Below, one piece after another: positions 1 through 64,000 of a DNA stretch of 64,000 nucleotides; position 1 is the first letter of the stretch; each line of letters starts with the position of its first letter. A program made the translations under genes and the position numbers. The stretch comes from Zygnema circumcarinatum SAG 698-1b (taxonomy: Eukaryota > Plantae > Zygnematophyceae). Under the pieces are notes generated by a model, which was given only the letters and a program-made list of their open reading frames with translations, was not told the origin of the DNA and searched no databases. The stretch covers positions 2,260,525 to 2,324,524 of the forward strand of contig CM074816.1 of assembly GCA_037447605.1 (NCBI GenBank), given 5' to 3'.

Positions 1-946
1 TCCTGGTTTGAACAAAACTGCGAGAAATACCACGCCAGTCGCCCTTTCCGAGCTTGTGGAGACCGATGAGAAACAGTCGGTGCTCTTCCTCAGTCCACGG
101 CACACCTGTCGAAATTAGAGAGAGTGGAAATCCGGATGCTTGTCAGATGCACAGATTCGAACGACCCACAAACACATACCTAACCACTAGCTCTAGTTGG
201 AGGACAACCCAGACAAGAGACCCTATCGCCTTAACTGCTCGCAACACAAGGCAACAAGAATTCAAATATTACCCTTGAACGACACATCTCCACTCGCTGA
301 AAGTTTTGATTCGATTTTTTCAAAAGAAAGATTTTAATCGTCTGAATCGACACAGCCTCTCGGCGCTTCCCGACCCTCCCACTAACCCAGTTTCCCCCTC
401 CCACCACATCCGACCCCCAATCGGCCCTAACGCACACATGCGTAGGAAGACCCACCTCCCAGTTCCATCAAAAACATAAATTGGACCTCCGAAAAAAAAT
501 AACTCATCGCCCAAAATCCCCTAGTCCGGCCCAGCCCTGCGTGCCCTCCCCCTAGCCCTTCCTCTCCCTCCCTTCCCCCCATCACTCTCACCTTTCTTCC
601 TCTCTCTCGTGGTAGCCGACGGAGGTGCGGCTCCATCCGAAGCGTACCCGTCCTGCCCTCCGTTACCATTCCCGTTGTCGGAGTGTTCCGGAGTCCCAGA
701 AAGCACCGTTCCCACCCCCCCACTTCCCCCGCCTCCTCCACTTCCTCCTCCTCCCCCTCCCCCTCCCGCTCCTCCTCCCCCGCCTCCCCCTTCCCCCCTC
801 CCTCCATAGTGGTGCAGGTTCCCCATGCTCGCCGACTTCCTCATGCCCTCATCCGCCAGCCGCACCCCGAAGATGCGAACACCGCGCTCGGGACACGTGC
901 GGGAGTTGTGCCCGTTGTGCCCGCAGTGCGAGCACCTGCGAGTCAT
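1..946 (-). CDS. MYB-related (SHAQKYF class) transcription factor with N-terminal CCHC zinc knuckle, KUA1/MYBH/MYBS3-like; 3' part runs off the window start
   Basis: Exon 946-592: [18 protein letters not shown]...RIFGV...[10 protein letters not shown]...GYASDG...RERKK, GT donor at 591. Exon 105-<1: [35 protein letters not shown] (MYB repeat). An upstream in-frame ATG at 1090 is an alternative start. Confidence 0.93.
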
Positions 947-3221
947 GGCGGCGGCGGAGGGGAGGGGCGCGGGGGAGAGGGTGGGAGAGAGCGAGAGAGG
1001 CGCGGGCCCACCGTGGCTCCTCCTGTTACTGTGGCTCGTGCTCCCGCTCTGGCTATGGCTGCCGCCCGGCTCCGCCTCCGCCCCTGGCATCTCTCCTCGC
1101 ACGCTAAGGCGAGAGTCGTCGCCGGGCCGCCCTTAACAGAGGGAGCCGCTCCCTCCCTCCCCGGAACGGGCAGCCGAAACCTTTCACCAATATCTCGGGC
1201 AGACCGAAAAGAGATTCCATTTTTTTTAGTTTGCTTGGTCCAAAATCGCCCGAGAGCGAAAAGGAATCCGCGCCCGCCGCGGATCCACTCCCGCGCGCAG
1301 TGCACACGTGTCGGGCCGAGGCCGCCCGGTCAACGGGCGGGGCGGTTCGCCTTGGGATCCACTCCCCTGCCGCCAGGATCAAAACAAGGCATTTTCGGGC
1401 GAAGGGTCAGCGAGTCCGCGGGCGACACCTGGCGCAGCGGATTGGGCGACGTGGTCCCCGCGCCGCGACCGGATGCGACGGCCAATGGGAGTAGGGAATG
1501 ACACGTGCAGTCACCCGGCCGCGCCGTGTGGCTGCAAAAAGACAAGAGGTGGCCCACACGGACATGTGGATATTTGGGCAATCCGAAATGTGTCCGGATG
1601 GATAATGAGGGTCACGAGGGCGCCACGTGGCATGCATGCATGGCGCGCATTGGCCCTGCACGGCGCGGATCGCGGCGGCTGCCAATGGGAGGTATTCTCG
1701 CTGTCGGCAGGCCCCGCGAATCATACGGACGATCTGGCTTTGCGTGGCTGAGGGGCGCAGAGGGCAGCCCGAAATCCGTTTTGCATGCATGCATGCATGG
1801 CACCGCGAACAGAACCCATGCGTTTGGGATAGGACCATGACAAATGGCCGTTGGATGTGCCACGTGGTCAAGCACCAGATTTTGACCGATGGATGGACAA
1901 GTGCGGGATGCTGATTTTGGGCCACGTGGCAGATTTTTCCGTTCGCACGTTCCCACAAGATCCCGTTGCCCCCCTGCGAACGCTTTGACGAATGGATTGG
2001 GTCTTTTCCAGAAATCAAATTTTCGGCGCTGCGCCCGTCTCCGTCGCCGCCCAAAGATTTTTTTTTTCTCTCTTTTTTTGCGCCAAACTTGTGCGGCTGC
2101 GTGCACCCCGCGCGATCCGCGCCAGCCTGTCCGCGCGGCGTCCGGATACGGCGCCCAATCCGCGCGCCCCCTCGCATGTGTGAACCTAAACGACAGAACG
2201 AGCTTATAAAGCGCGCAGGGGACCAAATTGCGCGTGACGTCACGCCGACCTTTTTCGTCGCGGTTTGCCGCCGGGTGGGGGCGCGGTGCCACCTGGCGCG
2301 CCGTTAATGCCAGCACGTGCCGGGGCGCACGCCCATTGGCGGCCGCCTCGCGTCCGCCCGCCAACGGCCTCGCGCCCTTTATTTCGGCGCCGGGCCGCGG
2401 TTTTTGGTGTCGGGCGGACCTGCCCGTACAGTCGGGCAGGAAATAATCGTTTTTTTTTTTTCTTTTTCTTTTTTGCGCTTGGCGAGGGAGTCGGGCGGTC
2501 GCCCTTGCCGTGAGGTGGGATCGATATGGCGATACGTACCGTAAAAATCTCGATATCTAAGCGTTTAACGGATTCGGTTACGGAATAGACCCTTCAAGCA
2601 TGGAACCCGGGTTTGCGCTTTTGCGTGCTGGCCACGCCTGGCTTTGTGTCGTACACGTATGGACGATGAGGTCACATTGGCCGCTTGTCCTCATGGGTCA
2701 TGGCCTCATGGTGCCACATGGTATCATGCTTTCATGGTTGTACATTGTGTCTTGGCGCATGCGCATACCCGTGACGGCCTCGCTCGCCATCGTGAGACCC
2801 AATGAAGGCCAAAACTCTTCCTTTCTTGTGCTCTTGGAGACCGGTCCAGTGACGCGCAGGCATTGGCTGCTCGCAGTGGAAAGCGGCCGCGCTTGTGGCG
2901 GAAAGGACCTCTATTTTGGGGCGGGACGCGCGACCAGGCACTTAAAAAATCCCAAAATTCCAGAGGGTCAACTATTAATGCAAATATTTCGCGTGGCAAA
3001 AACTTGGGAGCCTAAAACCACAGAGATAACATTGAACACTCCTCTGCATGCACAGACGAGGGGCATTGATGGGACCCCTCTTGGAGCCGTCCACCTCCCC
3101 AGCACTACGTGACACTCTAAAGGAAACTTGCTCGTGAATACTTCCATAATTTACAACAACCACCAACTAACACAATACTCCTCCCTAAGACAAATAAAGA
3201 GACTGAGGGAGCGAGAGCGAG

Positions 3222-3278
<57 letters not shown>

Positions 3279-3306
3279 AAGAGAGAGGAAAGAGAGCGCG
3301 AGAGAG

Positions 3307-6071
3307 CTACCCGTTTCCAACCGTGTTGGACAGTTTGGCCCTTAGAATTTCCAGCACATCCGCCATGTCCGGGCGGTCTACCGGCTCGCTCTGTATGCAG
3401 TGCCGCGCTGTGATGAAGAGCACCTTCGCGGTCTTGCGCGCCTCGCGGGTCTCCACGTGGCGGGCGATGCTCGCGTCCACGAGCGCGGCCACGTCGGAGC
3501 CCTCCTCGAGGCGCGTCTGAACCCACCCCACGAGGGGCTCCCCCTCAAAGCGCTCGTCGATGGCCCGCCGCCCCGTCAGCAGCTCCAAGAGGAGGATTCC
3601 AAAAGCATACACATCACACTTGGGAGTGAGGCTTCCTGTAGAGCACAGCGCAGAGGAAAGGGAAAGGAAGGGAAAGGGAAAGGGAAAGGGAAAGGGAAAG
3701 GGAAAGGGAAAGGGAAAGGGAAAGGGAAAGGGAAAGGGAAAGGGAAAGGGAAAGGGAAAGGGAAAGGGAAAGGGAAAGGGAAAGGGAAAGGGAAAGGGAA
3801 AGGGAAAGGGAAAGGGAAAGGGAAAGGGAAAGGGAAAGGGAAAGGGAAAGGGAAAGGGAAAGGGAAAGGGAAAGGGAAAGGGAAAGGGAAAGGGAAAGGG
3901 AAGGTGGGTTTCTTATTTTTTATTGGGTTTGTTAACGCCAAGGATACAGGCTTTGGCATGGGAATGTAGGTACGAAAAGGAGGGTTGCACCGACCTGTGA
4001 TGAAGTACGAAGGGTCTATGTAGCCGTACGTCCCCATGATCCTTGTGGACGCGTGCGTTTGGTCCTCATTCAAAAGCTTTGCCAAGCCGAAATCTGCCAA
4101 TTTCACGCGAAAATTCTGCGCATAGACCCATCGCCCCATCAAAATCAATGACCGTAATTTTCGCTGCAAAAGAGTCTGGAAGTTCAGAGAACGTGAACTG
4201 TCAGTGCTTCGCCTATGTAGGAGGACAATGAGGATTGTCTTACATATGATCAAGCTGCTGCGGAATCTGTATTATGTGAAAAGCCGCAGTGGGCTATAGA
4301 CGCAGCAGCTCCTAACAGATAAACGTAAATATGTAAGTTAAAACGTCTTAGAAGAAGGCGACATAGATTACCCCGTCAAGAAGGATATTTGGAGGCTTAA
4401 AGTCACGATGAATAACGTTCTGCTGATGCAGATATTTAAGAGCCTCCGCAGAATCTAATGCAATTTGAAGCCTCGTCGTCCAAGGCAGCGGGTCTTCCCT
4501 CGGGGAAAACACTCCTGACGGAAAAAAAAAATCTGCCTCTAGGTCAGTCTCTGTCCTCTAAGTATCAAAAACTGAATGCAGACATATGTCTTCCAGGTGG
4601 AAAGATTAACTGCACGCAAAATAGTAAAGATTGGAAGTCTGCAGTTGGCCGTAGTGCATAAGACACGGCACTTTTATTGGAAATTCAAACGGACATATGG
4701 AGACAATCTCGGCCTTCAACTCATACCACTCGTTCTAGAAGAACGGCGGGTTCAATCTCCAAAGATCAAGCACGCAGTCTTGCAGGGAATCAATATGGAT
4801 AGATACACTGAACATTTACGTACACTAAAAGAAACACCTGCACTACGTTTTGCTATAGAATCGAATTAGTACAACGGGGCATGTTAATATTCCCCTTAGC
4901 ATGAATAATCCAATTGCCGACATCAATGGCATTATAGTATGTAAGCGTCACCCCGACAATGTCAAATTTTAGGTGATTTTCACAGTAGAATAAAAGCGTG
5001 GAACTCACTTGCAATATGCAAATCCAAGCTTCCGTTGGGCACATACTCATAAACCAGAAGCGCACGCGAATCTTCAAAACAATATCCGATAAGTTGCACC
5101 AAATGAGGGTGTTGAAGCTGCCCCAGCAACAGGACCTCTTTCTGCACACGCCACAGAGAAACCTTGTGAGGGGTTCGAGAGACACACCCTCTGAACGAAA
5201 CCAAAACGGTAACAAGGAAACCCCGTTTCCCTTGCTCACTCTATGCATCCAATAGTTTCAGATAAACACTCTTCTTCAACGAGCGTAAGTCACAGTTGCT
5301 GAAAGTATAGGTTTTCCATGTTCAATCCGTTCAGCGAGCGTAAGCTCACTCAAACAATACAAAATACCAGATTCTGAACCAAACAAGAAGTTCAAGTGCA
5401 AGTCAAGGACAAGGCCTGAGCTTAGACAAACAATGAGGTCTTCGAAGGCCAATTCATCGTTCTCCGTCAGCTTCTTTATCGCCACCGGAATTGTGGCATG
5501 CCCTTTGGAATTTTCTATCATTCCCTTGAACACGGTGCCCACGGCTCCACCACCGAGCACTCTGTCTTTGGAGAAATTGTTGGTTGCAGCTGACAACTGT
5601 GTATATGTGAACACTTGCAAGGCCGCATGCTTTTCCTCCGTATTACAGTACTCTACAGCAGATATGCATGCAGAGGGAAGGGGTAAAAAACATGCACTCA
5701 AAATAACAGTCATCCAGCGTTTGGAAGCTCCTACATTCCCTTTCACCGAAGTGGAGAGGGACAAAATTCACAACTTTACCCTAACCTCTCAAAGCTTCAT
5801 CCCAAAAACGATACCTTTATGCATCCCCCTGTCATAAAGGATCACAAAAATCTAAATCCTGCCTCTCGAATGTGATAGAAACTTCACTTTTGCAAGATCC
5901 TTCTAAAGTTCTGCAGGCCTCACCGGGAAGCTCCTTAGGTTTGGGAGGGGGGGCAGGGCGCGGCTGCGGAGGCGGCGGTTGCGGTTGCGGTTGCGGTTGC
6001 GGTTGCAGAGGCGGCGGGGCGGGAGCAGCGGTCCGCCGCTTAGACTTAGAGCGGGAGGCGCCCCCCCCCAT
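3307..6071 (-). CDS. Receptor-like cytoplasmic Ser/Thr kinase (RLK/Pelle family, PBL/RLCK-like) with N-terminal MG myristoylation-type start and Pro/Gln-rich linker
   Basis: Exons 6071-5924, 5652-5432, 5141-5009, 4514-4372, 4115-3995, 3635-3307, all GT-AG and in frame. Motifs: [88 protein letters not shown]. Confidence 0.93.
3655..3904. repeat. (GGGAAA)n hexanucleotide microsatellite, about 40 units, in the last kinase intron
   Basis: Directly visible near-perfect tandem array. It explains the spurious GK- and FP-repeat ORFs. Confidence 0.98.
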
Positions 6072-6110
6072 GGCGGCGACCAGGGAGGGAGGGAGCGCTT
6101 CCTGCAGCGA

Positions 6111-6431
6111 TTAGGGTTAGAATTAGGGTTAGGGCTAGGGTTAGAATTAGGGTTTAGAGTTGGGGTTAGGACTACGGTTAGGGTTAGGATTAGGGCTAGA
6201 ATTAGGGTTAGGGTAGAATTAGGGTTAGAGTTGGGGTTAGGAGTTAGGACAAGGGTTAGGGTTAGGATTAGGGTTAGGGTAGAATTAGGGTTAGAGTTGG
6301 GGTCAGGACTAGGGTTAGGGTTAGAATTAGGGTTAAGGTTAAGGATGTGATTAGGGTTAGGACTAGGGGTTCGAGTTAGGGTTGAGTTAGAGTTAGGCTT
6401 AGGAATTTAGAAATGAGGGTTAGGGTTAGGG
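6111..6431. repeat. Degenerate interstitial telomere-like (TTAGGG)n array, about 50 units
   Basis: TTAGGG units interspersed with TTAGAA, TTAGGA, CTAGGG and TTGGGG variants. It begins about 40 bp upstream of the kinase ATG. Confidence 0.95.
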
Positions 6432-7716
6432 GTGTCATTAGGCCAGCTATTTAGCTGCCACGGGTCAGGGGCCAACAGGGCGCGGCAACTTTCGATAGCT
6501 TTCTGAAGTAAAATTCAAATCAGTACATACATCTCTGCGCAATATGCAGCAAACGCGAGATTTGAGAGTACTGGTTTCGAACTGGCTCGGTCGATTCGTG
6601 ACCCAACCAACTACTGCCAATGGTTGCGAGCCATTAGATGTCCAACCGTTGCCGTCCCATGGTTTGCCAATGGTTGGCAAACCAATTTTCCGACCCACGG
6701 CACGTACGACCGCACACCGCCGCGGTCCTCGCTGGGGGGCCTCCGGCTGCCGACCGACATTCTCATCCAATCGGGAGTCGCCATGTCAGATCAAATTTGA
6801 AGTTCCACGCTGGCAACGTCGCCCTCGTGTTCTATCTCGCCCGATCTTACCATGTGGGTCCACGTGGACACCTTTGCTTCGTTTAGGGCGGAAGAGCAGC
6901 GTCACGTGGGCCGGAGCCCGCCACGTGGGACCGCAAGCAGCGCCAGACGGCCAACGGAACGGAATCCACGCAACTGGTTGGTGGGTTCCGCAATGCATGG
7001 CAGGCTTTCTTTGAAGTAAGAAAGCGTAATTTTTTTTTTCCTTTTTTTCTTGGAAAATGATACTTCGTCCCCCACCCCCCTTTATGGGTATCCCGCTTTT
7101 TCTTTCTTTCTTTCAATGCCACTTCCATTCCCCCCTCCTTTGAATATGGGGAGTGGCCCTTGTTCAACAACTCCCCTTCCCCTTCCGCCGTCGCTTGGCC
7201 TTCATGCGCACACATTGTTCAGCCAGGAGAGCCGCAGTATCGTATCGGAGTCACTACCAATACGAGTGCGATATGGCGGTATGCCCACCCCCAATTCCCG
7301 GAGCCAAAAGTACGGAGGGCTACACGGACACCGCCAGTTTGCGTAGACACACGTGCGATGGCGACTCTTGAGTGGCTGGTGTTTTGAGAGCCGCCAATCA
7401 TATGTCGCCACGTCAGAACGGTGGCTGATTGTCAACAGTGCTATGATTGGTCGGGGGGCGCAAAGAGCGGACACGGGCAGCGACTGGAGGGAAGGGAAGG
7501 GGGGAGGGAAGGCAGAACTGCAGCGGCGGGAATGAGATGGGAGAGAGGGGGAGAGAGGGGAGAGGGGAGAGGAGGGAGGCAGGGAGAGCAGGGAGGCAGG
7601 GAGAGGAGAGAGAGTGAGGCGAGGAGAAATATAGGAGAAAAGCGAGAAGGTAACGACGAAAGCTAAAGACAGAGAGAGAGGGAGAAGAGGGAGTGCATTA
7701 CTAGGTTATCGCGGCA

Positions 7717-10481
7717 ATGGCGTCTGCGGATAGCTTGGAAGTGGGAGTGTTCGCAGAAGAGGCGCCGCAAGGCGGAGCGGTTTGGAGGTGGTGGGGAGAG
7801 GTGCGGAAGAGGCTGAGAGTCTCCGCCAGGGTGCGGGCGCTGGTGATGCTCAACTCCTGCGTGCTGCTCTATGGTGTGCTGCCCCCCCTCTCTTTGTTCT
7901 CGCTCACTTTCTCCACACCCCACCTTGCTCCCCTCTCCCTTCCAGCCACTCTCTTCACATCATCACAAACCTTATGGAATCGAAAAATCTATAGGATGAT
8001 GATACCTTAAGGCTCCGTATATTTGAATTTTCAAACTCGTTGTACCTTTGGGACCCAAATCCAATGATTTGACCAGTGCAGCATGGAGGCATGGGGTTCC
8101 ATAAACGCTGTGCAAGAGGCCCTTCAAACCTGGAAGCATTCAAGTCTCGCTTGGAAACATACGAAGTTGTAAACCCTCGTCAAACCCCTAAGCAAACGTA
8201 GCTGAGAACTTACATTCTCTCTTTGTTAATTGAATTTGTTTGCTGTTTTTTTTTTTTCCTAGCAAGCAACGTGTCGGTAATCAAAGATGCTGAAGTCTCC
8301 TTTGACCCCGCATTGTTCGGAGCCGGTCGCTTTGCAATTGCAACTGTGGTCCTACTCCCCTTCGTGAAAGAAGCGTTTAGAGACCCCATCGTGAGAGCTG
8401 CAGGAGCGGAGTTGGGAATGGTCGGAGCTGCCGGGTTTATGGCACAATCGTACGGCCTCCTCACCACGGATGCGGGGCGAGCATGCGTCATATTGTCATT
8501 CACGGTGTGTTGAACAATGTGCATGCATGCCATGAAGCCATGTTGTTCGGATGTGTCGGTCCAAGGAAAACTTGAAGATTTCATTCTATGTATTCATCTT
8601 ATCATTTGCTTTCTTTTTGAGCGCTTGATGCCTCCAGAGGTACGGGTTGCAAAGAGAGAAACTGCTTTAGGAACTTCTACATGGTTTTCTTCAATGTTAT
8701 TCGTTAGTATAGTTCTGAGTGGGGTTCTGACAACATTCAGGCACCACATGTGAGCATTTACTTTTCTTTTCTTTTCTTTTGTCAGGTTTGTAAGTTGCAG
8801 CAAGAGAGCCTGCTCAGCCTTCTCGTTGCGCTTACCTCCCCTCCTCTCCCCCTCCTCTCCCCCTCCTCTCTCCCTCTCGAGACTGCCTCCTGTTAACTCG
8901 GAGTGCGGCCGTGTGCAGGCGGTCGAAGTTCCCCTGCTCGCCGGACTGTTCGGAGCCAAAATTCCCAAAGTCACTTGGTTCGGGGCTGTAGCAGCAATCT
9001 GCGGCATCAGTCTGCTGGAGAACAGCAGCGGCCAGCCTTCTCTGGTAAGGTTGCATAAATGAAGAAATTAATTATTAAAGGAATACGCCCTTCACTTCCC
9101 TCCTCCCCCTCCCCCATTCTCCCCCTCCCCCCACCCTCCACCCTTCCCCCCACTTCCCTCCCTCTTCTTCCCCCCTCCCCGCTTCCCCCTAACCCCTCGC
9201 CCCTCCTCCCTCCCCCCTTCCCCGTCTCCACCCTCCCCTCTCCCCCTCCCCTCTCTGCCTTCCTCTCCGCTATACCCGCACGTCCTTTTTCTCGTTTCTC
9301 AAATTTCTCGGTTGTCCGTCTCTCTCCCAGCTACAGCGCCGCCCCCCCCCCCCCTTTCCCCTCAAGCAGAATGTACTCATGCCAGATTTGGGCAAAATGT
9401 CGTCGTATGTTCATTGAATTGGGCTGGCAGTGACAGGTGGGCGATTTCTGGATGATGGCTTGCGCTTTGAGTTTTGGAATATGCATGCTTCGACTTGACT
9501 ATCATCTGAAGCGTCTGCCTCCCAACTCTGCTATGCCCTTCACAGCAATGCAGGTATGTGCAGATTCCTCCCCCCCTCCCGCCCTCCCTCACTCCAAATG
9601 GATGAGGTACTGCCTTCTTTGTCGTTTGTATGGTATTTGGTTTCCATTCACTCGTTGATGATTAAATAACATGTTCGTTTTGTGCAGTTCGCGGTGATCA
9701 CTGCAGCCCATTTCGTTTGGATTCTGGTCACGAATCCGAATGTGCGAGGCGTTCTCCTCTTGAAAGAATGGCCGTTGACTTTATCGGCGCTCAGTTCGGC
9801 TCCATGGCTGTCTATGGCGTACACCGGAGTGCTCTGCACGGCCTTGGCCTGGTCCGTGGAGGTGGGCATCCCCCTTTCTCTCACTTCATTGCTGTTTTTG
9901 TTTACCTGAGACGGAATTCAATACTTTGAGCACAACCTATTCTGCTCAACTGATTGCGCTTATTCTGCGCCTTTCAGACTCTAGCTTTCAGGAGCATTTC
10001 AGCCACGGAGGCAGCCATGGTGTACAGTTTGCAGCCTGTCTATGGCTCCATCTTCGCATGGGTCCTGCTCGGAGAACGCTGGCCCTTGCGAGGATGGGTC
10101 GGGGCAGGCCTCGCGCTTGGTGCGCTCTCCGTCTCATACTCCGCGCTGTACCGCAACTTGAACCGCACCTTGTGTTGAGCAAGTTTAGCGCAGGTCACCT
10201 GCAAGTCTACCATCGTCCTAAGCAAGCTTGGAAATGTGATTTTTAAAAGCATCGGCCCTTTGGTGTTTGATGCAGGAGGGAGTCTGGCCATTCAAGTCTT
10301 TGGAAAAGCTCCGGATCCGGAGGGGAGCCAGAAGCCCTCCATAAAGTCAGTCGCCATGGCAACTGACTTTATGGAGGGCTTCCCTGCGGACCTGCCGCGG
10401 GAGGACTCGCCGGATAGGGGCACGGAGCTGACGCCGTTTTTAGTGGCTTCCGAGAGCGATGGCGGCCATGGGGAGGGCTGA
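7717..10481 (+). CDS. EamA/DMT (drug/metabolite transporter) family membrane protein
   Basis: Exons 7717-7873, 8263-8504, 8919-9044, 9437-9553, 9688-9861, 9978-10119, 10276-10481, in frame with GT-AG. Hydrophobic segments and EamA-like motifs: LLTTDAGRA..LSFT..VPLLAGLFG, VGDFW, SATEAAMVYSLQPVYGSIFAWVLLGERW...GAGLALGGSLAIQVFG. Confidence 0.88.
10331..10382. repeat. 52-bp near-perfect palindrome (25 of 26 pairs) inside the last EamA exon
   Basis: GAAGCCCTCCATAAAGTCAGTCGCCA|TGGCAACTGACTTTATGGAGGGCTTC. Both strands translate to KPSIKSVAMATDFMEGF. Confidence 0.97.
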
Positions 10482-12012
10482 CCCCAGAACCAAAAAACCC
10501 TAAAAACCCTCAAGAGGAAGCCCTCCGCGAGCAGCCGCCATGGCCGCATCCAATTTGGGGCGGACTGCCACTTGGCACAAGCTGATTGACCCTGTCTCGC
10601 CACGTGGAAAATCAAGCCGTGAGTCTTCTCGTGCGGCTGAGTGCCGTTCTCTGTCCTCCGTTAGCCGATCTCCGTCAGACGATCTAAAAGTTGGCCACAA
10701 GGGAGACACGTGCCGCAACGGATCGAAGCAAATGCAAGATCTGCGACCAGAATTATCTCGGGATTCGTCAGATCCTCTCAGAAGCTGCCACGTCGCAGGG
10801 ATCCGCTTGATGCCCAAAACCGGCGAATCGAGGGTTGCCGGCGCATCGCCGTATGACGGCCGTATAACTTTTCGTACAGCCACCCGTACGCTCCGTCGGG
10901 TGGGAGGCACAGTCGTTGGCGGCGTCGCGCACCTCGCTGACATGTCCGCGAGGCGGCCACGTGGCAGGCGGGCAGTCGCTCGCGCGGCCTCAGAAGACGT
11001 GTGAATGTCGGCGGTTGGAGCAAGCTGACGTGGACTTGTTATGTAGGAGCCAATGCTGCCACGTAGGTCAGTAGGTATGTCCATGGCAGTTCGGGCGCCG
11101 CATGGCCATGTCCGTGGGTCGTTGTTAGCAGAGAGGAGTTGGGTTGGCCGCACTGCGACATGGCCGCCTGCACTTTGACTCTATGTATGTATGTATGTGT
11201 GTTTGTATGTATGTACAGGGACGTCTGCGGGGGAGAATAGGTGCACCCATCCTTACAGTACATGAGGACGAGTCAATTTTTACAATGCTTGTAGTGCCTG
11301 TCTATTGCGGTCGTTCTTAAAATGTATGTTCAACTTTTTACGAGCCCCATAATAAAGCATGGCGCAGAATCACAAGCACAGCAAGAACGATGGTAGGGAC
11401 GCACCTCCTATCGCACAATGTACACGAAAGCACTAAATGTTACGTAGGTTCGGATACCACGTCCATGTACATGTTATTGTGCTGTAGTTGGCGTCAGCGC
11501 GCCGGGCCGCGGGAACTGCGGTCCGTGCTGCCACGCAAGGCCACGGCCGTTGGCGACGCTTTTGATGACGTCATACAATCGGCCAAAAGCGAATCGGTAC
11601 ACTGAACCTGACCACTCTCTTGAATGCACTTTCCGAGCTGACGTGGTCGGCATCCGCCGGTATGCAGCGAAATACATTGCCCCTGGTCTGGAAGTGTCCA
11701 GGTACAGACGAACCCATTCACACGGGTCGAATGAAGCCAAGCAGGCGGGCCCAACGCTAATGTGCCGGACAACGGAACTGCGGTCGGGCATGGAACCTGG
11801 CCGGTGGGCCGTTGCCGCCAGTGAGCTCATTTATTCCCTTCACACTCTCTCTTCCCTTCCGACGCTTTTTTAATTTTCCTTACAGACTAAAGGTCGCTCA
11901 AATTCATAAAGTTCTCGCAGAATTTGACCTGTTCAAGTACATTCTTAAACCATACCTTCATAGCGTGAGGAAACAAAAAAAAAAAAAAAAAAAAGGGTAA
12001 TTGCGGTAAAGC

Positions 12013-13941
<1,929 letters not shown>

Positions 13942-14878
13942 ATTATTAACTTGAGATATTAGGACGAAAGGCTAGAAAGGAATACCAAAGATTGGTCTGG
14001 GGTTGGTTTAGTTTGGGGTTTTGTAGAATTTGAATGCTATTTGGGATAGCATGCACGAACAATGTAGCATCAACCATGACAATGGTCTCGTCTATCTTCG
14101 AACTGTATTGAGAAAGCTGAAAGGGATGACCAGATTAACGCATCACGTTTGTCGTAGACGGTTGCCAATGTTGACATTCCAATATTATTTTTTTTAATCA
14201 TATCCAGTGCCTTGATTATTTAAAAAAGTTGCTTCTGTTTTTGCTTTTTCTTTTGCTTGAAACAAACAAAAGGAGGAAGAAAGATAAACAAGAGGAGAAG
14301 AGTAGAAAGTGAACGGAGGACAAGGGACGAAGGAAGGAACAGCGACAGAGAGGCAGGAAGCCAGCGAAAGGGAAACGGAATCGAGTGAGAGAGACAGGAG
14401 GGCAGGGAGAGAAGAGAGAGCGTAAGACACACAGAGTAGAGGAGTTGTGGAGAGGAAACCCAAGAGAAAAAAAAGGTAGTGAGATTGGGACGAAAGAGAT
14501 CGACTGAGAAAAAAAGTGAGTAAGACAGAGACAGATTGCAAATTCAAGGACGACAGAGAGATTTCAGACTAGAGACATGTAACGGTCTGCTCGAGCAGCC
14601 GGTCAGTGCTGCCATTGCGGAGCAGTCCTGCACCATTTGCTAGAATAATGAGTAAAGCTTGACTAACGATCCAGCAAGTTCGAGTTGTCGTAGGAGAGGG
14701 AAGACGAGGGGAGATCGATAAGGAGAGAGGGAAGGTGGGAGGGAGGGAGGGAGGAAAGAGGGAGAGGCGGGAGGGAGGGAGGGAGGGAGGGAGGGAGGGG
14801 AGAGGAGGAAGGGAGGGAGGGACGAGAGAGTGAGGGAGGGGAGAGGAGGGAGGGGACAGGAGGGAGTGGAGAGGAGGG

Positions 14879-14888
14879 NNNNNNNNNN
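14879..14888. other. Assembly gap (10 N); others at 22624-22633 and 51900-51909
   Basis: N runs embedded in polypurine/polypyrimidine tracts. The true lengths are unknown. Confidence 0.99.
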
Positions 14889-16865
14889 GGGGGAGGGGGA
14901 GGGGAAGGGGGAGGGGGAGCGGCGGTGCGGCGGCGGGAGGCCGCGCACCGTGCGACCGTTCGGCAACGGGGGAAAACCGTACTACAGTATAAGGGGGTCT
15001 TAGTATATCCGTACGGTCATGTCGGCCGCCAGGAGGAGGGCTGCCGTCGTACGGTTCGGAGATCTCCCGTTTGGACGTTTCAGCGTACGGCGATCGGCGA
15101 TGCGCGGCGGTCCTTCAGTCCGCGATGTGTCGCTGCCGTACGCGGGCGGGCGCCCCGAGGAGATCGGTGCCTGTAAAACCGAACAGCTTGAGAAATGATG
15201 AGATTTGAAGTTGAACTTTTGAAAGCCAGTGTCTCAAAATACAACTCTAGATTTGTGAACACGACTCATTTTGAGGAATGAGAAGTGAATTCCTATTTTT
15301 TTCTCAAGTTAGATTCGTATTGAGAACCAATTAAACATTGAAGAATCAATTATAGGTCGTGTTCAGTTGTCCTTCGGTCCACCGATCATCAATGAGATTT
15401 TAGCGGATCGCGAACGGTGTGGACCCGTAGGCTTGTACTGAAATCGTGGATCGGCTCGCTGGAAGTGTGGTACTGTACTGCAAAATTATTTCCCGGGTTA
15501 ACCGGATCCCTCGAATCGCACAGAACTAACTTGTCGAAAATTGGAATCCACACTTGCGACCTTATATATTGAGTCTCTGAACTTTGTTCTTAGACTTTTC
15601 GCTTACTTAAATCGAAAAAGTTCGCCCTCGAGTGTTTAAAGTTCAACAAGATCCAATTCCGACACTGATAATTAAGAAATTTAGGGCTAGTGATAAATCC
15701 ACCGTCTCTCACTGTCTCAACCTGCTCAGTTATTTCCGTTATAGCCACACGCAACGGTCCTAAGGAGGCCGCCGGGATTGGATGTACGGTCGGCAGATCT
15801 TTCCCTGGCCACCGACATTTTGTCCTTTGCGCTATCCTACCTTCATAGGTCTTGCCCTGTAATGCGGTTGGATGTACAGTCACGACAGATTGGTCTCGGG
15901 GAGATTGTCGGTTAGTGCCGACAATCACTACTTGTCCAGCCTGTTGAGGGAGATTGTCGGCGATTGTCGATTGTTGTCGACCGGATTGTTGCCTTTTTTG
16001 TCGTTTTGCACACTGGCGGCGTGTGCCGCATGTGTTGTGTGACTTTCGCTGGCACGGCCACGTGGCGGATGGCTGCTGGGGGGGAGCGGGGGAGAAAAAG
16101 TTTTGGTCTGCCCGCGGTCGCGGTCATGATTGCCCTCTCATGTCTCTGTTCCGAGCCGCTGTTCTATTTCTGCCACCAAAGCACTCGTCCCTAGGTCCTT
16201 CTGGGTCTTCGTGGTTCCCATGTTGTTGTTGTAGTTGTTGTGCATGTTTCACCTTTAATGTCAGATGCCATGTTGTTGGCCTACAGACCATGCATGCCCA
16301 ATTGTCCACACATCCCGTTCCATGGCGCAGTTGCGTGGTACCGGCCCGGTCAACCTCAGTCAGACTTCCACGTGGCCGCCCCTGGAGTCAACAGCCCGGT
16401 CAACTCCCCTTCCGGGGCGGCGGCGCCGACACGCGTCCGTCCGCGGGTCCCGCCGGCGGGCAGCCCGCTCAGGAAAAAGGAAAACCTTTACCTTTGGCCC
16501 ACACGTGCAATTCCGTATGGCGTCCCCTCGCTTTCCGCGCTGGGCTCGTCCGTGCGCACGGGCTCAGCCAGCGCTACATGGAGCCTGTTGAAAGTTGCGT
16601 TGTGCAAAACAGGGTCTGCCATTGCAGTCAACGACGTTCCATGCCCGTTTCACGCAGTTACAACATAGAGCCTCGTTCCGCGCTGCCCGTGAGCTCGCCA
16701 TCGCCCCGACTGCTGCCGGAGCTGCGCCCTCGCCATGGCGGCCGCGGTCGGCGAGCTATCTGAGGCTGCCACGTGTCGCCGCCTCGTCACAGAATTCGTC
16801 AGTTGCCAATGCGCCACCTTGGGGTCTGACACGGCCCTTATCCATGCAAAAATACAGGCGGTTTA

Positions 16866-19091
16866 ATGGATGCGCCCACGGGGAAGCAAGAGGAGGAGGA
16901 TGGGGAGGAGGAGGAGAAGAAGGAAGGCTTCTCTTCGGAGGGCAGTCCATGGAGAGAAGAAGATGTTATAGTCTCTTTGGAATCTTCTGATGAAGGAAAA
17001 GAGGCTTTTCTCAAGGAACCTCGAGCGATCCCTGCTGCAGAAGAGCGTGGAAGTGACGTTCCATTTCAGTTTAGGGGATCCGATGCATACAGGCAGGCAA
17101 AACGTGGAGAGAGTTCACAGTCCTTAGGGTTTTCCGTACGCTCCTTACTTCCTGGAGGAGGAGAGGGAGAAGAAGGAGGAGGGGTGAAGGAAGGTGAGGG
17201 AGGAGCGTCCAGGGAGCTCGCGGAGCTCGGGCTGTTTTCCGAAGAAGAGCGAACCTCTCTTGAAGGATTCCATGGCGGGTGGAGCAGGGGAGAGGAGGAG
17301 GGGATTGGGGAAGAGCTCAGGGAAGCCATGGCGACCTCCTTCTTGGAGGGGCTCCTGGAAGCGCCTCCGAACTTGGAAGCTCCGCGCTGGGTGACTGGAG
17401 AGTTTGCAGGGGCGCATGGGGAGCTGGAATGGCTAAGTAGAGAGGAAGAACAGGCGGAGGGCGGGACTCCTGGTGAAGTCACCGGGCCAGAAGGCAGACA
17501 GGGTTTTGAAATCTCGAAGCAGGAATCGGAGACCTCCGCATTAGCTTTATCAAGAGCTCCTTTACAGAGCAGTAGGGACGCCGCAGGGCTTCAAGAACCT
17601 CCCGGAAGCATCGGCACCATTCCGGAAGCTTCGTCGATCGGAACGGAAGCGATGCTGCATCGCCCCCTGAAGCGTGTGACAAAGGCCTCCGATTTGCTGG
17701 ACCCGGAAACCATAACGGTAGACCTTAGCTTTCTCAAAAGTGGACGGCAGCGAAAGGGAGTTGAAGCGGGAGGGGTTGTAAGCTCTTTGGAAGCTGCAAA
17801 GACTGGGGAAGAAAGCGGGGCACGTGAGGGACAGGAGGAGGAAGGAGAGAGTTTAGAGGGTGGGCTGACGAAGAATGTGAGAAGAGGGAAGAAGGGAAGG
17901 GAAGAGGAAGATCTGACAACAATTGGCGTAGTAACCGGGAGATTAGGAGTGGCTGTAGGGATGAGTACGGAATTGGAAGGGAGAGAGAGGGAGGGGGATC
18001 TTGCGAGAGTGACTCGGGGCGAGGTCGGGAAGGAAGGGGAAGGGTTGTCCGGGGAGAGAAGGGACGCCCTTGAGGGTACGGAGATGGAAGTGGAGGAGCG
18101 AAGGAGAGGGGAGGAAAAGACGGGGTTGGAAGCCGGGAGGGGGACCGAGGGAGGGAAAGCAAAGGAAGGAGAGGGAGATACGAGGAGATTGAAAGAGGGA
18201 ATGGCCTTGAGGGATGCACGTTCGGTAGCGAGACGAGGAGGTTCTTTGCGGCTATCTTCTGCACATGCAAAAGGCGGGAAAGGAGCAGGTCTCCCACCAG
18301 CTCCGACTAAGAGAGGCCGAGGAAAACGAAAAGGAAAGGAAGTGGATTTGAGCTCTACGGCTGCTCCCACACCACAGAAACAGGAGACGGAACAAAAAAC
18401 TCTCCAACAACCCCCCGTAAGTCTTAGTCCAACAACGGAAGTAGAAGAGAGAACTCCGATCGGATGGGAGCGGACTGTGTGGCAGCGTAGCGAGGCAAGG
18501 AGTTCCTCTTCTCCTTCTACAAGTGCTGGGGAGACTTCCCGAGTGCGGACGGCTGTGAGTCAACTCTCCGTGCCTGTAATGCAGCCGGGATTTGTCGTTC
18601 CTGCGAACATGTCCGCTTCTGAGCTGTTTGAACGGTTTGTTCGATCTGCACCACGAAAGACACCTCAAAAAAGTCACAAGCGGTCCACAGCATCCACTTC
18701 GTCATCACCCTCCTTTCAATCACAGGCATCCTCAAAAGCAGAGGTTGTAACATCGCCCTTTGGAGGTCGCCCCTCCACGTCAGGACTAGGCCAAGAGTCC
18801 ATGCAACTTTCAGCAGTGCCAATCTCCTCGACAAGCATTCAAACTGAGTCTTCAAATTCTCCAGCTATTGTGTTAAGGCAGCCGGTGCAAGAATACTCCT
18901 CAGAGTCTATCACTGAGGGCAACACAGCGTTAGTGCAAGCAGCAGCATCGTTTCTTGATCGACAACGAATGGGGGGACGAGAAGGAGGGAATGCAGCATC
19001 AGAACCTGCTAGGAAGCAAAGAGAAGATCTGCCACCAGTTGTCGAGGAGAGTGAGGACGACATAAAGCAGGGAAAAAACCAGGAAAGCTGA
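16866..19091 (+). CDS. 741-aa uninterrupted, low-complexity (Glu/Gly/Ser-rich) ORF of unknown function, probably intrinsically disordered
   Basis: A 2.2-kb stop-free frame that is not a simple repeat, with a basic NLS-like patch PTKRGRGKRKGK. A possible donor A|GTGAGG at 19061 to the AG at 19986 would give an alternative C-terminus. No recognisable domain. Confidence 0.55.
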   Translation: MDAPTGKQEEEDGEEEEKKEGFSSEGSPWREEDVIVSLESSDEGKEAFLKEPRAIPAAEERGSDVPFQFRGSDAYRQAKRGESSQSLGFSVRSLLPGGGEGEEGGGVKEGEGGASRELAELGLFSEEERTSLEGFHGGWSRGEEEGIGEELREAMATSFLEGLLEAPPNLEAPRWVTGEFAGAHGELEWLSREEEQAEGGTPGEVTGPEGRQGFEISKQESETSALALSRAPLQSSRDAAGLQEPPGSIGTIPEASSIGTEAMLHRPLKRVTKASDLLDPETITVDLSFLKSGRQRKGVEAGGVVSSLEAAKTGEESGAREGQEEEGESLEGGLTKNVRRGKKGREEEDLTTIGVVTGRLGVAVGMSTELEGREREGDLARVTRGEVGKEGEGLSGERRDALEGTEMEVEERRRGEEKTGLEAGRGTEGGKAKEGEGDTRRLKEGMALRDARSVARRGGSLRLSSAHAKGGKGAGLPPAPTKRGRGKRKGKEVDLSSTAAPTPQKQETEQKTLQQPPVSLSPTTEVEERTPIGWERTVWQRSEARSSSSPSTSAGETSRVRTAVSQLSVPVMQPGFVVPANMSASELFERFVRSAPRKTPQKSHKRSTASTSSSPSFQSQASSKAEVVTSPFGGRPSTSGLGQESMQLSAVPISSTSIQTESSNSPAIVLRQPVQEYSSESITEGNTALVQAAASFLDRQRMGGREGGNAASEPARKQREDLPPVVEESEDDIKQGKNQES

Positions 19092-19189
19092 CGAACTGGA
19101 CTATTGTTTGGGGTTACATGACTCAAAATCAGGCAGTTTCAATCATTACTTTTTCAATAGGGTAGAAATTATTTATCGCTAGTGTCGAA

Positions 19190-22100
19190 ATTCCTCGCCT
19201 TTGCGTTCCTCACTCCCTCGCGCTTCCTCGGGCCCCTCTACCTTCCCATCGTTTTCCATTTCTTTTTCCCCCTTTCGTCATCCTCCTTACCCCGGCTTCC
19301 ACCAGCACCTTACTCCCCCTCCCTCCCCCTCTCCCAGTCTCTATCTCTCCCTCCACCTTTCTCTCCCCTCCCCTCTCGTCCTCTCTCCCTACCCCTTCCC
19401 GCCCCATTTTCCCATCAACTCTCCCTTCCCCCCTCCCACTACCTCCACCTCGCACTCCCAAACTCTCCCTCTCCCAATCTTCCTCTCTTGCGCCTTTCCC
19501 CACCTCCCCCGCTCGCCCCCACTTTCCCGCTCCCCTTCACTTATGCGGTCCTTCCTCTTCGCCTCCCCACCACTGTCCTCCTCCCCCACTGCCCTCATCG
19601 CCGTCTTTCCACCTTTCGACACATTTTACAATCTTCCAGTCTCCATCTCTCGTCCCCTGTCCCCAACTTCACCTCTTCCCCTGTTCCCTTTTCCCCGTTT
19701 TCTCCCGTTCCGACTCTCACCACTTTTCCCTCCTCTCCTTATTTTGCCTTCTCTCTATCGACCCCGTCTCCCTCTTCCGTCCCCTGTCCCCTCTCCACCT
19801 CTTTCCAATCCCCTCCTCACCCCACCGCCCCTCCCGTTCCCCCTCACTCCTCCTTACCCCCCTCCCTCTTTCTTCCCTCCACTCTTACCCCACTTTTCTG
19901 CTCACACGCCTCTTCCTTTTCCAGTTTCAATCCCCTTTCGCTCCCTTCCCCAACCCCGCTCTCTGTTCTCCGCTTCCTCCTCCCAGTACGAGTGGAGAAG
20001 ATGGCAACTGGCAACCTTGCATTTGATATTTGAGGGTCAATCGAACGGTGGCGAACGCATATGCTACCACGGCTAATAACGTAGTGGGTCTCAAACCAGC
20101 TCCACGGTGCAGGCCTTAATATTCATAATGCTGCAAGGCTTTTCCTTGCAAACAGCAGCCATTACACCCTATTCAGAAAATGAGAAAGATTTGCCTACTT
20201 AAGCTCCTTGACTTGTCCGTAGCTAGATTTACCGGAAAAAAAAGGTAACAAAACCATTCAATTTGACAACAGCAACGCCTTTGCTGGAGTGTGTAGAACT
20301 TGCATTTCCGAGCACGCTTTAGCTGATGCAGAGCAAAGTTCTATGTGGTAGGGATCGCCATGTTTTTGTTCTTTGCTCCAGTTAGCCACAAGTTTTCAGT
20401 TTTGCACGCTTTATAACGGTTGTAGGTTCCGTAAGCATGAGAGGCATAGGGCACTAATTATGTTTTACCACCTTCGTTCATTGTATCAAAGTTTTTCAGA
20501 ACCCTCGCGTTGGCTGTAGGACTCTCCCGCACTATTAGTATGCCTTAGTGTAGGAAAATGAGTTTAATTTCGCGTTTCTAGAACCAGCACGATTAGCAGC
20601 TTTCTTATCACATTCTTGTGGGCATTTATGGTCCCTTTAGAAGAATATTGTACAGAAAGGATTGAAACTTAATACGATACATGGCCAGTTATTTCCATCT
20701 CTCCGTCTTCCCTCGCTTTCCTTCCTCTTTGCTCTTTTGATGCCATTTTTTATTCACAGTTTCAAATGTACGGTGAGCTGGTTCACTATTTCTTATTGTC
20801 GGGGTTAAGTTGATTGACTCTTTGCGCTCCCTGTCCACGCCTTTCTTTCTCCTCTCTGCATAATCCTCTCTGCGAAGCGGGAAAACGGGAGAAGAGGGGA
20901 ATGGGGAGAGGGAGGAAGGGAGACCGAGAGCGGGAGAAGGGGAGGGATGTAGGCAAAGAAAGGGTGGAAGGGGAGGGTGGAGGGAGGGAGACGGAGGGGG
21001 AGTTGGAGGGCAAGGGGAAGAGGGGAGAGGGGAGGGGGTGGGGGGCGGGGAGTGAGGGAGGTCGAGGGGAGAAGTGGCGGAGGGACTGCGGTAGGAGTGC
21101 CAGCGGAAGGGGGACGAGGAGGGGCAGGGGGAGGGGAATAGGGGGAGGGGGAGTGGGGGGGGAAGGGGAAGTGAGATGGGGAGAGATGGAAAGGAGAGGG
21201 ATGAGGGAGAGGGAGTAGGAGAGGGAGTGGGGGAGAGGAAGGAAGGCACGGGAAACGGGGAAAATACAGGAGAGGATGGGGTAGGGAAGGGAAGGGGGAG
21301 TGGGAAGGGCAGGGGTAGGAGAATGGGTTGGAAGAGGGCAGTAGGAGTGGGAGAGGGGGAAGGGCGGACGGGAAGGTGGAGAGGGATGGGGTTGCGATGT
21401 GAGAAGGGAGAGGGGGAGGGGAAATCAGAAAGGAGAAAAGCTGAAAGGGAAGGGGAGGGAGGGGGAGGGGAGGGCAGGGGTCGAGGATGAGGATGGGGAG
21501 GGCAGGGGTAGCGGGAGTGGCAAAGATAGGGGGAGGGGGAGGAGTTGGGCGAGAGGATGGGGGTGGGGAAGGTGGGCGGACAAAGCTGAGCTGGAGAATT
21601 GAAGTGGGAGAGAATGGTACATGGGGAGGGGGAGGGGGGAGGGTTGAAGTCCTAAATAAGGGTAGATATTGGGAGGGACAGAAGGAATGCTGGGAGGCTG
21701 GAGAGAGACGGAGAGGGGATTAGGGGAAGGGAACTCGGAGAGGAGAAAAGGGGAATTGGGAAAGGGGAGAAGCAGGACGTGGAGGGGGAAAGGGGGAGGT
21801 ATGAAGTAGGAGAGAGGGGTAGGGAGATAGAAAGGGAGACAGTGGAAGTGGGATGGAGCAGGGAGGGCGACGGAGACCTTGAGAAAGGAGTAATTAAGAG
21901 AGAAAGGTGGGGGGTAAGCGGGAAGGGGGAGGGAGGGATAGGGAGTGAGTGAGGGAGTTGGGGAAGGTCGAGGTAGGGGGGCGACGAGAAAATGGGGAAG
22001 AGGGGAATGGGAGATGGGAGCAGGGTCGGGGCAGGGGAGGATTGGGAATGGCAGGGGAAGCGAAAAGTTGAAAATGGAAGGAAAAGGAGAAAGAGCCTTC

Positions 22101-25100
22101 TGGAGGGAGATGTGAGAACAGTGAAGGCGAAGTTGCTCTTGATTTGGTACTAGAGCAGTGCGGGTATTGGAAGCTATATGAGTGGGAGAGACATGGCGAG
22201 AAGAAAAGATACGGGAGTTGAGGGCAAAGGTAGGGAGAAAATAGGTGGTATGTCTATACAACTCCTACAGCGGTATTACTACACGACACCCAGAAGTGCA
22301 ACATTGAACATTTACTGCCTTCCCACTGGCATCTGGAACTCACACAGGGTTGTTTTCGACGAGCCAACAAAGCTCGCAGGCATAAAGAGAAAAATTGAAG
22401 CAATCGAGTTTCATTGCGACTCCAAACAACGCCATTCTTTCCATCAATATGTTCTTTTTGAATACGGCCGAGTTCGCAAAACTTCTACATCTCCCAACGT
22501 CAACGGTATTCCTCCCCTCCTCTCTCCCCCTCGCCCTCCCCCTCTCCCTTTCTCCCCTTCTTTCTCCCCCTCTTTCTCCCCCGCTTTCTCCCCCTCCCCC
22601 TTCCCCTCCCCCACTTTCTCCCCNNNNNNNNNNACCTCCCCCTCCCCACCTCCCCATCCCCTTCCCCCCCCTCGCTCACCCCCCTCTCTCTCTCCCCATT
22701 TCTCTCTCCCACCCCCTCTCACTCTCTCCCTCTCTCTCTCTCGCTTTCTTTCTCTCCTGTCAGTGTCGTGTAGTGCCTTCAAGAGTTCTAAACTTTCGTT
22801 CGCTTAACGGCCTCTAGTCATCCTTCTCCGTCTATGTCGCCGTATTTCTACCCTTGCCAATTCACTATTCGTCAGGTCGCTCCCTCTACAACCCCTCTCG
22901 CCTACTAACCCTGCCTCTTTCCCCTTCCCGCTTTTTCCAATGCTATCCCCCGTCCTTCACCGCTCTCGCCTCGCCTTGACTCTACTCTGATCATCCCACT
23001 TCTTTCTGTCCTTCACTGCTCCCCACTAAATCCCCTCTCCGCCGTTTCCATCCTCCATCCTCCCCCGTCTCTCCCTCCTTCCCCCCTGCCCCTCCTTTTA
23101 CCACCCGGTTCTCCCCACCTCTTACTTCTTCTCTCTGCCCTCTTTTTTCTCTCCACTGCCCTTCCTGCCGTCTTCTCCTTTCCGATTTCCCGTCTGTTTG
23201 GTCCGTTCACTCCAGACCTTTCTTCGCCGTTATTCGTCTTGCCTCTATGATCTCTATTCTCCGCCAACTCCTTCCTCCTCTCTCGCTTCTCCCTCCTATG
23301 GGAGCTCATCGCTTCTCCGCCCCCTATACCCGTTTCTTCTTCTTTTCCTCTTTTCCACTCTCACCCTCTGTACCCCTGTCGTCCTTCTCTCCCTTCAAGT
23401 CACCGTTCCTTCGTCTCTTCCCCAGCCCCTTTTCTTCCCCTCTCTCCTCTTCCCTCTCATTCTCCTCTCTCCTTTTGCCCTGGGCCAGCTCCTCCATTCC
23501 CCCTGTTCTCGCGCCCCACCAAACCCTTCTTGTACTTTTGTCTGTCCCGTTCCAACTCGATCTCGATCCTTCTTTTACTGTTTGTTCGTATCTACTCTGT
23601 TTCATCATTCTGATCTTTTCTACCACCACACCTCCACCTGACACCACCTAGTCATCTCTTTGTTTAAACGCTTGCGTTACCAATGTTGGATCTTGGTCCA
23701 ATTGCAGTTTAAACGGAAAACTATTTCTGCCTTTAAGATTCGAACCCTTCAAGGATGCGTCGCGCACTGTCTTTAGAAATCCGCGCAGGAGGATTAGGAT
23801 GTGAAGCAGTACAAGGAAAATCGGAGACAAATCAGCTTTTATCACTTCATTACAGAAACTTGCCATGGCGGCGCATGCAATCCCTACTTTGCTCCTACGC
23901 GGGGCTTTGTATCCCAACACCATCTGTAAACAAGGTGTTCCTTATGTTTTTCGTTTATTCCTTGAGACTATTTCAGGGATCCATCTGATGGCGGCAGCGT
24001 TCGCGGTTTGTCTTCGCCTTGGCCCAATGAGGCCTTTCGTCCAAGTCTCGGCTTTTTGGAGAAGATTTGATCGTTCAGGTAGAGCTACGTATTTCTATTT
24101 GAGTAGTTCTGTCCTTGGTGTGAACATAACTATGAGATAGAAGCTTCGAAACACATAGAACCGGCAGCATCATGGCGTGATCGTTGCTCTTTACATGGCT
24201 GAGTAGCTCCAAATAAACTCCTCCCTGTTTCAGGATTTACAGAATGTGATCCGGGGCTGTAGGGCCTGCACAACGTTGCCTCTCATGGTTCAACCCACCC
24301 GCTTATCACGAAACCACGAGGAAAGGTGTCGGAAGTCAGATATGTGCAAGAAAGGAGAGAACGAAAAAAATGTAAGCAAAGGGTAGGAACAGAAGAAGCC
24401 GGTTTATACGTGACTGATAAAATAAAGGCAGGGAATCTGGGATTAAGGGAGAATAGACAAAAAAGAGCGGCGAATACGAGGAGTGGGAGGTGACAATGAG
24501 TGTCAGGGAAAATTGAAGGACCGAACAAGGGACAAATGATCAGGATTCCTGAGAGACGAGGCAGGGACAAGGGGTTCAGGAGCGTTGCAGCCTGGAGTAT
24601 AACGAGTTAAAGAAAGGTGAATCAAGGAAACAGAGAGAACGAGAACGGCTTCGAGGAGGAAGGGGCAGGAAGGGGAAGGGGAAGATGGCCGCGAGAGGTT
24701 AGGCGTAGAGTGGAGAAGGACGAGGCTTGAACGAACATAGGAGAGAGGGAGGAGGAATCGGAGCGATGACGGGAGTGGTGAAATGGACGGTGTTCGCGCA
24801 GGAGAGAAAAATGGTTGATCTGAATACGTGTGCAATGGCGTAAGAGTGACCGGGGGAGAGTGAAAGAGAGGCGAAAAGGGTGGGAGAGAATGTGGACTTA
24901 GCATGACCTGACACCTTCGTTTCCAAGCCCATTTCCGTGAAACTCTCTCTTCCTCACACGCTTGCCACTTTCTCTTTTAGATTGAATCTCCTTCCGCTCC
25001 TCCGCCTCCTGCTTTAGCGTTCCACAGCCACCTTCTTGCGCCCCATGGCCGGGGCCACTCGTTCTCTCCCTGCGTCTCCATATTACGCTCTTATCTCTCT

Positions 25101-25650
25101 CTAATCTCCTTACACCGTCTCTCACTTCCATCGCACGGCTTAAACTCTCGCTTCCATTTTTACGGCGCGTCCTGCTCTTGCCTTTTATTTTACTCTCATT
25201 TCTACCTCTCAGTCTCTCTCTTTCCTTACCGTATTTCTATCTCAGTTTTCCTCTCGCTGGTGTAATCTTCTCCTCTCCTTTGCTCTCGCCCACAATACAT
25301 ACAAACCGTACCGCCACTTCTTACCTCCCTCCCACTCCCCCTTAGCTCCATTTTCCCCGCCTCTAATCATCACGTTCTAAAATATAATTCTCTTCCCTTT
25401 CCCCACTCCCACTCCCTCCATGCTTCCCCCCTCACTCTCCTCCACCTCTCCCCCTCTCGCCCGCCCGCCTGTCCTCAACCTCCTCCTTTCTTCGCTATCC
25501 CCTCTCCCAATCCCCATCGCCATGCTTCCCTACTCTCCGAACATGTCGATCATTCCAGGATCCACCGACCAGGCATGGCTGGCATCACGGTCCCCCCTGC
25601 GCCCTCTCCCTCCCTCTCTCCCTCCCTCTCTCCCTCCCTCTCCCGCCCGC
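19190..25650. repeat. Alternating long polypyrimidine/polypurine low-complexity tracts with short unique islands
   Basis: CT-rich 19190-19985, 22500-23650 and 24900-25650; GA-rich 20880-22250 and 24300-24900. No coherent gene model could be built. Confidence 0.7.
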
Positions 25651-27731
25651 CCGCCCGCCCGCCGCCGGCTCGGACCGCGTCCCCGCGCCGCCGCGAACCG
25701 CTGCGCGCCAAAACTGGTTGGACGGGCCGCCCACCGACCTACCAATGTGGACTGACAGCACCGACCTACGGTAAAATAGGGTTTTTAGGGGGCCGCACGG
25801 CGGACGCGCCAACTCGCCGGCCACTCCGCGCAGCGCCATTGGCCGCTGCGCTGGCCCGCGCGACGCGGCCCCCCGGGACCGTCCGATGGAGAAGTGCGAT
25901 CATTTCCGACCGTCGATGCGTTTCAGATTGCGCGCCCGTGCGTCTGTAAAGCGCCAAACTGGCGGCCCCCTCGCCCACCGCGCGTGCAAGTGGTCGCCAC
26001 GCGTCCGCCACACGCCTCGTCCGTATGGCATGCGCTTCGCACGCGCGGGTAAGGGCCCGGAGGCAGGGCCACACTGCCACGTGTGCAGCCACGCCGCCGC
26101 TGGCGGAGCATCGCACGAGAAGCTCGCGCAAGATGCCGCCACGTGTCGCTTCCAGCCGTCCACGCCGGCCAAGCAGCGGCGCGAGCGCCAACCGATGCTG
26201 CGACAAAGCAATCATTGCGGTGCGTGACTCGATTGGCCGGATCCGGATCGGATTTGGAGTGTACAAACGGCCTTGTGTCCGTACCGTCCGGTCCTCGGAT
26301 CTGCCAGTCACATCTTTACGGAACGCAATGATGGAAGGGGTAGCGTACGGAGGGGGAACGCGTGTACGGACGACGGTGGTCCGGCCTTCCGGTCGGCGCC
26401 TATGGCCAAGTGCCAACCGGCTGACTCCACGGCCCGCGGTGGATGTACGAACATTTTGGACGGACACGGACGTCGGCCGTCCCGGTTGCGATGGAGCGGT
26501 TGGCTGCGGTTGCGGTTGCAGTTGCGGTTGCGCCCGGGGCAGGATGGATGGGATGTGCGTCGGACGGATGTCCTTCTCTCTCGCTCTCTCCCTCTTCTCC
26601 TCTTTCCGCATTCTCGACTTGCTCTCTATGCTCTTCTGTTCTCCCCCCCTGGCCTTTTCCCCCACCTCCACCCCCCTCTCTATCTCCCCTGTCTCCCTCC
26701 TCTTTCCCACTCGTTCCCCGCCATTGGTTTCAACTTATTGAAATTCCTTTATTTAAGCGTCGATATCTGAAATTTCAAAAAAAGAGAAACAGACCAGTAA
26801 ACGCGAGGGGCCTCGTTCTGTCGGCCTTCACCTTCACTGCGCGCTGAAGTTTGAGTGCTACAGCCTCTGCGCTTCCCAGGACCAAAAATCGCCTCCTTTG
26901 AGTTTGTTGGTGTGGTGATGAAGAGGGGCGAGCGAGGCCATGAAGTCGTGGACGCAGATACTTCTTCCACCCTCATCTCGTCGGCCGAAGGGAAACCACG
27001 AGGAATACTATATATTTTGGGGAGGGGATGAGAGGAAGAACGCATGCTTTTGTATCGGGCTTTTCCTTTTCCTTTTAGCGTATGTGGTTAGACCCATGAA
27101 TTGATTTTGTTCGGATCCGATTGATCTTTGGTCAACATGGGACCGCAGTACCGTGCGATGCTTTGATGCAGATGCCACGTGTCATACATGCACATTTGGT
27201 GCCACGCATGCACTCCGTGTCGGGGATGCATCACATATTGCATGTTAACCATGCACTGTATGTGGTCAACCACAGTTGGTTAACCGCTATTCGACCGACA
27301 AAACCGTACAATCACGGATGCGTACAGTTTTTTTGTACGGTACGGTCTGGAAACACCTCACGTCCACTGCGAGGCGGGTGTAGTTTTACGGCCAAGCGTT
27401 GTTTGTATGTGAGGCCTGTTCCAGTTGAATTTCAGCGAATGAGTACTCGCCACGTGAATTGTTCGATTGGCAGCGACGTGGCAAGTACCTATTGGTTCAA
27501 TGCTTAGACTGAGTTGAACTGGGCCACGGCTCGTAGAGTCCGCAGCTAGGTCTTTCTGCCGACTAAAACTTCTTGGGTTGGGGTGAGAATACGTCATGTG
27601 CGAACCTGCTATTGGGCGTTGGACCCCTACTCACTTTGTCGTTTAGATCTACAGAAAACTCGGTGACGTAAGCCGGGCGGCAGAAAACCAGGAGGGAGAG
27701 GCTGGAGGGCGCGAGGCGGAGCAGGGCCGCC

Positions 27732-28996
27732 ATGGCGCCCAAGAGGAAGGCCGCCGCCGCTTCAACCAGAGCGAAGCCGGCAAAGCGCGGGAAGGAGGAG
27801 GCCCGAGAGGGGGGGGAAGATGTAGTTCAAGCTTCAACATCAACTGGGACTGCGAGTATCATCATTGAAGCTTGGTACATGATACTGTATTTTAGGGTTC
27901 GTTGGTTGCTGTCTGTAGGGTTTTGAATGGAGAATTCATGGGTTCGAGAATGTATGGAATGCGCTGTAGCATGTGTCACGGTGTGGGTGAAGGTTGAATA
28001 CAGGATGCCTGCTCGTTGGGTATGCAGTTGTGATGATTTTCAGTGAGTATTTTGTCTGCATTGGGCGCATCGCATCGACATTTCAATGAAAAGATATCGT
28101 CATTGAACTAAAATTTATGTTAAATCGCGAGCTCGAGCATACAAATTTTCAGATTGTATTGAACATTCCACCGAGGGAAAGCAATTTTGCAAGGGATCAA
28201 GGTGAATGCACGTTCACTGAATAGGCGAAACTTACGCCGCTTATCGATGAGAACCAAATGATCACCTGCAAAATAATGTCCTTTTAAAATATTTCTTTGT
28301 TTTTTTTTTTTTCCGTCCCGTTTTGATCATCCAACAGCAAGTCATGAGGTGCATTCAAAACTCGAGCAGCCAAGATGGAGAAGTTGCTCAAAGAGGCGGC
28401 TCCCGGTCTCACTGTCTCCATTAATCCGGAAAAGGTGCTCTTATCTCACCCAGCGTTTAGCTTCTCTTTATAATGCATTCAATCGTAAACGCGCACGCAA
28501 AAGAGGGGGGAGAGATGATGGATCCGAGGCACAGGGAGAGAGTATGAGATACAGTGGGAGAGGTATTGATTACAGTGTGTGTTGCTATGTTTGTATTTTT
28601 CCTCCCCTTTTGCTAACTTTGGCAGCCAAGAAAGGGATGCTTCGAGGTGCGAGATGAGTCAGGGACCATCTTCTTATCTCTTCTGGTCAGTACCCTTTTC
28701 TCTCTCTCGCTCTCTCTTTCTTTCTCTCTCTCTCTCTCTCGCCCCCCCATCTCTTTCTCTCCCATCCTCTCTCCCCCATTCGACCATGGGCTATTGAAAT
28801 CCCCACCATCGTCAGAACTTAACCAAGCCTTTACATGGATGAGGGAGGCTCTGAATGGCCCTTGTTTTATAACCTTCGTGCCATTTTCACTCCGCAGGAT
28901 ATGCCGAGACCCTTCACCAAGCTGAAGGCTTTGGACCTAGAAGCGGAGGCAAAGGAAATTTCTGCAAAACTTTCTGAAGCTGCGGAGAAATCGTGA
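27732..28996 (+). CDS. SELENOH: Selenoprotein H (SelT/SelW/SelH thioredoxin-like family), 132 aa, with UGA-encoded selenocysteine
   Basis: Exons 27732-27874, 28338-28434, 28626-28685, 28898-28996 give MAPKRKAAA...IIIEAC-K-S-[TGA 28345-28347]-GAFKTRAAKMEKLLKEAAPGLTVSINPEKPRKGCFEVRDESGTIFLSLLDMPRPFTKLKALDLE...KS*. It has a CxxU motif, a basic N-terminus, an NPEKPRKGCFEV motif and a downstream SECIS. Confidence 0.95.
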
Positions 28997-29020
28997 GGAG
29001 CACTTCACAGCTGAATACGG

Positions 29021-29115
29021 AATGTGAGCGTGAACTGAATGACCTTTTTCAGGGAAAGTCCGCAGACACCTGAAAGAGTGAGCATGGCGACCAGCCATGG
29101 CTTCGCGCTTACATT
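29021..29115 (+). promoter_or_regulatory. Type II SECIS element (selenocysteine insertion sequence) in the SELENOH 3' UTR
   Basis: AUGA 29039-29042 with UGAG 29079-29082 forms the non-Watson-Crick quartet. Helix II is CUUUUUCAGG/CCUGAAAGAG (10 bp, one G-U). Unpaired AAA at 29055-29057; mini-stem GUC-cgca-GAC. Basal helix AAUGUGAGCGUGAA/UUCGCGCUUACAUU (14 bp). Confidence 0.93.
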
Positions 29116-29985
29116 GATGTACTTCAGCATGCGACCTCCTCGCTCTCCCCCTCCTCCCTTCCTCTCTCTCCCTCTCCCTCTCCCACCTCTCCTTCGCCTG
29201 CACACTGCCTTCAGGCATTTCCTAGTATTCACAGTGCATGTAGGTGTGTATTATTTGTACGTGCATGTTCTTTTCCGGACAGATGATATGAAACTCGTGG
29301 TTGCCGAGAATTGTCGATGAGTTCATGGAAGTGGCTACACACTATTGCTACTTTGAGATGCTTTTTAAAATTATATATTGCAGTTGGATTAGGAGTGAGA
29401 TATTGCTAGGATGTTTAACTTCCATATCTGCTTGACAGCTGTATGTTCAAGTATTATGAATGTTTATAATCATCCTGACAGTTAAAGTAAACATGGAATA
29501 TCGTCATCTTTGCGGCGATGAGACGATGGAAACATGCAAGTGCGTATTTTTATCAGGAATGTTTGTTGAGTTGTGGCAATAACACTCTAAAACATGTGCA
29601 AGGTTCTGCCACGAGCGCATTTGTATTGCGCCCTCAACGGATACACCCACCCTCAAGTTTCCTCATCACGAGTACAAAAAACGAAGGGATGTAACACAAG
29701 GCCTGTTCCATCTATCGATGTAAAAAAACTTTTTGTCGACCAACAGCTTTGCTTTAACGTGCGAATTATTGGAAACCTACTTTTCCATGGAGTCAGCCTC
29801 GCAACAAACCAAACTAAACTGATTGCGACAAGAATTCCCATTTCTTCGTTTTCCCAAAATAAATAAGATAAACCATGGTCTCCTCCAGGTTTTATGATTT
29901 TTTTTCATAGGACGCCGATAACTTAAAAGGCCTTTAAGCAGAAAGCAAAGCCTTCAAAGAGACCACTTTGCTGATGGCGATGCCA

Positions 29986-31242
29986 TCACTCGGAAAACCT
30001 GCACAGCAGTAAACCGAACAATCAGGTCACACGAACAAACCCCATCAAGTTACATTGGAAGTTCGTGACATTACAGCGATTAACAACACTCATGTTTTGA
30101 CGTTGCATCCATATCGCCACCCCAGTAGTTAATCATAGTAATATTTAGAGGGGTGCCATGTTATTATGGAAACCAAAAATTGACAACCGATATGACCTAC
30201 AGACCGACATACCAACCAACTTGCGAGCAGGCAGAGGCTTACCCGAGTTCAGAGAGCTTCTGGTGTGCCTCGGCGTAGTCACGGAAGAAAGCGTCCTCAT
30301 CCTGCTCACCACATAAGAAAGTTCGAGCATTCAATGTTTATGAAAGTTCGAGTTCGGAAGAGCGTAGTTGTTTGTACTGAAGGTTTATTCCACATGCTGC
30401 AACATGGACGGAGTTGAGAAACAGATTCAGACTTGACGAACTATGTTACTGATCACACTTGTCAGCTTCATGTTCCATGTGGCAGTTATCAGCTCTAGGT
30501 AACGGCACAAACATTAGCATAGATCTCCACGTATTCGCGGAAGAGGGGGTCTTCCACCAGTGCCTTGTCCGAAGGGAGAACCAAAAGACCGTCGGACTCG
30601 CCCTGGAGCAGTTCCCTGCATCACTCAGTTCCCAGTTTCCGTTCCGTTAACACTGAACAAAACACATGTGTACAGTGTTGGAACCCAAAATCCAAAATCA
30701 GATATTTCTTCCCATTTTCTATCGATTAGGGTTTGAAAATGTGGAGAAGAACTAAAAAAAACATCAGAGTTAAGAATGTTTTTTCTCTTCTTCTTATTTT
30801 TTACAAACTTACACAAAGTAGGAGTTGTCGAACAGAAGCGGCTTCTTAGTCCACGCTCCCTCAAAGCCGGACCGCTCCTTGTGGGCTCGGCCCTGAAGAT
30901 GAACGGAAATACGATGAGAAACTCTACAGGTACAAAGTTTCAAGCATACATGAAAACTGATTCTCCAATGGGACTGAAACTATGCACCATAAATATGTGC
31001 ATAGCGCATCAGACCTCTTATTCCCTCTTCTCCTTCGCCGCCAAAATTCACTTGCACCATGGCCACATTGTGGAAATGCTCGAGATACAGATGGGCATAG
31101 AGAAGAAAAGGAGGAGAACAACAAGTGCAGAGAGTGGACTAGGGAGGGAGAGAGGGAGAGCAAGAGTGAGAGATGAAGAAGGAAGAGGAGAGTGGGGTGG
31201 GAGAGGGAGAGGGAGGGGGAGAGAGAGAAGGAGAGAGAGAGT

Positions 31243-31275
<33 letters not shown>

Positions 31276-33398
31276 CGAGTGAGAGAGAGAGGGGGGGGGG
31301 AGAGAGGGAGAGAGCCATACCAGAGTGTGGGCACCAGAAAGGGCAACAATCTCCTTGTCGCCCAAACCCATGTGTCCGAACACATCACGGAGGTGGTCGG
31401 AACCTGCGGGGCGCAAAAAAAAGGCCTTTACTTCCCCTACATCTTCACCCTTGACAAAAGCAGGCTGCTTTATAATTCGATAAATGTTGTTAGTAATTGA
31501 TTGTGTTTTAAGCCTTCTATAAGCAGGAAAACTAACTTAGTTCTTAAGTATTATAAATTGCTCTAAAGAAGGGAAAAAGGCGCACCCTTTGTGGCGTCAG
31601 GGAGACGGCCCTCCTCTGGGGTCTTCAACTCGTCCTGTCCAATGAGTAAGGACAAAGAGTCAGATTATTTCAGGCTTCGGACTGACATTCAAGCTATCAA
31701 AAGAATACTCAAACGCCGAATGTGAGAGACCAGCTCAAGTTGATCACGATTAACTAAAATATTTATTTCAATGCTGTAGTTTATTTGGTGATGTTTACCT
31801 TCCTGCCCGGGTTGAACTCAATTGTGGGTCCACCGGTGATTTCCACAGCCACAACACCCGCCAGCTGTACATTCCAGGTTCAAGAAAAAGCTGGGTCAGT
31901 AAAGGCATTGGATCCAACTAAAATAGTAGGAGCAGACGGAGGAAGTAACACGTACGGGCAAGTCAGCAAAGGGGAAGAGAGTGGGAGAGAGAAGTAGACC
32001 GATCGTCGGAGGGAGTGCGAGCAAAGGAGATCAAGGGGCAAAAGGAGGTAGAAGAGTACAAGTATCATAATCATAATCTGTATCATAATACCACACAGCC
32101 GACCTCACCATTCCCAAACACACCAAAGCCCCACCCCTTCAGGAAAGTCCGAACAGACTCAAAATCCAAAAAGTTCGCACAACCGCCAACGCCCAGCCCT
32201 TCAGAAAATACCCAACAAAATTATTTAAAAGAACAAACGGGCCGAAAGGACCAAGAGTGCCCGAGACTGATTAAGTGGGCCCCGTCGGCACCTGGTAGAG
32301 GTCGGCGTATGTGATGATGGGGAACATCTCCTTGACCGGCTCAAGGAATTCGACGGCCCAGATCAGCCCGGCGTTGGCGCCGTGCGCGAGCTCCTCGGCG
32401 TTCTTCATGCTGCCGTTGGGCCCGCCCGTCTTCGTCTTCACGTCGTACGTGCCGCAGGAGTGCCATCTGCACAAGGAGAGAGAGAGAGAGGGAGAGGGAA
32501 AGGGAGCGGGAGAGGGAGAGGGAGAGGGAGAGGGGAAGGGAGAGAGAATGTGAAAATAAGCCGACGCTTCAATCAATACACGAGCCAAACAGCCATCTAC
32601 CAACCAGCACAAATCAAACAGACAAATCAAACAAATAGCAAGTATCAAGTTCACAATGTAGAGAAATAAGTCGGCATCCAAAACTTTTGGGCAATGCAGC
32701 TCTATTCTGCGGATCGGGACGTTAGAATTCTTTAAGTTCATTCTCAAAAGGGGCAAATCAACACCGCATATAAAGGAAAGCTGGCACAGAGAGAGAGAGG
32801 GAATTGAGGAAAACAGACAGGAGGGTGGTGGAGGGAGAGACCGACATGGGGGAGAGATAGCGAAACAGGAGAAAGAGAAGAAGTGAGGGAGAGAGGTAAG
32901 GCAGAGAGAGAGAGATAGAGAGAAAGACTTACGCAAGACGGACCATGATGGGCGCGCAGTTCTTCTCTGCACAGCACCGACAGAAGAGCAATGCCACTTT
33001 AATACACAACTGGCCTCTGTATCTCTCTCTCTCTCTCTCTTCTCTTCTTCTCTTCTCTCTCTCTCTCTCTCTCTCTCTTACTTCCTCTCCTTTCTTCCTC
33101 GTCTCCTCCCTCACTTCCTTCACATAGCATCTCTCGCTTCTACTTTTCATCCTACCACAATCTCTCCCTCTCACCCCCTCTTCCCCCACGCTGTCCTGTC
33201 CTTCCCTGTCCCTCTCGCCCTTTCCCTTCCTCTACGCTCCGCTCTCCATAACCCCTCTCTCTCTCTCTCCTCCCTCCCACTCTCCCCCCCCCCTTTCTTT
33301 CTCTCCCATTGTCCCGGACCTGCGATGAGTCCCCGCAGCTTCCTCGTTGCCTTCTCTATGGCCACCTTGTACTCGTCACTCACTACGGGGTAGCCCAT
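29986..33398 (-). CDS. APX: Cytosolic L-ascorbate peroxidase, 246 aa, 10 exons
   Basis: Exons 33398-33320, 32966-32933, 32466-32292, 31864-31799, 31634-31586, 31403-31321, 30892-30813, 30615-30513, 30301-30243, 29998-29986. Motifs [62 protein letters not shown]. No transit peptide or C-terminal TM segment. Confidence 0.96.
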
Positions 33399-34889
33399 GG
33401 CGGCGAGGTGAGGGAGAGAGCGAGAGAGAGAGAGAGAGTGTGAGAGAGAGATAGTGTGTGTGTGAAGGGGAGAGTAGAAATGGAACGTGAGCGAGCGGAG
33501 CCAATACTTAAGCCCAGGGGGACAACGCCTCGTACGGCCTAGATTTGGTGTAATAATTTACGCAATTTCCAAAGGCCCAGCCGCCCGGAGCCACACGTGC
33601 GGCGGGCAATCCGTGGCTGAAAAAGTGCCACGCAGCGCCTCTAAAGGGCGGACAAAAATATTTTTGTCGAACGGGCAGCGGCCTGATATTGCTTTTGAAG
33701 GATTTGGGATCGCCGGGCAGATGATTGAAATGTGTCGGTGGAAAATAGTCGATTTTTTGTGGAAGGACCAAGCGTGGAAATATTTGTGACTTTGTTCGGG
33801 CAAAGATAACGTCATGTTCGCGGGGAACAACCAATCACGTACGCACATCACACTTGCATTTATTTTGATTGGATTTGGAACCGAAAATGGTGGGAAAAAT
33901 TCGACTTGAAATGTTTGTCCTTTGGCAGTAAATATTTTTGCGAGGCCGGTCTTGGGACGGCGCAGGATAAACGGCTTGTGGCGGACACGCGCTCGACGCC
34001 AACGTGGCGGCGGCTCTGGAACCTTCACCGGGACAAGACCAGTATCGCAGTAACAATTGGATCTCTGAAATTTACGACTTTCGGGGAAAAAATCTGCAGT
34101 TCTTTTGCCGGCAAGGCTTGATAAATTTGACCTTCCCCTATTGGAAACTACAATTTATAAAAGCCAATGGAAATTTGCCACGTGTACAATAATTTGACGT
34201 GGTCGCCAGTCATTCGTTGAGACTGCACTTTTAATTTTATGTTGGAGAAGTTCAAATTTGGGAGGTGGCCTTATTCCATCGCAAACATTATTTTTTAAGA
34301 ATAAAAGAATCTATCGTGGCTGACGCTGATTGGTCGATGTCCTGAGAACGGTAATATCTTCAACGATTCGGGCACAAAAAAACATTCTATTCTCACCGCG
34401 GCCTCCAATCGACCAATGAGAGCGCGCCGTGACTCCCTTCACCCGTGCGAGAGGGCCTCCGGATGGCTCCGCCGCGCGTGGCTGGCGCGCGCCCACGCTG
34501 ACTCAGATCGGGGGAGCAGCACCGACAAAAACTGCGACGCAACGCTCAACTGCTACCATTTTCATGAATAAATCAAAAATCCACCTTTTCCTTGCCAGTA
34601 AGATCATCCATGCTATAACTGGATTTCTACATGTGGTCCCAGTTCCAGTTCCATCCCGTAATGCTCAGTCCATCAAGGAACTTGACAGTTTCGGCTGTCG
34701 TCACGGTTCTATGCGTGAAAAGTTGGATTGTAGAACGAATTCCGGAACAGAACGCAGCGCGAGACAACAGGGAGAAGCAAACCTTTCCCTCTTCATTTCG
34801 GAGGGGGGCTCCGACTCCATATCCCTCCCTCTTCTCCGCCATCCCTGCCCTGCGCCACTCCCTCCCCTGCGCCTCTCCCTCCCGCCGCC

Positions 34890-47070
<12,181 letters not shown>

Positions 47071-47767
47071 GATTTGTAAAGACGCCCTTTACAGGAGAGA
47101 AAAATAAGATTTGGAAAATTTTGCCACGTCTGTTAGAATAGATCCTTGCTTTCTGCTTCCAGTTTCTGTCACATGGAACGATGTGAAACACATGGAACTT
47201 TAGGAACAGACTATGATTCGTCCAGTATCTGCGCGACGGCTTTTTCTTCTCCTTGAAGCGGTACAGTATTCTGGAACACGTGGCCAGTTAACAAAATAAA
47301 TAAACAACGCAATAAAATGAGGAAAGTTAACATCCACAAGTAGGAGACGTGCATGCTTGCTCGAGGTTGGTTTCAAATGAAACCTCACGAGATCTGAGAA
47401 AATGTGTTGAAACATTAATCTAGTGTTATTGCACATTTGGGGGACTTCCAAAACTTAGACAACAGAGCGATTTGGTTTCCGCAATTGCAGAAAGTTAATC
47501 AATATTACATGGAGAGAAAGGAAAAGGCGGACATGAGAGACTCAATTGCCATGTCCATAACTAAATAGGGTTGATCTATCGGAGCACAAAGCGACTCTAA
47601 ACCTTCTTCAGCGTTCTGAACTTCGGGTAAGGAAAGCAATGGACTGGCGGATCGACGAGTTTTCAATGTATTACGACAACAAGAGGCCAACCTTCGGGCC
47701 ATTCTGCCTGCTTCAGAGTGTAGAGCGGATGTACAATGAAAGAATGGATGAAGGGCGAAGGGTGCGG

Positions 47768-48416
47768 TCATTGGTTCATGTTCGAATCGCTGCGGCGGTC
47801 CGTCAAACTGTCGTTGAACTGCGGGCGGTTGCGGCACATGCTCACTTGGCGGCCCAACTCGTCGATGTGCGACTGCAGCTGCTTGTTCTCGATTTCAAGG
47901 CGATGGTTCTCGGCTGTTATGTCCATCACCATCTGCACATCATCATCATCATCATCATCATCATCAGTTGCTACGCAAACATGCAGAGTTGCACTCTATG
48001 ACAGGCTCAATAATCGCATGCGAATGTCACTTTCTAAACTTCTCTCGAACCAAAATTGAAGCAAGAGTAGAGCATACATGCCTGTGTGGAAGGGGCGGGG
48101 GGAGGGAGAGCGGGGGCAGGACAGGGAGAGGGGGAGAGGGACAGAGAGAGAGAGAGGGAGAGAGAGGGCCTGGGGAAAGAAACCTTGAACCCTAATCCCA
48201 GTCCGCCAGGCCCACCCTCAAACCCTAAACCCGCTAAACCCTGAGCCCCTCCCTCCCTCCCTCCCCCCGTACCTTATCCGTCCTGCGCTCCACCCGGGGC
48301 GCCACGTGGCGCTCCTGCTGCCGCGCCACGTGGCGGCTCTCCAGCCTCTGCCAGTCGCGGTGCGCCGTCAGCATCAACAGCAGCAGAATGGTTCCGAGCG
48401 TCGCGCGCCGCGTCAT
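47768..48416 (-). CDS. Small two-exon orphan protein (102 aa): N-terminal hydrophobic helix plus C-terminal coiled coil
   Basis: Exon 48416-48273 (MTRRATLGTILLLLMLTAHRDW...RTDK, donor GTACGG) and exon 47932-47768 (acceptor GTGCAG; MVMDITAENHRLEIENKQLQSHIDELGRQVSMC...MNQ*). Phase 0 junction and heptad pattern. No homology evidence. Confidence 0.55.
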
Positions 48417-49072
48417 TCTGCCACGCGGCGGGCTCACAGAATGCCACGTGTCACGAGGGCTGACACATGGCACCTGAGATGACACTGGAGTGACACGTGG
48501 CTGGATGGCAGTTTCGGGCCATGCGGAGGGAGGGGGAGTGCCACAAAAGGACAAAGTACCGTACGGAGGGCGAGCACCCTTACGGATGACTTTCATGTAC
48601 GGAATGCCGTCAAGTCGGTATAGTATCGAGGCATCTAATTCGACATATCTCGATATTTATATCGATATATGTGCAGTATTGTGTTCCGTACAGTATGTGT
48701 TCATCACAATTCACAATCTGTTGTGTACGGATGGACTGTACGGGTATGTTCGGGAGGCCTCCCTTTTCCAGCCTTTCCTCCTGGGGGGCCGCATCCAGCT
48801 GTTCGCGCCTTCACTCGCGGACGCCGGCGCAGACCGGGGGAGGGTAACCCACAAATACCTTCAGAAAATGAAGATTTTTAGAGTCTAACAAAGCGAAATT
48901 AGTTGCTGAGTTAATAAAAAAAAAATAAAAAAATAAAATGCAAGCATAATTTCTTGTGGGAATTTTCCCGTATTAATGGTCTTCTTCGTCATCTTGGAAA
49001 CTGATTAATTTCAAACTTTCGCAGCTGCCGGCTCGGGAGCGCGTCTCCTTGCCAGAGGCGCCACGTGGCAAC

Positions 49073-50508
49073 ATGAGGAACGGCCACGTGGCAGTGAATG
49101 CGTTGGCAGTCGTCGCGCTGGTCCTCCTGTCGTGTTCGGACTGGCGGACAGCTGGCGCGGTGGGCGCACCTCTCGCGGGCGGGAGGGAGAAGGGCGGGAA
49201 GACAGAGGGAGAGGGGGGGGAGGGAGAGAGAGAGAGGGGGGAGGAGAGAGGGAGAGACAGACAGAGAGAGATGGGGAGAGAGAGACACCAGAGAGAGCGA
49301 GAGAGAGAGGAATCGAGAGGGGGAGAGAACCAAGTCCTCATAACCCCATCAGTTAATTTTTCCTTTTTTTTCTGGTGCAAGAATTCGAAATTCACAAATT
49401 CGAAATTACCCCTCGTGCATGCGTGATTCTGTTAATGCTGAGAATAAATTTCAATTGTACCCTGTCCTTAAGTTCTCAACTGCCTACAGATATTTTCAAA
49501 AGAAGGGCAAATGCCAAATGCCATCACTTCAACAGGCAAACGAACTTAGAAAAAAATTGCTGGCATTTTCTTTGACCGCTTGAACAAGATCATTTTTTCT
49601 CACCATTCGCGATAATTAGGGGATCTTTACTTTCGCCTTCCGATGTGAAACGCGTGCAAACAGGTGAGCCCAGGAAAAAGTTTTGAGGATGTTCAAAAAG
49701 AATCTCTCGAGGAGGAGCTTCATTTGAAGGCCGAGGGGTCACAAGTAGGCCCCCCTCTCTCTCTCTCTCTCTCTTTCTCTGTCTCTCTCTCTCGGGCACT
49801 CTTTCTCCCTCACTCTCATTCTTTTCTACTTTATCTGTTTCTTGTAATTTCATTATCAGCCTTATTTTCTTAATGCTCATATTAATAAGCGAGCCATTTG
49901 CATGGCAGGCATGCGGGTGGAATCCGAGCCTCGCTGAAAACACCGAATGGGAAGGCGAGTTTTTTCCAAACATTTCGGAGATAAAGTACGAGGTGGGTAC
50001 TTTTTACTTTTTCTAATTCCCCTTACTGCTCTGGGATATGCCGAAACCTGGAATAGGATTTATTAAAATAAAGGGCCTTCCATATTTTCCTTTACAATGT
50101 GGACCTCTGGCTGAGCCTGCAGGGCCCGGGCAGCAAAAATGTTTTCGCGTATAGGTACTACAATGCAGATGAAAAGATTTTGGGTCGCCCCATGAAGGTG
50201 CGCTTTTTTGACTCAGAGCTTTTGCCTTTGTTTCAAAATTCACCTCCAAAAGTAAAAATAAAGGAAGCATCCCTAAAGTCTAAATTTTGTTTCCTTGCAG
50301 AGCCTCCCTACAGTAGCTGCTAGCCTGCCAGGGCAGCACTAAAAGTTTCGCACGTGGGACGGGGGCTCAGGATTGGCTGCGGTTCAGCGTGGCGTTCTGG
50401 CACACGTTCCGCGGAGACGGAGGGGACCCCTTCGGTTCGCCCTCCAAAAAGTGGCCATGGGAGGATGGGACCAACTCGCTGGCCATGGCCTTCCGGAGGA
50501 GTCAGTAC

Positions 50509-50552
<44 letters not shown>

Positions 50553-53500
50553 AATCTCTTTCTCTCTGTTTCCTTTACTCTCCCTCTCTCTGTTTACTCT
50601 CTCCAACCACACTTCCCTCCTCTCCCCATCCGTCCTCCCTCTCTCCCTCTCTCTTTCTCTCTGTTTCCATGTCTCTCTCTCTGTTTCTCTCTCTCCAACC
50701 ACACTTCCCCTCCTCTCCCCATCCTTCCTCGCTCACTCCCTCTCTCTTTCTCTATGTTTCCATCTCTCTCTCTCTGTTTCTCTCTCTCCAACCACACTTC
50801 CTTCCTCTCCCCGTCCCTCGCCCTCTCTCCCTCTCTCTTTCTCTCTGTTTCCATCTCTCTCTCTGTTTCTCTCTCTCCAACCACACTTCCTTCCTCTCCC
50901 CGTCCCTCGCCCTCTCTCCCTCTCTCTTTCTCTCTGTTTCCATCTCTCTCTCTCTCTGTTTCTCTCTCTGTTTCTCTCTCTTCAACCCCACTTCCCTCTC
51001 CCACTCCCTCTCTCCCTCTGCCCCTCTCTCCCTCTCTCTCTCTCTCTGACAGCGGTGGGAGAGGGCGCGCAGTGAGAGCGAACTTCGAGTTTCTGCGCAA
51101 GCTCAGGGCGGAGCGATGGTGCTTCCACGACCGCGATATTGCTCCAGAGGGAGCCACTCTCGCGGTAGGCTTGACTCACCTTGACTCGCGTTGACCCTCG
51201 TTGACTCGCATTGACCCGCCTTGACTCGCGTTGACCTGGCCAATGCAAAGCACGCCGACTAGACAGCAGCACGCCTGCATTTGGGGTATGTTTGTTATTT
51301 CCATTTTCATGGAGGAGAGGGTTGCAAATGGGGTGCAGGAAACAAACGCAAACCTCGACAAAGTGGTGGCCCTCGCTAAAGAGCTGCAGGTAAGAGTAAA
51401 GGAGTCTCCGGACCGCGCTCTTTGGGGTCTTGTGGTCCTTTGAAAACGAAGAAATCATTTTCTGCCTTGTGTCTGTTGACTCTTTGCAGAATGAGACAAA
51501 CATTCGTCCGCTATGGGGCACAGCGCAACTCTTCAAACACCCACGCTACATGCACGGTGCTGCCACCAGGTTGGTCCTCTCTCTCACCCTCCCGTCCCCC
51601 CCACTCCTTCCCCTCCTCTCCCTCCCCTGTCATCCCTCCCTTCCCCCCTGCCTCCTTTTCTCAAAGCCTCCCTCCCCTTCCTCCCTCCCCTCCCTCCCCC
51701 TCCTCCCCCCTGCTTCCCTCCCTCCCCTCCCTTCCCTCCCTCCCCCCCGCCTCTCTCCTTCCCCTCCCTCCCCCCTGTCACCCTGCCTCCCTCCCCTCCC
51801 TCCCCTCCCTCCCATCCCTCCCCCCTGCCACTCTGCCTTCCTCCCCTCCCTCCTCCCCGCCCCTTCACCTCCCCTCCCTCCCTCCCCCCTCTCCCTCCCN
51901 NNNNNNNNNCACCTCCCCTCCCTCCCTCCCCCCTCTCCCTCCCTCCCCCTCCCTCTCTCTCCCTCACCCCCCCTCCCTCCCCTCCCCCGTGTGCCGCAGT
52001 CCGGAGGCCTCCGTGTTCGCGTACGGCGCCGCGCAAGTGAAGAAGGCGATGGAGGTGACCGCCGCGTTCCATGTGACGGAGGGCTGTTGGGGATTACGGC
52101 GGAACTGAACGGACCCGCCAGAGGGGCATGCATTACACGCAATACCTTGAAAGTCTTTTTTTTTTTTCCTTCTTTTTGTGTTCGGGCAGGTAACGCACGA
52201 GCTCGGAGGAGAGAATTACGTTTTTTGGGGAGGGAGGGAGGGCTACCAGTCGCTGCTCAATACTGACCTCAAGCAGGAGCTTGACCACATGGTAAGGCCA
52301 TTCTTATTATTATTTTTTTTTTCAGTTTCTTTTGTTTTGTTTCTGGGATATGAACGTAAGAGAGTTCATAAAAAAAAAAAAAAATAAAATAAAAGAATTG
52401 TAAAAAAAAAAATAAGCTTATTGAGTTGGTGTCGGGTTGTATGTGAATTCAGGCTCTGTTTTTACGGATGGCGGCAGACTACAAGAAAGCAATAGGTTTC
52501 AAAGGTGCTCCGAACGCGTTCTATGCTCCGCCGCACAGTTCTGTTCTGTTCCGAATCAGTTTGAAATTTCTGTTTCTGTTTTCCGTTTCATTTTCCGTGT
52601 TTCAAACACGAGTCTGTTTCGGGCATGTTTAGGGATTTTGCTTCTCGAGCCGAAGCCGCAAGAGCCAACGAAGCATCAGTAGGTGCCACGTGGACCATCG
52701 CTTGACCTGACTTGACTTGACTTGCCTGTCTGACTGGACTTGTCTCGAGTGTCGTCACTTGACTTGAATTAGTTTTATGTTATTGATTTGCCTTGCCTTT
52801 TTATTTGACTTGACTTGACTTGTCTTGACCACGCTTCAGCTCCTTTTTGAGCCGTTTTTAACCATCAATTGTCCCATCAGTGGCTCGAATGGACAAGGTA
52901 AATATCATTACAATTTTTTTTGGGTCTGCAGTCAATGAAATTAGGCGTCTAGTTAAATACATTTTTTGCGATTTTTTTTCTCACGTGCGATGTGGAGGGG
53001 CTGTTTTTGTAAATAATTAGATACGATTGGGACGCTTCTACCACGATGGCATTTCTTGGCCGGTACGGACTTGCAGGTAAAATGCCCCTTCCCCTTTTTT
53101 TTTTTTTTTTTTTTTTTTGGACAGTTCAATTCTTTTATTCTTTGAATTGGGCGATGGTGATATTGACCAGATAATTTTTTGCGACTTTGCTTCAGACGAG
53201 TTCAAATTGAACATCGAATGCAATCACGCCACGCTTTCAGGCCACAGGTGAAAGAATTTTTTAGCATTTTTTTAATGTATCATTGGAGGTCATAAACGTA
53301 ATTACTTTTCCAACTTTTACGGGCTCTGGATTACTGAAAAAGTTGTCATTCGATGTTTTTTTTTTCATGAGTTTGATGTGTAAAGAAGGGAGTTTGTATT
53401 GAGTTGATTTTTTCATTTCTAAAAAATGAAAAGGAATGGTTTGGTTTGTTTGTTTCTGACAGCTGTCACCATGAGCTCGAAATTTCCCGAATTTACGGAA

Positions 53501-55199
53501 TGCTCGGAAATATTGATGCCAATACAGGGGACCCCCAAACTGGTAATTGCTCTTCCGCAAGAATTGCTACGCATAAAAAAAGAAAAATCAAAGTCTTGAT
53601 TATGAAGACAGAATATTATGGCGCTTTTTTTTTCAAACCGAAGTTTGTGAATGACGAATTTCTCTCCATTTCTACTTCCCCTTCTTTTTTTTTTTTTTTT
53701 TTTTTTTTTTTGTGTTGTGGGGATTTGGCAGGTTGGGACACGGACCAGTTCCTTTTGGACCCAACGGAAGCGACCCTTTTCATGCTCTCCGTTGTGAAGA
53801 ATGTGCGCACAACGGAGCCGTTCCATGTGGCCTTCAGACCGTTCTGTTCCGTTTTTTTCTAAATGCATGCCTTTTCTTCTAAATTGCATGGATTCAGGCA
53901 CTTATTTTTTCCTTTATTTATTATTTTTATTGATGCTTTTGAGAGGGAGGGGTGGGGGAGCAGGGGGGGTTAGCTCCCGGCGGAATCAACTTCGATGCAA
54001 AATTGTATTTACAAATTTCCTCCTATTCCCCATATTGTAGTTCAAGTTTCATGGCAGGTTTTGACTTTTTAGTGACTGCGAAATGTTTGATGGAAAAGAC
54101 CATCTTAGCGCGGCTCCGTGATGTCGATCATGGCGGACGTACAGTGCAGGGGGTGATGCAGGCGATGCCATAAGTGATGTAGCGGCTGCCACGTGATGAT
54201 GCAGGAGGAGGGAGAGTGTGGATGTGGAGGACCTCTTCCTCGCTCACATCGGAGCCATGGATGCGCTCGCAAGGGGCCTTCGCAACGCCGCAAAGATCGT
54301 TGAGGTCTCTCTCTCTCTCTCTCTCTCTCTCCCCTCCCTCCCTCCCTCCCTCTCCCTGTTTTTCTTTCCTTTCCACCTTCTCCCTACTTTCCTCTCCATT
54401 TTTTCGGTCCCATCTCTCTCTTCCAGTCCCCACTCCCCTTCCCTCTCCCTCCCCTTCCCTTGTCCTTTTCCCAGTGCATTGACACGTGGCAAGCGCTGAG
54501 TGGAGCAGGATGGCGCCCTGGAGCGGCTGGTAGAGGGCCGCTACAGCAGCTTCAGGGAAGGACTCGGCGCGGCCATCCACGTGGGCGGCTCGCAGCCTTG
54601 AACCCCAATCCCCCCACTTACAGCTTTCCAAAACACAAAAATAAAATTCTGGTTTGGTTTTCGTTTCAAATTGCATAATTCAAGCGACCCTAAAGCTCCA
54701 GGAAACCCAACAAACGGAAATTCAACGAGTGCGAAACCTGCGGTGCTGTCGTCTGTGACTCCGTCCTGAACGTTTCTCTCTCCCTCTCCGTTCTCTGGCC
54801 TTTCCTCTCTCTCTCTCTCTCCCTCTCCCTCTCCCTCTCCCTCTCTCGCACCCCCTCTCCCATTCCCACTCTCCCACTCCCACTCTCCCGCCCCCTCTTC
54901 CACTCCCCCTCTCTCCCCCTTCGCAGAGTGGCAAGGCGGACTTTGTAGAGTTGGAGAAGGCGGCGTTGGAGGCGGGGGAGCCGCCTATAAAGTCGGGCAA
55001 GCAGGTGAGTCCGCAGCCATGGCGGATGGCACCTCAGAGAATTTTCTTTTTCAGAAGTTTTGTGGAATCCTGATATCACGGTGGCGCTGTTGTGGCGATG
55101 CATGGACCGTCGATGTTCCAAAAGTTGACTCTTTTTTGGTGGGTGGAGTTGGTTCTATGTCAGGAGCTTGCGGAAATACTGTTTTTCCGTTATGTGTAA
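49073..55199 (+). CDS. xylA: Plant-type (class II) xylose isomerase with N-terminal signal peptide, about 20 exons
   Basis: [22 protein letters not shown] signal. Motifs [82 protein letters not shown]. Last exon 55164-55199 [11 protein letters not shown]. Confidence 0.96.
50585..51000. repeat. About 91-bp CT-rich minisatellite, 4-5 copies, in a xylose isomerase intron
   Basis: The anchor CCAACCACACTTCC recurs at about 50604, 50696, 50788 and 50878, with a degenerate copy near 50982. Confidence 0.85.
51171..51240 (+). repeat. Seven tandem 10-bp units, each beginning TTGAC(C/T) (W-box core), at an intron 5' end
   Basis: TTGACTCACC TTGACTCGCG TTGACCCTCG TTGACTCGCA TTGACCCGCC TTGACTCGCG TTGACCTGGC. 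Confidence 0.9.
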
Positions 55200-56195
55200 C
55201 AACATGGAACGGAGTGCGTGCCAGCATGAAGTCAGTTCCCCAACATTGTGCGAGAGGTTGTCATGAGGGCAACTTGGACAGTGTGAAAGCGGTTTGGGGA
55301 GTCGGGGCCGAGCCTTTGGCCGCTCACAAAATATTGAGAGCAGTCCTGAGCAGCCCAGGTTTGTCACATTCAAATTTTGGCAATTTTGAGTTGTTGTTGT
55401 TCCGCGAGCAGTCGATCCATTCATCTCATCACATATTATTAAGGGAATTTAGGGCATGAAGGACTTAGAAATCACGTTGTACATAAGAAATATCTTCCGG
55501 AAATTTGCTAACAAGACGACGGGGGTACGAAGATGGGGAGATGGCGATCCGCCTGCAAAAAAGTACTCCATAAAAACGATATTTGGTGATACTGACGAAG
55601 AAATCTCCCGTTCGATTTTGCCAAGTCTGACGCGCCCAATCACCCCACAACTGCTGGAAGATGACGTCAGCAAGACCTAAGTTTATTTGCTTTAGAGCTA
55701 GGCCTAGAGCCCTACGACCTAAGGGCTGTGTTCTATGGATGGCACCGTCCCGTTTAGTTCAGAAATCTGTCCAACTACATTGCACTGTAGTACGGACCCG
55801 TATTGAACCGCCGTCATATCTGAACAACATGGAGATCACTCGCTGAGATTGGGTCCACCAAAGAAATCAAAAAACGTTGAACACTTCTCCCACGAATTTT
55901 ATACCCGAACTTCCTAACTAGCTTCCGGACCACTCGACCCTCGACCCTCTCACAGGTTCAAGGGTTGCCCACACAGGGCTCACTCGCTTGCTTCAACGCA
56001 TCGCAAGTTCTATCTTCGTGATTCACCAGCCCCCACTAATCAATAAACGCTAAAAAAAAAGAAAAGTCCTACTATTAAAACATGCCTCCATCCCCTCTCC
56101 GAATTTCTCTAGTATTTCCTGTTACTTGCGGTTGCCCTTTGTTCAATGAGATGAGGATTGAAGGTCTTCCTAGCAGTGACCGACGACAGGCTCCT

Positions 56196-60030
<3,835 letters not shown>

Positions 60031-62350
60031 TCTTAACCATAAAGTTGACCAAGGGTCTTGACATTGTTCAGTGCTAAAAAAACAAAATAAGAAGGACCTG
60101 AGGATTAAATCAATACTCTACATCTCTTCCCTCTCTCTCTTCCCCCTCTCAGCCTCTCTCTCTCTCTCCCTCTTTTTTCCACCACTCTGTAACGCAATAC
60201 CTATATATACCGCCCTGTTATGGCGGCAGTTTGACAATGTATTTACAAAATCGAGTGCATTTACTCAGCAAGATGGTACCTGATTTGTAGCTGAGAATAT
60301 TTCTGGTAAGAAACTTGTAAGTATTCTTACCCGGCTTAAACGAATGTCCATGCAGCTGATCGTACAACGCCGTCGATTCCTGCAACCGCCCAAGTCGTCC
60401 GCACATTAAAATGTTCAGCTTGCGACAAATACTGTGACCGATGAAATCATTCATGTGCAAAATATTTCTGTACATGTTGTTATAAAAAATATTAACTGTT
60501 GGATTTTTCGTTTTTTTGCTCAGCATTCAATGCAAAACACAATCGAATCCTACACAGAAAAAAAGATACTGGTTTTTTTCTCTTTCTTTTTGAAATTTCA
60601 ATGGTCGACACTTACATTAAGGAAACTCATTCAGCTCACGTTAAAGACGGGTAAAGAGAGGGAACTGAAAGGAGGTAGAGAGGGGAGAGAGAGAGCGAGA
60701 GAAGTGGATATGGGAGAGAGAGAACAGAGGAGCATAGAGAGCAAGTCGAGAAAGGAAAAGAACTTTGTAAATGCTCCCTCACTCTCCCTCTCAGCCTCTC
60801 GGACCCCCTCTTCACTCTCACAATCTATCTCTCTCTCACTCTCTCACACTGTTCCCGCACTCTCCGTATGCGCTACAATTCGGCCAGAGATCTCACATCC
60901 GTGACGACAGACATCACAAGAGGGACCTCTCCTGCGCCTCCTCTCTCGCGCACAGGCGCCGGCTTCTGCGGAGACTGCGATTCCTAGTTTTAGGGTTACC
61001 GAGATGCGGCACGAAGGCTCCCGATGTGGACCCGCAAAGGTGCTTGAATTAAGAAATAGAGGTGAAGAGAGCGGAAGGGAGGGAGAGAGGGAGGGCAAGA
61101 GAGAGGGAGGGGGAGAGAGTCAGACAAAAGGCGGGGCAGGAGGGGGTAAATATTAAGGACTGAAGTGTGGGAGACGCAAACGACGGAACTAGAAGAAAGG
61201 TTCTAGTCATGACCACTCGGCGCAGGGCAGGACATGACCATGACCGGGTCGCCGCGACTCAGGACCATCGCCGTGACCTTGCAAAACATTGCAAAGTTTG
61301 TGCTCAGAGGGTCATCATGACCAGTCGCAGAAGGTCCCGCCTAGGAATGGGATTCGGCCCCCACGTCATGACCCCGGACATGACTTTTGTTTCCCATGAC
61401 CGCCACCTCGGATCAGAACTCGGTCAAAGTGCGGAATTTCCTCCGAGGGTCGCTGCTTGGAAGCTTCGGGAGGGTACGGCTGCGTTTTCATTGGTTGGAC
61501 TTCAACTCTGTCCAACTTTTGCTGACGTGGTTCAACTTTGCTGATGTCACCTCACTCGTGTGGAAAGTTGAAGTCCAGTAAGTTTGAAGCTGGTTGCAAA
61601 CTTCGGTTCGGGGTTCAAAACTTTTCGCCTCAGTTTGCAACTCGGGGCTTCAAACGGTTGCAGAACGTTAGACCAAAGTCACCAAGTGATGGAATGGTTG
61701 CAACCATTTATTGGCTGATCAAGACAACCATTGCCAATGGTTGCAGTCATTGGCTTCAATAGTTGACACCCATTGCCCGGTTAAGCAATTGGCACCAATG
61801 GTTGGGCCAATGGTTGCCAATCCCATGGTTAGAGCTGTTCAACCTTTCTATTCTTGCAGTCCTTCCCATTTCTCTATGTTTCACATCGAACACCAATACA
61901 GTTCCACAAGATGGTGCTTCCAAATTACTGTATCGACACGCCAGCCTTTCGTAACGATATATCGTCTGGAACTTTACGATACGATATTGCCGCGATACGG
62001 AATATTCAAACAAAGCAGATATTTCGTTCCTAGGGCGAGCGAGCGCATGCGCTTAAACAAAGAGGCCGCATTGGGAACTCGCCTGTTTGGGCAGCACCTA
62101 CGGAAAAATGGCGGCAGGAGGGTTCTTTCTGACCTTTCCGGTATTTTTGATCAACGAGAGGGTGTTGTGTGACTTCTGGGTAAACTTGGGGTTCTGAATT
62201 CGGCGTTCAAAAGTGCTCATGTTCATGGAAGCATCTTGCTCGGCCAGTCCGTGCTCTCTTGGTTGCAGACGACTGAACTTTTTTTTTTTTTTTTTTTTTT
62301 TGTACTGAAGTACGCGTTCTATTAGTGACGCGGACACGCGGCAATCCATG

Positions 62351-62425
62351 AGCCCCCCTCCTCCAACTCCACCTCCCAGCCCCCCTCCTCCGACTCCACC
62401 TCCCAGCCCCCCTCCTCCAACTCCA
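62351..62425. repeat. 27-bp tandem repeat, about 2.8 copies
   Basis: The unit AGCCCCCCTCCTCC(A/G)ACTCCACCTCCC starts at 62351, 62378 and 62405. Confidence 0.9.
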
Positions 62426-62730
62426 TGGTTTGAGGCCGAATGTGATGATTCAATTCGTGGTGCTTTGAAAAGTGTGCGCGTATCCTTTTGAAGCAAGTGC
62501 GCATACCCATCCCGAGCTCGGCGCCGGGCGGTGCGCGCACACCCCTCAGAGGCGGAGAACAGTTCGCTGCCAGTTCCGCGTCGCAGCGCACGGAGGGATT
62601 GGCGGAGGCCACATGGCGGAACACGGCTTCGGCAGTTCCGTTGTGATGTACGGACTGGAAAAGCTGGGACCACAGTCAACAGTCCTCATATTTTCGCCAT
62701 GGTTTTGGCAAATATGAGGCGAAAATATTA

Positions 62731-63006
62731 GGGGGAGTCAGACCTTGACCATCGCCCGCGGAATTGGAAGATTCCGCCGGCGGAAAGGTATTGATTTCGA
62801 TTGCAGAATTCGGTTCGGAAACTGCGGCTCCCCCGAACCTGTCTGTCCCGTCCGTACTTCGAAATAGGTTACAAAAATGAGATATAGGCTCGGCGCCCGA
62901 GCCTGTCGAACGTCCATTTTTGGCGAAAAAGGCCTGCCGTACAACGCGGAATTGGCCCGACGGGCTCGCGGAATTAGTTTGGCGATGGACAAGGTCTGAC
63001 TCCCCC
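62731..63006. mobile_element. MITE-like non-autonomous DNA transposon, 276 bp, 26-bp terminal inverted repeats, TA target-site duplication
   Basis: Left end TA|GGGGGAGTCAGACCTTGACCATCGCC (62731-62756), right end GGCGATGGACAAGGTCTGACTCCCCC|TA (62981-63006), 25 of 26 complementary. The subterminal motif CGCGGAATT occurs three times. No coding capacity. Confidence 0.85.
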
Positions 63007-63126
63007 TATTGATTTTTGCAAATAGATGGTTCGTGTTACCAATTGACGGGTGGTATTGTTAGAGTTCATGTTGGACCGTACGTATCGTACCGTACCATAT
63101 CGTACCGCATCGTACCGTGTCGTTCA

Positions 63127-63237
63127 GTATCGTGTCGTATCGGAGCCAAGAAGGAAGGAAAGACGAGCGAGCGCCTCTTACGGTATCGTGTCGTATCGGA
63201 GCCAAGAAGGAGGAAAGACGAGCGAGCGCCTCTTACG
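63127..63237. repeat. 56/55-bp direct tandem duplication
   Basis: GTATCGTGTCGTATCGGAGCCAAGAAGGA(A)GGAAAGACGAGCGAGCGCCTCTTACG occurs twice. Confidence 0.95.
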
Positions 63238-64000
63238 GCGGCACTTGCGGGAAGATTCGGTGAGTTTTGCTGAAGCCCGTAACGGCTAGTACAGGAAGTA
63301 CGGAAAGTACGGCTAGTACGACTAGTACGGTTTTGAGGGTTTCTAGGGTTTTAGGGTTTTAGGGGTACGAATAGTACGGGTACTACGGCTAACACAGAGT
63401 TACCGTACAAGAAGGTGGTTTCGGCAAAATCGGGGCGAATTTCTTGGAGACGCACTGTACAGGGAGGAAAATATGACTGTTGAATGCATACGGACTCAGG
63501 TCGTCCGTATTGTACAAGTGATTGCGGCGACTGTACCAAGTCGAGCGGCGGTGAGGATCCGATTCTGCAGCGAATCGAGCCACGTGGCATGCCACGTGTT
63601 GGCTAGCGAATGGGAACGCCGCCCCATCGACATTGGATCGTTAATAGCGCGCTTAACGCGTACGGACACTCTACGACGTCGCTCGCAGCCACGAACTTGA
63701 GGGAAGCCAGGAGTCAACCAATTGTCGCGTGGCAAAAAATGCGGCGTCATTCCCACGATGTCGTTTTCGAAATCTCTCAAATTTCGGTAATAAATTTTCG
63801 CTTACAAACTTGAGAGATCGGTTTGTCTTTTAGCTCTCGACCGGGGTCGAAACTTTTCAATTTCCGCGACGTTCCACGTGTGCAGGCTGCGCGGTGCTTT
63901 TCCCCTGACCGCGGGCAGCCGGGACTGACCGCGTCAGCCTCGTTGTCGTGTCAGAGGAGGGAGAGGCGGTGAGGGGAAGCCACGGCTGGGAGTGGGAATG

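What the first reader, a model, noticed from the sequence alone, without database searches (positions are those of the whole stretch)
27732..28996. Hidden selenoprotein H gene: in-frame UGA in a CxxU redox motif in a streptophyte genome
Seen: splicing four GT-AG exons gives one 133-codon frame whose only internal stop (TGA 28345-28347) falls in IEAC-K-S-[TGA]-GAFKTRA, followed by SelH-like sequence (NPEKPRKGCFEV). The Cys codon is split by the intron (TG|C), so ORF finders miss the gene. Known: animal and chlorophyte SelH use CxxU, while land-plant homologues use CxxC and embryophytes lack the Sec machinery. Inference: this organism decodes UGA as Sec, so it is a charophyte-grade alga retaining the ancestral selenoprotein. 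Automated annotation would probably truncate or mis-splice this gene.
Basis: partly seen in the sequence, partly recalled or inferred. Interest (0 to 1): 0.93.

Follow-up and report, generated by a model that had tools for sequence, protein, structure and literature searches.

The report
Selenoprotein H gene in streptophyte alga
This is a real, expressed four-exon gene for selenoprotein H, whose in-frame UGA very probably encodes selenocysteine, in a green alga close to land plants; the gene model is a good catch, but selenoproteins in such algae are already documented.

Summary
Four GT-AG exons (27732-27874, 28338-28434, 28626-28685, 28898-28996) give a 132-residue frame. Its only internal stop is TGA 28345-28347, in the motif IEA-C-K-S-[TGA]-GAFKTRA. 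Intron 1 splits the Cys codon (TG|C).

- **Expression:** assembled RNA contigs from four runs in three studies carry exactly these junctions with no mismatches, so the UGA is in the mature mRNA.
- **Conservation:** seven distinct orthologous transcripts from other samples have TGA at the same codon. Land-plant homologues have Cys there (CKQC; ferns SKEC).
- **Selection:** downstream of the TGA, non-synonymous differences are about 0.10 per site while synonymous sites are saturated.
- **SECIS:** a type-2 SECIS sits 42 nt after the stop (29021-29115, AUGA at 29039). Four orthologues share it, and all ten helix-II positions show compensatory changes.
- **Organism:** a kinase exon in the same window is closest to Closterium and Mesotaenium, then angiosperms. 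This points to a zygnematophyte-like streptophyte alga.

Published surveys (PMC6627142, PMC7539508) already report complete Sec machinery and a few selenoproteins in every streptophyte algal class, and list SELENOH among the most widespread algal selenoproteins. I could not test the Sec machinery from this window. The scan also holds an unchecked note of a UGA-containing GPX elsewhere in this genome.

The parts
27558..27731 (+). 5' UTR (minimum extent). It contains a 16-codon uORF at 27596-27646.
   Evidence: The longest RNA contig starts at 27558 (X2 record 3). The uORF was read from the sequence.
27732..27874 (+). Exon 1 CDS. It encodes the basic N-terminus (MAPKRK..., Lys/Arg/Ala-rich) and strand beta1 (IIIEA), and ends with TG of the Cys codon.
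   Evidence: The MAPKRK start is shared with orthologues.
27875..28337 (+). Intron 1 (GT..AG, phase 2), which splits the Cys codon of the CxxU motif.
   Evidence: The joint 27873->28337 (cut +1) is seen in all four runs.
28338..28434 (+). Exon 2. It begins with C of the Cys codon, then K, S, then the Sec codon and helix alpha1.
28345..28347 (+). In-frame TGA, the predicted selenocysteine codon 51 of the CKSU redox motif.
   Evidence: Present in the RNA contigs with 0 mismatches. There is a TGA at the same codon in 7 orthologous transcripts. Land-plant homologues have Cys at this column.
28435..28625 (+). Intron 2 (GT..AG).
   Evidence: The joint 28432->28624 (cut +2) is seen in all four runs.
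28626..28685 (+). Exon 3 (PRKGCFEVRDESGTIFLSLL).
28686..28897 (+). Intron 3 (GT..AG), rich in CT repeats.
   Evidence: Contig pieces run 28624-28684 and then 28897 onward within the same records (table 8).
28898..28996 (+). Exon 4 CDS (DMPRPFTKLKALD...), ending at the terminal TGA 28994-28996.
28997..29423 (+). 3' UTR. Contigs end at 29394-29423 in three runs; one contig runs on to 29732.
   Evidence: table 8.
29021..29115 (+). SECIS element. Helix I pairs 29021-29034 with 29102-29115. The AUGA is at 29039-29042. Helix II pairs 29044-29053 with 29069-29078. The apical loop G-AAA plus a 3-bp mini-stem lies at 29054-29068. The 3' U-GA is at 29079-29081. A side hairpin lies at 29083-29099.
   Evidence: Unconstrained and constrained folds. 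The same architecture occurs in orthologues L001 and L002. The core is also present in L011 and L012, with 47/50 canonical pairs and compensatory changes at 10/10 helix-II positions. Rfam did not report it.

Best explanation
A functional nuclear gene for selenoprotein H (SELENOH), a small thioredoxin-like oxidoreductase of the Rdx family. The mRNA is spliced from four exons. During translation, the UGA at codon 51 is recoded to selenocysteine under the direction of the SECIS stem-loop 42 nt past the true stop. The product has a C-K-S-U redox centre between strand beta1 and helix alpha1, preceded by a disordered basic N-terminal tail. The host is a streptophyte alga close to Zygnematophyceae. 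Its land-plant relatives carry the same gene with Cys in place of Sec.

Shown here: the gene structure, the UGA in the mRNA, family membership, SECIS conservation, and purifying selection downstream of the UGA. [quoted passage not shown]
For: - **Gene model and in-frame TGA:**
- **Expression:** spliced RNA contigs from 4 runs in 3 studies carry the TGA with 0 mismatches, at depth 40-90.
- **Homology:** the 81 residues after the TGA hit proteins that sources name Selenoprotein H at up to E 7.5e-26, with 70-80% identity. A profile search recovers hundreds of plant and algal SelH proteins.
- **Conserved TGA:** seven distinct orthologous transcripts have TGA at the same codon in IEACKS-TGA-[G/S/N]AFKTRA.
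- **Cys in land plants:** that column is Cys in seed plants, lycophytes and ferns.
- **Selection:** downstream of the TGA, pN is 0.10-0.11 against pS 0.78-0.83 versus the two nearest orthologues.
- **SECIS core:** AUGA, a C.U mismatch, a 10-bp helix II, AAA, a mini-stem and U-GA. It is shared with 4 orthologues, with 10/10 helix positions showing double compensatory changes.
- **SECIS background rate:** about 0.003 expected per 430-nt UTR in simulated sequence, and about 0.017 from the window's own hit rate.
- **Fold:** an AF2 model of the closest relative gives beta1-CxxU-alpha1-beta2-beta3-beta4-alpha2. Its best solved matches are mouse SelW and bacterial Rdx proteins, with TM by target 0.60-0.74.
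- **Literature:** the Sec machinery is present in all streptophyte algal classes (PMC6627142), and tRNA-Sec is retained in streptophyte algae (PMC13578239).
Against: - Rfam's SECIS models gave no hit at gathering score, nor at E<=10 over 28900-30400.
- Pfam Rdx is below its cut-off: 13.5 bits for the C-terminal piece and 15-19 bits for full-length relatives, against 22.6.
- No tRNA-Sec or Sec-machinery gene lies in this window, so the organism's capacity to insert Sec rests on literature and on an unchecked scan note of a UGA-containing GPX.
- The fold evidence comes from a close relative (P0216, with W at the Sec site), not from the window's own protein.
- RNA evidence is from assembled contigs, which drop rare isoforms.
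Confidence: 0.9

Rival explanations
1. UGA is read through without selenium, for example as Cys or Trp by a near-cognate or suppressor tRNA. The protein would then be made but would not be a selenoprotein.
For: The Sec machinery was not observed here (one search found no tRNA in the window). Gene callers using other codes render the orthologues with W at this site.
Against: A conserved, covarying SECIS sits in the 3' UTR of this gene and of its orthologues, which has no purpose under plain read-through. TGA is kept at exactly the redox-active position across divergent lineages, while synonymous sites are saturated. The published Sec machinery covers all streptophyte algal classes (PMC6627142).
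Confidence: 0.04
2. The gene is a decaying pseudogene, or it makes only a 50-residue truncated peptide. The UGA would act as a genuine stop in a lineage that is losing Sec, as land plants did.
For: Subaerial streptophyte algae have very few selenoproteins (PMC6627142), so loss is under way in the group.
Against: The mRNA is abundant and fully spliced rather than degraded. The 81 codons after the TGA have no further stop or frameshift and are under strong purifying selection (pN about 0.1 against pS about 0.8). The SECIS is intact.
Confidence: 0.03
3. The contig is not from a streptophyte. It would be a chlorophyte or other algal contaminant in the assembly, making the evolutionary framing wrong although the gene is real.
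For: By identity, the window's SelH resembles chlorophyte Sec forms (70-75%) more than land-plant Cys forms. The SelH tree does not place it with land plants.
Against: A CDPK exon 29 kb away in the same window is closest to Closterium (74%, 68%, plus two Closterium-like sequences in a Leptophrys vorax transcriptome) and to Mesotaenium (62%), then angiosperms. RNA runs from three studies under the same organism label hold the transcript. The similarity to chlorophyte SelH is expected if the Cys forms diverged faster.
Confidence: 0.05

Closest known systems
Chlorophyte selenoprotein H (Chlamydomonas, Pleodorina, Coccomyxa, Haematococcus; SelH also reported in Ostreococcus, PMC2375036)
   Same: 70-75% identity over the C-terminal 81 residues. 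Chlorophyte-like transcripts show the same IEACKS-UGA-GAFKTRA motif. They share the basic MAPKRK N-terminus. The intron position inside the Cys codon also appears to be shared; this is inferred from mis-annotated models that read IEAW.
   Different: The host lineage differs (a streptophyte, by the CDPK evidence). The SECIS here and in the two closest relatives carries a side hairpin between the 3' GA and helix I, which I did not see clearly in the more distant L011 and L012.
Land-plant 'selenoprotein H' Cys homologues (e.g. Cinnamomum, Vitis, Brachypodium, Ginkgo, Diphasiastrum, Adiantum)
   Same: It is the same family and aligns without gaps through the redox motif and the NPEKPRKGCFE / MPRPF / KLK.LD blocks.
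   Different: Land plants have Cys where this gene has UGA (CKQC; ferns SKEC). They are longer (150-215 aa) and need no SECIS.
Rdx family (SelW, SelT, SelH, MIEN1/Rdx12; PF10262)
   Same: The predicted fold is beta1-CxxU-alpha1-beta2-beta3-beta4-alpha2. The best structural matches are mouse SelW 2npb, bacterial SelW-like proteins 3dex, 2obk, 2fa8 and 2ojl, and MIEN1 2ljk.
   Different: The Pfam Rdx score is below the gathering threshold. SelH has its own long basic N-terminal tail.
Published selenoproteomes of streptophyte algae (Liang et al. 2019, PMC6627142; Jiang et al. 2020, PMC7539508)
   Same: These report Sec machinery and 1-9 selenoproteins in every streptophyte algal class, including Zygnematophyceae (Mesotaenium 1, 'Spirotaenia' 3; Sec proteins in 15 of 40 transcriptomes). 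SELENOH is listed among the most widely distributed algal selenoproteins.
   Different: I could not establish from the held text or supplements whether SelH is among the zygnematophyte selenoproteins they list, or whether this organism was in their sets.

Membership tests
Selenoprotein H (SELENOH) | Significant sequence similarity to established SelH proteins over the whole domain | tested here: met
   E 7.5e-26 to 1e-21 and 64-80% identity to proteins that UniRef or NCBI name Selenoprotein H. A profile search returns 683 relatives. Animal SelH was not among the sequences retrieved; the link to animal SelH rests on PMC2375036.
Selenoprotein H (SELENOH) | CxxU (or CxxC) redox motif immediately after the first beta-strand | tested here: met
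   C-K-S-[TGA] follows IIIEA and aligns with CKQC of land plants. It lies between beta1 and alpha1 in the model of the closest relative.
Selenoprotein H (SELENOH) | Basic, low-complexity N-terminal tail (associated with nuclear or nucleolar location in animals) | tested here: met
   Residues 1-21 are Lys/Arg/Ala-rich, starting MAPKRK. The tail is shared with orthologues and is predicted disordered (pLDDT below 50 for residues 7-42 of the relative). Localisation itself was not tested.
Rdx family (PF10262) | Pfam profile match above the gathering score | tested here: not met
   13.5 bits for the C-terminal piece and 14.9-18.6 bits for full-length relatives, against a cut-off of 22.6. Some land-plant homologues carry a precomputed PF10262 hit.
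Rdx family (PF10262) | Thioredoxin-like Rdx fold | tested here: met
   The test used a proxy, the AF2 model of P0216, the closest full-length relative found (66-87% identical by region): mean pLDDT 72.9, and 85-91 across most of the domain. Foldseek PDB top hits are SelW and SelW-like proteins, probability 1.00, TM by target 0.60-0.74.
Eukaryotic selenoprotein gene | In-frame UGA present in the mature mRNA | tested here: met
   Spliced contigs from 4 runs in 3 studies cover 28337-28432 with 0 mismatches.
Eukaryotic selenoprotein gene | SECIS element in the 3' UTR (AUGA/GA quartet, helix II, unpaired AA in the apical loop) | tested here: met
   All core features are present at 29039-29081. They are conserved with compensatory changes in 4 orthologues. 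Caveat: Rfam models did not detect the element.
Eukaryotic selenoprotein gene | Cys-containing homologues aligning at the UGA | tested here: met
   Land-plant homologues in the alignment have Cys at that column.
Eukaryotic selenoprotein gene | Sec machinery in the same genome (tRNA-Sec, SBP2, eEFSec, PSTK, SepSecS, SPS) | not testable with these tools
   Only this 64-kb window is available and it holds no tRNA gene. The literature reports the machinery in all streptophyte algal classes (PMC6627142).
Eukaryotic selenoprotein gene | Selenium actually incorporated at the UGA | not testable with these tools
   This needs 75Se labelling or mass spectrometry.

The most novel reading that the evidence does not exclude
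The SelH SECIS of this alga and its two closest relatives is a three-way-junction variant. A 5-7 bp side hairpin sits between the 3' GA of the SECIS core and the 3' strand of helix I. Its position is conserved while its sequence is entirely different in the three species. If this hairpin matters for SBP2 binding or recoding efficiency, it would be an undescribed SECIS form in the lineage sister to land plants. It could also help explain why standard SECIS models missed the element.
Probability: 0.3. Interest if true: 0.45.

Novelty: new member of a known kind. Interest (0 to 1): 0.3.

Why it matters
The gene gives a clean, RNA-supported example of a Sec-containing SelH in an alga close to land plants. 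Land plants carry the Cys version of the same gene (CKSU against CKQC), which is useful for dating and dissecting the Sec-to-Cys switch at terrestrialisation.

It is also a practical annotation warning. The Cys codon is split by an intron and is followed by an in-frame UGA. Public models of the chlorophyte orthologues skip or truncate this segment, so selenoproteome counts for these algae are probably underestimates.

It does not change the current picture, because Sec use in streptophyte algae is already established.

Tried and rejected
- **Rfam scans:** the whole window at gathering score, and 28900-30400 at E<=10, found no SECIS family hit. The element was found by pattern and folding instead.
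- **Pfam on the post-UGA piece:** only a sub-threshold Rdx hit.
- **PDB sequence search with the closest relative:** nothing.
- **AlphaFold Swiss-Prot fold search:** only weak thioredoxin-like matches such as MIEN1, with TM below 0.5, and no SelH entry.
- **SelH maximum-likelihood tree:** Sec forms and Cys forms separate, but the window's position is unresolved (49/86 support). It therefore cannot place the organism.
- **SECIS pattern scan on L003, L006 and L008:** my simple scan found no convincing SECIS in these 3' UTRs. I did not pursue it.
- **ARAGORN:** no tRNA in the window.
- **Liang et al. supplements:** a search for SelH entries in zygnematophytes found none in the stored, truncated files.
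- **Literature search for a described SECIS with a side hairpin or three-way junction:** nothing relevant.
- **MAFFT alignment of the five SECIS:** it put one sequence out of register, so I counted pairs in a script by distance from the core.

Full report
**1. Observation**

The sequence at 27732-28996 splices into four exons: 27732-27874, 28338-28434, 28626-28685 and 28898-28996. All introns are GT...AG. The CDS is 399 nt, i.e. 132 codons plus a terminal TGA. The only internal stop is TGA 28345-28347, codon 51, in IIIEA-C-K-S-*-GAFKTRAAK.

**2. Expression and splicing**

Nine runs under one organism label were listed, and six of them hold the stretch. I laid four runs from three studies on 27400-29800.

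- Each run has a contig that joins exon 1 to 2, 2 to 3 and 3 to 4 at these positions. The positions are ambiguous by 1-2 nt and are consistent with the GT-AG cuts.
- The contigs have 0 mismatches and depth 40-90.
- The mRNA runs from at least 27558 to about 29394-29423.
- Low-depth contigs over intron 1 look like precursor RNA.
- No joint removes the TGA and no base differs, so the UGA is in the mature mRNA. It is neither an assembly error nor an edited site, within the limits of contig data.

**3. Family**

- The 81 residues after the TGA hit 106 proteins. Several are named Selenoprotein H by their sources, at E down to 7.5e-26 and 64-80% identity.
- A profile of ten hits recovers 683 relatives, including many land-plant SelH proteins of 150-215 aa.
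- Several public chlorophyte models read IEAW|ATKLEK. They lack the ten codons around the Sec site or begin downstream of it. This shows that annotation pipelines do mis-handle this gene.
- It also suggests that the intron inside the Cys codon is ancient.
- No hit was flagged as encoded by this window, so the gene seems absent from the predicted-protein collection in the length ranges searched.

**4. Conservation of the UGA**

Contigs encoding the nearest hits give seven distinct orthologous transcripts. All have TGA at the same codon in IEACKS-TGA-[G/S/N]AFKTRA. In a 41-sequence alignment, that column is Cys in the land-plant homologues: CKQC in seed plants and lycophytes, SKEC in ferns. Against the two nearest orthologues (L001, L002), the 66 codons after the TGA show pN 0.10-0.11 and pS 0.78-0.83. 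This region is therefore translated and under strong constraint.

**5. SECIS**

Rfam found nothing. Folding nevertheless shows the following elements.

| Element | Coordinates |
|---|---|
| AUGA | 29039-29042 |
| C.U mismatch | 29043 / 29079 |
| Helix II (10 bp) | 29044-29053 / 29069-29078 |
| Apical loop: G-AAA plus a GUC/GAC mini-stem | 29054-29068 |
| 3' U-GA | 29079-29081 |
| Helix I | 29021-29034 / 29102-29115 |

- The same core is present in L001, L002, L011 and L012.
- Across the five sequences, 47 of 50 helix-II cells are canonical pairs. All ten positions show double compensatory changes, while the strands share only 0-6 of 10 bases.
- A pattern of this stringency is expected about 0.003 times in a 430-nt UTR in simulated sequence. 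From the window's own hit rate the figure is about 0.017.
- The AUGA lies 42 nt after the stop.
- In the window, L001 and L002, a 5-7 bp hairpin of unrelated sequence sits between the 3' GA and the 3' strand of helix I. This agrees with another first-stage note on this window.
- I found no description of such a form, but I did not test it further.

**6. Fold**

The model was built for the closest full-length relative, P0216, a gene call that reads the UGA as W. It has a disordered basic tail followed by beta1-CxxU-alpha1-beta2-beta3-beta4-alpha2. Its best solved matches are mouse SelW and bacterial SelW-like (Rdx) proteins, plus MIEN1, with TM by target 0.60-0.74. Pfam Rdx stays below threshold.

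**7. Organism**

A protein-kinase exon at 57733-58578 (minus strand) belongs to a calcium-dependent protein kinase. Its closest relatives are two Closterium proteins (74% and 68%), two sequences from a Leptophrys vorax transcriptome (68% and 65%), and Mesotaenium (62%), followed by angiosperms. From my own knowledge, Leptophrys is an amoeba grown on Closterium, so those two sequences are most likely prey. This supports a streptophyte alga near Zygnematophyceae, but it rests on one exon. The SelH tree cannot place the organism.

**8. What is known**

- Lobanov et al. 2007 (PMC2375036) reported Sec machinery and selenoproteins in the streptophyte Mesostigma, and their loss in land plants.
- Liang et al. 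[quoted passage not shown] They counted few selenoproteins: Mesotaenium 1, 'Spirotaenia' 3, and Sec proteins in 15 of 40 zygnematophyte transcriptomes.
- Jiang et al. 2020 (PMC7539508) list SELENOH among the most widely distributed algal selenoproteins.
- A 2026 review (PMC13578239) states that tRNA-Sec is retained in streptophyte algae.

The finding is therefore a new, well-supported member of a known kind.

**9. Mechanism**

- **Shown:** gene structure, the UGA in the mRNA, homology, the Cys/Sec column, the conserved SECIS, and purifying selection.
- **Inferred:** SBP2 and eEFSec act on the SECIS to insert Sec at codon 51, giving a CxxU oxidoreductase. The basic tail suggests nucleic-acid or nuclear association, as in animal SelH; this last point is from general knowledge and was not tested.
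- **Not testable here:** the machinery genes and selenium incorporation.

An unchecked scan note reports a UGA-containing GPX with a candidate SECIS 1.35 Mb upstream in the same genome. If real, it independently indicates Sec use in this organism.

**10. Verdict**

My confidence that this is a genuine Sec-encoding SelH gene is about 0.9. Interest is modest (0.3), because the biology is already established. The main value is the corrected gene model, and possibly the SECIS side hairpin.

Noticed in passing
window 29083-29099; L001 about 618-634; L002 about 680-694: A side hairpin sits between the 3' GA of the SECIS core and the 3' strand of helix I. It is present in the window and in its two closest orthologues, each time with unrelated sequence (CAUGGC/GCCAUG, GGAGGCU/GGCCUUCC, AGAGU/GCUCU). 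Helix I is GUUGUG/CACAGC in L001 and GUUGUG/CACAAC in L002.
   Followed up: partly
window about 30900-33400, minus strand: A multi-exon ascorbate peroxidase gene converges on SelH. Its exon peptides include [26 protein letters not shown] and [19 protein letters not shown]...[10 protein letters not shown]. An RNA contig end with adapter letters at 29703 and very high depth (about 1900) in run X6 suggest that its 3' end lies there.
   Followed up: partly
window 30300-30250 (minus); 42233-42271 (plus); 53349-53310 (minus); 59187-59137 (minus): Four further matches to my loose SECIS pattern, each with 9 of 11 helix pairs. The first lies in the presumed 3' UTR of the ascorbate peroxidase gene. They are probably chance matches (about 0.8 expected in simulated sequence); I did not examine them for upstream in-frame UGA.
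   Followed up: no
window 27596-27646, plus strand: A 16-codon upstream ORF (ATG...TAG) lies in the SelH 5' UTR. Only the longest contig, which starts at 27558, includes it.
   Followed up: no
Proteins P0005, P0009, P0011, P0019, P0030, P0003, P0004 (public chlorophyte SelH models): Public annotations of SelH in Pleodorina, Haematococcus, Coccomyxa and Chlamydomonas skip the CKSU-GAFKTR segment (reading IEAW|ATKLEK) or carry spurious N-termini. In other words, they are mis-spliced around the UGA. The W implies that exon 1 ends in TG, as it does here, so the intron position inside the Cys codon looks conserved.
   Followed up: partly
Alignment (Adiantum and fern-like transcripts): Fern SelH homologues have SKEC instead of CKQC. 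The first Cys of the motif is replaced by Ser, while the Cys at the Sec position is kept.
   Followed up: no
Proteins P0108, P0109 (EukProt Leptophrys vorax): Two CDPK sequences in the transcriptome of the amoeba Leptophrys vorax are most similar to zygnematophyte kinases. They are likely contamination from algal prey.
   Followed up: no
window 57733-58578, minus strand: An exon of a calcium-dependent protein kinase gene (Pkinase domain, E 7e-18). I used it for taxonomic placement.
   Followed up: partly
window 16866-19091, plus strand: A 741-residue uninterrupted ORF with no Pfam match. Its nature is unknown.
   Followed up: no
window 28690-28760, 29150-29200, 31050-31320: Long CT/GA-rich simple repeats lie in introns and UTRs. 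Read laying skipped these stretches.
   Followed up: no

Follow-up and report, generated by a model that had tools for sequence, protein, structure and literature searches.

[quoted passage not shown]

An in-frame UGA codon in a selenoprotein H (SelH) gene of Zygnema circumcarinatum SAG 698-1b raises the question of whether a SECIS-like fold in the 3' UTR of the same mRNA is the signal for reading this codon as selenocysteine. It also raises the question of whether an extra hairpin, which turns the internal loop of the fold into a three-way junction, belongs to the element. SBP2, a protein of the L7Ae family, binds the SECIS quartet and recruits eEFSec with Sec-tRNA(Sec), and the UGA is recoded. 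Of all algal groups, zygnematophytes stand nearest to the land plants, which have lost selenocysteine. The locus documents an expressed selenoprotein gene and its predicted recoding signal in a zygnematophyte. Selenoproteins and SECIS elements are known in streptophyte and other green algae (PMC6627142, PMC7539508, PMC2375036), and streptophyte algal lineages have the complete Sec machinery, with zero to two selenoproteins in desmid transcriptomes (PMC6627142). The gene lies on the plus strand of the 64,000-nt stretch of DNA that was analysed, here called the window, and coordinates are those of the window unless a locus is named.

The SelH gene and its transcript

The SelH mRNA is expressed and spliced, as recorded by RNA contigs from four runs, and all of its introns are GT..AG. 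The exons lie at ...27563-27874, 28338-28434, 28626-28685 and from 28898 to at least 29410 or 29516, and the transcript starts at or before 27563. Coding exon 1 (27732-27874) begins with the start ATG, encodes a basic N-terminal tail and ends in the TG of the cysteine codon of the CxxU motif. This codon is split by the first intron, which is defined by an RNA contig joint from 27873/4 to 28337/8 with GT..AG borders in four runs. Exon 2 (28338-28434) carries the in-frame UGA, the predicted Sec codon, at 28345-28347 within C-K-S-U-G-A-F. Exon 3 (28626-28685), encoding PRKGCFEVR..., is placed by RNA contig joints and by homology to Selenoprotein H. The last exon (28898-29516) contains the end of the coding sequence, with the stop TGA at 28994-28996, followed by the 3' UTR. 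It is covered by RNA contigs matching 28897-29410 and 28897-29516, and the 3' UTR therefore reaches at least 29410 (run X1) or at least 29516 (run X4), a length of at least 415-520 nt.

The joined coding sequence has 132 codons and a single in-frame TGA (28345-28347), with the CKSU motif at codons 48-51. In translation the N-terminus is rich in lysine and arginine, and the CxxU motif, the conserved C-terminal block and a basic tail are all present. The 81 residues past the UGA match proteins named Selenoprotein H with E values of 1e-21 to 1e-26 in a protein search. These come from Chlamydomonas, Pleodorina, Coccomyxa, Haematococcus and one fern, and the Pfam Rdx match to the C-terminal piece is weak (E 0.084). 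Judged by this homology, the encoded protein is selenoprotein H. No protein from the source genome itself was among the matches to the 81 residues, and the gene appears to be unannotated there.

Pyrimidine-rich, (CT)n-like tracts of low complexity lie in the SelH introns (28286-28324 and 28692-28756) and in the 3' UTR just downstream of the SECIS (29149-29195), and all three were skipped as repeats when the RNA contigs were placed. A highly expressed ascorbate-peroxidase-like gene converges on SelH from the minus strand (29547-31416). Its open reading frame pieces include ...DNSYF, its poly(A) site lies at about 29547 and it has one intron at 29997-30240. The 3' end of this gene abuts or overlaps the SelH 3' UTR, and the two transcripts are merged by some assemblers. 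Farther along the window, an open reading frame on the minus strand (57730-58575) encodes a protein kinase domain whose best matches are in Closterium sp. Naga37s-1 (75%) and NIES-54 (68%), followed by calcium-dependent protein kinases of land plants. These matches put the genome close to the desmids, inside Zygnematophyceae.

Fold and conservation of the SECIS element

The element occupies 29021-29115 and begins 25 nt past the SelH stop, inside the 3' UTR. Its AUGA sits 43 nt past the stop and 288 nt past the UGA in the mRNA. The first-pass annotation had taken the element for a functional SECIS serving the upstream UGA and had listed a location outside the SELENOH 3' UTR among the findings that would refute this reading; the RNA contigs place the element inside that 3' UTR in the spliced mRNA.

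All parts of the element are on the plus strand. Helix I pairs 29021-29034 with 29102-29115 over 14 bp, including two G-U pairs. It leads on the 5' side into the internal loop and the 5' half of the quartet (29035-29043), which read CUGA, an unpaired A at 29039 and UGAC at 29040-29043. A29039 is unpaired in the minimum free energy (MFE) structure and lies directly 5' of the UGA. Helix II and the apex span 29044-29078, with 29044-29053 paired to 29069-29078 in a 10-bp helix. Above it, a single G is followed by an unpaired AAA (29055-29057) and by an apical mini-stem of GUC (29058-29060) with GAC (29065-29067), which closes a 4-nt loop. The 3' half of the quartet is UGAG (29079-29082), in which G80 and A81 can form the sheared pairs with A42 and G41. 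The side hairpin comes next (29083-29099), with CAUGGC at 29083-29088, the loop gacca and GCCAUG at 29094-29099 forming a 6-bp stem. Two junction nucleotides, GC, and the 3' strand of helix I (29102-29115) complete the element in 29100-29115. The side hairpin is thus on the 3' (non-bulged) strand between quartet and helix I, directly after the former and 2 nt before the latter, and the internal loop is atypical in having a hairpin as its 3' strand.

The MFE structure given by RNAfold for 29021-29115 is exactly this one, side hairpin included, at -39.7 kcal/mol. Shuffled versions of the sequence fold at -22.4 +/- 2.8 kcal/mol (z -6.2), and none of 200 folds as well. Longer contexts keep the SECIS fold, with the basal stem lengthening to about 29008-29130. 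When pair probabilities are computed in a 161-nt context, helix II has values of 0.93-1.0 and the side hairpin 0.66-1.0. The mini-stem reaches about 0.7, and helix I ranges over 0.39-1.0, with at least 0.86 in 12 of its 14 pairs. The quartet, the 10-bp helix II, the AAA, the mini-stem, the 14-bp basal helix and the extra 6-bp hairpin with its three-way junction, all described beforehand from the letters alone, are therefore recovered in full by the computed fold. The element has the eukaryotic SECIS hallmarks: potential for a G.A/A.G quartet, the unpaired A, the length of helix II, the AAA, helix I and a 3' UTR location in an mRNA whose in-frame UGA falls at a conserved Sec/Cys position. The mini-stem, with only 3 bp, makes the assignment to a type II apex a marginal one.

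The core pattern alone is not rare. A scanner that requires N-UGA, GA, a helix II of at least 8 bp and a suitably spaced AA picks up three sites on the two strands of the window (128 kb), against about 0.8 per 128 kb in shuffled sequence. The other two sites, at 15195-15257 (plus strand) and 60837-60896 (minus strand), have no proper helix I. Together with weak model matches at 61232-61377, which are likewise short of helix I or the 3' GA, they are attributed to chance, and their number agrees with the expectation of about one per 128 kb. What puts the element far beyond chance is its position after the SelH stop, the 14-bp helix I and its conservation in orthologues.

Covariance models had been suggested as a check on the element, and failure of SECIS models had been named as a finding that would count against it. 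The Rfam model RF00031 (SECIS_1) gives no match to it in a 401-nt search, either at the gathering threshold or at E<=10. This miss carries little weight, because the same model detects only two of 14 control SelH SECIS loci, both exactly at the scanner sites, and misses the other 12. A first model built from four close sequences also misses the element and is too narrow. Model R2, trained only on seven other SelH SECIS cores, has its best match in the window at 29028-29089, with 14.9 bits and an E value of about 0.16 for 128 kb, which is not significant window-wide. Its alignment is in exact register over the AUGA, helix II, the AA, the mini-stem and the UGAG.

Orthologous genes provide a further line of evidence. 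Two transcript contigs (L001 and L002) encode SelH proteins 80% identical to that of the window over the aligned C-terminal part, and seven others (L004-L010) encode more distant SelH. All nine have TGA at the same codon, in the motif EACKS*[GSN]AFKTRA. L001, L002 and L010 have a canonical SECIS core roughly 60-80 nt past the stop, and the scanner finds no clear SECIS in L004-L009 or in the Haematococcus locus L072. The chlorophycean-like SelH transcript L004 has a sole SECIS-like site (L004:612-660), with CUGA in place of AUGA, an 11-bp helix II, AA and a mini-stem, in G+C-rich flanks.

Covariation was assessed in an alignment of six SelH SECIS elements, namely those of the window, L001, L002, L010 and two Coccomyxa genomes. 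AUGAC and the 3' GA are invariant in all six. In helix II, 96.7% of the cells are paired, against 35-50% in slid controls, and both sides have changed in eight of the ten pairs. On four of five measures none of 500 shuffles reaches the observed value. Compensatory change in helix II is therefore strong in the related algae where it had been proposed to look for it, and this comparison of orthologous elements speaks well for a real SECIS. MAFFT alignment of the whole three-way elements leaves helix I and the side hairpin out of register, and for this reason these two parts were assessed by folds of each lineage and by shuffles.

The position in the spliced SelH 3' UTR, the structural hallmarks and the orthologous elements with compensatory changes in helix II uphold the initial reading, and the element is very probably a functional SECIS for the UGA in exon 2.

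The side hairpin in green-algal SelH elements

In MFE or core-constrained MFE structures of the window element, of the close relatives L001 and L002 and of the Coccomyxa-type L010, the side hairpin follows immediately on the 3' half of the quartet and fills nearly the whole of a 17-25 nt spacer. Its arms are CAUGGC and GCCAUG in the window, GGAGGCU and GGCCUUC in L001, AGAGU and GCUCU in L002, and ACAGG and CCUGU in L010, with no sequence relationship among the four stems. Hairpins homologous to that of L010 occur in Coccomyxa elongata (L069) and C. subellipsoidea (L070); there, stem changes such as A-U to G-U preserve pairing, and indels are confined to the loop. Pleodorina starrii (L071) has a side hairpin of GACUUUC with GGAAGUC, with a probability of 0.99.

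Chlamydomonas reinhardtii and C. incerta share a sole conserved block in the region 3' of SelH, and this block contains the SECIS (L003:4884-5010 and L073:4100-4226, respectively). Here UGAU is followed by the side hairpin GAGCAGCC-GAAA-GGCGCUC, and helix II holds a further inserted hairpin of about 30 nt in its 5' strand, so that the Chlamydomonas element appears, from its predicted fold, to be doubly branched. C. reinhardtii has a GUGA core and C. incerta an AUGA core, and helix II shows one compensatory pair change (UGGC/GCCA to CGGC/GCCG). Both elements were missed by the simple scanner and by Rfam-style models.

Relaxed scanning adds candidate side hairpins in L012/13, L036 and the Coccomyxa-like L068. 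These are metagenomic SelH loci with 3' spacers of 28-38 nt that hold a hairpin (L012:1674-1790, L036:1311-1420 and L068:1392-1500), and L012, L036 and L068 are likely additional members of the branched class. In another 14 SelH SECIS elements from metagenomic loci, including a GUGA group, the spacer on the 3' strand is just 2-12 nt long and forms no hairpin of this kind.

The occurrence in Coccomyxa, Pleodorina and Chlamydomonas argues that the side hairpin is an old feature of a broad green-algal group, as far as sequence comparison can tell, and it is possibly specific to SelH. The suggestion in the first-pass annotation that it might be a lineage-specific variant does not survive this distribution.

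Support for the side hairpin itself is moderate and comes from predicted folds. In a fixed 26-nt window after the quartet the thermodynamic excess over shuffles is weak (p 0.02-0.48 per sequence); G+C-rich stretches fold easily. A statistic for a single hairpin filling the exact spacer, which counts shuffles with an equal or greater number of pairs and an overhang that is no longer, gives p values of 0.047, 0.0012, 0.01, 0.032 and 0.28 in five lineages, with a Fisher combined value of about 3.5e-5; it is a post hoc statistic whose spacer limits were taken from the folds. The hairpin does not dominate the ensemble in some GC-rich relatives: L002 gives it a probability of about 0.5, and in one context of L010 the value is about 0.

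These numbers leave some room for a real SECIS whose side hairpin is a neutral insertion, tolerated in a strand that SBP2 does not touch, with no role and with pairing that is not under selection. Shuffles of the fixed 26-nt window that fold as well in 2-48% of cases, the ease with which G+C-rich stretches of 17-25 nt fold, hairpin sequences that cannot be aligned between lineages and the low ensemble probability in some relatives would all fit such an insertion. It is nevertheless unlikely, since an insertion at exactly the same junction has persisted in a streptophyte, in Trebouxiophyceae and in Chlorophyceae despite complete turnover of the sequence. A single hairpin at a fixed position takes up nearly all of the spacer in every one of these lineages, leaving 0-4 free junction nucleotides, and the Coccomyxa stem changes keep the pairing while indels go to the loop. 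A side hairpin that folds and has been maintained by selection is the favoured reading and a reasonably likely one. The joint proposal of a predicted functional SECIS with a side hairpin that forms and is kept by selection is, as a whole, quite likely.

Less probable still than a neutral insertion is that the hairpin is a separate regulatory module, one that binds another protein and tunes SelH expression, mRNA stability or localisation. Its presence in SelH elements of several lineages, while 14 other SelH elements work without it, would suit such a module, and the further helix II hairpin of Chlamydomonas suggests that this 3' UTR tolerates or uses add-ons; yet no stem or loop sequence is conserved across lineages, which argues against a sequence-specific binder. 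It is very improbable that the whole is a chance SECIS-like fold beside a UGA that is a real stop or in a pseudogene, for although the core pattern arises about once per 128 kb and Rfam gives no match, the gene is highly expressed and correctly spliced, coding conservation goes on past the UGA, UGA and SECIS are both kept in orthologues, helix II covaries and helix I has 14 bp.

Recognition by SBP2 and comparison with known systems

If the element works as a SECIS with a selected side hairpin, its AUGA/UGAG quartet would form the kink-turn-like core that is bound by SBP2. SBP2 on this core would recruit eEFSec carrying Sec-tRNA(Sec), and the UGA 288 nt upstream in the mRNA would be read as selenocysteine in the CxxU redox motif, with the AAA and mini-stem acting as a type II apex. 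Recognition need not be blocked by the extra helix, which could plausibly extend from the 3' strand. In footprinting, L7Ae covers two residues of the 3' strand beyond those covered by C-SBP2 (PMC1874613), and the 3' strand may thus be the least likely place for an added helix to interfere. We infer SBP2 binding and UGA recoding from established eukaryotic Sec decoding, and any role of the hairpin is likewise an inference. Selection may keep the side hairpin folded either as the compaction of an old insertion or through stacking on helix I, which would pre-set the kink in the manner of the third helix of a k-junction.

The element is a conserved branched variant of the well-known SECIS. To our knowledge, the usual description of a SECIS has no branch beneath its apex. 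No description of a branched, three-way or 'type III' eukaryotic SECIS was found in the incomplete portion of the literature that was searched. The branch lies exactly on the strand that was not seen protected in mammalian SBP2 footprinting, and this form has been kept across distant green algae. The locus is also a warning for annotation, since the Rfam model misses the element and the filter of the original SECISearch discards 'Y-shaped' candidates (PMC3753652).

Eukaryotic type II (form 2) SECIS elements, as represented by RF00031 and the models of Walczak/Krol and Grundner-Culemann, have the same site in the 3' UTR and the same helix I, internal loop, unpaired A ahead of UGA, quartet, 10-bp helix II, AAA and mini-stem. 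The last position of the quartet differs, being G here and W in the KGAW of the type II consensus (PMC2647825). Peculiarities of algal SECIS elements described before include long mini-stems and a G before the quartet. Other algal SelH SECIS elements, including those of metagenomic picoeukaryote-like loci, belong to the orthologous gene, share the core and lie shortly past the stop. Unlike that of the present element, their internal loop is simple, has 2-12 nt on its 3' side and bears no side hairpin, and one group has GUGA rather than AUGA. The SelH SECIS of Ostreococcus has been reported as type I, and the GUGA kind was reported there (PMC2375036).

The closest structural parallel is with the k-junctions of the TPP riboswitch and DUF-3268 described by the Lilley laboratory (PMC4005666, PMC10573300). 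In kink-turn terms, and by analogy, helix I corresponds to the C helix, the 5' loop to the bulge, and the quartet with helix II to the NC helix. SECIS and k-junction share the tandem G.A/A.G kink, and in both a further helix leaves the non-bulged strand across from the loop, giving a three-way junction. This likeness holds at the level of secondary structure only; the 5' loop of the SECIS is larger, which may prevent a k-junction fold, with its coaxial C and T helices and cross-strand A-minor contacts. The k-junctions tested in vitro are neither bound nor folded by archaeal L7Ae, because the T helix of the junction blocks the C-helix side (PMC10573300), whereas a SECIS must bind SBP2, a member of the L7Ae family. 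Because L7Ae fails on the k-junctions tested, it is not obvious that SBP2 could bind a strict k-junction fold, and by the same analogy a true k-junction fold might hinder rather than help a binder of this family.

It is a tentative and rather doubtful proposal that, in core green algae and in this streptophyte, the SelH SECIS represents a natural k-junction, retained since before the split of chlorophytes and streptophytes and still bound by SBP2. If it were so, algal SBP2 would have to read the kink from a different face, or the third helix would be a SelH-specific tuner of recoding efficiency, and filters that reject 'Y-shaped' candidates could be hiding real SECIS elements. Set beside the type II SECIS and the k-junction, the branched SelH element offers a natural test case for how much a kink-turn core can tolerate and for the binding of k-junction-like RNA by proteins of the L7Ae family.
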